A DNA stretch of 64,000 bases from an uncultured candidate division Zixibacteria bacterium (GTDB taxonomy: Bacteria > Zixibacteria > MSB-5A5 > GN15 > FEB-12), in assembly GCA_963806185.1 (NCBI GenBank), contig CAWDXE010000001.1:96001-160000 (forward strand), written 5' to 3'. Positions 1 to 64,000 of the stretch are shown here, in pieces (position 1 is the first letter of the stretch; each line of letters opens with the position of its first letter). The position numbers and the translations under genes are program-made. The notes under the pieces were generated by a model that searched no databases, was not told the origin of the DNA, and worked only from the letters and a program-made list of their open reading frames with translations.

Positions 1-107
1 ATGAACACCAGTCGGTTCTGGAGCAGGAAGACCAGCAGGCACAAAAAGACGTACCCGGCGATAGCCAGGAGCACGGCAATCAACAGCACGCGAGCGAAAT
101 TCACCAT
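1..107 (-). CDS. 5' end of a membrane-anchored protein, possibly an alpha/beta hydrolase (runs off the window)
   Basis: Manual translation MVNFARVLLIAVLLAIAGYVFLCLLVFLLQNRLVF: a TM helix followed by QxRLVF, a common start of membrane-anchored alpha/beta hydrolases. Confidence 0.55.
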   Translation of the reverse strand, partial: MVNFARVLLIAVLLAIAGYVFLCLLVFLLQNRLVF

Positions 108-136
108 ATCTGTAATATATGTGACCCGGCCGGCAG

Positions 137-166
137 AAAAAAGCCCGACTGCGCGGCAGCCGGGCT
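137..166 (-). terminator. Intrinsic terminator after guaA
   Basis: Minus strand AGCCCGGCTGC-CGC-GCAGTCGGGCT followed by a T-tract. Confidence 0.8.
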
Positions 167-200
167 CTGAATTTCATCCGAATTCACGGTGCGACGGAAG

Positions 201-1745
201 TTACTCCCACTCAATCGTCGCCGGCGGCTTTGACGAGATATCGTACACCACCCGATTTACCCCTTTCACGTTGCGGATAATCCGGTTCGAAATATGCGCC
301 AAAACTGTGTGATCGATCCGCGCCCAGTCGGCCGTCATGCCGTCGACCGACGTCACCGCCCGCAAAGCTACCACATTCTCATAGGTCCGCTCGTCACCCA
401 TCACGCCTACCGCGCTCACCGGCAGGAGCACCGCAAACGCCTGCCAAATATCATTATAGATATTGTGCCGATGCAATTCGTCGATGAAAACCGCGTCCAC
501 TTCCCGAAGCGTATCACACCGTTCCCTCGTGACTTCACCCAGCACGCGCACCGCCAGCCCCGGACCCGGGAACGGATGACGCATGATGAATTTCTCCGGC
601 AAACCGAGCGCCCGACCCAGCGTGCGAACCTCATCTTTGAACAATTCGCGCAGAGGCTCTACCAGTTTCAGGCTCATCTTCTCTTTCAAGCCGCCGACGT
701 TATGGTGCGATTTGATGGTAACCGACGGCCCCCCTCGGAAGGACACCGATTCTATCACATCCGGGTACAGCGTTCCCTGCGCCAGGAAGTCAATCCCGCC
801 GATCTTCTGGGCCTCAGCCTCAAACACGTCGATGAATGTCGACCCGATGATTTTTCGCTTCTTCTCAGGATCCTCTACTCCCGCCATCCGCTGCATAAAC
901 ATGTCCGACGCATCGACCGCGTGCAGATTGAGCCCCAGTGTGCGCAACATCGTCGTTACATCCTCGAACTCGTTCTTCCGCAGCATGCCCGTGTTGACGA
1001 ACACCGCATGCAGGCGGTCGCCGATCGCCCTGTTGAGCAGGACTCCGGCTACGGTGGAATCGACGCCGCCTGAAATCCCCAGGACAATCTTGCCGTCGCC
1101 CACCTGCTCGCGAATCTTTCGTACCGATTCGTCGAGGAACGACTGCGTCGTCCAGTCCCCTTTGAGTTTACAGATGTCGAAGAGGAAATTGTTGATGACC
1201 GTCTTCCCGGCGTCCGTGTGATGTACCTCCGGATGAAACTGAACGCCATAAATGCGTCTTGCTTCATGCGCTACCGCGGCCACCCGCAGCGTCTCGGTCG
1301 ACGCGATCACATGAAAACCGGGCGGCATCTGCGCCACCGAATCTCCGTGCGACATCCAGACCTGGCTGCCGCTGGGAACGCCTTTGAGTATGGGGCTCTC
1401 ACCAAGAATCGACAGATGCGACCGCCCGTACTCACGAGTGTCGCTTCGCTTGAGTTGTCCGCCATACACGTCCGCCAGCAGCTGCAACCCGTAGCAGATG
1501 CCCAGTATCGGCTTGTCCGTTTCAAAAAAGGACTTGGGCAGTCGAGGTGAATCGGCATCGGCCAGCGAGGCCGGCCCGCCCGACAGAATATACCCGGCTA
1601 TTTTGGCGTTGGCATACTTCGACAAGTCGGCGTTGAACGGAAGGATCTCGCAGTAGACGTTGGCCTCTCTGACCCGGCGCGCAATCAGCTGCGTGTACTG
1701 CGAACCGAAATCAAAGATGAGAATCATGTCATGGCCGGTGACCAC
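201..1745 (-). CDS. guaA: GMP synthase (glutamine-hydrolysing)
   Basis: DFGSQYTQLIARR, PILGICYG, QFHPEV, SGGVDS and C-terminal SKPPATIEWE motifs. Start moved to GTG at 1745, which follows AGGAGG. Confidence 0.97.
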   Translation of the reverse strand: MVTGHDMILIFDFGSQYTQLIARRVREANVYCEILPFNADLSKYANAKIAGYILSGGPASLADADSPRLPKSFFETDKPILGICYGLQLLADVYGGQLKRSDTREYGRSHLSILGESPILKGVPSGSQVWMSHGDSVAQMPPGFHVIASTETLRVAAVAHEARRIYGVQFHPEVHHTDAGKTVINNFLFDICKLKGDWTTQSFLDESVRKIREQVGDGKIVLGISGGVDSTVAGVLLNRAIGDRLHAVFVNTGMLRKNEFEDVTTMLRTLGLNLHAVDASDMFMQRMAGVEDPEKKRKIIGSTFIDVFEAEAQKIGGIDFLAQGTLYPDVIESVSFRGGPSVTIKSHHNVGGLKEKMSLKLVEPLRELFKDEVRTLGRALGLPEKFIMRHPFPGPGLAVRVLGEVTRERCDTLREVDAVFIDELHRHNIYNDIWQAFAVLLPVSAVGVMGDERTYENVVALRAVTSVDGMTADWARIDHTVLAHISNRIIRNVKGVNRVVYDISSKPPATIEWE

Positions 1746-3351
1746 GGACGGCCTCCTGCCGGAGTTTTCCTTCGATGACGGTGTCTGAGCGGTAGGCATC
1801 GTTTTCAAGCGGTCTATCCTCCAAATAGTGCAGCCCGCGCGACTCCAGCCGGCGGCGGGCGCACTGAATAATGAGCTCGGCGACAGTCGCCAGATTTCTC
1901 AACTCGACCACCGGATACGTCGCCGGCGTCGCCATATAGTACTGATCTATCGCCGTTCGAATCTGCTGTACCTTTTCCTGCGCCAGTTGCAGTCGTTCTT
2001 CGGTCCGTACGATACCCACAAAATCGGACATGACCCGCTTGAGTTCCCGGCGATCGTGCGCAATCAGGATTTTTTCCCGGGGAAATTTGAGCGATGAGTA
2101 CATCGGCGCGTCAACCGGCACGTTTTCCGGAAAATGCGCCTGGCGAAAATAGTCATACGAGGCCTTGGCCGACAGCTTCGCCATGACCACCGCCTCAAGG
2201 AGAGAATTCGACGCCAGTCGGTTGGCCCCGTGCAGTCCGGTCATCGCCACTTCGCCCGCCACATACAGCCCCGCGAGCTCCGTTTCCCCGTCGATGGTCG
2301 AAACCACCCCCCCGCAGGCATAATGAGCCGCCGGCACTACCGGGATGGGACGCTGGGTCAGGTCAAAGCCGTACTTAAGACATTCTCTGTAAATATTAGG
2401 GAATCGATTCTTGACATGCACCGGATCAAGATGAGTGAGATCGAGCAGAACATATTCCTCACCGCTGGACTTGAGCTCCTGATCTATCTGCCGCGCCACC
2501 ACGTCGCGGGGCGCGAGATCTTTCAACGGGTGAACCTTCTCCATGATAAACCGGCCGTCGACTGATTTCAGCCGTCCCCCTTCGCCGCGCACGGCCTCCG
2601 AAATGAGAAACGGCCAGCGGCTCGGTGCATAGAGAGTCGTCGGATGAAATTGAATGAACTCGAGATTGGCAATTGAGATTCCCGCCCGGTAGGCAATCGC
2701 CACGCCGTCACCGGTCGCGATTAGCGGATTCGACGTGTGAAAATAGACTTGCCCCAGTCCTCCCGTGGCCAGCATCGTGACCGGCGCGTAGAACGACGAA
2801 AAGACCCGGTTAGCTTCGCTGAAAACAACGACCCCTGCGCAAAACGCCTGACCACTCGTCGTGTAGGTAATCAGGTCAAGGGCAATATGGTCGCGCAGGA
2901 TGGTGATCCGACTGCCCTTTTCACGGCACGCGGCGAGCAGGGCGCGCTCGATCTCCCGTCCGGTGAGGTCGGACGCATGCACCACCCGATTGGTGGAATG
3001 GCCGCCTTCGCGCCCCAGGTCGAAGTTGCCGTCCCGCTTCGTGAACTCAACACCGTATCGCATGAGCTCTTCGATGACCGACGGACCCTCCTCGACTACT
3101 TTCTCGACGACTTCAGGATGACACAGCCCGCAACCAACCCGAAGCGTATCCTGAATGTGTGCATCAAAGGAATCGGTTCCGGCAAGAACCGCCGCGATCC
3201 CTCCCTGCGCTCGATTGGTGTTGGAGTCTGACTCTGCCTTCTTCGTGACCAGGGCAATCCTCAGTCGTGAGTCCGTCTCGGCCAGTCGAAGAGCGTAAAA
3301 CAGACCGGCAATACCGCTTCCTACTACTACCGCGTCGAACCGTCTATCCAT
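1729..3351 (-). CDS. nadB: L-aspartate oxidase
   Basis: GSGIAGL FAD motif, AQGGIAA, REGGHS, QFHPT, SEAVRGEG, HGANRLASNSLLE, ESRGLHY. Confidence 0.96.
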   Translation of the reverse strand: MDRRFDAVVVGSGIAGLFYALRLAETDSRLRIALVTKKAESDSNTNRAQGGIAAVLAGTDSFDAHIQDTLRVGCGLCHPEVVEKVVEEGPSVIEELMRYGVEFTKRDGNFDLGREGGHSTNRVVHASDLTGREIERALLAACREKGSRITILRDHIALDLITYTTSGQAFCAGVVVFSEANRVFSSFYAPVTMLATGGLGQVYFHTSNPLIATGDGVAIAYRAGISIANLEFIQFHPTTLYAPSRWPFLISEAVRGEGGRLKSVDGRFIMEKVHPLKDLAPRDVVARQIDQELKSSGEEYVLLDLTHLDPVHVKNRFPNIYRECLKYGFDLTQRPIPVVPAAHYACGGVVSTIDGETELAGLYVAGEVAMTGLHGANRLASNSLLEAVVMAKLSAKASYDYFRQAHFPENVPVDAPMYSSLKFPREKILIAHDRRELKRVMSDFVGIVRTEERLQLAQEKVQQIRTAIDQYYMATPATYPVVELRNLATVAELIIQCARRRLESRGLHYLEDRPLENDAYRSDTVIEGKLRQEAVRGHRP

Positions 3352-4423
3352 GTGCTCCTGCCTGGCGTTTCAGAGTCAGCTTCTGTTCGATGATTTCGAG
3401 AAGTTCACGATCCTTGTCAATCTTAACCGTCAGCCCAAGATAATACGTTTCCCGCCCGAAATCAAAGTCGCCCAATTTGACCCAATCTTTGGCCGTCGTC
3501 AAGAGCAGATCGGCCTTCTGCCGCTCAGCCGCCGCACGGATTCGCTCCAGCAGCGCCGCACTGAATGACTGGTGATCCTCCAGCTCCATCGTCCCCGCCA
3601 CCTTCCCGGCGAGCCGTTTTACCTGTTCCGCCAGCCCACCGAAATGCCCGATTCCCGCAAACAGAAACACCGAGCGTGATCTGAGATACGTAATCGGCAG
3701 CCGATTCACGAAATCAGCATGAATATCATTCGCCACAAAGCGCGCCTCAAACGCCTCCGCCTCACCCGGCGCCCGACTGATCTGGTCGCGCACCCACTCC
3801 ACATGGCGACCCAGATTCGCCCGGGTAATGATTATCAGATCAGCGCGACCCAGCGCGCGAAATCCTTCGCGCAGCATACCCCGGGGAAAAGGGAGCGCCA
3901 GCTTCGGGTCCATCGAGGCATCGAGAGCGACTATGTCAACATCACGATGCAGCGCCCAATGCTGGAAGCCGTCGTCAACGACTATCACGTCGGCCGCCGA
4001 ACTCGCGGCCAGTACCCGCGCGGCTCTTGCTTTTGTCTTGTGAATCGAGAACATGACGTCCGGCAGCATCTGCGCCAATAGCTTTACTTCGTCACCGGTC
4101 GCTTCAACATCCATCTTCTGAATCTCATCTCCCCGCGCCAGCAACGGTTCGTCGCTGTCCCGCTTGTAGCCACGCGCCACTATGCCGACCCGGTACCCGC
4201 GATGAGCCAGTTCCTCCGCCAGCCATCCCACTAATGGCGTCTTCCCCGCTCCCCCGACGGTGATATTACCCACCGATATGACGGGGATCCCAAGGCGCAC
4301 CGACGGCCGACGTACTGCCTTGACCAAGGCGAATCCCATCCGGTACACGACCGAAGCGAGCCACAACGGAACGGCCGCCGCCCCTCCTCGCGCCATCATC
4401 GCTTTCCACTTCTGCTCAGCCAC
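3344..4423 (-). CDS. lpxK: Tetraacyldisaccharide 4'-kinase
   Basis: PVISVGNITVGGAGKTP, GDE, DDGFQH, LRE and TTAKD motifs; lipid A operon context. Confidence 0.95.
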   Translation of the reverse strand: MAEQKWKAMMARGGAAAVPLWLASVVYRMGFALVKAVRRPSVRLGIPVISVGNITVGGAGKTPLVGWLAEELAHRGYRVGIVARGYKRDSDEPLLARGDEIQKMDVEATGDEVKLLAQMLPDVMFSIHKTKARAARVLAASSAADVIVVDDGFQHWALHRDVDIVALDASMDPKLALPFPRGMLREGFRALGRADLIIITRANLGRHVEWVRDQISRAPGEAEAFEARFVANDIHADFVNRLPITYLRSRSVFLFAGIGHFGGLAEQVKRLAGKVAGTMELEDHQSFSAALLERIRAAAERQKADLLLTTAKDWVKLGDFDFGRETYYLGLTVKIDKDRELLEIIEQKLTLKRQAGAHG

Positions 4424-5654
4424 GTCCCAGCTTTCCGAGGATATACTGCCCCGCCGCCGCCACCGACGAGCGGCTCACGTCTTCAACTGTCTTCACCTTG
4501 AAGATTCTGATTCCTGAGATGACTTTGGAAATCAACTGAACCATCTCAGCCGCGCTCTGCACGCAGGCGCCGAATTGGTGTGTTTCGATATACGCTGCGG
4601 CTTCTCGGACATTTGAGAGATTGGTTCCATAGATCACCGGCGTCTGTGCCCAGACCGGTTCGAGAAGGTTGTGGCCTCCGATATCTACCAGAGTACCGCC
4701 CACAAAGGCAAGATCAGCCGCGCCGTACAGCCCGCTCAAAATTCCCATCTGCTCGACCAGTAGTACGGCCTCGCCGTTCATCAAAGGACTGCCTACCGGA
4801 TGTACGGCCAGCCCCGACTGACCGATCAACTCCCTCACTTCGTCAAGACGTTCCAGGTGCCGGGGTGCAAGAAGCATCCTGAAATTGCCGTGGCTCTGCC
4901 TGATGGCTTGATACACTCCCAAAAGGATGGCCTCTTCACCCGGTCTTGTCGACCCACAAACAAACAGAAATTCATGATCACCGATACCGAGTGACTGCCG
5001 CAACCCGCGTACGCCGGGGGCCGTCTTCTCTATCAACGGTGCATCAAACTTCATATCTCCACCAAGGACGGCCTGACTTGCTGTCGCCCCCAGTTCGCGA
5101 TACCGCGTGAGATCATCTGCCGTTTTGCAAATGATCCGGTCATATCTCGCGATTAGCCCGCCAATCGTTCTCCGCACCCAGAGATACTTTCTGAACGCCT
5201 TCGGTGATATACGCCCGTTTACTTTGGCCATGCCGATCTCTCGCCGCCCGCATTCCAGAATCAGATTCGGCCAGATCTCGGTTTCGGCGATTACCACCAT
5301 TTTCGGCTTCAGCTTGGCCAGAGTGCGGCGCATCAGCGATCTCTTGTCGATTGGGAAGTACGAGATCGTCGCCTGCCCGCTCAGCCGCTTCTTCGCCGTC
5401 GCGAAACCGCTGGCGGTCATCGTCGTCACGTGAAGCCGGAGTGCCGACCGCTCCGACTTCAGCCACGAGGCCAGGTAGCTGATAATGGTCACTTCACCCA
5501 CCGACGATGCGTGCAGCCAGATATCGCACGGCTGCAAGTCCGCCTTCCCCAACCGGTCCCGCCACATCTCGCTCCCCGTAACCATCTTGTACCAGGCATA
5601 CGGATACAAGACGCCATAGATGATGTTTACGGTCAGTCGATAGATAAAAATCAT
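4416..5654 (-). CDS. waaA: Kdo transferase
   Basis: WLHASSVGE, ETEIWPN, GSTRPGEE, APRHLER, GGHNLLEP. Confidence 0.95.
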   Translation of the reverse strand: MIFIYRLTVNIIYGVLYPYAWYKMVTGSEMWRDRLGKADLQPCDIWLHASSVGEVTIISYLASWLKSERSALRLHVTTMTASGFATAKKRLSGQATISYFPIDKRSLMRRTLAKLKPKMVVIAETEIWPNLILECGRREIGMAKVNGRISPKAFRKYLWVRRTIGGLIARYDRIICKTADDLTRYRELGATASQAVLGGDMKFDAPLIEKTAPGVRGLRQSLGIGDHEFLFVCGSTRPGEEAILLGVYQAIRQSHGNFRMLLAPRHLERLDEVRELIGQSGLAVHPVGSPLMNGEAVLLVEQMGILSGLYGAADLAFVGGTLVDIGGHNLLEPVWAQTPVIYGTNLSNVREAAAYIETHQFGACVQSAAEMVQLISKVISGIRIFKVKTVEDVSRSSVAAAGQYILGKLGRG

Positions 5655-6757
5655 ATATACGACGCAACCCGTTCGGCGGCCCGCCGACTGGCGCCGCCCC
5701 CGCCGAGAATCCCCGGCAACCGGTGCAGCGCTTCGATGACACCGCGCCGATAAGGCTCGTCGGCCAGATATTGTTCCAACGCCTCCGCCATCCGCTCACC
5801 CGTGACCTCACCCTGAATCAACTCCGGCACGAACTTCCTGCTGAGAACCAAATTGACCAGACCGATGCTGTCAAGCGTGACCAGTCGCTTCGCAATCTGA
5901 TACGTGACGAAGCCTGTTCGATAAACAATTACCATCGGCCGGCCTATGATTCCGGCCTCCAGCGTCGCCGTCCCGGAAGCCGTCAACACCAGGTCCGACT
6001 CGAATACCACCCGCCTCGCGTTATCGTGCACGAGTCGAACGAAATCCCCATCACCCGCTCTCAGGTGCCCTTCGTAGTCATACGTTCCCCTTACCGCGGC
6101 GACTTCCGATGTGTAGCCGTGCCGCTCGTGCATGATCCGCGCCGCATCCAACATCGGCGCCAGCATCCGCTCAACCTCCTGAGGCCGTGACCCCGGCAAA
6201 AGGGCGAGTCGCCTTCGATTGGGCAAGGGCGAGGCGACGTACTCTGCGGGGATATCCTCCAACAGATAGTGCCCGACAAACGAATGCGCAATCCCTGTCG
6301 GGCCGAAAAACTCACGCTCAAAGGGAAGGATGATCATCAGGTGGTCAACCAGCTCCCGCATCTGCGCCAGCCTCGCCTTCCCCCACGCCCACAACTGCGG
6401 CGAGATGTAATAAATGATCGGGATGCCGAGATGTTTGACCCGCTTGGCCAGACGTAAATTGAAGCCGGGGTAGTCAACCAGCAGTATTGCCGACGGTTGG
6501 CGGCGCGTGATTTCATCCACGCACCGATGCATCAACCTCCGAAAAAAACAGAATTGCTTGGCTACTTCCCAGAAGCCGATGACGGCCAGTCGCTCCGCCG
6601 GTACGAATTGCTCCTGACCGAGCGCCGCCAGTCGCGGCCCGCCCAGACCGAAAAGCGCAATCTCAGGTTTGATTGCTTTGAGCTCGGTGATCAGTCGCGC
6701 GGTCGCGTTATCGCCGGATCGATCACCGGCCGAAATGAATAACATCGGCTGGCTCAT
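5651..6757 (-). CDS. lpxB: Lipid A disaccharide synthase
   Basis: VDYPGFNLRLA, YYISPQLWAW, LLPGSR, SGTATLE, PELIQ. Confidence 0.96.
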   Translation of the reverse strand: MSQPMLFISAGDRSGDNATARLITELKAIKPEIALFGLGGPRLAALGQEQFVPAERLAVIGFWEVAKQFCFFRRLMHRCVDEITRRQPSAILLVDYPGFNLRLAKRVKHLGIPIIYYISPQLWAWGKARLAQMRELVDHLMIILPFEREFFGPTGIAHSFVGHYLLEDIPAEYVASPLPNRRRLALLPGSRPQEVERMLAPMLDAARIMHERHGYTSEVAAVRGTYDYEGHLRAGDGDFVRLVHDNARRVVFESDLVLTASGTATLEAGIIGRPMVIVYRTGFVTYQIAKRLVTLDSIGLVNLVLSRKFVPELIQGEVTGERMAEALEQYLADEPYRRGVIEALHRLPGILGGGGASRRAAERVASYI

Positions 6758-7753
6758 TCACGCCGACGCCGTCGCCATGCTGCGACTTATCGAATCCTTG
6801 CCGATACGCTCGATCTCCAGCGCAATATGCAGTGCCTCGGCCGCCTGCCGTACGGTAACCGCTACCGGCGAATCACTTATGACCGACGTAAGAAATGTCT
6901 CGATTTCCAATCCCAGCATATCCTTCCCGTTGTCGGGACGCATCAGGTACGAAATATCCCGCCCCGATTTCCCCAGCGGCACCCGCATCCCTTCACTCGC
7001 CTCACCCGGCTTCGCCAGTCGATAAATATCGGCCTGCTTCGTCGCCAGATCGAGCGAGTAATACCCCGAGGGTTGGAAGATGCGCAGCTTGCGCATTGCC
7101 TTCAGCGATATGCGCGAGGCCGTCAGGTTGGCCACGGCGCCATTCTTGAACGTCAGGCGTGCATTAGCAATGTCCGCATGTTCGGATATCACTGCCACCG
7201 CTGACGCCTGGATGTCGGCGATCGGCGACTTGATGAACGTGAGCACAAGGTCGATGTCATGAATCATCAGGTCGAGCACGACAGCTACGTCGGTACCGCG
7301 CGGGTCAAACGCCGCCAGCCGGTGCGCTTCGATAAATCTCGGATCGATATCATGCCCGGCCAACGCCATCACTGCCGGATTAAACCGCTCGATTTGCCCG
7401 ACGGTCACCTTGACAGTTTTTCGGTCGGCCAGCGCCTGAAGTTCCTGTGCTTCCGCCAGCGTCGTCGTGATCGGCTTTTCGATCAGACAGTGCACGCCGC
7501 GACCGATCAGGTCCGACGCTACGTCAAAGTGCGCCGTGGTAGGTACCACGATCGAGACTGCTCTGGCCTTCTGCGCTACCTCGTCGAGCGACTTGAACGC
7601 GGAGATATTGTACTGCTGGGCGTATTGCTCGGCCTTGGCTGTATCGATGTCGTACACACCGACCAGATTGGATTGCGGAAGCTGCGACAGCCAGCGCAGG
7701 TGATGTCGGCCCAAAGCGCCGACCCCGACTACGGCGGTGGGAATCTGTTGCAT
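6758..7753 (-). CDS. Gfo/Idh/MocA oxidoreductase, GnnA-like (UDP-GlcNAc 3-dehydrogenase)
   Basis: GVGALG Rossmann motif, EKP, ERFNP, DLMIHDID; lies between lpxA and lpxB, the position of gnnA in GlcN3N lipid A producers. Confidence 0.8.
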   Translation of the reverse strand: MQQIPTAVVGVGALGRHHLRWLSQLPQSNLVGVYDIDTAKAEQYAQQYNISAFKSLDEVAQKARAVSIVVPTTAHFDVASDLIGRGVHCLIEKPITTTLAEAQELQALADRKTVKVTVGQIERFNPAVMALAGHDIDPRFIEAHRLAAFDPRGTDVAVVLDLMIHDIDLVLTFIKSPIADIQASAVAVISEHADIANARLTFKNGAVANLTASRISLKAMRKLRIFQPSGYYSLDLATKQADIYRLAKPGEASEGMRVPLGKSGRDISYLMRPDNGKDMLGLEIETFLTSVISDSPVAVTVRQAAEALHIALEIERIGKDSISRSMATASA

Positions 7754-7785
7754 AGGACTAACCTCGCGGATAGCAACCGGTCGAT

Positions 7786-8559
7786 CTATTTCACTAAGCC
7801 GCGATCCGACCGGGCCACAAAATCGACTATCGTCTTCACTTCGGGAATCTTCTCAATCTCGCCGTCGATCTTCGCCAACGCCTGCGTCGTATTCATCCCC
7901 GAGAAGAATAGTATCTTGAACGTCTGCTCCAGCGTATGGATCACTTTCGCATCGAATCCGCGACGACGCAGACCGATCGAGTTGATGCCCACGACTTTGA
8001 GCGGATACCCACCCACCAGGGCAAACGGACAGATGTCCTGCTGCACGCGGAAGCCGCCCCCGACCATGCAGTGCGCGCCGATCTTCACGAACTGGTGCAC
8101 CGGAAGTACTCCGCCCAGAATGGCGAAATCGTCTACCTCTACGTGACCGGCCAGATTCACCGAGTTGGCCATGATCACGTTATTCCCGACCACGCAATCG
8201 TGCGCGACGTGCGTGTAAGCCATCAGGAAGCAATTCTTTCCGATCGAGGCTTCGCCGTGCGCCTTCGTCCCCCGATTGATTGTGACAAACTCCCGGATCA
8301 CCGTATTGTCACCGACTACCGCGCGCGTAATCTCACCGCCGAATTTCAAGTCCTGCGGCAGGGTGCCGATCACTGCACCGTGCGATACACTCACATTCTG
8401 TCCGATCACCGCGCCGCTGGCCAGAAGCACGTGTGAGGCAACCCTGGTGCCCCGCCCGATCTTCACGTTTTCTTCAATAACCGTGTACGGCCCGACCGAA
8501 ACGTCATCGGCCAACTCAGCCTTCGCTGACACAATTGCTGTGGGGTGAATATTGCTCAT
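7786..8559 (-). CDS. lpxA: UDP-N-acetylglucosamine acyltransferase
   Basis: IHPTAIV, hexapeptide repeats, PQDLKF, IREFVTINRGT, HVAHDC, HQFVKIG. Confidence 0.97.
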   Translation of the reverse strand: MSNIHPTAIVSAKAELADDVSVGPYTVIEENVKIGRGTRVASHVLLASGAVIGQNVSVSHGAVIGTLPQDLKFGGEITRAVVGDNTVIREFVTINRGTKAHGEASIGKNCFLMAYTHVAHDCVVGNNVIMANSVNLAGHVEVDDFAILGGVLPVHQFVKIGAHCMVGGGFRVQQDICPFALVGGYPLKVVGINSIGLRRRGFDAKVIHTLEQTFKILFFSGMNTTQALAKIDGEIEKIPEVKTIVDFVARSDRGLVK

Positions 8560-9950
8560 CGATCAACTACCATCGCCATGAAATCGGCGTTTGCGACCAG
8601 GGTATCATCCACAAACGCCTGCCCGGTCATTTTGCAGGTGTTGCGTCGGAACGTCTGCATTTCCAACTCAAAGCGAAGCTGATCGCCCGGCATCACCGGC
8701 TTGCGAAACTTCGCGTTATCTATCGACATGAAATAGACGACTTTCGTCTCCGGATGCGGAATCGCATTCAAAAGCAGAATCCCGCCCGCCTGCGCCATCG
8801 CCTCAAGGATCAACACCCCCGGCATAATCGGATGACCCGGGAAGTGCCCCTGGAAAAACGGCTCGTTGATGGTCACGTTTTTCAGCGCTACCACCCGCTT
8901 GTCCGGCTCCAGGTCGAGAATTCGATCGATCAGCAGAAACGGATACCGGTGCGGCATAATCTTGAGAATGGCATTGATATCGAAAAAGGCATGTCCGCTT
9001 GCGCGAGGCATAGCGGCCGCGATCCTCTTCTTCTTGTACAACTCGCGCATCTTCTTCGCGAGCGCCACGTTGGCCTTGTGCCCCGAACGCGCCGCCAGCA
9101 CATGCCCCTTGAACGGCACGCCGATCAAAAACAGATCACCGAGCAAGATCGAGTGTCTTGTGGCGCACCGGCTCGTTGTAGAAGCGAAGCGGCACATCGT
9201 TGATAATCCCCGTCTTGCCGACAAACGCTTCTTCTTTGAGATTCAGCGCCGCGCGAATCCGATCCACTTCGATCTGGCCCAGGTCGGAGTCATAGATGAC
9301 CACGGCGTTGTCCAGCCCGCCCCCTTTGATCAGCCCATTCTTCTTGAGCATCTCGACTTCGGACAGAAAGCAAAACGTCCGGGCTGGCGCAAATTCTTCG
9401 ACAAACTCCGTCTCCAGGTCCTGCAGGGTCGTGTACTGCGTACCCAACGCCGGGCTCTTGTAATCAATCATGAAGGTGATGCGCAGATCATCTGACGGCG
9501 TCACCACCAGGTCGACCCCGCGATCTTTCTCGCTGTACGACATCGGCCCGTCAATTTCGAGATAGACCTTGTCACTGATCCTGATTCTCGATTCCCGCTT
9601 CGAGCAATCGCATCGACATACGGCTTCGCCGAACCATCACCGACCGGCGGCTCGTTGTTGTCCAGCTCGACCATCATGTTGTCCAGCTGGAGTCCGGCAA
9701 ATGCGGCCAGTACATGCTCAACCGTGTATACTTTGGCTTCACCGTTTTGCAGTGTCGTGCCACGGGAGATATCAACCACGTGGTCGATATCGGCGATGAC
9801 CGACGGCGCACCGGGAAGATCGACTCGAACGAACCGGATTCCGTGGTCAGGGGGAGCCGGCTTGAAGGTCATGGTGCAGGTGTTTCCCGTATGCAAGCCT
9901 ATGCCGGTCATTGAGATACTGCGTTTGATAGTGCGCTGTTTTTCTACCAT
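8556..9950 (-). CDS. lpxC: Bifunctional LpxC/FabZ, broken by about three +1 indels (~9610, ~9575, ~9143), probably sequencing errors
   Basis: LpxC motifs GIGLHTG, TVEH, DGSA, ARTF, EPVRHK and FabZ motifs PHRYPFLLID, NEPFFQGHFP lie in successive frames. Removing three bases gives about 463 aa. Confidence 0.9.
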
Positions 9951-9979
9951 TGACTATTCCCTGCCGAGTAGATTGCCGG

Positions 9980-10008
9980 AGTATATGGCTTCCGGCTACC
10001 TGACTCAA
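9980..10008 (-). promoter_or_regulatory. sigma70-type promoter of the lipid A operon
   Basis: TTGAGT-N17-TATACT; the -10 box sits inside an inverted repeat GCCGGA..TCCGGC. Confidence 0.6.
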
Positions 10009-10054
10009 GCGGTTTTTTCCCGCCTGATCTGACGCAACCCCTTGTCGTCACACG

Positions 10055-10084
10055 AAAAAGGCGCCGACAGGAGTCGGCGCCTTT
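10055..10084 (-). terminator. Intrinsic terminator after the GH57 gene
   Basis: AAAGGCGCCGAC-TCCT-GTCGGCGCCTTTTT. Confidence 0.85.
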
Positions 10085-10107
10085 GTATCTGCATCACGGT
10101 GAATATG

Positions 10108-12288
10108 TCACGTACGTTGTGTTGCCACCGCTTCGTCCGCACTCGCTTTGCTCAAAACCTCACTCTGTTCTCCGGCAAAAACCGTAAACCTGAGCACCGT
10201 GGGTTCCCGACGTACCGGCAGATGGAGTCGGTGAACAATCGTCGTCCCCTGGTATACTTTCTCGAATCCTCCCTCCGAAAGCGACACCGTGAAGATCGGT
10301 AGATGCCAGATGTCCGCCGCGTCCTGCGACCGCACCGCCACCGCCAGTTGTCGCCATTCGTCGACCAGCGCAATCGCTCTGGCGTTGGAGAATGCTCCCT
10401 CCGAATCCAGGAAGCTGTTCTCGCTCCGGCGATTATCAATCACGATGTACCGGTCGGGCGCATGGCCGGCCTGGAAATTGAAGTTATTCTCCACGGCGAA
10501 ATTGATCCACTGCTCCTGATCTGACCGGCTGCTCAACTCGTAGGTCACTTTCAACACATTTCCGCCCGAAACGTCAAATGTCTTCCGAATTCTCAGCGGG
10601 AACTCGCTGTTTGGCTGACGCACCCACCCGTCGCGAACCACCGTCGCCCGGCCTTCACCCATGAATGGCTCGAGTTGATATGGTTCGAGAATAAAATCAC
10701 CGTCTTCGCCATACTTCCCTGACGCGAACGACTCGAAAGACACATCACGCGCGAACACGTGATCGATAAAACACCGCTTCAAATACCAATCGTCGACCAG
10801 GAACTTCTGCAGTCCCGGCTCCTTGGTAAGAACCAAGTCGTGAATTGACGCTGTGCCACTCTCCTGATCATCGGCCGTCACCGCTTTGTCGAGTTTCAGA
10901 TGGTACCCTTCCTTGCGGCGCGTCAACGTATCGATCAACTCGAAGTTGTGTTCAAGCAATCCCAGATTGAGCAGTGTTCCACCCCGGCTCGGCTTAATAG
11001 CCGCAGAAAGCGAATCCGTCACGAGCAGTACTTCGTCAAATCCATCAGCGTCGTAATCCACTGCCGCTCGCGTGATTCTGCCCTTATCCGTGAGTTGGTG
11101 CAGCTTTGCCTCGGCCGCGATCATCGCGCCGTAAACTGCCTGGCGAAGGTGGGGCAGATACAACCCGCCGAAGACGCCGTGCCAGTAGGGGCAATTCACC
11201 TGTGATGCATACAGACGATCGGTAATCTCTGCGGTCTCCTGAATTCGCCGCGGATCGCCCTGCTGATAGGCTGCCAGATTCGAAGACACATACAGCATCT
11301 TCTTATGCATCAGGTTCGCCTCTTCATACTTGGTCAGAAAGCCTCGCCAGTGGCCGCCCCGGACAAACCGCCCGTATCGGTCCCAACTGGCATGCTGCTT
11401 CATGAACTGTTCCAGCCCTTCATATTCGACAAAGGCCTTCGCCGGCAGCGACCAGTGCAGCATCTCTTCGTATGACGCCGACGGCAAATAGACCCGCCCG
11501 GCTGCCGGACGTCGGGACGCCTCTCCCAGCGGGATGATATCCAGCCATGCCTCAGCTTCGCTCAAGGCCGCAAAGAAATCCGCCAACCAACTGTCGACAT
11601 AACAATGCTTGTGCGTGTTCGGCCAGACGCCAAACTTCTCGCCGTCGTCCGCATACACGGCCAGCGCCTGCGGATTGTACTCCGCCTGCCGGCGCAATTC
11701 GAGCATCGCCTCATCAACCGTCCCGAATGGAATCAGGTACCGCAGTTGTTTCTGGATCGGCAACAGCGTGACCGTCGCCCCTTCGTCTTCGGTGATAAAC
11801 GGTCCCGTAAGCTGAATATGCTCCAGCCCGGCATAGAGAAAGTGCGTGTCATCAACGGGGAGAAACGTCACCCCGGCTTCCGCCAGTATCTTGGGCAGAT
11901 GCGGCTCCCATACTCGTTCCGTAAGCCAGGCGCCCGTGGCCTCAGTGCCGAAATGTTTTCTGAGATACTCAGTCAGCATGGCGATCTGACCTTTTACATC
12001 CCGGGCCGGAATGGAGGTCAGAATCGGTTCGTAGAATCCGCCGGTCAATAAATCGATCTGACCCAGGTCGAGCATCGATTTCACCAGCGTGAAGTACTCC
12101 GGATGGTGCCGCTCCTGCCAATCCCACAGGATACCCGACTGATGGAGCGATAGCCGTACGCGCGGATATTGCTTCAGAACATCGAGAAACGGAGCGTAGG
12201 CATCCTGGTGCGCCTGCTCGAACACCGATTCGAAATTGCCCACCGGCTGGTGGTTGTGTATGCCGAGCGCCAGGGTGAATTTTGACAT
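10108..12288 (-). CDS. GH57 alpha-amylase / 4-alpha-glucanotransferase (DUF1925/DUF1926 architecture)
   Basis: HNHQPVGN, GGFYEPIL, WLTERVW (nucleophile Glu), DDGEKFGVWP, YWHGVFGGLY, SLSEGGFEKVYQG. Confidence 0.9.
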   Translation of the reverse strand: MSKFTLALGIHNHQPVGNFESVFEQAHQDAYAPFLDVLKQYPRVRLSLHQSGILWDWQERHHPEYFTLVKSMLDLGQIDLLTGGFYEPILTSIPARDVKGQIAMLTEYLRKHFGTEATGAWLTERVWEPHLPKILAEAGVTFLPVDDTHFLYAGLEHIQLTGPFITEDEGATVTLLPIQKQLRYLIPFGTVDEAMLELRRQAEYNPQALAVYADDGEKFGVWPNTHKHCYVDSWLADFFAALSEAEAWLDIIPLGEASRRPAAGRVYLPSASYEEMLHWSLPAKAFVEYEGLEQFMKQHASWDRYGRFVRGGHWRGFLTKYEEANLMHKKMLYVSSNLAAYQQGDPRRIQETAEITDRLYASQVNCPYWHGVFGGLYLPHLRQAVYGAMIAAEAKLHQLTDKGRITRAAVDYDADGFDEVLLVTDSLSAAIKPSRGGTLLNLGLLEHNFELIDTLTRRKEGYHLKLDKAVTADDQESGTASIHDLVLTKEPGLQKFLVDDWYLKRCFIDHVFARDVSFESFASGKYGEDGDFILEPYQLEPFMGEGRATVVRDGWVRQPNSEFPLRIRKTFDVSGGNVLKVTYELSSRSDQEQWINFAVENNFNFQAGHAPDRYIVIDNRRSENSFLDSEGAFSNARAIALVDEWRQLAVAVRSQDAADIWHLPIFTVSLSEGGFEKVYQGTTIVHRLHLPVRREPTVLRFTVFAGEQSEVLSKASADEAVATQRT

Positions 12289-12292
12289 ATCG

Positions 12293-13198
12293 TTAGAACA
12301 GCTCCACCTTGAGGTTTATATACTTGCTGGGATTGGCGCGAATGTCGCCGATCAGAGCATCCAGATCATCCGCCGCCCGCCGAAGATCGTCATACAACGT
12401 CCGGTCGTCGATCATCGCCTGAAGCGTCCCATCGTTGTTCTCCAGCCGATCCGCAAAGCGCCGCGCCGATAGGGCCAGCGTGTCCAGTTGATACGTAAAG
12501 GATTCCAGCTCGCGGCTGGATCGCTCGAATCGCCGCATAGTCGTATCGGCCAGCACGACGTTGCGATGAATCGCGGCGTTCAACTGCTCCGAGGACATCG
12601 CGAAATTCTCGGTCATCTGGTCAAGCCGCTTTTCATTGCGGGTCATGTACTGGCTGAGTCGGCTCGACACTGATTCAAAATTCGAGATCGTGTTGTTGAA
12701 CTTGTTCAGCGTGCTGTCCGAGGCAATCGTCTTCTTGAGCGAAACCACGATCTCCCGCAATTCGCCCACCATCTCGCCCATCATCCCCATCACTTCCGGC
12801 AGACCGGTGTTGTACTCTCCCTCGATTTCCTTGCTCAGGTCGAGCGGAATCTCCGACTTGCCCGGCGCTATAGCTATGAACCGTTCCCCCATCACACCCA
12901 TATTCCGTATGGTGAAATGTGCATCGCTCTTGAGCGCGACGTCGCGGTACACCAACAGCTCCACCAGTACGCCCGTGTTCGTCAACTCCAGCCCATTCAC
13001 CTTTCCCTTGTGAACCCCGGAAACCGTCACCCGGTCACCTACCGCCAGCGATCCGACATCATCGAAACGAATCATGATCCGCTGCGCGTTCCGCTCCAGT
13101 TTGTACCCCTGGAGCCAATAGATCGAAACGAGCAAAACGAGCATGGCGAGTAGAATCACTACGCCAACGCGAAACTCTATGTTGTGCTGGGACGCCAT
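12293..13198 (-). CDS. MlaD/MCE family protein
   Basis: N-terminal TM helix, FDDVGSLAVGDRVTVSGV and MGERFIAIAPG MCE motifs, helical C-terminus ending NPSKYINLKVELF. Confidence 0.88.
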   Translation of the reverse strand: MASQHNIEFRVGVVILLAMLVLLVSIYWLQGYKLERNAQRIMIRFDDVGSLAVGDRVTVSGVHKGKVNGLELTNTGVLVELLVYRDVALKSDAHFTIRNMGVMGERFIAIAPGKSEIPLDLSKEIEGEYNTGLPEVMGMMGEMVGELREIVVSLKKTIASDSTLNKFNNTISNFESVSSRLSQYMTRNEKRLDQMTENFAMSSEQLNAAIHRNVVLADTTMRRFERSSRELESFTYQLDTLALSARRFADRLENNDGTLQAMIDDRTLYDDLRRAADDLDALIGDIRANPSKYINLKVELF

Positions 13199-13210
13199 AT
13201 TCTCTGATTA

Positions 13211-13237
13211 GTATCGGTAAGTGGCGACCGTACCTTA
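13211..13237 (-). promoter_or_regulatory. sigma28-like promoter upstream of the MCE gene
   Basis: TAAG-N15-ACCGATAC versus FliA consensus TAAA-N15-GCCGATAA. Confidence 0.45.
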
Positions 13238-13239
13238 AC

Positions 13240-14157
13240 TTACCACTCGTTGTCTATCGAGTCAAAAATGGCCGTATAGTTCTCATACCGGAACCGGGTA
13301 ATCGCTCCCTCCTCCACCGCCGCCTTAACCGCACAGTCCGGTTCACGATAGTGTCGGCAGGGCTGAAATCGACAATTTCCCGCCCACTGGGCAAACTCCG
13401 GCCAATGATCTGCCAACTCCTCCCGCTCGACCTCCCAGAGCCCCATCACTTTCAACCCCGGAGAATCTGCCGCATACCCGCCAAACGGCATTTCGTACAA
13501 CTCCACCCCGGTCGTCGTGTGTCGCCCCCGGTCAGAATACTCCGATATACTCTTGGTCCGCAGGTTGAGCCCCGGCGACAACCCATTCAAAAGCGTCGAT
13601 TTCCCCACGCCGGAATGACCGATAAATAATGTCCGGTGATCCTTCAAATGCGTCTGGAGATGATCCATCCCTTCCCCCGTCACGTTTGACACGCAACAGA
13701 CCGGCACGCCAATCTCACGGTACGTCTGCACGATCAGCGGATGATCCTCCGACCTCCCCATATCGACTTTCGTGATTACCAGAAGCGGCTTCAGGTGGCC
13801 GATGTCGGCAGCCACGAGGAATCGATCGATCAATCCCGTTCGAAGCGGCGGCGACTGCACCGACACGATGATAGCCAGTTGATCCAGATTGGAGGCGATA
13901 ATCTGCTTCCGCGTGTCGCTCCCTTTGGCGGGACGAAAGAACGCCGTTCGCCGCGGCAGGACTTTCTCAATCGACCCCACGTCTCCGCCCCCCAGTGACA
14001 CAACGACATCGTCGCCCACGACCACCAGCGACTCGAGCCGCTCACCGCGTTTCACTTTTTGGCGAAGTTCGCACGACAGACGTTGCCCCTCCAAGGTCAA
14101 TACTTCAAAGAATCGACCCCTGGCTGCAACGACCACTCCCTGGCTCGGCTGATCCAT
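13240..14157 (-). CDS. rsgA: Ribosome small subunit-dependent GTPase A
   Basis: VVGD OB motif, TKVD, GHSGVGKSTL, RGRHTTT, DSPG and CRFQPCRHYREPDC zinc site. Start trimmed to ATG at 14157. Confidence 0.95.
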   Translation of the reverse strand: MDQPSQGVVVAARGRFFEVLTLEGQRLSCELRQKVKRGERLESLVVVGDDVVVSLGGGDVGSIEKVLPRRTAFFRPAKGSDTRKQIIASNLDQLAIIVSVQSPPLRTGLIDRFLVAADIGHLKPLLVITKVDMGRSEDHPLIVQTYREIGVPVCCVSNVTGEGMDHLQTHLKDHRTLFIGHSGVGKSTLLNGLSPGLNLRTKSISEYSDRGRHTTTGVELYEMPFGGYAADSPGLKVMGLWEVEREELADHWPEFAQWAGNCRFQPCRHYREPDCAVKAAVEEGAITRFRYENYTAIFDSIDNEW

Positions 14158-14423
14158 ATCTAATGAAGGTATGCTAGTCATCCCCGTACCGCAAGTGTGT
14201 GACCCTTTCGGCACGTGCAGTGCCAATCCTGCCAATTTGGCCGACTTTGATGCATCAAGCCTCAATCCATTTTTCGCCGCCATCGGGCAACACCGTGAAC
14301 TCTAACGCGCATTTAACGTTACAAGCTGAGTGAGAATCGCCCGGCGATGAACCCGATGGTTGCCCTTCTGCGTACAAATCACTATGTTAGGCCGGCTGTA
14401 ACCACCACTACGAAAGCGAAAAC

Positions 14424-17426
<3,003 letters not shown>

Positions 17427-17453
17427 GCGCCGATCGGTGCTGACCAAAACACG

Positions 17454-17482
17454 AAGGCCGTCGAGGATACCTCGACGGCCTT
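17454..17482. terminator. Hairpin between convergent secA and a hypothetical gene
   Basis: AAGGCCGTCGAGG-ATA-CCTCGACGGCCTT, perfect 13-bp stem. Confidence 0.75.
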
Positions 17483-17486
17483 ATCT

Positions 17487-17933
17487 TCATCTGCCCCCCA
17501 CCGGCAGCACTGATTTCAACTTCGTTCGCCCCGGGTGCTTCGGCGACGGTATGAAAAAGTCCGGCCCCTCTCTGCGGCGCATCCGCACTGTCAAATCCTG
17601 ACAACCCTGACACCGACGAATTTTCCCCAGCGCTTCCGGCTTGATGCGACGACGTTTCGTGTGCGTCGGCGCAAATACCTGCTTGCCGACCACCTCGTAC
17701 CCTTTGCTCGGATCATCTTCGTCGAGAAACTTCACCCCTTCAACCACCCGATCACTCCCGTCTTCGTAGAGCGTCGCGCCGGGACACTCAATAAATATCA
17801 GGCCGTCTTCTGATGGTTCGATAAACGGCGATGCTTCAAGTACCTGCTCGCTATTGCAGTGCCCACAGACGCGTACGTGGCCGCGAAGCTCCAATTCTCG
17901 CCCGCAGTTAATACACGTTTCATTCCCTGACAT
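17487..17933 (-). CDS. Hypothetical Cys-rich (zinc-finger-like) protein, 148 aa
   Basis: ATG at 17933 after GGGGAG; CINC..CGHC at the N-terminus and CQGC near the C-terminus. Confidence 0.75.
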   Translation of the reverse strand: MSGNETCINCGRELELRGHVRVCGHCNSEQVLEASPFIEPSEDGLIFIECPGATLYEDGSDRVVEGVKFLDEDDPSKGYEVVGKQVFAPTHTKRRRIKPEALGKIRRCQGCQDLTVRMRRREGPDFFIPSPKHPGRTKLKSVLPVGGR

Positions 17934-17970
17934 GGTCTCCCCCTGCATAAACAAAGCACGCCATAGTCCG

Positions 17971-18300
17971 TCACCCCTTGAACAGAAGGACAAGCGTGCA
18001 AATAGTCACTGTTACCGGAAGCAGTGTCGTGAACGGCACCGGGAAGAGCAGTGAACCGACAAAGGCCAGCGCCACCGACGGCACCACCAGGTACTTCAGC
18101 GTCGCCAGCGCCATCTTCACCAGCGCAATGAGCAGCATCACGACCAGTCCGGCCGCCGCCACGTAGGTCGCATACAGGCCGTTCTGCCCGAACGTCGCAT
18201 AGATCCAGTCATGTATCTGGGCGACCGGCGCCGACAACGACGCCGCTCCGGCCCACATCTGGTCCAGCCACGCGGCTAAAGTGTTTAGTATCTCGGTCAT
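17971..18300 (-). CDS. Hypothetical membrane protein, 109 aa
   Basis: About three hydrophobic helices in the C-terminal half; codon style like neighbours; tight operon spacing. Confidence 0.75.
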   Translation of the reverse strand: MTEILNTLAAWLDQMWAGAASLSAPVAQIHDWIYATFGQNGLYATYVAAAGLVVMLLIALVKMALATLKYLVVPSVALAFVGSLLFPVPFTTLLPVTVTICTLVLLFKG

Positions 18301-18309
18301 ACTTGACGG

Positions 18310-18528
18310 CTACTCTTCTTCGAGTGGTTCGATGGTGAGCGACGACTCGCCCACGCGGCTCAGGCCCACCATGCGTTTGGTCAGGAAGTTCTGCGTCGTG
18401 ATCCACTTGTGGGAGACATCCATGATCTCAGTCTGCTCGACATCCGATACCCAGTCGAGAATCACCTGATCAATGGACTTGTCCTCTACGATCACGTTAT
18501 CCATGGTCAGCGTAAACTTCACTTTCAT
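18310..18528 (-). CDS. Small acidic hypothetical protein, 72 aa
   Basis: RBS AAGGGA; GC-rich third positions; first gene of a three-gene run. Confidence 0.75.
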   Translation of the reverse strand: MKVKFTLTMDNVIVEDKSIDQVILDWVSDVEQTEIMDVSHKWITTQNFLTKRMVGLSRVGESSLTIEPLEEE

Positions 18529-18575
18529 GGCGACCTATCCCTTATGACAGTTCCGTTCGTCTCACCACGGAAAGT

Positions 18576-18590
18576 GCAAGGGGAGTGCCC
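18576..18590 (-). promoter_or_regulatory. sigma54 -24/-12 promoter for the three-gene operon
   Basis: GGGCAC-TCCCC-TTGC with exact spacing; IHF-like ACACAATGAGTTA at 18632-18644. Confidence 0.65.
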
Positions 18591-18741
18591 ACCCGGGGCT
18601 ATGCCCCCGAGGCACCATCAATTCAATTGTGACACAATGAGTTACGCTGGAAAATGTGCAGGATATTGACAGCTCGGAAAATCCTTCCCGGGCCTCTTCC
18701 GCAGGTAGATGTGGGGGCTCCCCCATTCCCTATGGCATAAC

Positions 18742-18773
18742 AAAAAGCCCGGCGAGAACTTGTCCCGCCGGGC
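18742..18773 (-). terminator. Intrinsic terminator ending the candidate ncRNA
   Basis: GCCCGGCGGGA-CAAGT-TCTCGCCGGGC followed by TTTTTG. Confidence 0.85.
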
Positions 18774-19172
18774 CAGTCGTATTTGCAGAATTGGTATCGA
18801 GCGATTTCTCGCTCCAGCCGTCACTTTGCTTTCGGTCGCCGGCAACTCCTGTAGCCGGACCCATTTTAGGTCCGGTCGCCCAACCCTCAACGCTGAGCAT
18901 GCAGTACGAAAAACAACCGAAATTGCGCCACGGCCAGGCGCCTCAGAATTACGCCTCCATCGTGTCACCCACGTTCCCGGCCGTCATCCTTCCCTGGCAG
19001 CCGTTGGGGCAACGTTCTTCCATACGTTTTCCTCCTCTGACAGTTGTTGCACGCCACGTACGGCATGAGGCGCATCAGAGTGGGGACATCTATAACTGTC
19101 GTCCGTGGTGATTGACGCCGAAGCTTGTGAGGGGCGAACCCTTCTGGCGTCGCGATTCATCTTATTTCATTC
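18742..19172 (-). ncRNA. Candidate ~430-nt structured RNA of unknown class, containing a 24-codon ORF (18949-19023)
   Basis: Bounded by a near-consensus sigma70 promoter and a terminator; hairpins with UUCG, UACG and GAAA loops on this strand; closed multi-helix 3' domain; no credible long ORF. Confidence 0.6.
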
Positions 19173-19178
19173 ATCTAC

Positions 19179-19207
19179 AGGATACGCGATCGCGGGTCGT
19201 CTGTCAA
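19179..19207 (-). promoter_or_regulatory. sigma70 promoter of the candidate ncRNA
   Basis: TTGACA-N17-TATCCT. Confidence 0.8.
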
Positions 19208-19249
19208 GGGGAAAATGGACTTCTCCACGCAGGGTTTGCTGTGTGACGG

Positions 19250-21878
19250 CTAGAAGGCAAACCCGACCGAACAATACCAACGGTCGAAATTGTCCTCCGT
19301 CGCCCCATACCCTATCTCCATCGGCCCGATCGGACTGCTGTACGCGACCGACCCGCCCCACCCCTGGCGCAGTCGCTTCAGGCGAATCTGCGCACTGCTC
19401 TCCCACACGTCGCCCAGGTCCCACTTGGCCAGCAGATACAGTCGGTTCACGAGAGTCACGCGAAATTCCTGATTGAAAACGAAGACCTTGTCGCCTACCC
19501 ATTGATTGGACCGGTATCCGGTAAACGATCCCAGCCCGCCTATGTAGAATCGTTCCGACGGCGGCAGGCCGCGCCGCGACAAACCAATCGAAATCTTGGG
19601 ATGATAATTCAGCCGCTTGCCCAGCGCGAAATACCCCTCCAACGACGAGAAGAAGCGGGTATACTCTACGTCACCGCCGAGATACTTTGCCCGCAAACCG
19701 AAGGTCGAGCAGACTCCGCTTTCCGCTATTCGGAAACGGTACCCGATCGAGGTTTTCCACCAGCGATTCAAACGTAAGCGTCCGCAGATTGAACGAGCCG
19801 AATTCCCCCACCTGGTCGCCGTCCAGGTTGATCTTGTCAAATTGCAGCCCAACCGTCACCGCCCCCAGGCGGTGGATCTGCTGCCCAATCCTCAGGTAGG
19901 CACCGGTTTCTCTCTCTTCGCGTATGCCGGTCGGTTCGCCCTTCGGCGTAAACGTCGTCCGGTCCAACATCGCATGGTATAGCCGCAACTGCGCCGTCAG
20001 GTATGTCTTGAATATTCGATCGGCTTTCAGTTCCGCGAAGTAGTGCTGGCGATCGTCGCTGTACCGCGCGTGCAGCAAATACTCCATACCGATACCCGCC
20101 ACATTGTCGTCGAGGATTTCGATGAATTCCTCAGATTGATAGGTATCGTCCCAGTGCCAGCCCACCCGAGCCTGCGTGTACTTGCGTTCCCGTACACCGA
20201 TATCGACAATCGCCCCACTGTCATGCGGCAATAAGCTCACCGTCACACGATCAAAGAGATCCGTTCCGTACAGGTCGTTGAGACCTCGATTGGCCTGCAA
20301 AGTCGAATACGGCGCTCCCGCCTTAAGCGGAAAATAGGATCGAACCAGCCAATCCCGGCTCCGCTGATTAAACGAAACATCGATCCGCCGGACAATCGCT
20401 TCATCCAAATCGACGGTCACCACCTGGTGATCAAAATCGATGCTCGTCGCGCGAATATCCGCGAGATCGTAGTTCTCGACCTGGTAGAGATTGACGATCC
20501 GGTCAAGACGGCGCCGTAACGCCTCCGGCGTGACAATTGAATCGTGTCCCTGCACTTGCGCCATCAGGGTCGAATCATCAAATACCGTATTCCCATTCAC
20601 CACCCAGCGCAACGTGCGATCGTCAAGATTGGCCCGCGGCGTGAGCGTCAACACAACCGCCTGCACCGACTTCGTCGCGGAGACGGGATATATAGTGTCC
20701 GGAACGATTCCCGCGTCCAACTGAAACAGGTTGTTGTCCCGGCACAGTTGTTGCAGCGCTTCGGTCAGCGCCCTTCGGCCAAACTTCCGGCCGGAGAGCG
20801 CGCTTTGTGCCGACGAAGTGAAGCGATCGTCGTCACCGACCACCGAGACCCGTTGGATTGCCATTTCGGTCGTATCCAGTTGACGGCGAATCATCAGTTT
20901 GAGGCTGTCCATGACCGCCACCGCCGCGGCATACCCCCTATCGATAATCGAGTCGCGCTCCGCGAAGTCGCCCGACATGATCGAACCAAGCGTCGGCTGA
21001 ATCACAAAATCGGCGTGCGAAAGCTGGGTCATCAGTTTGTCGACCGTCATAATGGTCGTCACCTGATCCGCTAGGTCGACCGGCGAAATGATCTCGTCGC
21101 GCGTTCGCAGAGCGCTGGCACAATTGACGGCCAGCACGAATTTGACTGAATCTGTCATGGCGCGGACAATGTCCACCGGAACCGGCACCAGCATCCCGCC
21201 ATCCATGAGCCACCGGTCCTCCCGATCCACCCCCGTGAATGCCAGAGGGAAAGCCATCGTGGCGCGCAACGCGTCCGCCAGCGATCCGTCGGACAGGACC
21301 ACCTCTTCGCCCGACACGATGTCCGTACAGACAGTTTTGAAGGGAATGGTAAATCGCGAGAAATCGCCGCCGGCACGATACGTCGCCTTGTTGGTGAGCG
21401 AGGTGAGCAGCGAGGCCAGTTCCTGGCCCGAGGTCAGCGCGTGCGGAATCTGAGGCCGAAATCCGTCAAAGCGCATGGAGAGCAGATGGCGGTCCCGGTC
21501 GCGCCGCCGCGTGAGCAGCATCGATCGGCGCGATGGCTCATTTCGGAACAGCGTTGAATAATCTATCTCGCGTACGATCTGTTTGATGGCGTCAGCGCGA
21601 TACCCACACGCGTACAAGCCACCGACAATGCCGCCGATCGACGTGCCCGCCACGGCAGCGACGGAAATATTGTTCTCCTCCAGCGCCTTCAACACCCCAA
21701 TGGCCGCCAGCCCACGAGCGCCGCCACCGGATAGAGCCAGCGCGACAGGTATCGATTGCTCGGTCCCGTGAGGGTCAAGACCATCCACCCCACCAATGCG
21801 TATCGACTCTGCGGATGCGGTAACTGCCAGCGCGATTACTACTGTCGCGATCAGGGGAATTTTAGCTTGTGGTCTCAC
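19250..21878 (-). CDS. Patatin-like phospholipase with POTRA and Omp85 barrel (PlpD / type Vd-like); one +1 indel near 19687
   Basis: Signal peptide, LSGGGARG, GTSIG and DGG motifs, POTRA-like middle, barrel ending SPIGPMEIGYG...SVGFAF. An extra A in GGCAAAGTAT splits the ORF. Confidence 0.88.
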
Positions 21879-21927
21879 CCCACTCTCCGTTCCTTATTCG
21901 CAGGCAATAAACCACTGTTGAGTTACT

Positions 21928-22713
21928 GTGTCAATTTCTCGTGCAAAAACCAAGCATCTGCGAGCCACGGCGAGCAAAAAGGGACGAAGAGAATCCGGTG
22001 TCTTCACCGCCGAGGGTGTACGCGTCCTCGAAGAAGCCGTCCGCGCCCGCACTATGCCTGCCGAAGTCTACTACGCACCCTCTCAATTGAATGACCGCGG
22101 ACGTTCGCTGATCGGTACGTTCGAACGGTTTGGCGTATCCTGCCAGGAGATCCGGGCCTCGGAACTTGAAAAACTGAGCAATACCCGCGCTCCCCAGGGC
22201 ATCGTTGCCCTCTTTCCTGCCCACCGTGCCCCCCTTTCGGAATCTTTTGCCGCCGGTTCGCGTAGACTACTCTGGTGTGACGGCATTTCTGACCCGGGCA
22301 ATCTCGGAACGCTCATTCGGTCGGCGGCAGCCTTTGGCTTCGGACCGATAGTAGTGAGCGGAGCTTCTGCCGATCCCTATAATCCGAAAGTGGTCCGAGG
22401 AACGGCGGGAGCGCTCTTCGGACTGAAGATCAGTCATGCCGAGCCGGATGCAATGTTGCGCGAATTGGCCGCCCGTAAATGGACGCTGATTGCAACTGAC
22501 ATCGAAGGCGAAGAGGCACCCCTGATCGTGCCCAGTTTAAAAGGACGAACGGTCGTTCTGGCCGTCGGCTCGGAAGCACGGGGACTGAGCGAACAGATCC
22601 TCGCGGCCGCCGACCACCGGATCAGAATTCCGCACGAACCGAAGGTCGAATCCCTCAATGCCGCGGTGGCCGGGTCGATACTGATGAAAGACATTTACGA
22701 GGTGCTGCGATGA
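21928..22713 (+). CDS. TrmH/SpoU family RNA methyltransferase
   Basis: DPGNLGTLIRSA, GSEARGL, ESLNAAVA. Confidence 0.93.
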   Translation: MSISRAKTKHLRATASKKGRRESGVFTAEGVRVLEEAVRARTMPAEVYYAPSQLNDRGRSLIGTFERFGVSCQEIRASELEKLSNTRAPQGIVALFPAHRAPLSESFAAGSRRLLWCDGISDPGNLGTLIRSAAAFGFGPIVVSGASADPYNPKVVRGTAGALFGLKISHAEPDAMLRELAARKWTLIATDIEGEEAPLIVPSLKGRTVVLAVGSEARGLSEQILAAADHRIRIPHEPKVESLNAAVAGSILMKDIYEVLR

Positions 22714-23771
22714 AATATATGCCGCAATTCGCCCTGACGACACTGGCCGTTTGCGTCTCCCTGGTCACTTCCGGCTTTGGGCAGGATATTTTTGAGAAAG
22801 ACAAGGGGCTGTATGAAACCGCGCAGATCACAAACACTATTGCGATCGGCCCGCAGAACAAACTGATCATCAAGTCAGCCGAAAGTCTCAGCGGATCGCT
22901 CACGATCACTAGTGCCAAGGTAAAACAGATCACTGTCAAGAGCACCAAGTCCGCTAAAACCGGCAGCCGATCTCAGGCCATCGACTACATCGATCTTATC
23001 ACCGTCAGCCTCGACAAACAGGGCGAAATGACGCGGCTGGAACTGCGCGCGCCGAACCCGTCGCCCTGGAACGAGGATGCCGAGGCCGGTATGGTGGATG
23101 CACAGATTGTCGTACCTGAGAAATGCGCTCTCGATATCGATGCCGGTCGGTTCGCCGTGGAAGCCACCGGCCCGTTCGCGGCCGTGGTCATTTCATCCTC
23201 ACTGGAAAGAGTGTCGGTACAAAATGTCAATGGACTCGTCGACATCTCGACGGCCAATCAACCGGTCATACTCAAACAGGCCCGGGGCGAAATCGCCGTC
23301 GCCACGACCAATGCCCCCATCAACGCTTCCGAGATCCGTGTCGATGGTACACCTGCGCGCTTTCGTAATGACGGAGGCGAGACGGTACTCGATGACGTTT
23401 TCGGAGCCGTCAACATCCGCGCCGACTACGGGCGCATTGACGTTCGGCGATTCAACCCCGCCACTGGCAACAGCGTCATTCGCGGCACCGGCGCGCCGGT
23501 ACTGCTCCAAATCGATTCGATGTCCGACGGTCAGTTGGTGGTGAGCAACAGTGACGAAGACATTGATCTTACCGTCCCCGAATCCATCTCGGCCTTCTTC
23601 TCGCTCTCAGTAGATCCCGATGGCTCCATCGAGGCGCGCGGGATGCCCTTCAAGACGGATCTGGTCCAGCCCACTCGCCTCAATATCCGCACGGGCGAAA
23701 GCGATGCAAACATCCGTGGCACGGTGAGCGGGAAGGGAAGTATCTTCATTCGCGGAACCAGGGGTGAATGA
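22710..23771 (+). CDS. Exported beta-strand-repeat protein (DUF4097-like)
   Basis: Signal peptide; repeated short beta motifs (STANQPV, ATTNAPI, ADYGRI, SNSDEDI). Confidence 0.65.
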   Translation: MKYMPQFALTTLAVCVSLVTSGFGQDIFEKDKGLYETAQITNTIAIGPQNKLIIKSAESLSGSLTITSAKVKQITVKSTKSAKTGSRSQAIDYIDLITVSLDKQGEMTRLELRAPNPSPWNEDAEAGMVDAQIVVPEKCALDIDAGRFAVEATGPFAAVVISSSLERVSVQNVNGLVDISTANQPVILKQARGEIAVATTNAPINASEIRVDGTPARFRNDGGETVLDDVFGAVNIRADYGRIDVRRFNPATGNSVIRGTGAPVLLQIDSMSDGQLVVSNSDEDIDLTVPESISAFFSLSVDPDGSIEARGMPFKTDLVQPTRLNIRTGESDANIRGTVSGKGSIFIRGTRGE

Positions 23772-23777
23772 GCCGCC

Positions 23778-26186
23778 ATGAAAACCTGCACGTCGATCAA
23801 AACAGCTCTCTATACGTTCATCTTCAGCACGATCGCACTATCCTCCGCCTGCGCGGATAGAATCGCCGAACCGAACGGCATCTTCTACTATCAGCCGGCC
23901 GCTTCAGTGTTCGGCGGCGAAGCTGCCTGGATCAATCCCGCCGCGCTGGGGAGATTTTATGCCTCCGGCTCACAAGCGATGGCCGACTACTATGACGGCA
24001 AATTTATCAAGAGCTGGGGCCTCGCCGCGCAGGGCGACCGCTTCGCCACGGCTTATCGCCATCTGGATAATCCGGCCGGAACCGATTTCAGCGAATTCCT
24101 CGCCGGCGGTGGATTCAGCGTCGGCTCGGACATGAGCCTGGGCCTGTCCTATCGGTACTATAGCAACGGCCCGGATTACTTTCACAAGTTACATACCTGG
24201 AACGTCGGCATGCAGTCCGGCGGCGATGGCCCGTACCGGTTTGGCTTTGTCGCCGGCAATCTCAACCGCGCCCGTCGTGACGGCGAGCGCACGGAGGTCG
24301 AATTGCGCTACTCGGTGGCCTATCGGCCGCTGGACGATCGTTTCACCCTGGCCGCCGACATACTCACCTCGACCCACACCAAGTGGCGCAACGCCGAGGT
24401 CGTTTATCACGCCGAGTACACTCCCTATCCCGGACTTTTCGTTAACGCCTTCATCGACTCGCACAAGAATTTTCAATTCGGTCTCCGCGCCAACCTGTTG
24501 AAGTATTTCGTCGGTAGCAGGAGTACATTCAATCGTTCCGGTGACGGTCGCGGCACCACCGTCTTCGTCGGCCAGACCAACATGCGCCAGAAATCGATCC
24601 TGAAAGAGCCTCAGATACGCCTTACCGCTCAACTACCGGCGGACGTCTCCGAGAATCCGCCGCAACCGGTCTTCGGACGACGATCCCTGCCGTACACGGT
24701 GCTGTTATCCGGGCTTTACCGGGCCGCCGAAGATCCGGCCGTCAAAGAAGTCGTGATTGACGTGTGCGGCTCGTCGCTCGGCTTTGGCCAGGCCCAGGAA
24801 TTTCGCGACGCTGTTCTCTACTTGAAAGAAAACGGCAAGCACGTCACCTGCTACCTGCAATCCCAGTCGAACAAGGCCTACTACATGGCCTCCGCCGCCG
24901 ATCGCATTGTCCTTCCTCCGGTTTGCCAGTTGAATCTGGTCGGCCTTCGCTCTGAACTTACCTTCTACGGCGGAACATTGGAAAAAATCGGTGTAAAGCT
25001 GGATATGGTCCGGATCGGCGACTTCAAGTCCGCGACCGAGGCCTATACCTCCACCCAATCAAGCGAGCTGAATCGACAAGAGGTGAATAACCTCCTCGAT
25101 GACGTCTATGACCAGTTCGTTGAGGGCATTGCCGACGGTCGCCGCCTGCCGCCCGACTCCGTCAAGGCCTTGATTGACCGGGGCCCCTTTACATCGCAAG
25201 AGGCAATCGACTGTGGGCTGGTCGACGATCTGGTTTATCGCGACCTGCTTTTTGAGAAGGGCTTGCCTCTCCGGCGAACCGTATCCTTCAGCAGCTATTT
25301 GGCCGATACGCTGATTAATAACGCCTGGTCGCCCCGCCCCGTGCTGGCCGTGATGGTCGCTGACGGCGAGATTAAGGGCGATCCCGGTTCTCCCACCGAC
25401 AACGACGGCGTTACCCCTGCTCCCTTTCAGAAAGCTTTCGAGGCCGTGCGCCGTGACCCCGGCGTCCGCGGTGTCCTGTTTCGAGTCAACTCCCCCGGCG
25501 GCTTCGCTCTGGCCGCCGACGACATCTATCACTTCGCCAGCCGTGCTCGCGAAGTGAAGCCGGTGGTCATCTCCATGGCCAGCATTGCCGCCTCGGGAGG
25601 GTACGAACTGAGCATGACCGGCCGACGAATCTTCGCCCTGCCGGCCACCATCACCGGATCGATCGGTATCTTCGGCGGCAAGGCCGATTTCAGCGAATTT
25701 TACCGCAAAATCAATTTGGGGAAAGAGCTGTACACACGAGGCAAATTTGCCGGACTGCTGACGACTACCCGCCCTTTCACTCCGCAAGAGCGAGCTAAGT
25801 ACTACTCTCAGCTGGCGGCTTTCTACGACCATTTCGTGACCCTCGTGGCGGAAAACCGCTCCTTGAGCAAGGATTCAGTCGACGCTCTCGGCCAGGGACG
25901 AGTATGGACCGGCCGTGCCGCTTTGAAGCACGGCTTGATTGATGAATTGGGCGGCTTTCGCCAGGCTATCGCCTACACCGCCGACGCCGCCGGAGTCAAA
26001 GACTATACCCTGGTGACTTATCCAAAAAAACGACCGCTCTTTCTCTTTCCCGGCTTGAAGCTCTGGCGCTTCGCCAGCCGTGTGCTGGCCGGCGGCCGTG
26101 CGTCGGATCAGACCTTTCGTGACGCGGCCGGCATCCCCGACGACGGTATCTACTCCCGGATGCCGTTCGACCTCGCCATCGACTGA
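23778..26186 (+). CDS. sppA: Signal peptide peptidase SppA (S49) with an extra N-terminal beta-rich domain
   Basis: Tandem S49 domains (YYMASAAD, GDFKSA, NSPGG, AASGGY, ITGSIGI, GRVWTG) preceded by about 270 aa of alternating beta strands. Confidence 0.9.
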   Translation: MKTCTSIKTALYTFIFSTIALSSACADRIAEPNGIFYYQPAASVFGGEAAWINPAALGRFYASGSQAMADYYDGKFIKSWGLAAQGDRFATAYRHLDNPAGTDFSEFLAGGGFSVGSDMSLGLSYRYYSNGPDYFHKLHTWNVGMQSGGDGPYRFGFVAGNLNRARRDGERTEVELRYSVAYRPLDDRFTLAADILTSTHTKWRNAEVVYHAEYTPYPGLFVNAFIDSHKNFQFGLRANLLKYFVGSRSTFNRSGDGRGTTVFVGQTNMRQKSILKEPQIRLTAQLPADVSENPPQPVFGRRSLPYTVLLSGLYRAAEDPAVKEVVIDVCGSSLGFGQAQEFRDAVLYLKENGKHVTCYLQSQSNKAYYMASAADRIVLPPVCQLNLVGLRSELTFYGGTLEKIGVKLDMVRIGDFKSATEAYTSTQSSELNRQEVNNLLDDVYDQFVEGIADGRRLPPDSVKALIDRGPFTSQEAIDCGLVDDLVYRDLLFEKGLPLRRTVSFSSYLADTLINNAWSPRPVLAVMVADGEIKGDPGSPTDNDGVTPAPFQKAFEAVRRDPGVRGVLFRVNSPGGFALAADDIYHFASRAREVKPVVISMASIAASGGYELSMTGRRIFALPATITGSIGIFGGKADFSEFYRKINLGKELYTRGKFAGLLTTTRPFTPQERAKYYSQLAAFYDHFVTLVAENRSLSKDSVDALGQGRVWTGRAALKHGLIDELGGFRQAIAYTADAAGVKDYTLVTYPKKRPLFLFPGLKLWRFASRVLAGGRASDQTFRDAAGIPDDGIYSRMPFDLAID

Positions 26187-26203
26187 CCATGTTTTCCCAT
26201 TTA

Positions 26204-26241
26204 AAACAGAAAGACCCGCGGTGTCGCGGGTCTTTCTGTTT
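26204..26241. terminator. Bidirectional terminator
   Basis: AAACAGAAAGACCCGCG-GTGT-CGCGGGTCTTTCTGTTT between convergent genes. Confidence 0.9.
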
Positions 26242-26251
26242 CTTGGTCAGC

Positions 26252-27883
26252 TTATTCGCCGACAAATTCCTGCTTCCAGCCGGTCCGCTGGAACACACGC
26301 ACCATTGGCGTTTCCGGCGGAAGCTTGTTCGGGTCATCAAGATCCGTATCGTACACCCAGCTTCGCGACGGCGGATCGTAATACGTGCCGTTCCATTTCC
26401 CGACTGCCTGTCGCGAATTCCAGAGGTTCACGGCCGACCCCAGCCAGTTCAGCGTCTTGCCCGACCAGGTCTCCAAAAACCGCGGAAGATTCTCAAACCC
26501 GCCATTGTAATTGGTCGGGGTGGTTTCTGTGTTTCCGGTCACATAAGATGCATTGATCGTCGTAGTCTGGGCGACGCGTTTGGTCTTAGAACTATCACCG
26601 TAAATATCATTCCAGCTCGCCGACAGGAACGTAATCGCATCGGAAATGATCGCCGCCGGCTTCTTGTTCACAGTATTGTAATTGCCCAGCGTATAGACTG
26701 GGTTCTGCGAGGCTACTGTAAGACCGGAGCCAAGCGTCGCAGCATTCTTCAGGCGCAGCGCCGGCCATTCGGTACTGCCGCCAATATCGTCGGAGAAGTA
26801 AACTACTCCATTCGACGGCCCGTACCCGTTGGCGTACAGCTTACCCACATCGAGATCAGTGACGTCTACTTTCTTTCCCTCACGCTGGTCTTTGAACTTG
26901 TCAGCCGTATAGGTCAATATGCCCAAGGTGGTGAAAGTCGCAGTGACATTCGTCCACACACCGCCGACCTTGTTATAGGCCTGGCCGTTTACGATCTTCA
27001 CCGTCGATTTCAATTCATATGAGTCGGCGTTGCCACCGGCGGCCGGCTCAATGATCTTATGCGGATCACTGCTGCCGTTGAGCGGTAGGTTGAGTTCACC
27101 CTGGCCGTGAGCGGCATCCTGCACGCGGCCGCCCCAGCGGGAGATCGAGGAATCAAACCACTCGGCGTCGGTGTGCTCCAGCCAGCCTGATCCCTGCTTC
27201 ATAGAGACATAGTTGCCGCTCGCGTTCTTGATGAGCACGTCGCCGTTGGACACCGGCTCCGGTCCCTTACGGCCGTGCAGCATCGAACCCGAACAGGTCA
27301 CATAACTGTCCATGCGCAGCGTGTTGTTCGCCTGCACCCAGAGATTGCCGTTGGAATGCACGCGACCTACCAGGTTCATGTCGGCGCCTGGCGCGATCTC
27401 CAGATCGTTCCCGTAGAACACGGCGAACTGAAAGAGCGGAATGAGCGCCGTCTCAAACGACTGCGACATGTCCACGCGACCCTTTTCGCCCAGGCTTACG
27501 CCCGTCGAATTGATCGAAAACGACTTCACCAGCGCGTGCAGGCCCGCCAGCGTCCCCTGAGTCAGCTCACGCGTCGTCGGGGCGCCGTCGTCAGACGTGT
27601 TGTACGCTACCACGCAGTGATTGATCGTATCATTGCCCGCCGGCATGGTGGTCGGCGGCGCATTGGTTGCCTCGTATTCCTCCTGCAGGGTGGCTGCCGC
27701 TTGCTCCAACCCCGCTTCGGCGGCATAAAAGGCCTTCATCTCCTGCATTTCGTTGCCGGCGATCGACACCTCATCGTCCGATGTCTGCAACGCGGCAATA
27801 CCCAGCAGCGTCAATAACCCGACCATGATGATCGCGATCAACGATGCCATACCGCGTTCGTTAGTCAATCCTGTAGTGCGCAT
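26252..27883 (-). CDS. PilX-like minor pilin with large C-terminal domain, paralogue 2
   Basis: Class III signal NERG|MASLIA lacking Glu5; PilX_N-type AFYAAEAGLE. Confidence 0.85.
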   Translation of the reverse strand: MRTTGLTNERGMASLIAIIMVGLLTLLGIAALQTSDDEVSIAGNEMQEMKAFYAAEAGLEQAAATLQEEYEATNAPPTTMPAGNDTINHCVVAYNTSDDGAPTTRELTQGTLAGLHALVKSFSINSTGVSLGEKGRVDMSQSFETALIPLFQFAVFYGNDLEIAPGADMNLVGRVHSNGNLWVQANNTLRMDSYVTCSGSMLHGRKGPEPVSNGDVLIKNASGNYVSMKQGSGWLEHTDAEWFDSSISRWGGRVQDAAHGQGELNLPLNGSSDPHKIIEPAAGGNADSYELKSTVKIVNGQAYNKVGGVWTNVTATFTTLGILTYTADKFKDQREGKKVDVTDLDVGKLYANGYGPSNGVVYFSDDIGGSTEWPALRLKNAATLGSGLTVASQNPVYTLGNYNTVNKKPAAIISDAITFLSASWNDIYGDSSKTKRVAQTTTINASYVTGNTETTPTNYNGGFENLPRFLETWSGKTLNWLGSAVNLWNSRQAVGKWNGTYYDPPSRSWVYDTDLDDPNKLPPETPMVRVFQRTGWKQEFVGE

Positions 27884-27927
27884 TTTATTCTCCTCTCTTG
27901 CGCGCTCCTGCGTCTCACCGTCACCGG

Positions 27928-29571
27928 CTATTCCGTTTGCCAGGCTATATACTGCTGTGACCAGCCGGATCGCTCGAAAATGAGAATCTTCGGCACTTCC
28001 GGTGGTTGCTTTGACGGATCGTTCAAATCTGTATCAAATGACCAGTCGCGAACCGGTGGCTCATAGTAATTCAGAGACCACTTGCCCGTCGCCTGGGTGG
28101 AATTCCACAGGTTTACCATGGAACCGCAAATCGTCGAGGTCTTGCTGCTTCCCCAGTACTCGAGGTATCGGGGCAGGCTCGCCAGACCGCCATTGTAGTT
28201 GCTGCTCGAACACGGCGTATCCCCCGTGATGAACGAAGCGTTAATCACCGTGCTCGCCGCCTGGCGCGTATTCATCGACCCCGCCGACTTGCTGTCATCC
28301 CAGCTCGAGGACAGAATCGTATACGCATCAGTCAGAATCGCCGCCGGCTGCTTGTTCGTCGTATTGAAGTTACCGACCGTGTACACCGGATTGGCGCTCG
28401 CCACCGTCAGCCCCGCGCCCAGCGTCGTCGCATTCTTGATCCGCAGGCCGGGAAATTCACTGCTGCCCGAGACATCGTCCGAGAAGTAAAGCACGCCGTT
28501 CGACGGCGCGTAACCCGACGAATACAACTTGCCAAGATCGATTTCCGTCGCGTCGACATACTTCTTCTCTCGGGCATCATAAAATTTGTCGGCCGCGTAC
28601 GATAACACTCCCGCCGACTGCAGGGTGCTCGTTACATCGCTCCAAACGCCGCCGATCTTGCGATACGCCACGTTGTTGATGATCTTGAGCGTGGCCTTGT
28701 TCTCGTATGAATCGTCGTTCCCGCCGGCCGCCGGCTCTATAATCTTGTGCGGTTTCGCGGCATCGGACAGCGGGAGGTTCAGCTTCGGCTGCTCGAACGC
28801 GGCATCGCGTACTTTTCCGCCCCAACGGGCTGACGCCTGGGTGTACCAGTCCTTGTTGTCCGCGTCCAGCCATTCGCCGCTCTTGTACATATTTTGATAA
28901 AGCCCGACGGCGTCTTTGAAGCAGACGTCGCCGTTCGTCCCCGAATACAATCCGTCCGGAAAGCCGTGATGAATGTCGCCGGCCGCGGTCACACTGCCGT
29001 TCACGTACAACGCTTCCACCGCCTGCAGGTACATGTTGCCGTTACAATGAACCCGTCCGTTGATCGTCATCTTCTTCTGCGGCGTCGCCCACAAATCGTC
29101 GTCATAGAAAATGGCAAACTGAAATATCGGCACCATGTTCGCCTCGATGGCCTCGCTCAGTTGCACTTTGGCCTGTTCGCTCGGATTCACCGCCGTGGAA
29201 ACCACCGTGTACGATTTCTTCATCGAGTGAAGCCCGGCAAACGGCCCCGACTCGAGCCGCGATTGCACATACGCGCCGGCGTCCGCGACCGAATACTCCA
29301 TCGCCGAACCGTTGAGTTTCTCCGACCCGCTGGGCATCTCCGTCGGCGGCTGGCCGGTGGCGGTGTATTGCTCCTCGATCTTCGCCAGACCCAACTCGAG
29401 CCCGGCCTCGGCCGAGTAAAACGCCCGCATCTCCTGCAGCTCATTGCCGGCTATTGTGACCTCGTCGTTTGACGTCTTCAGTGCCGCCAAGCCCAGGAGC
29501 GTCAGCAAGCCAACCATGATCAATGCCACCAGTGTCGCCATCCCCCGTTCGTTGTGCCTGTACTTGCGCAT
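27928..29571 (-). CDS. PilX-like minor pilin with large C-terminal domain, paralogue 1
   Basis: NERG|MATLVA, AFYSAEAGLE; collinear with 26252..27883 (FQFAxFY, PHKIIEPAAGGN, NYNGG, YYxPP). Confidence 0.85.
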   Translation of the reverse strand: MRKYRHNERGMATLVALIMVGLLTLLGLAALKTSNDEVTIAGNELQEMRAFYSAEAGLELGLAKIEEQYTATGQPPTEMPSGSEKLNGSAMEYSVADAGAYVQSRLESGPFAGLHSMKKSYTVVSTAVNPSEQAKVQLSEAIEANMVPIFQFAIFYDDDLWATPQKKMTINGRVHCNGNMYLQAVEALYVNGSVTAAGDIHHGFPDGLYSGTNGDVCFKDAVGLYQNMYKSGEWLDADNKDWYTQASARWGGKVRDAAFEQPKLNLPLSDAAKPHKIIEPAAGGNDDSYENKATLKIINNVAYRKIGGVWSDVTSTLQSAGVLSYAADKFYDAREKKYVDATEIDLGKLYSSGYAPSNGVLYFSDDVSGSSEFPGLRIKNATTLGAGLTVASANPVYTVGNFNTTNKQPAAILTDAYTILSSSWDDSKSAGSMNTRQAASTVINASFITGDTPCSSSNYNGGLASLPRYLEYWGSSKTSTICGSMVNLWNSTQATGKWSLNYYEPPVRDWSFDTDLNDPSKQPPEVPKILIFERSGWSQQYIAWQTE

Positions 29572-29635
29572 TTTCTTGTCTCCCTTACCGACCGGAGTCT
29601 CGTCTGCCCGCGTGCTCCTGGACAGCTCCCGAGTG

Positions 29636-30457
29636 TTAGTAACCCAGATTTCTGACGTTCACCGACGACGCGTAGGTCCGCGTCCGGTACGGCTTTCCCG
29701 CCGCCAGATAATCCGGATTGTTCGACCGTCCCGTTACACTTATCAGTACTTCCCGTACGTCGTCAATCAACGGCGGGACATCCACGACCATCCCGTTTTT
29801 CAAACGATACGAGAATTGAAGATCGCTCATGTTCTCGGCATACACCGAGGCATCTTTGCCGATCGGCTTCACCATCAGCCGCGGATGATTTGCATCTGTC
29901 TTGCTGTCGATGTAGAACTTCAGACTCGTTATCACCATCAGCTCTGAGCTTGCCGGGTACTTGTGCCCGAGATCCATAGTGTTGTGCTGAAGGTGATTCG
30001 AGCCGGTCTGCACGTGCGTGAGCTCAAAGTACTCTCCCCAGGCGGAGTCCGGGGCCCAGATGTACACCCACTGTCCCTCGGTGAAACAGTCCACGGCCGA
30101 CCCGCACTTGAGCTCCGACGATGGCTGCGGCATCGCTTCCGACAGCGTTGTATTGCACTCCGACGATCTATAGTTAATCGTGATCGTGTCCGGATTCGTG
30201 TTGGCGGCCACTATTGGCGCCAACCCCAGCGGAAGCGAATGCCCCGCCATGCGAATCTGGCGCGTCAGTTCATCAATTGACGCCCGGGAGTTCTGCTGAA
30301 TGGTCGTGATGTCATCCTGGGCCGTATAGTGCTTCTCCTGCGTGGAAAAGGCCCGGAACACGGCCGTTGTGATGATTCCGGTAAGAAAGAGCGCGATCAG
30401 CATTTCCATAATGCTGAATCCCCGTTCCGATATGATTGCTGATCCGTTTCGTTTCAT
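29636..30457 (-). CDS. PilW-like minor pilin, paralogue 2
   Basis: ERG|FSIMEML prepilin motif, QIRMAG, C-terminal VNVRN. Start trimmed to ATG at 30457. Confidence 0.85.
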   Translation of the reverse strand: MKRNGSAIISERGFSIMEMLIALFLTGIITTAVFRAFSTQEKHYTAQDDITTIQQNSRASIDELTRQIRMAGHSLPLGLAPIVAANTNPDTITINYRSSECNTTLSEAMPQPSSELKCGSAVDCFTEGQWVYIWAPDSAWGEYFELTHVQTGSNHLQHNTMDLGHKYPASSELMVITSLKFYIDSKTDANHPRLMVKPIGKDASVYAENMSDLQFSYRLKNGMVVDVPPLIDDVREVLISVTGRSNNPDYLAAGKPYRTRTYASSVNVRNLGY

Positions 30458-30611
30458 ACCTTCATCCTTATCACTGCCACACTCACTTCGTGATTCGTAA
30501 CGGCTCACTTCCGCTATTCCTCGTGTACATATCTTTTCCATATCCTTGGCCCCCTTCTCGGCCGTTCCACCGGACAACCTGTGCCCGCCAGACAGTCGAA
30601 ATCCTTGCCGA

Positions 30612-31433
30612 CTAATTCGACAGATTTCTGACGTTGACCGACGACGCGTAGGTGCGCGTCCGGTACGGTCTTCCGGTAGTCAGGTAATCGCGATTGTTCG
30701 ATCGTCCCGTAATACTGATCTGGACTTCGCGAATGTCGGACACCAGGGCCGGGTCATCCACCACCGACCCGTTTTTCAAACGATACCGGAACTGCAGGTC
30801 GGTCATATTCTCGGCGTATACCGCCGCCGGTTTGCCGATCGATTTCACCATCAGACGCGGATGTTCAGCATCCGTCGTGTTGTCGACGTAGAACTTCATG
30901 TGTGCAATCACCATGACCTGAGAGTTGACCGGATATTTGTGCGACAGGTTCATGGTCACGTGCTGAAGCGTGTTGGACCCTGTTTCTACGCCGGTGATTT
31001 CGAAAAATTCACCCCAGGCCGAATCGGGCGCGAAAATGTATCCCCACTGACCTTCCGTGAAGCAATCGATGGCCGTGGCAAACTTCAGCTCCGAGGTCAC
31101 CTCGGCCATGGCTACGGAAAGATTGGCCCCGCAATCCGAGGCACGGTAGTTAATCGTGATCGTGTCCGGATTGGCATTCGACACGGTTATCGCCGCCAAT
31201 CCCATCGGCACCGCATGCCCCGCCATCCGGATCTGCCGGGTCAATTCGTCGATCGACGCTCGGGCATTCTGCTGGATGGTCGTAATATCGTCCTGGGCCG
31301 TATAGTGCTTCTCCTGGGTCATAAAGGCTCGAAAAACCGCCGTGGTAATAATCCCGGTGAGGGCAAGGGCTATCAGCATTTCCATAATGCTGAAGCCGCG
31401 CTGGGATATGCATCGCCGCATTAATCGTTTCAT
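30612..31433 (-). CDS. PilW-like minor pilin, paralogue 1
   Basis: QRG|FSIMEML; same 822-bp length and collinear with 29636..30457; RBS AGGTGAG. Confidence 0.85.
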   Translation of the reverse strand: MKRLMRRCISQRGFSIMEMLIALALTGIITTAVFRAFMTQEKHYTAQDDITTIQQNARASIDELTRQIRMAGHAVPMGLAAITVSNANPDTITINYRASDCGANLSVAMAEVTSELKFATAIDCFTEGQWGYIFAPDSAWGEFFEITGVETGSNTLQHVTMNLSHKYPVNSQVMVIAHMKFYVDNTTDAEHPRLMVKSIGKPAAVYAENMTDLQFRYRLKNGSVVDDPALVSDIREVQISITGRSNNRDYLTTGRPYRTRTYASSVNVRNLSN

Positions 31434-31482
31434 AATCTCACCTAACCTCATTGCTTTCAGGCACAGCCCCCTCAGCCTGAGA

Positions 31483-31848
31483 TTACACCGAATCGGAGCG
31501 GACATACGCCGAAAGCGTATTCGTCTTGGTCCGCGAGCGAACGTCCTTCCAGGTCACGGTTACGTCGATACGTCGCAGGTGCGTGCCGGCGTCGGCCACT
31601 GTCCACGCGCGCGTTACCCCCAGCGACGTATCGTTGCCCGAGGCAGGAGCGGCATCGCTGCGCAGCTGCTCAAGCTTCTGCTGCATCATTTGCGTCGCCA
31701 GCGTGGTCTTGTTCGACCAGTCGTTGCCGTCCAGCGCCACCATCGCCATGTTGAGCAGCATGAGCAGTGATACGCTCAGGATCAGCCCGGCTACCATGAC
31801 TTCGATTAGGGTGACGCCCTTCTGATTTTTCATTCGTGCTATTGTCAT
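31483..31848 (-). CDS. PilV-like minor pilin
   Basis: QKG|VTLIEVMVA, QQKLEQLR, IDVTVTW; RBS GAGGA before ATG at 31848. Confidence 0.85.
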   Translation of the reverse strand: MTIARMKNQKGVTLIEVMVAGLILSVSLLMLLNMAMVALDGNDWSNKTTLATQMMQQKLEQLRSDAAPASGNDTSLGVTRAWTVADAGTHLRRIDVTVTWKDVRSRTKTNTLSAYVRSDSV

Positions 31849-31882
31849 AGCGGAAATCCTCATACGTTTGGCCCCATGAGAT

Positions 31883-31897
31883 GTAAACGGCGTGCCG
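31883..31897 (-). promoter_or_regulatory. Degenerate sigma54 promoter of the minor-pilin operon
   Basis: CGGCAC-GCCGT-TTAC (AC instead of GC at -12); IHF-like GATCATAAGGTTA at 31937-31949. Confidence 0.4.
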
Positions 31898-32055
31898 CCA
31901 TCGTCAAAAATCGCACCTTTACCCTTCTGGGAAGGCTAACCTTATGATCCATCACTGCTTGACTCACCGGTCCGCCCGAACAAACCGCCCGCCTTTCCCA
32001 TTTCCCTTGCTCATGCGCTGAACAAACCATATGGCGTTGTCGCTATACTCCCTTA

Positions 32056-32079
32056 GGGTGTTGGAATATTCCAATACCC
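32056..32079. promoter_or_regulatory. 24-bp palindrome (putative operator) in the divergent pil/ALDH region
   Basis: GGGTG-TTGGAATATTCCAA-TACCC, upstream of TTGAAT-N17-TATGTT (32097-32125). Confidence 0.55.
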
Positions 32080-32148
32080 CCCGCTTCCCTTGCAACTTGA
32101 ATTCCCCCCGCCTGCTTCCTATGTTGACTGCCAGAGAGGATTCCAACT

Positions 32149-33564
32149 ATGCACATGAATTTGTATCTCGGCGGTCAGTGGGTCGAAACACGTCAGACCA
32201 TTCACGTCTCATCCCCCTACGACGACTCCACCGTCGGCACCGTCGCGGCCGCTTCAGCCGCCGACTTCACCCAGGCCATCGAACTCGGTCGGCAAGCATT
32301 CGCTCAAACACGGAAGCTCTCCGCTTACGCCCGCGAAAGAGCCTGCCTGCAAATCGCCGACGGCATCCAGGCACACCACGAGGAGTTGTCCGTACTCATG
32401 TCTCGTGAACTGGGTAAAGCGCTCAAGGACTCGCGGGCCGAGGTCAGCCGTGCGGTCGGCGTCTTTCGCACCTCCGCGGAGGAAGCCAAACGGGTCGGCG
32501 GCGAAATTCTCGATCTCGATTGGAATCCGGGCAGCGAGGGCCGCCTCGGCCTGTTGCGCCGCTTCCCTAAGGGTGTCATCGCCGGGATTACGCCGTTTAA
32601 CTTCCCATTAAATCTGATCGCCCATAAAATCGGCCCCGCCATCGCCTCCGGTAATGCCATCATCATCAAACCGGCCAGCAAGACTCCACTCATCGCCCTC
32701 AAACTGGCCGAGATCATCGACACGACCGATTACCCGAAAGGCGCCGTCTCCATTCTTCCCGCCGCATCATCGGAGACTATCCCCCTCCTTCAGGACGAAC
32801 GGGTAAAGTTGATCACCTTCACCGGCTCCGACATTGTTGGCTGGTGGATAAAAGATCACGCCGGGCGCAAGCCGGTCGTCCTCGAACTCGGCGGTAATGC
32901 CGGTGTCGCCGTCGCCGATGATGCTGATCTCGACTGGGCCACCTCCCGCCTCGTCTTCGGCGCCTTCGCCTCCGCCGGTCAGTCGTGCATTTCCGTCCAG
33001 CGCATCTACCTGCACGAATCGATCTATGACCGCGCCCTGGCATCATTCGTCGCCAAGACGAAGACACTGAAAACCGGCGATCCTCTCGATCCGACCACTG
33101 ACGTCGGCGCTCTTGTCGACACCGCCGCCGTAGAAAAAACTATGCAGTCGCTTGACGAAGCAAAACGATCCGGCGGAAAAATCCTGTGCGGTGGCACAGT
33201 TACGGGCCGTGTCATGGAACCGACCATCCTCACCGATGTCCCCCGGCACATTGGACTCTGCGTCACGGAAGCCTTTGCCCCCGTTGCCGTCGTCGCAAGG
33301 TATTCTGATTTCAAGCAAGTTGTCGCCGACATCAACGATTCCAACTTCGGCCTGCAGGCCGGCATCTTTACCAATCGGATGTCAGACATCATGTACGCCT
33401 GGCATCATATCGAAACCGGCGGCGTGGTCGTCAACGATGTCCCCACCTATCGCGCCGATCATATGCCCTACGGCGGCGTCAAAAGATCGGGCCTCGGCCG
33501 CGAGGGCATACGCTGGGCCATCGAGGATATGACCGAACCGAAATTGCTCGCCCTTAAGCCTTGA
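32149..33564 (+). CDS. NAD(P)-dependent aldehyde dehydrogenase
   Basis: ITPFNFPLN, FTGS, LELGGN, GQSCIS, EAFAP, PYGGVKRSGLGREG. Confidence 0.95.
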   Translation: MHMNLYLGGQWVETRQTIHVSSPYDDSTVGTVAAASAADFTQAIELGRQAFAQTRKLSAYARERACLQIADGIQAHHEELSVLMSRELGKALKDSRAEVSRAVGVFRTSAEEAKRVGGEILDLDWNPGSEGRLGLLRRFPKGVIAGITPFNFPLNLIAHKIGPAIASGNAIIIKPASKTPLIALKLAEIIDTTDYPKGAVSILPAASSETIPLLQDERVKLITFTGSDIVGWWIKDHAGRKPVVLELGGNAGVAVADDADLDWATSRLVFGAFASAGQSCISVQRIYLHESIYDRALASFVAKTKTLKTGDPLDPTTDVGALVDTAAVEKTMQSLDEAKRSGGKILCGGTVTGRVMEPTILTDVPRHIGLCVTEAFAPVAVVARYSDFKQVVADINDSNFGLQAGIFTNRMSDIMYAWHHIETGGVVVNDVPTYRADHMPYGGVKRSGLGREGIRWAIEDMTEPKLLALKP

Positions 33565-33593
33565 CTAATTGATTGCCCCACAACGATTTGACT

Positions 33594-33620
33594 GTCCGGT
33601 GGCACTTTCTGTCACCGGAC
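33594..33620 (+). terminator. Hairpin after ALDH
   Basis: GTCCGGTGGCA-CTTTC-TGTCACCGGAC; weak U-tract. Confidence 0.55.
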
Positions 33621-33699
33621 TGCTATGCTGTGTCAGCAAGAAATTTCTGGATGCGGCGAATCGCGCAAGGGAACTTTTCCACTCCCCGCCGTCGTTGCT

Positions 33700-33809
33700 C
33701 AAGTAGCGACACGTGCGGCGGATTCGTCGCATGGAAGCCCAACGACGAGCACACCCGCACACGAGCACACATGGTTCGGTCGTTATAAGGCGACCGGACC
33801 ATATTTTTT
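33700..33809 (+). ncRNA. Candidate ~110-nt sRNA
   Basis: ECF-type GGAACTT..GTCGTT upstream (33670-33696), a hairpin with AUGGA in the loop, three GCACAC repeats, and a strong terminator at 33771-33809. Confidence 0.5.
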
Positions 33810-33890
33810 GCCCCCGTTGTGTTTCTGCATCGTCGCCGGTATCTTTAGCCCCGACCGGGAAACGACATACTCCAAACTCTCGAGGATACC

Positions 33891-34745
33891 ATGCTCTTCG
33901 GCGCTCACGAATCGATTGCCGGCGGCGTCTTCAACGCCATCTCCCGCGGCCAGAAAGCCACCTGCGACACCATTCAAATGTTCAACAAATCGTCCAACCA
34001 GTGGCGCGCCAAACCTTTGGAGACAAAAGAAGTCGACCAGTTCTTCAGAGCTGTTGAGGACACCAAGGTCACTGTCTCTGTCTCCCACACCAGCTACTTG
34101 ATCAATATCGCCTCGCCCAAACCGGAACTTGCCGCCCAGTCGACCGCCGCGCTCAAAGACGAACTAGAGCGATGCAACCTGCTCAAGATTCCCAATCTCG
34201 TCTTTCACCCCGGCTCGCATGTCGGGTCGGGCGAAGAGGTCGGCATGAATACGATCGCCGACAACATCAATAAGATTTTCGGTGAGTTGAAGAACAACAC
34301 GGTCTGCCTGTTGCTGGAGACAACCGCCGGTCAGGGCTCCAATCTCGGGTACACGTTCGAACAACTTGCGTACATTATTGAACGAGTGGAAAACAAGGCA
34401 CAGATGGGTGTCTGTCTCGACACCTGTCATATCTTCGCCGCGGGCTACCCGATTTCCGATCCGGCCGATTATAAGAAGACGATGAAGTCGTTCGACGACG
34501 TCATAGGGCTGGACCGTCTGAAAATCATTCATTGTAATGATTCACTGAAGGAGTTCGGCTCGAAGCGCGACCGCCACGAACATATCGGGAAAGGTCACAT
34601 CGGCCTCGAGGCATTCCGCAATATCGTCAACGACAAGCGGCTCGCCAACGTCCCCAAAATCCTCGAAACCCCCAAAACCGAGGACACCCTGGAAGAGGAC
34701 ATCGAGAATCTGAAGGTGCTGAGGGGCTTGGCGAAGAAGAAATAG
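33891..34745 (+). CDS. nfo: Endonuclease IV
   Basis: GAHESIAGG, HTSYLIN, FHPGS, ETTAGQG, CLDTCHIFAAGY, HCNDS, DRHEHIG, ILETP. Confidence 0.96.
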   Translation: MLFGAHESIAGGVFNAISRGQKATCDTIQMFNKSSNQWRAKPLETKEVDQFFRAVEDTKVTVSVSHTSYLINIASPKPELAAQSTAALKDELERCNLLKIPNLVFHPGSHVGSGEEVGMNTIADNINKIFGELKNNTVCLLLETTAGQGSNLGYTFEQLAYIIERVENKAQMGVCLDTCHIFAAGYPISDPADYKKTMKSFDDVIGLDRLKIIHCNDSLKEFGSKRDRHEHIGKGHIGLEAFRNIVNDKRLANVPKILETPKTEDTLEEDIENLKVLRGLAKKK

Positions 34746-34802
34746 TTGCGTCATTCTCCTATGGGATGTCTTTGGTTCCGGGCGCGAGAGAGGGAACAAT
34801 CA

Positions 34803-35399
34803 GTGTCAATAGATACGAAAAAGGCGTGGGAGGATTTTCTTAATCCTGACGTATTGCGCCCAAGACTACTTGCAGCTTCGATTTATCTCATCGGATTCGA
34901 AGCATTAAAATACTCAATCATCGAACGGCTTCGAACTTTCTTCTGCCACGGCTTCAATGAATCGGGAGATGTTATCGACCCGAGGTACGAAGCCGATGTT
35001 CTCACCCGAAAGAGAAGCCCCGTTTACGCTAGCCTAGACTGGTTGCTGGAGATGGGAGCGATCAAAGAGTCCGATCTGGTGACATTCGAACGAGTAAAGG
35101 GGTGCCGTAATAAGATTGCCCACGAACTACTTTCCGCCGTTGGTTCCGACGGTCTACCTCAAGATTTCGGCAACTGTTTAGGTGAAATGGTGGCGCTTCT
35201 TAGGAAAATCGAAGTTTGGTGGATAATAAACGTTGATATGGCTGTGGATCCTGAAATCAACGCACATGAAGTTGATGAAGACAATATTGCTCCGGGACCG
35301 ATAGTAAATCTGCATTTGCTCGTCAAAGTGGCGCTTGGCAACGACGTGGAAAATCGGCGATTCTATGAAGATTTCCTGAAGATGACGCGTGTCAGCTAG
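34803..35399 (+). CDS. Hypothetical protein with HEPN-type R-x4-H motif, probably horizontally acquired
   Basis: GTG start after GAGGGA; RNKIAH motif; visibly AT-richer codons than nfo and ychF. Confidence 0.7.
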   Translation: MSIDTKKAWEDFLNPDVLRPRLLAASIYLIGFEALKYSIIERLRTFFCHGFNESGDVIDPRYEADVLTRKRSPVYASLDWLLEMGAIKESDLVTFERVKGCRNKIAHELLSAVGSDGLPQDFGNCLGEMVALLRKIEVWWIINVDMAVDPEINAHEVDEDNIAPGPIVNLHLLVKVALGNDVENRRFYEDFLKMTRVS

Positions 35400-35464
35400 T
35401 TGTCGCGAATTGCCCACACTTCCCCCCTTGACCTCTCCGCCCATCTGCCGTAGCTTACCAATCT

Positions 35465-36517
35465 ATGAAACTCGGTATTATCGGTACCCCCCAATCGGGC
35501 AAAACGACCATCTTCAACGCCGCCGCCGGTCAGCAAGAAGCTGTCGGCGACTACTCCCAGGCCACCCACCGCGCCGTCATCAAGGTCCCCGACCACCGGC
35601 TCGACGAACTGGCTAAGCTCGTCAATCCCAAAAAAATCACCCCGGCCGAAGTCGAATTCCTCGACGCCCCCGGCTTCTCCGGCAAAGGCAAGGAATCGTC
35701 CGGCCTCGAATTGAGCCAGGACCTCAAGCAGATGGACGCCTTCATGCTGGTGGTCGACGCCTTTTCGACTGATGCCAAGCCGGAACGCGATATCCAGAAC
35801 GTCATCGATGAAATGATTTTCTACGATCAGGTGACGGTCGAATCCAACATCGAAAAGCGCGAGCGCAAAGCCAAACTCACCGGCGACAAAGCCGAACAAC
35901 GCGAACTCGAACTCCTGCATCGCTGCCTCACCACGCTCGAGGCCACCAAGCCGCTCATCGATCTCCCGTTCACCGATGATGAAGCCAAAGCCCTGCGCGG
36001 CTACCAGTTTATGTCGCAGAAGCCATTACTGGTGACGCTTAACATTTCCGAGGATAAACTGACCGACGCCGATAAGATCTACCAGCAGTTCAGCCATTTC
36101 GTCCAGCCCGGCAAACGCGAACTGGTGGTCGCCTGTGGCAAGATCGAAATGGAGCTGGTCGGCCTGGGCGACGCCGAACGCAAGCAGTTCCTCCACGAAC
36201 TCGGCATCCCCCACCCCGCCGTCGAGCAGGTGATCCAGAAATCGTACCAGCTTCTCGGCTTGATCTCGTTTCTCACCGCCGGCGAACCCGAGGTCCGCGC
36301 CTGGACCATCAAAAAAGGGACCAACGCCCAGCGCGCCGCCGGCGTCATTCACTCCGATATCGAACGCGGCTTCATCCGGGCCGAGGTGACCAAATACGAC
36401 GATTACGTCGCGCTGAAGACCCATGCCGCCATCAAGGCGGCAGGCAAACAGCGGCTGGAAGGAAAAGAATACGTCGTCGTCGACGGCGACGTAATGCTGT
36501 TCCGGTTTAACGTGTAA
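35465..36517 (+). CDS. ychF: Obg-family ATPase YchF
   Basis: GTPQSGKTT, VPDHRL, FLTAGEPEVRAW, IHSDIERGFIRAE, EGKEYVVVDGD, FRFNV. Confidence 0.95.
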   Translation: MKLGIIGTPQSGKTTIFNAAAGQQEAVGDYSQATHRAVIKVPDHRLDELAKLVNPKKITPAEVEFLDAPGFSGKGKESSGLELSQDLKQMDAFMLVVDAFSTDAKPERDIQNVIDEMIFYDQVTVESNIEKRERKAKLTGDKAEQRELELLHRCLTTLEATKPLIDLPFTDDEAKALRGYQFMSQKPLLVTLNISEDKLTDADKIYQQFSHFVQPGKRELVVACGKIEMELVGLGDAERKQFLHELGIPHPAVEQVIQKSYQLLGLISFLTAGEPEVRAWTIKKGTNAQRAAGVIHSDIERGFIRAEVTKYDDYVALKTHAAIKAAGKQRLEGKEYVVVDGDVMLFRFNV

Positions 36518-36546
36518 GTGCCGAACCAGCCCGGCCGTTTCCCTGT

Positions 36547-36573
36547 TCAATGTTTGCACACAGCCGCCGATAC
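36547..36573 (+). promoter_or_regulatory. sigma28-like promoter upstream of lon
   Basis: TCAA-N15-GCCGATAC. Confidence 0.55.
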
Positions 36574-36605
36574 TATCAGGGAACGATAAAAAGGAATTTG
36601 GAGTA

Positions 36606-38996
36606 ATGGTACAAATAGCCCATCCGCCGAAAGCCGAACCGTCCACGGGCGTGCAGACCCTTCCCATCCTGCCTTTAAAAGGCACGGTCGTCTACCCGTT
36701 CCTGGTGGTACCGCTCATGATCCAGGACACCAATCAAACGCGCCTTATTGACGAAGCTCTCATGCGCGGCTCGCGCGTCGGCCTCATCCTCCAGCGGAAC
36801 ACCAAGACCGACCACCCCGGCCCCGACGACCTCTACACGATGGGCACATCGGGCAATATCCTGAAAATGCTCCGATTCCCCGACGGCACCATTCGCTTTC
36901 TCATACAGGGACTCGGCCGCATTCGCATCCGCCGCTTCACTGGTACGTCACCGCATTTGACTGCCGAAGTTGAGGATCTCCCGGAAGTCACCACCGAGTC
37001 GGTCAGCATGGAAGCGCTCCAGCGCAACTTGATCGACCGAATCAAGACTCTGGTCGACCTGGCCCCATATCTTAACGAGGAATTCCACGTATCGGCCATA
37101 AATCAGGACACGCCTTCCAAGCTCACCGATTTTGTCGCTTCAAACCTGAACCTGCCGATCGAGCAAAAGCAGGATTTGCTGGAGCAGCTCGACGTCTACA
37201 AGCGGATGCAGTCGCTTTATCACGCGATCAACAAAGAGATCGAGGTACTGGAGCTCTCGCAGAAAATCCAGGCGCAGGCCGCCAGTGAACTTGGCAAGTC
37301 CCAGCGCGACTATATCCTTCGCGAGCAACTCAAGGCCATCCGCCGCGAATTGGGCGAGGCCGACGATAAGGGCGATATCGAAGATTTCGAAAAACGGATC
37401 AAAGCCGCGCAAATGCCTGACGTCGCCGAGAAAGCCGCGCTCAAAGAAATCGAGCGCATGTCCCACATGCCTCCGTCGTCCGCCGAATATACGGTCTCGC
37501 GTACCTATCTCGACTGGCTCGTCCTGCTCCCCTGGGCCAAGTCGACCAAAGACCTGCTTGACCTAAAGAAGGCCAAGAAAGTACTCGACGAGGATCATTA
37601 CGATCTCGAAAAAGTCAAAGACCGTATTCTGGAATACCTCGCCGTCCGCAAACTGAAATCCGACCTCAAGGGCCCGATTCTTTGCTTCATCGGCCCCCCC
37701 GGTGTCGGCAAAACTTCGCTCGGCAAATCAATCGCCCGCGCCATGGGTCGCCAGTTTGCCCGCGTCTCGCTCGGCGGTATGCGCGATGAGGCCGAAATCC
37801 GCGGCCACCGCCGCACCTATATCGGCGCCATGCCCGGCCGCATCATTCAGAGTCTGAAGCGCACCGGCTCCAACAACCCGATCATTATGCTCGATGAAAT
37901 CGATAAACTCGGCGTCGACTTCCGCGGTGACCCCGCCTCGGCGCTGCTCGAGGTTCTCGATCCGGAACAGAACGATTCCTTCACTGATCACTACCTCGAC
38001 CTCCCGTTCGACTTGTCCAAGGTGATGTTTATCACCACCGCCAACTGGGCCGAGCCGATTCCGCCCGTGCTGCGCGACCGTATGGAGATGATTGCTCTGC
38101 CTGGGTACACAGACATCGAGAAGACGCAAATTGCCCGGCGGCATCTTATCCCCAAGCAAATCGCCGCCCACGGTCTGCAGGCCAGCCAGCTGAATATCAC
38201 CGATGCCGGCCTGCACTCGCTCATCGACGGCTACACGCGCGAGGCCGGCTTGCGCAATCTCGAGCGCGAAATCGCCACGCTGGCACGCAAGATCGCCCGC
38301 CGCGTCGCCAACGGTTACAAGGGGAAGATCACGATTGATGCGAAAGACATCCCCAAACTGCTTGGCCCGCAGCGCTTCCTTCGCGAAGCCCTCACCCGCT
38401 CCGGTCGAGTCGGCGTCGTCCCCGGCCTTGCCTACACCGCCGCCGGCGGCGAACTCCTCTTTGTCGAGGCTACCTCAATGCCCGGCAAGAATCACTTGAC
38501 CCTCACCGGTCAACTTGGCAATGTCATGAAGGAGTCGGCCCAGGCCGCTCTTTCATTCATTCGCTCCAACGCGGCCGAAATAGGCATCACGCCGCAGCAG
38601 CTCGAGGGATTGGATGTGCATATTCACGTCCCGTCCGGCGCCGTCCCCAAAGACGGTCCCTCGGCCGGCATCACCATGGCTGTCGCACTTGCTTCCCTGT
38701 TTACGCATCGGCCGGTTAAACCGTGTCTCGCTATGACCGGCGAAATAACACTGCGCGGCGATCTCCTACCCATCGGCGGCCTGAAAGAAAAACTGCTCTC
38801 CGCCATGCGCTCCGGCGTCGATACGGTGATTCTGCCGGAAGAAAATCGTAAGGACGCTGTCGAAATTCCTGTCGAGATCAAAAAGAAGGTGAAACTTAAA
38901 TATTTCTCGGACGTCGCCTCAGCCGTCAGGTTCGCCCTCGATACAGAGGCTGCCGGACGGAAGCCGGTCGCCCGAAAGAAATCAAGAACCGCCTGA
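36606..38996 (+). CDS. lon: ATP-dependent Lon protease
   Basis: LON N-domain, GPPGVGKTS, RGHRRTYIGAMPG, LDEIDK, PKDGPSAG, GGLKEK. Confidence 0.98.
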   Translation: MVQIAHPPKAEPSTGVQTLPILPLKGTVVYPFLVVPLMIQDTNQTRLIDEALMRGSRVGLILQRNTKTDHPGPDDLYTMGTSGNILKMLRFPDGTIRFLIQGLGRIRIRRFTGTSPHLTAEVEDLPEVTTESVSMEALQRNLIDRIKTLVDLAPYLNEEFHVSAINQDTPSKLTDFVASNLNLPIEQKQDLLEQLDVYKRMQSLYHAINKEIEVLELSQKIQAQAASELGKSQRDYILREQLKAIRRELGEADDKGDIEDFEKRIKAAQMPDVAEKAALKEIERMSHMPPSSAEYTVSRTYLDWLVLLPWAKSTKDLLDLKKAKKVLDEDHYDLEKVKDRILEYLAVRKLKSDLKGPILCFIGPPGVGKTSLGKSIARAMGRQFARVSLGGMRDEAEIRGHRRTYIGAMPGRIIQSLKRTGSNNPIIMLDEIDKLGVDFRGDPASALLEVLDPEQNDSFTDHYLDLPFDLSKVMFITTANWAEPIPPVLRDRMEMIALPGYTDIEKTQIARRHLIPKQIAAHGLQASQLNITDAGLHSLIDGYTREAGLRNLEREIATLARKIARRVANGYKGKITIDAKDIPKLLGPQRFLREALTRSGRVGVVPGLAYTAAGGELLFVEATSMPGKNHLTLTGQLGNVMKESAQAALSFIRSNAAEIGITPQQLEGLDVHIHVPSGAVPKDGPSAGITMAVALASLFTHRPVKPCLAMTGEITLRGDLLPIGGLKEKLLSAMRSGVDTVILPEENRKDAVEIPVEIKKKVKLKYFSDVASAVRFALDTEAAGRKPVARKKSRTA

Positions 38997-39019
38997 TCGG
39001 CGCACGTCGCACAGTAGCC

Positions 39020-40582
39020 ATGAAGCTCGTTACTTCGGCGCAGATGCAGCAGATCGACCGCCTCGCGATCGATCACTACGGCATCCCCGGCCCCCAATTG
39101 ATGGAAAACGCCGGTCGGGGCATCGCCGAACATCTCCTCACTCGCCACCTCCCCGTTGCAACAGGCGCCACCGTAGCCATCTTCTGCGGCAAAGGCAACA
39201 ACGGCGGCGACGGTTTCGTCATCGCCCGATACCTGCATCGGGCCGGTGCTTCCGTTTCGGTCTACTTCCTCGGCCCGCCTGACGGCCTCTCCCCTGACGC
39301 CCAACTCAACTACAACCGTGCCCATGAAGCCGGGATCAAGACCCTCGACATCCGCTCTGCATCCGATTTGCCCTCAGACCTTGATTGCCAACTGATCGTC
39401 GACGCTATCTTCGGCACTGGCTTCTCCGGCGCCCCACGCGATCTTGCCGCCGACATGATCTCGTTTATCAATCGTCAAGCGGGTATTCCCGTTATTTCAG
39501 TCGATCTCCCGTCCGGACTCAATGCCGACAACGGCCAGCATGATGGCAAAGTCGTGCATGCCACTGCCACCTGCACACTGGCCCTGCCCAAATACGGTCT
39601 CTACCTCTCGCCCGGGCGCGAACTCGCGGGTGAAATTGCGATCATCGACATCGGCATTCCCGATGATGTTATCGCCAAGTCCCCGGCCGTCGCAGAATTG
39701 ATCACCCTTGAGACGGTCACGACCTTGTTGCCCGCGCGCAAGCCCGACGGCCACAAGGGCGATTTCGGTAAGCTGTTCGTCCTCGCCGGTTCAATCGGCC
39801 TGACGGGCGCCGCAGCGCTTACGTCGCTTTCCGCGCTTCGTTCCGGATGCGGTCTGGTGAAACTCGGCTGCCCTGCCGGCACTCTACCCATTCTCGCGAC
39901 CAAACTCACCGAGGTGACGACTCACCCGCTCCCGGATGTCCGTCGCAAAGGCGTTCTCGCCCTTCGTGCGCTCGGCGAGACTAGAACGCTCATCGACGAG
40001 CACGACGCCGTGGTCATCGGCCCCGGCATCGGTCGCCATCATGAAACATTTGAATTGATTCGTAGGCTGGTGAGCAAACTGGAGAAACCGTCAATAATTG
40101 ATGCCGACGGTATCAACGCTCTGGCCGACCATCTTGAAATACTCCGGCAGTGTCCTTCGACTCCCGTGATCACGCCCCATCCCGGTGAATTCGCCCGCCT
40201 GACGGGCAAGTCCGTTCCGTCCGACATTCACGAGCGCATGGCGTTGACCGTCGCAACGGCAAGTGACCTAAAAGTCGTGTTGCTGCTCAAAGGCAGCCCG
40301 ACCATCATCGCTTCGCCTGACGGCCGCACGTATTTGAATCCCACCGGCAATTCCGGCATGGCTACCGGCGGTTCGGGTGATGTTCTTTCTGGAATGATTG
40401 GCTGTTTTCTGACTCAGGGAATAAACCCCGTCGACGCCGCTGTCTGCGGCGCCTATTTGCACGGACTGGCAGGTGATGTCGCCGCAGACGATCGCTCCGA
40501 ACGATCACTGATCGCCGGCGACCTCTTAGATTTCCTGCCCGAGGTCTTTAGAAATCTCGAGTCTCGAAAACCTCATCCTTAA
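39020..40582 (+). CDS. nnr: Bifunctional NAD(P)H-hydrate epimerase/dehydratase
   Basis: LMENAG, GKGNNGGDG, DAIFGTG, DLPSG, HKGDFG, TPHPGE, ATGGSGDVLSG. Confidence 0.95.
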   Translation: MKLVTSAQMQQIDRLAIDHYGIPGPQLMENAGRGIAEHLLTRHLPVATGATVAIFCGKGNNGGDGFVIARYLHRAGASVSVYFLGPPDGLSPDAQLNYNRAHEAGIKTLDIRSASDLPSDLDCQLIVDAIFGTGFSGAPRDLAADMISFINRQAGIPVISVDLPSGLNADNGQHDGKVVHATATCTLALPKYGLYLSPGRELAGEIAIIDIGIPDDVIAKSPAVAELITLETVTTLLPARKPDGHKGDFGKLFVLAGSIGLTGAAALTSLSALRSGCGLVKLGCPAGTLPILATKLTEVTTHPLPDVRRKGVLALRALGETRTLIDEHDAVVIGPGIGRHHETFELIRRLVSKLEKPSIIDADGINALADHLEILRQCPSTPVITPHPGEFARLTGKSVPSDIHERMALTVATASDLKVVLLLKGSPTIIASPDGRTYLNPTGNSGMATGGSGDVLSGMIGCFLTQGINPVDAAVCGAYLHGLAGDVAADDRSERSLIAGDLLDFLPEVFRNLESRKPHP

Positions 40583-41529
40583 CCGGCCGTCACCAGCTCC
40601 TCAGCTTCCGCCACAACGCCAAAGGATGTCGCCTCCGCTGACGGCCTCTCGCCGCGCATCAGGCGCTCTGCCGATTGCAGGAGCAGCTCCAAATTCAATT
40701 TCGTGATATGCGCATCCGCTTTCAAAAATGAAGCTCGCGCTTTCATGCCGATATCGCCTATCGACGAATAAACGATTACCGGCGTGTTCGGCCGGTTCGA
40801 CTGACGAATCTGCAGGGTCAGCGCCAAACCGTCCATCTGTGGCATCTCGACGTCGGTAACAACCAGGTCAAAATTGTCCTTCTGGAACGCCTGCCAGGCC
40901 TCGCGACCATCATTACTCTCCGTCACCGACAACCCGCGATCACTCAGTTCCGACACGAGCATCGCTCGCACTGCCGGAGAATCCTCCACCACCAATACCC
41001 GCTTTCCCTGCATCTGAGGATTCAGTTCTCCTACCGACTCATGTTGTTCGGTGCAAAGATGAGGGCAAAGATCGAGCAGGATGTTCTCGTAGTCCAGGAG
41101 CTGGACCATACGTTCCTCGGTGGGTCGGACGATACCGATCAGGTACTTGTGCGTGATATCTGAGAATACGTCCTTGGGATCTACCACATTCGCCCAATTG
41201 AAATGGTGTATCCAATCCACCCGTTCAACATAGAAACCCAGGAGCATACCGAAAAACTCGGTGATGATGATCTTCGGATAGGCGCGCGACGACTCCGCCA
41301 GGCCCAGGAATACCGCCAGATCGATCACCGGCACCACTCGATCCATATCGCGGAAAATCCCGCCGATCGCCCGGTGCGACTCCGGCATCCGGAGCTGATT
41401 CTGCTCGTTATTCACAATCTTGGCCACCTTCAGAATATTGATCCCAAAGGCCATTCCGGCCGCCCGATATTCCAGCACTCGCAACTCATTTGAGCCGGTC
41501 TTCAAGTATGATTCCGCGTCAAGTTTCAT
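40579..41529 (-). CDS. cheV: Chemotaxis protein CheV (CheW + receiver domain)
   Basis: GSNELRVLEY..FGINILKV CheW domain; VVEDS, TDVEMPQMDG, YSS and ITK receiver motifs. Confidence 0.9.
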   Translation of the reverse strand: MKLDAESYLKTGSNELRVLEYRAAGMAFGINILKVAKIVNNEQNQLRMPESHRAIGGIFRDMDRVVPVIDLAVFLGLAESSRAYPKIIITEFFGMLLGFYVERVDWIHHFNWANVVDPKDVFSDITHKYLIGIVRPTEERMVQLLDYENILLDLCPHLCTEQHESVGELNPQMQGKRVLVVEDSPAVRAMLVSELSDRGLSVTESNDGREAWQAFQKDNFDLVVTDVEMPQMDGLALTLQIRQSNRPNTPVIVYSSIGDIGMKARASFLKADAHITKLNLELLLQSAERLMRGERPSAEATSFGVVAEAEELVTAG

Positions 41530-42293
41530 CGCTTATTCTCCCAGACGTTCATCGTCACCGAAAATTCCGCGCCGCCCTCGCTACGGTTGGTGGCGCTAAT
41601 GCCACCCCCCATCCCTTCCATTGCCAACTTGCAGAAATGCAGCCCCAGCCCCACACCTCGATGTTTTCCCTCGGCACGAAGTTGAACCTGCCCGTATTTC
41701 GAAAAAAGAAATTCCGGCTCAGTGTCACCCAATCCGGGACCGGAATCCCTGATCCGTATCCGCGCTACTCCGGACGCCGACTCAGCCGATACGGTCACTT
41801 TGCCCCCGCCCGGCGTGTGCCGTATCGCATTGAACAACAGATTATCGATTACTCGCTTCAGCAGACTCGCGTCGGCAAGCACGGCGATTGCCGTCTCTGC
41901 GGCCGGCAGGATCACCTCGACATTGTGCTCGTGAGCCGAATTCATCACCATCTCCGTCGCCTCACGAATGATCGTGTCCAAGGGCACGCGTTCAATATGC
42001 ACGGGTATCCCAACCTCGCCCGCGCGCGCTACCGCCATCACGTCGAACAAAACTGATTCGGCCCGCTCCAGAGCAATTTTCGACGAATGCACGATCCGCT
42101 GGTGCTGCGGTTTCGACGGGTCGAATTTCCCGTCCTTAATGAGTTTGAGCAGATACTTAACTGAGGCGATCGGCGACTCCAGATCGTGCACAAATAGAGA
42201 AAAGATCTCGAGCCATTCGTCACCCTCCGGTGCTTTGGCCGCGGATCCGCGCAGGGAAATGAGTTCAGTCGATTGTTTGCTCATGCCGGTCAT
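41526..42293 (-). CDS. Soluble histidine kinase (HisKA + HATPase, no sensor domain)
   Basis: H-box FVHDLESP, N-box NLLFNAIRH, DSGPG, GVGLGL; RBS GGGGAG before ATG at 42293. Confidence 0.88.
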   Translation of the reverse strand: MTGMSKQSTELISLRGSAAKAPEGDEWLEIFSLFVHDLESPIASVKYLLKLIKDGKFDPSKPQHQRIVHSSKIALERAESVLFDVMAVARAGEVGIPVHIERVPLDTIIREATEMVMNSAHEHNVEVILPAAETAIAVLADASLLKRVIDNLLFNAIRHTPGGGKVTVSAESASGVARIRIRDSGPGLGDTEPEFLFSKYGQVQLRAEGKHRGVGLGLHFCKLAMEGMGGGISATNRSEGGAEFSVTMNVWENKR

Positions 42294-42324
42294 GAATCTC
42301 CCCCAAGCCACCCTTTCCCCCCTG

Positions 42325-42351
42325 TTATCGGCCAATAGAGTGGAAAGGTGA
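42325..42351 (-). promoter_or_regulatory. sigma28 promoter of the kinase-cheV operon
   Basis: TCAC-N15-GCCGATAA with a perfect -10 box, upstream of a chemotaxis gene. Confidence 0.7.
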
Positions 42352-42442
42352 GTCCCGGAGACTCGCCTCAAGGGGCACGTTTCCGGCCAATAACTGAATG
42401 ATGCACTTGATAGATGAAAGGAACTCCGGCGGAATCGACCGA

Positions 42443-43027
42443 CTAGTCGTCGGTCCGGTCGGCCAGCAGTTGGGGACAGGAGATAGTAAGCTCTTTGCGC
42501 AGTCGCGCTCGGGCGCGGTGTACATACCAGCGAACAGTCGCCTCGGGCACTCTCATGGTCGCCGCGATATGGTTGATCTCATGCCCTTCGACATCCCGCA
42601 TGTGAAACGCTGACCGCTCTTTCGACGACAACAGCTTCGTCGCCGCCACCACGTGCTTCGCGAGGCGGCGACGATAGTACAACCGGTCGGGCGTCGGCCC
42701 TGAATCGATGAACATTTCTTCGCAGGAGTCGAGCGATTCGTGTGACGTTCGGCGTGACCGCCGAAGCTGATCGATGGCGGCGTTAAGCGTAATGCGATGA
42801 AGCCAGGTGGAAAACTTCCGCTCCGTGTCGTAACGCCAGAAATTCAGCGCCATCTTCAGAAAAACCGTCTGGGCAATATCAGCAGCCTGGTCCGAGTCTC
42901 TGACCACCCGATACGCTACATTCACCACCTGCCGATAGTGCCGGCGTATCAACTCGGCCAGGTGGGCCCGCTGATCCGGTGAAAGGACCGGCCGGGCAGT
43001 CGCCGGGATATCATAGGGGACTGCCAT
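42443..43027 (-). CDS. ECF-family RNA polymerase sigma factor
   Basis: Region 2 AADIAQTVF..FSTWLHRITLNAAID; region 4 EATVRWYVHRARARLR. Confidence 0.9.
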   Translation of the reverse strand: MAVPYDIPATARPVLSPDQRAHLAELIRRHYRQVVNVAYRVVRDSDQAADIAQTVFLKMALNFWRYDTERKFSTWLHRITLNAAIDQLRRSRRTSHESLDSCEEMFIDSGPTPDRLYYRRRLAKHVVAATKLLSSKERSAFHMRDVEGHEINHIAATMRVPEATVRWYVHRARARLRKELTISCPQLLADRTDD

Positions 43028-43179
43028 TGTCGATTCGCCTCCGACAGTTTCTGCTGGACGACAGCTTCGAGCGACCTCCGCTCGATTCCGTTAACATTGG
43101 TAATGTCGCTCGTTATTGTCCTGAATATACGGCACTGGATGACCGGCGCCAAGTCGTTTCTCGTAGCCTGTCCACCAAT

Positions 43180-43205
43180 AAAAAAGCCCGCCGATCGGCG
43201 GGCTT
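43180..43205 (-). terminator. Terminator after the M23 gene
   Basis: AAGCCCGCC-GATC-GGCGGGCTTTTTT. Confidence 0.85.
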
Positions 43206-43223
43206 GATAATACGTCTCGAGGC

Positions 43224-44132
43224 TTACATCTCGTTCAGGATGTAACTCCGGGGGTTCTGTGCCCTACCATTCTTGTAGACTTCATAGTGAAGATGCGGGC
43301 CGGTCGAATATCCGGTCGAACCCATCAACGCGATCTTGTCGCCCCGTTCCACTGACTGGCCCACCCGAACCAGCGCCTTGGACAGGTGCCCGTACCGCGT
43401 CTTCAGACCAAAACCATGATCGATTTCAATCATCATGCCCATCCCGGCGAACGGACCCACATACGCCACTCGGCCGTTGGCCGGTGAGATAACCGTCGTC
43501 CCGGTCTTGTTGGCTATATCCAGACCATTGTGCATCTGCTCGTAACCGGTAAAAGGATCGTACTGCATCCCGAAGCCGCGCGATTGCCAGCCGTCAGTCG
43601 GCCAAATCGACGGGGTATGATCTAATTGACCCTTTAGGTCAGTCAACGAACGCTCGATTTCATTAAACTTCTGGAGTTCGAAATCGGATAGGCGCAACAG
43701 GCGGTCGACTTCGGTTTCCGTCCCGTAGGCCGCCTTTTCGCCCAAACTCAGCGCATTATAGTTGGTCGGACCGGGACCACCAACACCCAGCTGGCGCTCA
43801 CCCTGGTTGATTTCCGGAAGCTTGAAGATGCCGCGTATGGCAATCTCCTTGTTCACCAAATCGACCAGTCGCGAATCTAGGGTGGTTATCTCGGACTTGA
43901 ACTGATCATACTTGTCGGCCAGCGACTTATTCTCCGCCTTGAGCGTCTGCAATTCCTTGTCAGCCACTCGGTTCGTGAAAAATTCGGCGGCCATGTAGAA
44001 AGTCGACAGGAGCGACAGTACAATCACGATTCCCACGGCATAAAACGCCGCAATCGGAATCTTCAATTCCCTGGCGACTTGAGTACAATCCGGTACTATG
44101 ATAAATGTTATTCTCTTCTTCAATCTTTTCAT
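43224..44132 (-). CDS. M23 family peptidoglycan endopeptidase
   Basis: N-terminal TM helix and coiled coil; PSIWP, HNGLD, YGHLS, STGPHLHYEV. Confidence 0.92.
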   Translation of the reverse strand: MKRLKKRITFIIVPDCTQVARELKIPIAAFYAVGIVIVLSLLSTFYMAAEFFTNRVADKELQTLKAENKSLADKYDQFKSEITTLDSRLVDLVNKEIAIRGIFKLPEINQGERQLGVGGPGPTNYNALSLGEKAAYGTETEVDRLLRLSDFELQKFNEIERSLTDLKGQLDHTPSIWPTDGWQSRGFGMQYDPFTGYEQMHNGLDIANKTGTTVISPANGRVAYVGPFAGMGMMIEIDHGFGLKTRYGHLSKALVRVGQSVERGDKIALMGSTGYSTGPHLHYEVYKNGRAQNPRSYILNEM

Positions 44133-44266
44133 AGGTAGAACGTCCCGTATCTCCTGTTGTGATAACCTCATAGCGAGGTTCGCCCATCCTGGCGGGCACC
44201 TGAAAGCACAGAAGGTAGGAGCCTGGGAGGCTGCTGTCAAGCTTAAAAGGGATGCTTTTCCGAGAG

Positions 44267-44407
44267 CTACTTCACCAACATGTACTCGCGCTTGAGCACT
44301 TTGTTGACGATCTTCACCAGCTTGTCAGACTCCAGGTTCTGCAGACTGTACAGATGCCAGTAGGTTTTACGCGGCAGCGATACTTCCTTCTTCTTTCTGT
44401 CCGTCAT
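44267..44407 (-). CDS. Small basic protein, 46 aa (below the ORF-track cutoff)
   Basis: MTDRKKKEVSLPRKTYWHLYSLQNLESDKLVKIVNKVLKREYMLVK; RBS AAAGGA; genome-typical codons. Confidence 0.7.
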   Translation of the reverse strand: MTDRKKKEVSLPRKTYWHLYSLQNLESDKLVKIVNKVLKREYMLVK

Positions 44408-44467
44408 GGCCGTTCCTTTCGTCCGTTTCATCAGCCCGAGAGGTGTCGGCCGTTGCCTATACCAAAT

Positions 44468-44527
44468 CTATCGGGCCACCAAAGAAAACCTTAACCGACA
44501 GATCGCCTTATTGCACATCACGTGCCC
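44468..44527 (-). promoter_or_regulatory. Tandem sigma28-like and sigma54-like promoters upstream of the 46-aa ORF
   Basis: TTAA-N15-CCCGATAG (44468-44494); GGGCAC-N5-GTGC (44513-44527); IHF-like GGACAACAATTTG at 44578-44590. Confidence 0.4.
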
Positions 44528-44810
44528 GCGTAGAACATTCTGCCCTCCGCTCACACAATAATTGTTATGATGTTGTAGGACAACAATTTGCTTGCACGCC
44601 CGCCCGGCCAAACAGACGAAAGTTCTGCATAAATGGTGCAGCGGCCATAAGTTAGGCCATAGTTGCTGCTCATCGGCTGAGCAGTTGCCCAACACCTGGA
44701 CACCAACCGTCTTGCCGCTCCGTGACTTATCGTCCCGGCTTTGTGGCAATTGACAGACCTTTCCCCCCGCCGTACTTTGTCCCTTCACCTTTTTTGAGAA
44801 GGAATAATTC

Positions 44811-45572
44811 GTGACCCTCACCAATAAGATCGTCCTCGTCACTGGTGCATCGTCCGGTATCGGCGAGGCCTGCGCTCGCAAATTTGCCGAATCCGGCGCC
44901 AAAGTCATCATGGTCGCTCGCCGAATTGACCGCCTCCAGAAACTGGCCAAAGCACTCTCCACACCTACCCACGTGGGGAAGCTCGATGTCCGCAATCGGG
45001 CGGAGGTTGAGAAATTTGTCGGGAGTTTACCGGACGATTGGCGATCAATCGATATCCTGGTGAACAACGCCGGCCTGAGTCGCGACCTGAAGAAAGTCCA
45101 GGAGGCCAATGTCGACGGCTGGGACGAGATGATCGACACCAACGTCAAGGGCCTGCTCTACGTCACCCGGGCCGTCCTTCCCGGCATGATTCAGCGCAAC
45201 CAGGGACATATCATTAATATTGGCTCGATTGCCGGTACCGACGTCTACCCCGGCGGCCACGTCTACTGCGCCACCAAGTTTGCCGTCCATGCCCTGACTC
45301 GGGGGATCATGATGGACGTGGTCGATACGCCCATCCGCGTTTCAAGCGTCGACCCCGGCCTTGTCGAGACCGAGTTTTCTGAGGTTCGCTTTTGGGGGAA
45401 AGAAACCGACCGGGCGAAAAACGTCTATAAAGGGTACATGCCGTTGACCGGCGATGATATCGCCGACGCGGTTGTCTGGACGGCCACTCGTCCGGCTCAC
45501 GTTCAGGTCGCCCAACTGGTGATCCTCCCCACTGCCCAGGCTGGCGCCATGGTCGTGCACAAGAATCTGTAG
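44811..45572 (+). CDS. SDR oxidoreductase (YdfG-like)
   Basis: TGASSGIG, LVNNAG, YCATK, DPGLVETEFS, RPAHV. Confidence 0.92.
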   Translation: MTLTNKIVLVTGASSGIGEACARKFAESGAKVIMVARRIDRLQKLAKALSTPTHVGKLDVRNRAEVEKFVGSLPDDWRSIDILVNNAGLSRDLKKVQEANVDGWDEMIDTNVKGLLYVTRAVLPGMIQRNQGHIINIGSIAGTDVYPGGHVYCATKFAVHALTRGIMMDVVDTPIRVSSVDPGLVETEFSEVRFWGKETDRAKNVYKGYMPLTGDDIADAVVWTATRPAHVQVAQLVILPTAQAGAMVVHKNL

Positions 45573-45598
45573 GTCAAAACCCTTGTGGGTTTGACCTA
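45569..45598. repeat. GTAG-type REP-like palindrome overlapping the SDR stop codon
   Basis: GTAGGTCAAAACCC-TTGT-GGGTTTGACCTA. Confidence 0.6.
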
Positions 45599-45631
45599 TT
45601 CTCGGCAATTGACTTTGACCTAGTCCTCCGC

Positions 45632-45761
45632 GTAGGTCAGGCTTCCTTTTCCATTTGAACAAGAAGCCTGACACGCAGAGACTCATTGTACGCTGGCGCA
45701 CGAGACGTACGCCCTCCAAAGTACCTTCTCCGTCGCACTGACCGAAGTCGAAGTGCGACGA
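45632..45761 (+). repeat. 130-bp composite REP-like repeat, copy 1
   Basis: GTAG-GTCAGGCTTC..GAAGCCTGAC, a 28-nt variable spacer, then CGTCGCACTGA.CGAAGTCGAAGTGCGACG; collinear with 47014-47143. Confidence 0.9.
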
Positions 45762-45954
45762 CGCCACGTCTCCAAGCCTCACCCCCGCCTTGAGCGGGTG
45801 CCCATTCCTCCGTCCATGCGCAAACTTCAGATTAACAGAGTCGACCGGAATCGGCCGCGTACGATATCTCCTATCTTCAAGATTCCCAATTGCCTGAGCC
45901 GGTGAATTTCACCTATACTAACTCTATAAATTCGCCAACTGAGTCCAATATGAG

Positions 45955-46965
45955 GTGTTCGTGAAGATCACGAGAAGCCTTGGATCAACACTGGCCCTGC
46001 TGGTCATAGTCCCATTGGTCGTTTGGCTCCTTGAGTTCATGTCGACTGATCCGCGAAGCCCTCTGCGGAAGTCGGTGCCACACTTCCGCATCTATTTTAC
46101 AGAATCGTGGAATCATCTCGATACCCTGAAGGTAGCCCATGTTTTCGATAGCGAATTGGGCAAAGTGGCTGACGTACCGTATGACGCCACGCTCACACAT
46201 CAATATCAAGTGGACAATGCCAGGGCGGTCAACAAACGGCTATTCACGAATTTCTGGGATAACGATATACCGTTTCATTTCTGTAACGATTTGTCGCCCT
46301 TGATCCCTTCGCCGACATCGCCGAGTCGTACACCGATAGAGGGATTCATCGAGGACTGTTACAAGCAAGATGGATTGCTCGCCATAATTCTGTACATTTC
46401 ACCGTGGCTCAAGGAGGATTCGTCAGCCCCGGGATTTCAGACCTATATGAATCGCCGTGGAGCGTTGCTGGTGCATTACGCTCAAGAAGATACGGTTGTC
46501 CTCGTGGACAGCATATCCATCGTGGAGGGTTCCGATTCGCTTAACTCCGTCTCACTCTCCGGGACTTTCGCTCGAGACGGGAGACAACTCTATTACCGAC
46601 GGCAAAATCAGGCCCGGGCATATGATTTGCGGATGCATCAACGGGTTGACATCCCTGGCCTCCGCAAACTGCTCGTACCACTCAACGATGATCGCCTCTT
46701 GGGGATCTCGACGAACGGCAAACAATTGTGCCTGCTGGACAGCGCGCTGCTCGTGGAATCCTCTATGGATATTCCGCGCGACAACGTGGATTGTATGGCA
46801 CGAGTAACGGATAAGCTGTACATAGTCTCGTTCCCGGTCCATCGCAATGGGTTTGAGAAGTTTGCGGACACTGACATATGCCTCTGCAACTTTGCAACGA
46901 ATACCTGCAAGCTGCTGATATCCGCTCCCCTCTCGAAAATTCTGGAGGTGAGTGTAGCGCCATAG
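45955..46965 (+). CDS. Orphan membrane-anchored hypothetical protein, 336 aa
   Basis: Long ORF with N-terminal TM helix, beta-rich C-terminus (FARDGRQLYY), atypical codon usage. Confidence 0.7.
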   Translation: MFVKITRSLGSTLALLVIVPLVVWLLEFMSTDPRSPLRKSVPHFRIYFTESWNHLDTLKVAHVFDSELGKVADVPYDATLTHQYQVDNARAVNKRLFTNFWDNDIPFHFCNDLSPLIPSPTSPSRTPIEGFIEDCYKQDGLLAIILYISPWLKEDSSAPGFQTYMNRRGALLVHYAQEDTVVLVDSISIVEGSDSLNSVSLSGTFARDGRQLYYRRQNQARAYDLRMHQRVDIPGLRKLLVPLNDDRLLGISTNGKQLCLLDSALLVESSMDIPRDNVDCMARVTDKLYIVSFPVHRNGFEKFADTDICLCNFATNTCKLLISAPLSKILEVSVAP

Positions 46966-47013
46966 GTCGGGTTCCGGAGCGAGCCCTGCTCGCGGAGAAA
47001 CCCGACATCTCAA

Positions 47014-47143
47014 GTAGGTCAGGCTTCCATTTCAATTTGAACAAGAAGCCTGACATGTAGTGATTACCTATCGGCCGACGCTATAGACGTACGCCATCCA
47101 AAGTACCTTCTCCGTCGCACTGAGCGAAGTCGAAGTGCGACGA
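47014..47143 (+). repeat. 130-bp composite REP-like repeat, copy 2
   Basis: Same length and near-identical ends as 45632-45761; preceded by another hairpin GTCGGGTT..AACCCGAC at ~46966-47006. Confidence 0.9.
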
Positions 47144-47224
47144 TCCTTTCGCCCCCCCTTGCGCCCACAGCCCCCCTCTCCTATCTTCCCTTTTTCACTC
47201 GAATCCAAACGAAGGAATCGCCCC

Positions 47225-48052
47225 ATGTCCCGTGCACTACCGTTCATTTCGCTCATCTGTCTCGCGGCTACTCTATCCGCCCAACCTAACGATAAACCGC
47301 TCCTCATCCTCTACGCCTTTCCCGCCGAGGGTGTCGAGCTGTCTCAGCAGATGACCGTCACCCAAACCGATACGCTCCTCGGTCACGCCGTCTGGTTCGG
47401 CCAACTGTCGGGCAAGAAAGTGATCGTCGCCGAATCGGGCGTCGGCATGACCAACGCCGCCATGACCACGCAATTCCTAATCGACAAATTCTCTCCGCGT
47501 GGCTTGCTCTTCACCGGCATCGCCGGCGCCATCGACACGTCCGTTCACGTGGGCGATATTGCTGTCTGTCGGCGGTGGGCAACGCATGACTTCGTCTATG
47601 CCGGCCCCGACAAAACCGTCAAGGAGCCGCTCGAGACGTATGTCGCCGCCAGCGATTCCATCGTGGAAACCATGTTCTTTCAGGTCGACAGCACATACTT
47701 CACGATCGCCACAAAAGTCAGTACAGAGCAGCTTCCATTCATGAGCATCGGTGACCGCAAACCGAAGGTGATAGTCAACAGCAACGGGGTCAGCGGCAAT
47801 GCCTTCATCGACAACGCTGACAAACGCAATTGGCTGCACACCGAATTCGATGCCCAGATAACCGACATGGAATCGGCTGCGGTGGCGCAGGTCTGCACGG
47901 CGAACGGCGTGCCGTATATCATCTTTCGCTCATCGTCGGATCTGGCGGGTGGCTCGAAGAAGGAAACGGCCAAGGAGCAGCTGAAGCGTTTCTTCGAGGT
48001 CGCCGCTTTCAACTCCGCCACGCTGGTGAAGGCGTTTGTGGGGAAAATGTAG
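47225..48052 (+). CDS. MTA/SAH nucleosidase-family (PNP_UDP_1) enzyme with signal peptide
   Basis: SGVGMTNAA, FTGIAG, DMESAAVAQV, RSSSD; RBS GAAGGA; hydrophobic leader ending TLSA|Q. Confidence 0.88.
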   Translation: MSRALPFISLICLAATLSAQPNDKPLLILYAFPAEGVELSQQMTVTQTDTLLGHAVWFGQLSGKKVIVAESGVGMTNAAMTTQFLIDKFSPRGLLFTGIAGAIDTSVHVGDIAVCRRWATHDFVYAGPDKTVKEPLETYVAASDSIVETMFFQVDSTYFTIATKVSTEQLPFMSIGDRKPKVIVNSNGVSGNAFIDNADKRNWLHTEFDAQITDMESAAVAQVCTANGVPYIIFRSSSDLAGGSKKETAKEQLKRFFEVAAFNSATLVKAFVGKM

Positions 48053-48318
48053 GTTTGGCTTGCCCGGCTGTTTGCCGGCCCGCAATCCCCAACTGCCACA
48101 CACCAACACTCATTGCGAGGAGTTCGCCGAAGGCGGACGACGCGGCAATCTCAAACCATCCGATGAATACCGAGTGTGCGCCATCGCTCAAATCAATCAA
48201 TGTCGAAATCGTCGGGCTGAGCGAGGTCGAAGCCAAATTGACTGCCGGCTGGCGCACGAGACCTACGCCAGCAACCGAATCACCCTGCTTCTGGCTACCC
48301 GCTTTCGCGGGTATGACA
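48049..48318. repeat. Mosaic of about five GTAG/CGTC-type short palindromic repeats
   Basis: GTAGGTTTGGCTTGC..GCAA (48049), CATTGCGAGGAG..GCAATCTC (48111-48152), CGTCGGGCTGAGCGAGGTCGAAGCC (48210-48234), GCTGGCG..CGCCAGC (48248-48272), TACCCGCTTTCGCGGGTATGACA (~48296-48318). Confidence 0.75.
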
Positions 48319-48416
48319 TTGATGCAGAACCCAGGCATGGGTTTTGCGCTCCCCCCCAACCTCTTTCCCCACTTTTCCTTGCGCCAAAAATCGACCTCGG
48401 GCGTATATTATGTATT

Positions 48417-49157
48417 ATGCTCACTCTTCGCCTGACACCCCTCACCGTCATTTTGCTCGTTTGGGCTACCTCAGCGTTTGCCCAGGTCAACGTCACCCCC
48501 GTCCCGCGCAACAGGGCCATACCAGTCAACAGGTTACAACAGGATCAGGCCAATCCCAATCCTTCCTCCATCAAGGTCGCCCGCCTTCACTACTCCGGCG
48601 GCGGCGACTGGTACTGGGGAAGCTCCGCCATTCCCAACTTCCTTGCGTATATCAGGTCCAGTACCGACTTCCCGGTCGACACCCTCGAAAAGACCGTCAC
48701 GCTCACCGACCCCGACCTGTTCAAGTATCCATTCCTCTTCGCCACCGGTCACGGCGTGATGAGCTTCACCCCCGAGGAAAAGGAACGCCTCCGCACCTAT
48801 CTCGGCGCCGGCGGCTTCCTCTTCGTCAACGATTCGTACGGCATGAAAGAAACGTTCCTCAAGGAAATGGCGCAGATCTTCCCCGAACGTCAGGTCACCG
48901 AACTCCCCTTCGATCACCCGATCTACCACTCATTTTATCATTTCCCCGGCGGCCCGCCCAAGATTCATGAACATGACAACAAACCGCCCCGGGGGTATGC
49001 CGTGATCGTCAACGGACGCGTGGTCGTCTACTTCCTTGTGGAATCGGACATCGGCGACGGTTGGGAGGATCCGCAGGTGCACAACGATCCACCCGAAAAA
49101 CGGCAGGAAGCCCTCAAGATGGGGGTTAACCTTCTCACCTACGCTTTGTTATATTGA
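48417..49157 (+). CDS. DUF4159 domain protein
   Basis: Signal peptide; YSGGGDWY, YPFLFATGHG, LPFDHPIYH, PKIHEHD, DIGDGWED, ALKMGVN. Confidence 0.85.
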   Translation: MLTLRLTPLTVILLVWATSAFAQVNVTPVPRNRAIPVNRLQQDQANPNPSSIKVARLHYSGGGDWYWGSSAIPNFLAYIRSSTDFPVDTLEKTVTLTDPDLFKYPFLFATGHGVMSFTPEEKERLRTYLGAGGFLFVNDSYGMKETFLKEMAQIFPERQVTELPFDHPIYHSFYHFPGGPPKIHEHDNKPPRGYAVIVNGRVVVYFLVESDIGDGWEDPQVHNDPPEKRQEALKMGVNLLTYALLY

Positions 49158-49184
49158 AGTACCCACGCTGAACTACTCGCGCGA

Positions 49185-49211
49185 TAGAGACTACCGGCAA
49201 TCGGCCGATAA
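49185..49211 (+). promoter_or_regulatory. sigma28-like promoter
   Basis: TAGA-N15-GCCGATAA. Confidence 0.5.
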
Positions 49212-49230
49212 TTGACAGAGGAAATCGATT

Positions 49231-52200
49231 ATGACCCGGAACGATACAAGCACTCAATTGATCGAAAGACTGCGCTCGGTCCTCGTCCGTCAGCGTCTGG
49301 TGATGTTCGCCGCCGGTACGCTCTGACGACCATTGCCGCGCTCATCGGCGCCTGGATTCTGCTTTCGCTTCTGGCGAATGTCATGGTCCTTCCGGTCTGG
49401 TTCAAGATCATCATCCTGCTTGCCGTCGCCGCGTCCGCAGTCTACCTCTTCGGCAGGTTTGCGATCCGTCGTCTTTTCGACGGCGACATCGATCAAGTAG
49501 CCGTCGGTCTCGAACAGAAGCACGCCGACCTCAAGGGACGTCTCATCGCCGCGATCCAATTCTCCCGCATGCCCAAGCCGGAAGGATTCTCGCAGGAACT
49601 GATCGACTACACCGAACGCCAGGCCTACGAACGCACCGCCCATGTCGATTTCAACGAAATCGTCACCTTCAATCCGGTGCTCAAAACCTCGCGCTACTTC
49701 GCGGTCTCGGCAGTCATTGCTGTCGCGATGTTGCTCCTGTTCCCCGGCCTGTTCAGCTATTCGTACAAAGTGTATTCCAATCCGACCACCGAGGTCGCCC
49801 CACCGCTCGGCTACTCGCTGACCGCCGTGCCCGGTGCCACCGAGTGGGTGAAATATCGCGATATCCAGATCGGCGGTCTGCTTACCGGCCGCAATTTGCC
49901 GGCCACGGCCGACGTATACCATCGCTTTGCCGGCGGCAACTGGCAGAAGACCCGTCTCGATCTCACCGCACAAAAACCATCACCTGCGTCCATGGGCGAC
50001 TCCCTGCCATTCGGCCTGACCCTTCGCCAGGTTGCCAAGTCGTTCGACTACTATGTCGAGGCCGGCGATCTCAAAACCGAGGTTCAGAAAATCGACGTGG
50101 TCGATCGCCCCCGCATCACCGGCATCGCGCTCAACATTTTCTACCCCGACTACACCGGCCTGAAGCCGCAGACCATCGACGAAAACAACGGCTCCTTCTC
50201 CGCCGTCGTCGGCAGCCGAGTCAATATGAAGATCGAAGCGAATTTGCCCGTGCAGAAAGCCGAACTTGTTTTCGACGACTCCAGCCGTACGCCGATTGAA
50301 GTCAACAGCAAGACTGGCGACGTCTCCCTGCGAGTCGACAAATCGCGCGGTTACTACATTCACCTGGTCGATCACCTCGGCGAATTCAATCCCGATCCGA
50401 TCCAGTACTACATTACCGCCGTCCCCGACGAGTATCCCTCCATCGACGTTGTCCGCCCCGGTTTCGACGCCAATTTAACCGACGAGATGATTCTCCCGCT
50501 CAAAGTGCGCATTCTCGACGATTACGGTTTCACATCGCTCGTCATGAAATACACCATCACCTCTCGGGGGACAACCTCTCAGGAGAATGTCGCCATCCTC
50601 CATTTCTCCGATAAGATCAAGACTGAGGGCGACGTCGAATTCAACTGGGACATGGACAAGCTGAATCTCTACCCCGGCGATTTTGTCACGTACCAGTTCG
50701 AGATCGCCGACAACGACCGGATCACCGGCCCCAAGGTCACCAAGTCCCGGCCGTTCATCGCCCGCCTCCCCTCGCTCGACGAAATCATCACCGAGCAGCA
50801 GCAGGAGGGCGAGGTCCGTATCGCCAAGACTGAGGATGTCATCAAGTCGGGCCAGGATCTTGTCCAGCGCCTGAAGCAGATTTCGCGCAAGATCGACGCG
50901 CAGTCGAAAACTTCTCAAACGACCGATTGGCAACAACAGAAGGAGATCGAGTCGCTGGCGGAAAAGAATCAGGAGATGATGCGTCAACTTGAACAATTGT
51001 CCCAGCAGATGGACTCCAGCGTCCAGAAAATGCAGGACAATGCTCTGACCAGCCGTGAAATCATGGAGAAGATGCAGCAGATCCAGAAGCTGTTTGAGGA
51101 AGTCGCCAGTCCGGAAATGCGCGAAGCACAGAAGAAACTGATGGAAGCCCTGCAGAAGATGGATCGCCAGCAGCTTCAGGAAGCTATGAAGAAATTCGAA
51201 ATGTCGCAGAAAGAACTGCTCGACCGTCTCGAACGCACCCTCGCCCTGCTCAAAAAAATGCAGCTCGAACAGAAGATGGAAGCGATGATTCGCAAAGCCG
51301 AGGAACTGGCCCGCCGCCAGGAGCAGATGAACCAGAAGGCTGACGCGTCAAAATCCAATCTACTGCCGTCAATGAGTAAGCAGGAAGATGAGATCAAGCA
51401 GGGGCTCGACGAACTGAAGAAGGAAATCGCTGACCTGGACAAACTCGCCGAAGAAGCGAAAATGAAAGACTCGCCCGAAGCGCAGAAATTCGCCGAGGCC
51501 GTCAAGAAGACCGACGCCGACCAGGATATGAGCAACATGTCCCAATCGTTGCAGAAACAGCAGAAAGACTCGGCCTCGAAGGAAGGCAAGTCGGCTCACT
51601 CCAAGCTCCTCAAAATGATCGATGAAATGCAGACCCAGCAAATGGCCATGCAGGGCGGCGACAGCGAGAAAATCCGCCAGGCGATGCGCCGCGCCATCGA
51701 CGATGCCAACACGCTTTCGCAGAATCAGGAAGACTTGATGAAAGAAGCGGGTACCATGGATCAGAAGTCGCTTGTCCTGCACGACATGGCCGCCTCGGAA
51801 CAGGACATCCTCTCGGCCGCCGCCGGCCTGAAAAATACCATCGATCAGCTCGGCAAACAGTCTCCGTTCATCGCGGCCGAACTCAATCAGCTGCTCAATC
51901 AGGCCGCGCAGAATATGGATATGGCCACCCAGCAGTTTGAGGCCAAAAACGGCGTCGCCGCCTCCACTCATCAGCGCGAAGCCATGGTCAATCTCAATAA
52001 AGCCTCCACTCGCCTGCTCGAATCGCTCGACGCCCAGAAGCAATGCGACAAGGGCGGCGCCTGCAACAAGCCGATGGCTAGTCTCGAATCGCTCAGCCAA
52101 CGGCAAAAGCAACTCAACCAGAAAACCTCCGGCCAATGCAACAATCCCCAGGAGGGTCCCGGCGGCAAACCGTTTATGGGTGATGAGGCCTCCGGCGGCC

Positions 52201-52676
52201 AACGCGCCGAACTCCAGCGCCTCGCCGGCGAACAGGGAGCCATTCGTCAATCCATGCAGGAGCTCGAGGCACAGTTCGGAGATTCGCGCCAGGTCCTCGG
52301 ACGACTGAGCGACATCGCGAGTGAGATGAAGAAAGTTGAAGAAGATATGGCCAAGGGTGACGTCGGCCCGGAGACCACCGAGCGCCAGCTAAAAATCTAT
52401 TCGCGCATGCTCGAAGCCAGCCGTACGCTTCAGCGCAAAGATTTCACTGAACAGCGCAAAGCCACAACCGCCACCGAGCAGCAGGTGTACGCTCCGCCGA
52501 CCATCCCGCAGGAACTGCTCAACGACAAGCTTCATTTCGAGGATCGTCTGCGGCAATTCCTCGGCAAAGACCTGCCCCCGCAGTACGAGGAACAGATCAG
52601 GGCCTATTTCCGCATTCTACTGAATGGCGAAACTGCCCCAACCCCGACCAGCGGAACCGTGGCCCCTCAGCAATGA
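49231..52676 (+). CDS. DUF4175-like membrane protein with long Gln/Met-rich coiled coil; -1 indel near 49323
   Basis: Likely start ATG at 49231 (RBS GAGGA) gives MTRNDTSTQLIERLRSVLVRQRLVMFAAGTL, which joins the long ORF after one missing base; YPDYTG, DDYG, DND and PQYEEQIRAYF motifs. Confidence 0.82.
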
Positions 52677-54520
52677 AAACCATGCGCATCTCTTCCGGGC
52701 TCATAATCATCGTCGCGACCTTCGCCGCCTTCATGCCCGCCCTGGCTCAATCCAACCAGCCGGTGCAAGTGGAAAAACCGGTGACAGTGCAGCCGGCCGA
52801 CGGCGATGAACGGCTCAATACGGCCCGAACGCTCATGCGCCAGACCCAATGGCAGGCGGCCTCCGCCCTTCTCGAAGAACTATACCAGCAGGATCCGGAC
52901 AATAATCTCGTCCAGAATCTTCTCAAACAGTGCTACGATCAATTGAAGTATTACGGCAAATCCGAAATCCTGACCCGCCGTCTCATCGAAAAGAACTCAC
53001 AGAACTACTACCTCTTCATTGATCTGGCCGAATTGCTCGTCAAACAGGGTCAATCTGATTCCGCCCTCACCGTGTATCGCTACGCCTTCAAAATCCTCAG
53101 CGACATGAATCCGGAACTGGCCAACAGCGTCATCTTGTCGCTTATGGACAACGGGCTCGATCAGCCGGCCCTGAAAATGATCGATTCCCTGCGCCTGGCT
53201 CGGAATAATCCTACTCTCTTCGCTATCGAGCGCGCCCAATCATTCGAACGTCAACGCCTTTATGCCGATGCCGTCAAAGAGTACCTGCCCCTGCTCGACG
53301 TGGATACCAGCGGCAAGAGCATAGAGGCCGAACGCCGCCTGCTCGCCCTGCTCGATTTCCCTGAATCGGCCGCCCCGGTCGAGAAGGCGTTGCTCGCCCA
53401 GGTCTCATCAATATCCGGACGAAAAGTGCTGGGCCTTCTTTCTGCCCAATACATCAAATCCGGTCGCTATGACGAGGCTTTTACCTTTGCCGTCCGCCAG
53501 GATTCGGTGGAACAATCCAAGGGGCTTGCGCTCCTCCAGTATATGCGGCAATGCCAGGATCGCCACGCTTGGCCTCAGGTCGTGAAAATGGGCAAATACC
53601 TGACCACGGCTTACCCCAACGCCCCGTTCGCGACCGAAGCTGCGTTTCGCTACGGCGACGCGCTGGCCGAAAGCGGGAGCTGGGATGACGCTATCGACGC
53701 CTATCATGAAGTCATCGCGAAATCTCCCATCGACGCCGACAAGTCCGAAGCGCTCTACAAAATCGCCGCGATCTTCGCCGATCGGATGCACAATTGCGAA
53801 GTCGCGCTTGTTTACTACGACTCAGTGCTGGCGGTCCCCACCCGGACGATGAGTTTCATTCAAGCGCAGATGGGCAAGCCGTACTGCTACCTGCAACTGG
53901 GTCGGCTGGACGAAGCTGAAACTGGCTTCTCCGCGCTTATCGGCTCCACGGGCAGTGACGAATCCGAAGAAGAAATCGCCTATAATCTGGCCATGCTCAA
54001 GCTGTACACCGGCCAATACGATTCCGCCGACGTCGCCCTCCGTCGATTGATGGTCAACTATCCGCGCGGGTTTTATGTCAATGACGCCCTGCAATTGGTC
54101 GCTTTGCTGGGCGACGCCAAAGGCCAGACAGATTTGATCGGGGATTTCGCGGCTGCTCTGCTCTATATGGAAAGACAAATGCCCGATTCGGCCCGGGCCC
54201 AACTCCAGCGCCTGGTCGACAATCCGTCCCCCACGCTGGCCGATATCGCTTTGTATCGCCTCGCCGGCCTGCAGCTGACGACGGGCGATTCAACCTCGGC
54301 ACTCGGCTACTTGGATAAACTGACATCCGAACACGCCGATTCGTATTTTGCACCTTGGGGAATGAAAATAAAAGCGGACATCCTGATTCGGCGCCCGGCT
54401 ACTTTCGAACAGGGAAAAACTCTGTACCGCACCCTGCTCGAATCGTTTCCGAACTATCCGTTCATTTCGGACGTCCGCAAAAGACTCCGCCAACTGGAAG
54501 AGGGGTCCCGAATCGGTTAA
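52673..54520 (+). CDS. Exported tetratricopeptide-repeat protein
   Basis: Signal peptide; repeated TPR helices; ATGA overlap with the upstream gene. Confidence 0.85.
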   Translation: MKTMRISSGLIIIVATFAAFMPALAQSNQPVQVEKPVTVQPADGDERLNTARTLMRQTQWQAASALLEELYQQDPDNNLVQNLLKQCYDQLKYYGKSEILTRRLIEKNSQNYYLFIDLAELLVKQGQSDSALTVYRYAFKILSDMNPELANSVILSLMDNGLDQPALKMIDSLRLARNNPTLFAIERAQSFERQRLYADAVKEYLPLLDVDTSGKSIEAERRLLALLDFPESAAPVEKALLAQVSSISGRKVLGLLSAQYIKSGRYDEAFTFAVRQDSVEQSKGLALLQYMRQCQDRHAWPQVVKMGKYLTTAYPNAPFATEAAFRYGDALAESGSWDDAIDAYHEVIAKSPIDADKSEALYKIAAIFADRMHNCEVALVYYDSVLAVPTRTMSFIQAQMGKPYCYLQLGRLDEAETGFSALIGSTGSDESEEEIAYNLAMLKLYTGQYDSADVALRRLMVNYPRGFYVNDALQLVALLGDAKGQTDLIGDFAAALLYMERQMPDSARAQLQRLVDNPSPTLADIALYRLAGLQLTTGDSTSALGYLDKLTSEHADSYFAPWGMKIKADILIRRPATFEQGKTLYRTLLESFPNYPFISDVRKRLRQLEEGSRIG

Positions 54521-54765
54521 TATTCCTGCAGTTTCTGGTGGGCCTGCTTCAGAACGTTAACCTGCTGCTCGAGATTGAATATCCGATTCTCGTATGATTC
54601 CAGCTTCCGCTGTCTTTGCTTGGTCGTGGTTCGAACCAACAACCCCAGTGATATAAGTAAAAAGAGAACCGAGTTGAGCTGGCGAAAGATCTCGCCCATG
54701 TTGACAATGGAATCCCAGAATGCCAACAAACCCAGACCAAAGAGTACCGCGCACCATACAAACAT
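54517..54765 (-). CDS. Small membrane protein with coiled-coil tail, 82 aa
   Basis: RBS AAGGAG; two TM helices followed by a heptad tail. Confidence 0.7.
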   Translation of the reverse strand: MFVWCAVLFGLGLLAFWDSIVNMGEIFRQLNSVLFLLISLGLLVRTTTKQRQRKLESYENRIFNLEQQVNVLKQAHQKLQEY

Positions 54766-54920
54766 TGGATCATCTCCTTATCATCCAGCCGGTTTGAGGG
54801 CTGTTTCACTCCAACAAATGGGCTTGCCGGGAACCTAACGATGCTGTTTATTCGCTTGGTCAGAGACCTCCCGGTTTCTGTATATATCGGAGTTGATAGT
54901 TAATTATTTAGGAGGACTCA

Positions 54921-57701
54921 GTGCCCGCTTTTGGACAATTTCGCAATACCTCCATCGATAGATGGCACATCTTCACCGCCGCCGTCGTCTTTGTCGTCTC
55001 GTTCATCGTCTACCTGATGACCGTCCAACAAACGCTGTCGTTTTGGGATTGCGGCGAATTCCTGGCCTGTTCCAATATCCTGGGCATCCCTCATCCCCCG
55101 GGCACTCCGCTCTTCGTCCTCATCGGCCGGCTCTTCACTTTCTATCCGTTTGTGACCGATCTCTGCCACCGCCTCAACATGATCTCGGTCATCACGTCGA
55201 CCTTCACCGCCCTCTTCAGCTACCTGCTGGGCGCTCGCCTGATTCGGTACATGTTTAACGGCGACGTGAACAGCGGCCTTTCGCGTTTCATCACCTATGT
55301 CGGAGCCGCCGCCGGCGCGTTTTTTGTCGCTTTCGGCTACACCAACTGGGGCAACGCGATCGAAGCGGAAGTGTACGGACTCGCCCTCGCCCTGTCAGTC
55401 CTCATAATTTATCTGGCGGTGCTCTTTTATGAACAGCGCGGTACTCCTCAGGCGGCCGTCTATATGAACCTCGCCATGTACCTCGCCATGCTCGGTATCG
55501 GGGTCCACATGACCGTCTATCTGGTCGTCCCTGCCGCCGCAATTATCTTCATGCTCAACGCCGACGCCACCCGACGCGACTTCATCTACATCTGCAGTTT
55601 CATCATCATGGAACTCCTGCTGATTCTCGCTTTTGCCAACGGCCGCGGCGGCTCCGGCATGTTCTATCTCGTGAGTACCGTACTCGGTTTTGTCCTGCTG
55701 ATCCTTCTCTTTCGTAAAATCAATTGGCCGATCGCCCTGGCCATCGGCATTTTGTCGGTAGTCATGATCGCCTTTTCGGACTTTCTGAAGATTCTCCCCT
55801 TCGGTGTCCTGGCTCTCCTCGTGCTCGGCTATTTCTCTCACAAATACAATCTGCGACTCCAGTGGAAATCCGCGCTGGCCATGGTCATCATTTGCGTCAT
55901 CGGCTTCTCGGTACACCTCTACTTGCCGATTCGCTCGGAGCACAGCCCGCGCATCGATGAAAACCATCCCGCGCGCGATTACCGCACCTTCATCAACTTC
56001 CTCGATCGCAAGCAATACGGCTCAGAATCGATGGTTGATCGCATGTTTCATCGACGCGGTGAACTTTCCAACCAGTTCGGCCGTCACGCCAACATGGGCT
56101 TCTGGTCATACTTCGAATTCCAGTGGTCCCCAGGGTACTGGAGCTTCGTTCCCTTCCTCCTGCTCGGACTATACGGCCTCTACGTCGCCATTCGCAAACG
56201 CCTGGAACTGGGGCTCCCTTTTCTTGTCCTGATCTTACTCGCTTCCGTCGGCCTTATTCTCTACATGAATTTCGCCGACGGCACGCAATACGATCCCCGC
56301 ACCACCGACGCTTATCTCGAAGTGCGCAATCGTGACTACTTCTTCACACCGGCTTTCGTGTTTTTCGGTATCGCCATGGGACTCGGCGTGGCCGGGGTGA
56401 TGCAGACCCTGCGCGAGTACTTCGGCAAGTCGGGCGAGAAGACTCAGAAAGCAGCCGTCTTTGCCGCCGGCATTCTTGTGTTCCTCCCCTGCGTCTCGCT
56501 CGGCCACAATTGGTATTTCAACGACCGGTCCAACAACAAGCTCCCCTACCTGTACGCGAAGAATCTGCTCGACACTTGCGAGCCAAACGCGATTCTCTTC
56601 ACCTCCGGCGACAACGACACCTTCCCCGTCTGGTGCGTGCAGGAAGTCTACAACTATCGTAAGGACGTTCGCGTTGTCAATCTATCCCTGCTCAACACCG
56701 ACTGGTACGTCCTCCAGATGAAAGAGCAGTACAACGTCCCCATCTCGCTCACCCCGGAACAGATTCTCTGGGTTCCCCTGGGCGAAAACGAAGAGGATGG
56801 CGTCCGTCCCGTCAAACCCTTCGATGATCGCCCGCGCCGACGGTCAGCGTATCTGATCCCCAACGGCTGGAATGGCAAGTTGTGCAAAGTCCAGGATATG
56901 ATGGTTGACGAAATCGTGATCGAAAACGCCGCCGCCGGCTGGCGCGACCCGATCTATTTCAGCGCTCCGCCTTACGGCGATTCGCCGCTCAAATTGCGCG
57001 AGCGCGCGCAGATGGTCGGCATGGCCTATAAGCTCGAGAAGGATATCGTCGCCAAACCGGTGAACACCAGCCGCGGGTACGATCTGTTCATGAACACCTA
57101 CAGCCTCGAAGGACTGCAAAATCCGGGTGTCTATCGCGATGATAACGCCACCGGCGTCTTTCAGGGTATCGGCGTCGCTTCCACGCGAGTGGCCGAGGAA
57201 CTGCTCGGCGAAAATCTCCCCGCCGCCACCGATTCGGGGCTGGCGATTCTGAATCACATGGTCAAGGTCTATCCCGAGTACTGGCAGAGCTACCTGGTCC
57301 TCGCCGAGCACTATGAAAAGCTCGGTGACACCACCAGAGCCGATTCGGTCCAGCAACTCCTGCATTCGACCCTCGCCGCCTTCCGGCAAAAAGATCCGAC
57401 CAACCTCATCTGGATGCAGGATTTTGGCCTCGCCAAGCTGGATATCAGCCGGCGCACCAAGAATGCGGCTATGGCTGACGACGCCATCGCGCTGCTCTGG
57501 GAGTCGTTTAACGCCAATCCCAATAACTCTATTTCGTTCCGCAAGCTGATTTCCGGCCTCTCTCAGGTGGGACGAAACAGCGAGTTGGTGCGCGCCGCAC
57601 AAATGCACGCTCAGTATAAGATCAACGCCAACGATCCGTATCTGAACAGCATCCTCGGTCGCCAGCCGACGGGACCGCAAGCCAATCCTGACGACCTGTA
57701 A
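54921..57701 (+). CDS. DUF2723 / TMEM260-like GT-C glycosyltransferase
   Basis: FWDCGEF, GIPHPPGTPL, EAEVY, RNRDYFF, GDNDTFP, VRVVNLSLL; many TM helices; RBS AGGAGG. Confidence 0.88.
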   Translation: MPAFGQFRNTSIDRWHIFTAAVVFVVSFIVYLMTVQQTLSFWDCGEFLACSNILGIPHPPGTPLFVLIGRLFTFYPFVTDLCHRLNMISVITSTFTALFSYLLGARLIRYMFNGDVNSGLSRFITYVGAAAGAFFVAFGYTNWGNAIEAEVYGLALALSVLIIYLAVLFYEQRGTPQAAVYMNLAMYLAMLGIGVHMTVYLVVPAAAIIFMLNADATRRDFIYICSFIIMELLLILAFANGRGGSGMFYLVSTVLGFVLLILLFRKINWPIALAIGILSVVMIAFSDFLKILPFGVLALLVLGYFSHKYNLRLQWKSALAMVIICVIGFSVHLYLPIRSEHSPRIDENHPARDYRTFINFLDRKQYGSESMVDRMFHRRGELSNQFGRHANMGFWSYFEFQWSPGYWSFVPFLLLGLYGLYVAIRKRLELGLPFLVLILLASVGLILYMNFADGTQYDPRTTDAYLEVRNRDYFFTPAFVFFGIAMGLGVAGVMQTLREYFGKSGEKTQKAAVFAAGILVFLPCVSLGHNWYFNDRSNNKLPYLYAKNLLDTCEPNAILFTSGDNDTFPVWCVQEVYNYRKDVRVVNLSLLNTDWYVLQMKEQYNVPISLTPEQILWVPLGENEEDGVRPVKPFDDRPRRRSAYLIPNGWNGKLCKVQDMMVDEIVIENAAAGWRDPIYFSAPPYGDSPLKLRERAQMVGMAYKLEKDIVAKPVNTSRGYDLFMNTYSLEGLQNPGVYRDDNATGVFQGIGVASTRVAEELLGENLPAATDSGLAILNHMVKVYPEYWQSYLVLAEHYEKLGDTTRADSVQQLLHSTLAAFRQKDPTNLIWMQDFGLAKLDISRRTKNAAMADDAIALLWESFNANPNNSISFRKLISGLSQVGRNSELVRAAQMHAQYKINANDPYLNSILGRQPTGPQANPDDL

Positions 57702-57722
57702 CCGGGCCGCCAAATGAAACAA

Positions 57723-57752
57723 AGGCTCGGTGACTTTCCGGTCACCGAGCCT
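57723..57752. terminator. Hairpin between convergent genes
   Basis: AGGCTCGGTGAC-TTTCCG-GTCACCGAGCCT. Confidence 0.8.
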
Positions 57753-57778
57753 CTTATTTTCCAGCGCAGGATCTAATG

Positions 57779-58282
57779 TCACCCGTGAAGGCGATACCCC
57801 TGACGACGACGGTAGGAACCGTCGACCATATCCATCATCTTCTCCTCCACAAAATCGCTGCGCACCGCTTCGAAATCCGCGTTGAACCGACCAATAATCC
57901 GGTCGACCTCCTGCTGCGAATACGACCGGTTTGGCTCAAACTGCGCCAGGATGTACTCAAGCAGATACTTCCGCTTGGTCCGCGCTGCCGGTCGAAGCGC
58001 GTGCAGCTCTTCGCCGTCCCCCGGAACAGCGGCCTCGATCGCCCGCGGCCCGCCCAACAGCGTCAACCGCGTCAACCCGCCGTTCCGTTTATTGGAATTG
58101 CGCTCCAGCCAATCGACTACCGACTGCTCCGGAATGCGCCACTCCTTCCCGATCTTGTACGCGGCGATTTCACCCGCCTGTACTTTGCGCGTAATAACCT
58201 GAACGTTCATTTTGAGCTTTTCCGCCAATTCCGAGGTGGTAAAAAACTCCGTTTGACGAATCGTTGTATCGTGTCCTTCCAT
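57779..58282 (-). CDS. Excisionase-like HTH (HTH_17) fused to a DUF2087-like domain
   Basis: FTTSELAEKL..GEIAAYKIGKEWRI at the N-terminus; KRKYLL..FEPNRSYSQQEV..D..VRSDFVE..GSYRR at the C-terminus. Confidence 0.75.
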   Translation of the reverse strand: MEGHDTTIRQTEFFTTSELAEKLKMNVQVITRKVQAGEIAAYKIGKEWRIPEQSVVDWLERNSNKRNGGLTRLTLLGGPRAIEAAVPGDGEELHALRPAARTKRKYLLEYILAQFEPNRSYSQQEVDRIIGRFNADFEAVRSDFVEEKMMDMVDGSYRRRQGYRLHG

Positions 58283-58439
58283 GGATCAGCCTCAAATAAG
58301 CAGTGATGCTAAAACAGTAAGGCGAAGGTATAGCGTACTGTTGAGGAGAATCAACTATTTGTTATGCGCTTGTCATATTTTTCTGTATCCGGCGACTCAA
58401 TGTTGACAGCTTGTATGGCACACTACTTATTGCCGCCCT

Positions 58440-59294
58440 ATGACTGCCCTCCTCTACGTCCTCCTCTGTCTCATCTGGGGTTCAACCTGGCTCGCCATCA
58501 AGATCGGCCTCGAAGCCGCCCCGCCGCTCTGGACAGCCAGCCTCCGTTTTGCCCTCTCCGTGGCGGTTCTTGCGGTCATCGTGGCGGTTCGACACAGCAA
58601 GTACCCGGCCACCTGGCGTGAACGACTCCGCCTGGGCTACCCTGGACTTTTCATGTACGGCGGCTCGTACGCGCTTGTCTACTTCGCCGAACAGCGCATC
58701 AATTCCGCGCTCGCCGCCGTCCTGTTCGGCTCCTTTCCCTTCTTCGTCGCCATTCTGTCGCTTGTTTACCTCAAACACGAGCGAATGTCCTGGCGCGCCT
58801 GGCTGGGTATGGTGATCGGCTTCGCCGGAGTCGTGGTCATTTCTCTCGATTCCATGCAGACCTCGGACGATATGTTCCTCGGCTCGTTGCTATTGCTCTG
58901 CGGCGTCACGTTTTCAGCATACGGCCTGGTCATACACAAGCGCCATCACGCGCAGAAGGATGTCTTTGTTTCGGCCACCGTTCAGATGACCCTCGGGGGA
59001 ACGGCGCTTCTGACCGCGGCCTTTCTCTTTGAAGACTTCTCATCCTTCACTCTGTCCCGCGAGGCGATTGGCTCGATCCTGTTTCTCTCGCTCTTCGGGA
59101 CTGTCTTCGCCTTCAGTGCCTACTATTACCTTCTGCAGCGAATGTCGGCCTTTGCCACGTCGCTCATCGCGCTGGTGACACCTCTCGTGGCTATTGTGCT
59201 CGGCCTCTATTTCGCGGGTGAGTCGTTGACCATCCCTATCTACGCCGGGGCCGGCCTGATTTTGACCGGCGTGGCGCTCGGAAATACCAAATAA
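58440..59294 (+). CDS. EamA/DMT family transporter
   Basis: IWGSTWLAIK, about ten TM helices in two repeats, LVTPLVA..GE. Confidence 0.92.
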   Translation: MTALLYVLLCLIWGSTWLAIKIGLEAAPPLWTASLRFALSVAVLAVIVAVRHSKYPATWRERLRLGYPGLFMYGGSYALVYFAEQRINSALAAVLFGSFPFFVAILSLVYLKHERMSWRAWLGMVIGFAGVVVISLDSMQTSDDMFLGSLLLLCGVTFSAYGLVIHKRHHAQKDVFVSATVQMTLGGTALLTAAFLFEDFSSFTLSREAIGSILFLSLFGTVFAFSAYYYLLQRMSAFATSLIALVTPLVAIVLGLYFAGESLTIPIYAGAGLILTGVALGNTK

Positions 59295-59316
59295 AAAGCG
59301 CCCCGCCGGGGGCGCT
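59293..59316 (-). terminator. Terminator after pilin A1
   Basis: AGCGCCCC-CGGC-GGGGCGCT followed by a T-tract. Confidence 0.8.
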
Positions 59317-59339
59317 CACATACATCCCTGATTGAAAAA

Positions 59340-59758
59340 TCAAACCGCGGCGTCGTTGATCGTGTTGATGAGATTTCCTGCTTCGTTGATCGTCCAGGTA
59401 TCGAGGGTCGCGTCTTCGTCCAGATTGGCCGTCGCCGTCGCCGTGAAAGCGCATTGGCATTACCGGCAATGCTGTAGGTGTAACGAGCGCCGCTCTGAAG
59501 CTTCAACACCCAGCTGTGGCAGGAATTGGGTGCCGTTACCGTCGCGCCCAGATCGCCGTAAACCTGGTTGGCTTGAAAGTAACTATGCTCCATCGTGTAA
59601 ATTTGCTTCAGCAGTTGTTTGGCTTCTGACTGCTTGGACCGCGACGTTGCGCTCCAGAACCGCGGTATGGCCAGTGCAGCCAGAATACCTATGATGACTA
59701 CCACAATCATCAATTCTATGAGCGTAAATCCCCTTTGATTGAGTGTACGGTTGGACAT
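59340..59758 (-). CDS. pilA: Type IVa major pilin, copy 1 (several indels in the variable region)
   Basis: QRG|FTLIELMIVVVIIGILAALAIPRF; reconstructed C-terminus AFTATATANLDEDATLDTWTINEAGNLINTINDAAV*; RBS GAGGAGG. Confidence 0.85.
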
Positions 59759-59826
59759 CGTGACCTCCTCTATGACGCTGGAAGAACTGATTGACGTACT
59801 GCTCAACTCCGTCGGAGTATTCAATC

Positions 59827-59841
59827 GCAATCCTGATGCCA
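59827..59841 (-). promoter_or_regulatory. sigma54 promoter of pilin A1
   Basis: TGGCAT-CAGGA-TTGC(GATT); IHF-like site at 59888-59900. Confidence 0.8.
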
Positions 59842-60061
59842 TATCGGTGCGAAGATGCATCGGGACACCCACTTTCAAGCCGTTTGTTCTCAGGGGGTTA
59901 TGGAATATCCGATGCCGTTCGTCAGCTTTCAACCCCGCCAATCAATAATGCCGCAGGCAGAATCGCCGCATTTTGCCTCGGCTCGTCTCGATTTGCAATA
60001 GAGTCCTGACCGCATCTTCGATCAATCGTCGCGCTTCATTCCCAGACAAGGAATTGAAGAC

Positions 60062-60090
60062 AAAAAAAAGCGCCCAAGGAAGGGCGCTTT
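60062..60090 (-). terminator. Terminator after pilin A2
   Basis: AAAGCGCCC-TTCCTT-GGGCGCTTTTTTTT. Confidence 0.85.
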
Positions 60091-60113
60091 GTATCACATG
60101 ATGTTTCGCTACA

Positions 60114-60531
60114 TCAAGCAGTGGCATCGTTGATCGTGCAGATCAGAGCACCGGCCTCATTGATGGTCCAGGTGTCGACCGTTGCGTCGTCGTCAAGGTT
60201 CGCAGTAGCCGTCGCGGTAAACGTATTCGCGTTGCCGGCAATGGCTATACGAATAGCGGGCGCCAGTCGAGATCTCGACGCCGATCAGCGGGAAGGACCC
60301 GGAGCCGACCAACGGTCACACCAAGATCACCATAAGTGTCTTGGCCTGCTTGTAGCTGTGTTCCATGGTATAGATCTGCTTCAAAAGCTGCTTCGCTTCC
60401 GACTGCTTCGAACGAGTCGACGCGGTCATGAAACGCGGAATGGCCAAAGAAGCCAGAATACCAATGATGACCACAACGATCATCAACTCGATAAGGGTGA
60501 AGCCCTTGCGGTTGTGCATACGATTGAACAT
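60114..60531 (-). CDS. pilA: Type IVa major pilin, copy 2 (about three indels)
   Basis: RKG|FTLIELMIVVVIIGILASLAIPRF; reconstructed C-terminus GARYSYSIAGNANTFTATATANLDDDATVDTWTINEAGALICTINDATA*; RBS AGGAGG. Confidence 0.85.
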
Positions 60532-60601
60532 GAGAGACCTCCTCTACGCGTTACCTGTTAGGTTCTAGTTTTCGTTTTCAGTTCCGTCCGGCTAGGTAAT
60601 C

Positions 60602-60616
60602 GCAAGCCCAATGCCA
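60602..60616 (-). promoter_or_regulatory. sigma54 promoter of pilin A2
   Basis: TGGCAT-TGGGC-TTGC(GATT); IHF-like AAACAACAGGTTA at 60667-60679. Confidence 0.8.
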
Positions 60617-60860
60617 ACCCGGTACGCAGGTTTCGAACAGCCCACGCCGCAGCCTAAATCGCTGTGAAACAACAGGTTAGAGAGCTCCATGAAAATCCCC
60701 GCGCCCGGCGCCCACCCAACCGGGAAATATTTGCTCCCCCGAATTTTCAGGGCGATTTGCCCGCACTCTTGCATTTTGCAATATGCAATCTCCCCTGCCC
60801 CGCTCCGCCGGACATTTATCCTTTTGACCGATTACCCCCCGTGCTATATTCGCGACGCTT

Positions 60861-61887
60861 ATGTCAACTCACCACCAGCCTAAACTCGATTTTGCCGCCG
60901 GGCTCGATTTCAGCCAGATTCTCACCAACCCGATTCTGGATATCGCTGCCCGGGTCTGGGCCGATGATCGCTATCTGGCGTTCCAGACCTTCTATCGTTC
61001 CATGCGCCGAATCGACGATCTGGTCGACCACCGCAAGGCCGGCGGCCAGCCCCTTTCCCCGGTCGAGGCCGATCAATTTGAACGGGTCGTAGTCGGCTGG
61101 CTCGATTCAGTTGAGCGACATCAGGCCGAAGACCTGTTCCAGAAAGAGTTCCTCACGACTCTGGAGCAATTCGCCGTCCCCGTTTGGCCCTGGCAACGAC
61201 TCTGCACGGCGATGATCTACGACCTCCGTCATAACGGCTTCACCACCTTCCATCGGTTCCTGCGCTACGCCGAGGGTGCCTCGATCGCCCCGGCCGCCGT
61301 CTTTATGCACTTGTGTGGTTTGCGGCAGAACCGCTGATGGCGCCAAACCGCCAACTTTTGACATCAGGGCGGCCGCTCGACCGCTGGCCATATTCTCTTA
61401 TCTGGTACATATCCTGCGGGATTGGCGGAAGGACCACCGCCAACGGCTTAATTATTTCAGCGACGACATCCTGGACGCCTGCCACATTACTGTCGACGAA
61501 ATCCGGACAATCGCGGATACGGGCGCCGTCACGCCCGAGTTTCGGCCAGCTTGTCTCCGGCTATCGTGCACCTTGGCCGAACAGTATCGCCAGACGGGCG
61601 CGCGCTACGCTCGACCTCACCCTACCTCTCGTCGAGCCTCGGTATCAGCTCAGCCTGGAACTCATCTACCAACTCTATCTGCAGATTTTGAAGGAATTGC
61701 ACCCGACAGCGCTTCCCTGGCCGGCGAGAACCTCGGTCCTTCGCCGGAGGACGTGCAAGGCCGTATCAGCCAAACGATTGCCCAGTTCCGGTCCTTTCGA
61801 GAGTCCCACGGGAAGAAAATGAAGCGGCCGGGGTACTTTGACGTGAGAGACATAAGCGAGATCAGTACAAGTTATGTGTATAAATGA
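60861..61887 (+). CDS. Squalene/phytoene synthase family protein with several frameshifts (3' end uncertain, 61822 or 61887)
   Basis: RRIDDLVD and HILRDWRKD aspartate-rich motifs lie in different overlapping frames. Confidence 0.75.
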
Positions 61888-61904
61888 GAAAGGCTGTACT
61901 ACCT

Positions 61905-63262
61905 ATGAGACAGATAATCCTGACCACTTGCCTGACTCTGGGGCTGGTTGCTGGCAGCCACGGCCAATGAGATCGCCGTGACTATTTACAACAGCAACCT
62001 CGGCGTCGTCAGCGAGGTCCGCTCGCTCGACTTCAAGAAGGGCATCAACCGCCTTGCGTTCACTGACGTGCCCTCGTTAATCGACGCCGCCTCAGTCGGC
62101 TTTGAATTGACCACCCCCGGTCATCGCGTCGTTATCCTCGAACAAAATTATCTCTACGACCTGGTCTCGCCCGAGCAGATGTACTCGCGCTACGTTGACA
62201 AGCAGATCGAACTGATCGACGAGAACGGCAAAGTGTATCGGGGAATACTGCTCAGTTACAGCGGCGGCGCGGTGGTCATTCGCGAGGATAATGGCCGAAC
62301 CAAAATCGTCCGCCTCGACAAAGTCACCGAAGTGAATTTCCCGGACCTGCCTGAAGGTCTGGTCACTCGCCCGACCCTCTTCTGGAATTACAATTCTGAC
62401 GCCGAGGGCAAACTCGACGGCCGGATCAGCTACCAGACCGGCGGCCTCAACTGGAATGCTGAGTATGTCGGCATGCTCGACGCCGGCGAAAACAATCTCG
62501 ACCTCTCCGGCTGGGCCAGCATTAATCAACGAGTCAGGCAAGACCTACGACAACGCCAGACTCAAGCTGATCGCCGGCGACATCTCCCGCATTCAGCCCC
62601 CCATGACGCCCATGATGCGCGCAAAGGGCGTGCTCGAGATGGCGGCCGAAGCGAGTCAGGGATTCGAAGAAAAGGCGTTCTTCGATTATCATCTGTACAC
62701 CCTGCCGCGTCCGGCTACCATTGCCAATCACGAGACCAAACAGATTTCCCTCTTCGACCCCGCCTCTACCGCCGTGACCAAGAAGTATCTCTTCCGTCCC
62801 GAATCTAAACCGGGTGCGGTCGACGTGATCATCAAGTTCACCAATTCCACCAAGGCCGGCCTCGGCATGCCGTTACCCAGCGGGCGGGTACGGATGTTCA
62901 AGTCCGACACCGACGGCTCGGCTGTACTCCTCGGCGAATCGCAAATCGAACATACGCCGAAGGATGAAGAAATCAGCCTCACTGTCGGCACTGCCTTTGA
63001 CATTGTCGCCGAGGACAAGATCGCCGACGCCCGGCGTATTTCCAGCCAGGTCGAAGAACGCGACATCGAAATTGAATTGCGCAATCGCAAGGATACCGAC
63101 GTCTCCGTGTCGATTGAAAAGAAACTCTGGGGCTTCTGGGAAGTGCTCAGCTCCAGCGTGAAATATGAGAAGAAAGATGCCAACACGATTGAGATGAATG
63201 TCCCCGTAAAGGCGGGCGAAAAGCAGACCGTGAAACTCACTGTCCGCTTCACCAATCGCTGA
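61905..63262 (+). CDS. Exported DUF4139 domain protein with two frameshifts (~61950, ~62530)
   Basis: Signal peptide MRQIILTTCLTLGLV; VTIYNSNLGVV, EQNYLYDL, SYQTGGLNW, YHLYTL, LGMPLPSGRVR, G.AFD. Confidence 0.8.
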
Positions 63263-63345
63263 GGCAATGCCGGTTGACAACTCCATATCCCATCCCTTAA
63301 ATTGGGCGCTGCGAATGGGTTGTTGAAATGAATCTAGGAGGTTAT

Positions 63346-64000
63346 GTGAGAATGTTGCAACGATGTCTGGTAGTCGCTCTGGTGGCCCTGATCGCCACCG
63401 GGTCGGTCTTCGCGCGCAAGCTGCCCGAAGGCGCCTATATCAAGACTGCCAAGATCGAAGTCCTCTCCGGTGATCTGGAACGGTATAAAACCGCCCAAGC
63501 CATGTTGGACTCGCTGTTCATCAACTACGGCCCCCACGCCGAAGGCATGTACTGGCAGTGCCAGATCATGGTCGATATATTGGATAAAGCGCCGGGTCTT
63601 GAGGCCAAACGCCAGTACGCGACGACACTCGTAAAACTCATCGATTCCCTCGCCTGGATCTGCGGTAATGAAGCCATCAAGCCGAACTATCGCAAAGGCT
63701 GCGACAAGTTTCTTAAGGGTATGGATACCACACGCGAGAGTATCTGGCGTGAATTCTATAACGCCGGCGTCGCTCAAGTGAGCGAGATTCAGAAAGTCTC
63801 AGAGGAAATGAAGGGCGTGACTGACTCCGTCGCCCTCGCCTTCTACCAAAATCGTCTCCCAGCCCTTTCCGATTCCTGCACCCAGAACATGACTCTGGCC
63901 ATCCTTGTCGATCCTTCCGACTCGCGTTCCTACATCGGCCTCGGCACCATCTATGAGAGCCAGGGGAAATTCGATTCCTCCAACACCTGGCTGAAAATGG
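63346..64000 (+). CDS. Exported TPR-like protein, 5' part (runs off the window)
   Basis: AGGAGG then GTG 63346 or ATG 63352; MLQRCLVVALVALIATGSVFA|RK; open to the end; DPSDSRSYIGLGTIYESQG is TPR-like. Confidence 0.8.
   Translation, partial: MRMLQRCLVVALVALIATGSVFARKLPEGAYIKTAKIEVLSGDLERYKTAQAMLDSLFINYGPHAEGMYWQCQIMVDILDKAPGLEAKRQYATTLVKLIDSLAWICGNEAIKPNYRKGCDKFLKGMDTTRESIWREFYNAGVAQVSEIQKVSEEMKGVTDSVALAFYQNRLPALSDSCTQNMTLAILVDPSDSRSYIGLGTIYESQGKFDSSNTWLKM

Follow-up and report, generated by a model that had tools for sequence, protein, structure and literature searches.

A conserved standalone RNA with a start-stop minigene and CsrA-type GGA motifs in Zixibacteria

Among the described RNAs with which the RNA reported here can be compared are CsrB/CsrC and RsmX/Y/Z of the Gammaproteobacteria, of which CsrB/CsrC carry 13-22 GGA motifs according to PMC6546359. 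Like these it is standalone, of similar size, ends in a terminator, has an ANGGA hairpin loop and occurs in a host with CsrA, but it holds only about four ANGGA motifs, with no array and no overall excess of GGA, it has a start codon with a minigene, its host has FliW, and it matches no Rfam model. McaS and GadY of Escherichia coli and SR1 of Bacillus subtilis are alike in combining few GGA sites with conserved single-stranded stretches that are possible seeds. SR1 belongs to a FliW-type organism, uses CsrA as a chaperone and has an ORF; however, that ORF encodes SR1P, whereas our RNA has no conserved peptide, and it has no sequence relation to any of the three. A strong Shine-Dalgarno (SD) sequence far from the main start codon is also found in the STAB-SD of cry3A and in the upstream ORFs (uORFs) that form obstacles to RNase E. 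In the parts of the reports cited, the STAB-SD stabilises cry3A mRNA by 30S binding against RNase J1 (PMC4113751; PMC5737220), and ribosomes on uORFs hinder RNase E scanning, modestly and nearly independently of uORF length (PMC9943677). Unlike the module described below, which usually has an AUG-X-stop, the STAB-SD does not direct initiation; in addition, RNase J was not found in five genomes of our lineage and our RNA has no coding sequence downstream. Lastly, the B. subtilis hag leader has GGA sites over and near its SD, where CsrA and the ribosome compete, but the ORF behind the SD of our RNA is 2-3 codons long or unconserved.

The stretch we analysed, referred to as the window, is 64,000 nucleotides of an uncultured Zixibacteria genome (G000 in our genome numbering). 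A preliminary description had proposed that it encodes an undescribed large ncRNA running from a promoter to a strong terminator, and both signals lie where that description put them (Table 1). We call the transcript the minigene RNA. It is flanked on the minus strand by an Omp85-domain ORF (19852-19250) and the gene for a 72-aa protein, and a search of G000 found no second copy or paralogue. From the position of the promoter (TTGACA at 19207-19202, 17 nt, TATCCT at 19184-19179) transcription is predicted to start near 19172. The promoter call is supported because the pattern is conserved upstream of the unit in homologues (101 of 139 dereplicated loci), not by the lone match in the window, which is close to chance (2 matches versus 1.1 in shuffles). 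The terminator stem covaries: in 55 homologues 97% of cells are paired and double changes occur at 7/7 pairs.

Table 1. Features of the minigene RNA and its surroundings (window positions)
Feature	Position	Strand	Remark
Sigma70-type promoter, TTGACA-N17-TATCCT	19179..19207	minus	Conserved upstream of the unit in homologues
Minigene RNA, about 430 nt, promoter to terminator	18742..19172	minus	RNA contigs over 18776-19159
C-rich motif CCCCUCAC	19127..19134	minus	Exact CCUCAC common in homologues
Related C-rich motifs	CCCCAC 19085-19080; CCUCAUGCC 19070-19062	minus	
Shine-Dalgarno AGAGGAGGA	19030..19038	minus	GGAG(G/A) at equivalent place in 96/99 units
AUG (19023) and 24-codon ORF, MEERC...MEA	18949..19023	minus	Peptide not conserved
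Hairpin AACGU-AUGGAAGA-ACGUU	19011..19028	minus	Pair probability 0.92
Hairpin CCGGACC/GGUCCGG	18855..18875	minus	Approximate position of the homologues' GGGUC-ANGGAN(N)-GACCC hairpin
Hairpin GAGCGA-GAAA-UCGCUC	18799..18814	minus	Pair probability 0.97
Conserved 3' motif CUGCAAAUACGA	18777..18788	minus	Family consensus CCGYAAUACGA; 90/99 units
Intrinsic terminator	18739..18774	minus	Stem 18774-18746 and U tract
Inverted repeat ATGGGG..CCCCACAT	18709..18726	minus	Outside minigene RNA; likely activator site of the sigma54 promoter
Sigma54-type promoter of 72-aa gene	18575..18591	minus	Outside minigene RNA
72-aa protein gene	18310..18528	minus	Usual downstream neighbour; synteny anchor

The neighbouring gene for the 72-aa protein is present in 91/101 genomes of the family and 239/251 of the phylum. 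Neither Pfam nor the Atlas assigns its product to a family, and its structural model is confident (pLDDT 84) without a clear fold match (best Z 4.4). The sigma54-type promoter that the preliminary description placed before this gene is kept, as GGCA-N7-TTG at -57 to -78 of the gene, in every locus compared, and inverted repeats similar to that in Table 1 remain, as judged by eye, before the 72-aa gene where the minigene RNA sits elsewhere. On the other side of the minigene RNA, in 19250-21878, a patatin-POTRA ORF (21878-19671) overlaps the Omp85 C-terminal ORF in a different frame, probably because a frameshift or an assembly error has divided a single gene. The window also holds two tandem PilX-like genes (about 545 aa; 26252-29571).

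BLASTN in 61 relatives returned no homologue of the minigene RNA, giving three short chance-level matches only, and homologues were gathered instead by synteny, from the DNA upstream of the 72-aa gene. Loci with at least 850 nt upstream numbered 185, which dereplicated to 139; 101 of these matched the promoter and, with two loci of family f3 set aside, they formed a set of 99 units (one of them, L016, has a promoter match and no minigene RNA). The 38 loci without a promoter match include distant families with another gene upstream, as well as family members with variant promoters or a moved minigene RNA. The units, known from two Zixibacteria families, are about 320-590 nt long with a mean identity of about 41% when aligned, and they share an order of short elements: CCUCAC, YYGYY, GGAG, AUG and a hairpin, followed in many units by a GGGUC-ANGGA-GACCC hairpin and a CYAUCAUC loop, then CYGYAAUAC and the terminator. 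Searches with two profile models, R1 and R2, gave no strong match beyond the two families, although each model missed known copies (R1 that of G039, R2 those of G039 and G182); five weak R2 matches proved on inspection to be ordinary terminators behind genes. No copy was found in G016, and of 120 motif matches in viral contigs two had a terminator and none had the promoter with an SD. Another RNA, about 600 nt from promoter to terminator, occupies the syntenic site in family f3 (L194:300-1500 and L195:300-1500, minus strand); it has CCUCAC close to its 5' end, an SD-like GGGAGAGG and no AUG, and may be a distant form of the minigene RNA. In L087 an insertion of about 450 nt, ending in a near-duplicate terminator, separates the minigene RNA from the sigma54 promoter.

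Is the minigene RNA a leader or attenuator that controls read-through into the 72-aa gene? In most genomes the distance from its terminator to that gene does vary little, at 230-280 nt, but G073, G182 and G116 have the whole unit at a different place from the 72-aa gene, as G082 has its 3' part (to the contig end), with a convergent ORF after the relocated unit in three of the four. Together with the gene's own sigma54-type promoter and the lack of a consistent antiterminator partner, this makes a leader the least probable of the readings we considered. Because copies lie away from the downstream gene in four genomes, we regard the minigene RNA as standalone, and the preliminary judgement that it is not just the leader of the downstream operon holds. 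Riboswitch, T-box and attenuator identities were rejected on the same relocated copies, three of them followed by convergent ORFs, as the position is not fixed 5' of a gene.

RNA contigs of 237-371 nt, 96-99.6% identical, cover the span given in Table 1 in 5/5 listed metatranscriptome runs (from four study codes, two of which may represent a single campaign). These contigs, which give no strand, ends or level, show only that the predicted span is represented in RNA libraries, since such libraries can also contain DNA. The flanking genes, over 19.9 kb, had no long near-identical contigs among the pieces listed, except one 149-nt piece, a contrast that is not proof of abundance and that we do not count, the runs having been chosen for holding the stretch. 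The contig ends shared at 19082 and 19134 may be graph breaks.

Within the RNA, the preliminary description had named a series of helices. All of their arms are present in the sequence, but only some are supported in the ViennaRNA whole-molecule ensemble of the window copy: CCGGACC/GGUCCGG (p = 0.99), GAGCGA/UCGCUC (p = 0.97), the terminator (p = 0.98) and the UACG hairpin (p = 0.68) have high values, GACGCC/GGCGUC (p = 0.17) and GGG-UUCG-CCC (p = 0.03) low ones, and GACAGUU/AACUGUC, UCGUA/UACGA, UGCA/UGCA, AGGGUUGG/CCAAUUCU and GCCG/CGGC are near zero. The low-probability long-range helices are to be taken as unsupported by the model rather than disproved, as ViennaRNA can miss real helices, and none of all the fetched loci held a homologue close enough to test them. 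The ensemble does support a hairpin absent from that description, AACGU/ACGUU (Table 1), the loop of which in the window copy holds the start codon and an ANGGA. Two of its stem-edge bases (19028 and 19029) vary in the 96%-identical RNA contigs; in the same near relatives the changes in CCGGACC/GGUCCGG, which has no GGA in its loop in the window copy, are confined to the loop and innermost pair, and GAGCGA-GAAA-UCGCUC is identical wherever near-identical contigs span it. The folding z of the window RNA is -2.37 with the terminator versus -0.61 without, and +0.63 for the 5' part; the 3' part (140 nt) scores -2.84 in sense versus -2.47 on the opposite strand and thus folds better than shuffles on both strands, so that folding energy gives little strand asymmetry.

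These data bear on the idea that the minigene RNA is a large RNA of the OLE, GOLLD, ROOL or raiA type, keeping a tertiary fold across homologues and acting structurally or as a catalyst. Its length range, its own promoter and terminator, its presence in RNA assemblies and a 3' half that folds better than shuffles in 32 homologues (median z -2.1) would suit such an RNA. We nevertheless consider it very unlikely: the homologues diverge to the low mean identity given above with large length changes, only local hairpins covary (in a covariation test limited to local hairpins), the body of the window copy has a z of about -0.6, most of the named long-range helices have probabilities near zero, and neither the window nor 18 homologue loci match Rfam. 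What the homologues appear to keep is short motifs and a few local hairpins rather than the long-range helices or a global fold; accordingly, of the proposed 'undescribed large ncRNA', we retain an undescribed, standalone and transcribed RNA.

Rfam gave no gathering-level match in the window, and only matches at chance E-values in the region and in 18 homologue loci. That the preliminary description found no signatures of RNase P, tmRNA or the common riboswitches agrees with this: ARAGORN finds no tmRNA in the window and that of G000 is located elsewhere, as are its RNase P and SRP RNAs, neither of which Rfam finds in the window. 6S RNA was rejected for want of an RF00013 match and for a size and predicted folds that differ from a rod of about 180-200 nt with a central bubble; RF00013 has no match in any of 40 genomes of the order, so that the model may fail to recognise the 6S RNA of this lineage. 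In G000 the zapA-rny spacer (about 100 nt, L128:1782-1884) is too short for a 6S RNA. The literature on Zixibacteria RNA, start-stop sRNAs and FliW with sRNA sponges contains, in the parts covered, no description of the minigene RNA, and supplementary motif tables may list it.

The most conserved feature of the minigene RNA, its SD with AUG, was missed by the preliminary description, which had noted no credible long ORF. That statement is true, yet in the window a strong SD (AGGAGG, 19036-19031), which is complementary to the 16S tail of G000 itself, and an AUG open a 24-codon ORF. GGAG is present in 96/99 units and SD with AUG in 95/99 (in L051 no AUG follows the SD at the normal distance), with an SD-AUG spacing of 7-8 nt in 42 of 59 homologues. 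The ORF has three codons or fewer in 52/95 units (shuffles: mean 12, maximum 23) and in 11 of 13 readable loci of the second family (15 were fetched, one of which had moved and one of which had an N gap). These short ORFs encode 19 different di- and tripeptides (ME 23, MK 5, MR 4, MD 4 and 15 single cases) and end in TGA (25), TAA (17) or TAG (9), while the other 43/95 units have ORFs of 5-55 codons, that of the window included, with no common peptide. About half of the folds contain a predicted anti-SD helix between YYGYY and GGAGG (86% paired in register), which is without covariation because the SD does not vary.

That the stops come early, that the residues vary and that all three stop codons are used leads us to infer that selection keeps initiation and early termination, not a peptide. 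A small-peptide mRNA, or a remnant of such an mRNA, could account for the strong SD and AUG and for the 24 codons of the window copy; it would not account for the absence of a shared peptide or for ORFs of 1-55 codons with a strong excess at 2-3, and this highly improbable reading is largely refuted by the early stops. An SR1/SgrS-type dual-function sRNA was likewise rejected, there being no conserved encoded peptide. With a translation start conserved, the minigene RNA is not simply non-coding, and no conserved protein-coding signal in the sense of a peptide is found across the homologues.

A second signature is that of CsrA. The base two before the GGA of the SD is A in 60/63 units in which the intervening base is not itself an A (30/118 for the same A-N-GGA at G000 gene starts, which are crudely called), and the AUG is followed by GA in 49/95 units (8/174 crude G000 gene starts). 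ANGGA also appears in the downstream hairpin loop in 53/95 units, versus 12 in shuffles (38/59 versus 10 with dinucleotide shuffles), while loops with G, C or U replacing the A number 18-21. The stem of this hairpin, tested at 49 sites picked by sequence and position alone, has 36 double-change cells versus 12.7 expected, a value that 0/500 shuffles reach and that is register-specific. An ANGGAN loop with variable N is, according to a passage in PMC7652899, the high-affinity site of RsmE. The counts themselves overstate significance, since the units are kin rather than independent and the gene-start background is crude. CsrA is encoded in 103/108 family genomes and in 73/73 near-complete ones; in G000 csrA lies among flagellar genes near fliW. 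The flagellin leader of G000 (L130:1440-1492) has a GGA hairpin loop and a GGA-bearing SD, like the two CsrA sites of hag.

We tentatively favour the reading, drawn from sequence comparison, that the minigene RNA is a standalone regulatory RNA that would be abundant and act as a CsrA-binding decoy, with a minigene recruiting ribosomes. Comparative analysis establishes, at the level of sequence, its own promoter and terminator, its independence, its SD and AUG with early stops and the placement of its ANGGA motifs. By analogy it may work like CsrB/Rsm RNAs, but the CsrB/CsrC/Rsm class was rejected as an identity: neither the window nor the 18 homologue loci match its Rfam models and there is no array of GGA repeats, so that the minigene RNA should not be filed there. 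The median is four ANGGA per RNA, and GGA totals 601 versus 534 in shuffles over 59 RNAs, with no excess after the AUG (374 versus 371). The ANGGA hairpin is absent in 42/95 units, including the window copy, the SD of which is not in an ANGGA. That copy has five ANGGA (at 19106, 19023, 18995, 18991 and 18960), the last of which is altered in 4/5 near-identical RNA contigs, and only the one in the AUG hairpin is loop-exposed. FliW, present in G000, counts against a decoy in that CsrA already has an antagonist, and the conserved CCUCAC, CUAUCAUC loop and CCGYAAUAC motifs are not explained by one.

The main rival, which we find doubtful, is that the minigene RNA is a base-pairing sRNA. Its C/U-rich single-stranded motifs (CCUCAC repeats, the CUAUCAUCC loop and the 3' motif) would pair with purine-rich ribosome binding regions of target mRNAs; either CsrA would broker this pairing, as it does for SR1-ahrC, or the pairing would be a second activity of the RNA, as in McaS. 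Exact CCUCAC occurs in the first 150 nt of 65/99 units (5 in shuffles), CYAUCAUC in 47/99 (16 in shuffles) and the 3' motif, with at most two mismatches, in 90/99 (23 in shuffles). The CUAUCAUC loop, found in 47/99 units, often lies inside a large hairpin loop, and the 3' motif has no consistent pairing partner among homologues. KhpA/B are present in 5/5 genomes, while Hfq (0/41 genomes) and ProQ (0/5) were not found. There are precedents in which CsrA promotes SR1-ahrC pairing (PMC6546359, in part) and in which McaS and GadY pair and also bind CsrA (a passage in PMC7652899). However, no target emerged from the neighbour gene and the motif complements in G000, the latter giving no pattern across the genome. 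Against the start region of the 72-aa gene the 5' region and 3' motif pair no better than shuffled sequence and the loop only 0.6 kcal/mol better, and the window copy lacks the CUAUCAUC loop. In leaders of G000 generally, CCUCAC has a weak strand bias only (97 versus 70).

Could the ribosome itself be the target? If so, the SD-AUG-X-stop and the hairpin behind it at about +13 would retain ribosomes or let them cycle, serving as a decoy or as a sensor of initiation and recycling, and the GGA motifs would be incidental or regulatory only. SD with AUG is indeed the most invariant part of the RNA, and in 39-49/59 folds the AUG is followed by a hairpin that begins at about +12 to +17 and whose sequence is not conserved (local folding z: median -2.2), a place close to the edge at which mRNA enters the ribosome. 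We judge this reading decidedly unlikely, as 43/95 copies have the longer ORFs, the covarying ANGGA hairpin is left unexplained, and the module also occurs in ordinary mRNA leaders, which argues for a reusable cis element rather than the purpose of the RNA.

The last point derives from the SD-region model, which also matched leaders of secreted-protein genes in four genomes (G058, G031, G172 and G164). Upstream of an OMP-like gene (about 420 aa, with a signal-peptide-like start), for which 30 leaders were fetched and 23 were readable, GGAGG lies 87-165 nt upstream in 21/23, AUG-X-stop occurs in 10/23 and GGAGG is at the true start in 1/23; GGAGG occurs in the same upstream zone in 86/1369 crudely called G000 leaders. 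The OMP-like protein has no Pfam match, and the Atlas leads are DUF5723 and OMP_b-brl, at 16% of one cluster. Secreted or outer-membrane-like protein genes were preceded by an SD, frequently accompanied by AUG-X(X)-stop, in leaders L196-L225, L185 and L187 and, in G000, at C3:102930(+), C1:229993(+), C1:697485(+) and C7:962046(-), at distances of 80-165 nt (13 nt in one case) and in tandem in L187. At C1:697402(+) of G000, UUAUCAUCC, which resembles the 3' loop motif, stands in a secreted-protein leader about 70 nt before an SD minigene. This upstream SD module may be a lineage-wide mRNA stabiliser or a CsrA site.

By analogy with the STAB-SD, for which the cry3A position near -129 (PMC4113751, in part) compares with the 87-165 nt of the OMP-like leaders, a stabilising role of the SD module is plausible. 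As RNase J was found in 0/5 genomes above the TIGR00649 cut-off, the roadblock known from the classic STAB-SD cannot be carried over unchanged; RNase E/G is present in 5/5. The RNase E/G match is split into two pieces, each in its own frame, in G000 (C7:113821-114631), consists of two distant pieces in G068 and is whole in three other genomes.

Under the decoy reading, the minigene RNA would be transcribed from its own promoter; ribosomes would be recruited by the strong SD, release a dipeptide and dissociate at once, and this traffic would shield the RNA from decay. CsrA would bind two to three ANGGA sites, namely those that overlap the SD and the AUG and the one in the 3' hairpin, with ribosomes competing for the SD and AUG sites as on the flagellin leader, and the net effect would be titration of CsrA away from its target mRNAs. 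A more elaborate version, which we consider unlikely, is a translation-gated sponge: the RNA would mimic the start of a CsrA target, ribosomes starting and terminating on the two-codon minigene would evict CsrA and shield the RNA, and CsrA would be captured only when initiation falters. If that were so, free CsrA would track translation capacity in a FliW-bearing lineage, and the module in outer-membrane-protein leaders would mark the regulon.

We conclude that the minigene RNA is a real and new RNA family, best regarded as a regulatory sRNA, for which a CsrA decoy is the mechanism that we tentatively favour. Neither BLAST nor Rfam recognises this conserved family of an uncultured phylum, and it points to selection for translation starts without a product, in a standalone RNA as well as in mRNA leaders, in a lineage in which Hfq, ProQ and RNase J were not found (0/41, 0/5 and 0/5 genomes). 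The main text of a 2026 survey of CsrA makes no mention of Zixibacteria (PMC13443453), and a 2020 review, in a passage on the subject, lists the joint modulation of CsrA by FliW and sRNAs in any species as still to be determined (PMC7652899). The minigene RNA is a concrete candidate for such joint action and, if it is a CsrA decoy, it would be one in bacteria for which only a protein antagonist of CsrA is known.
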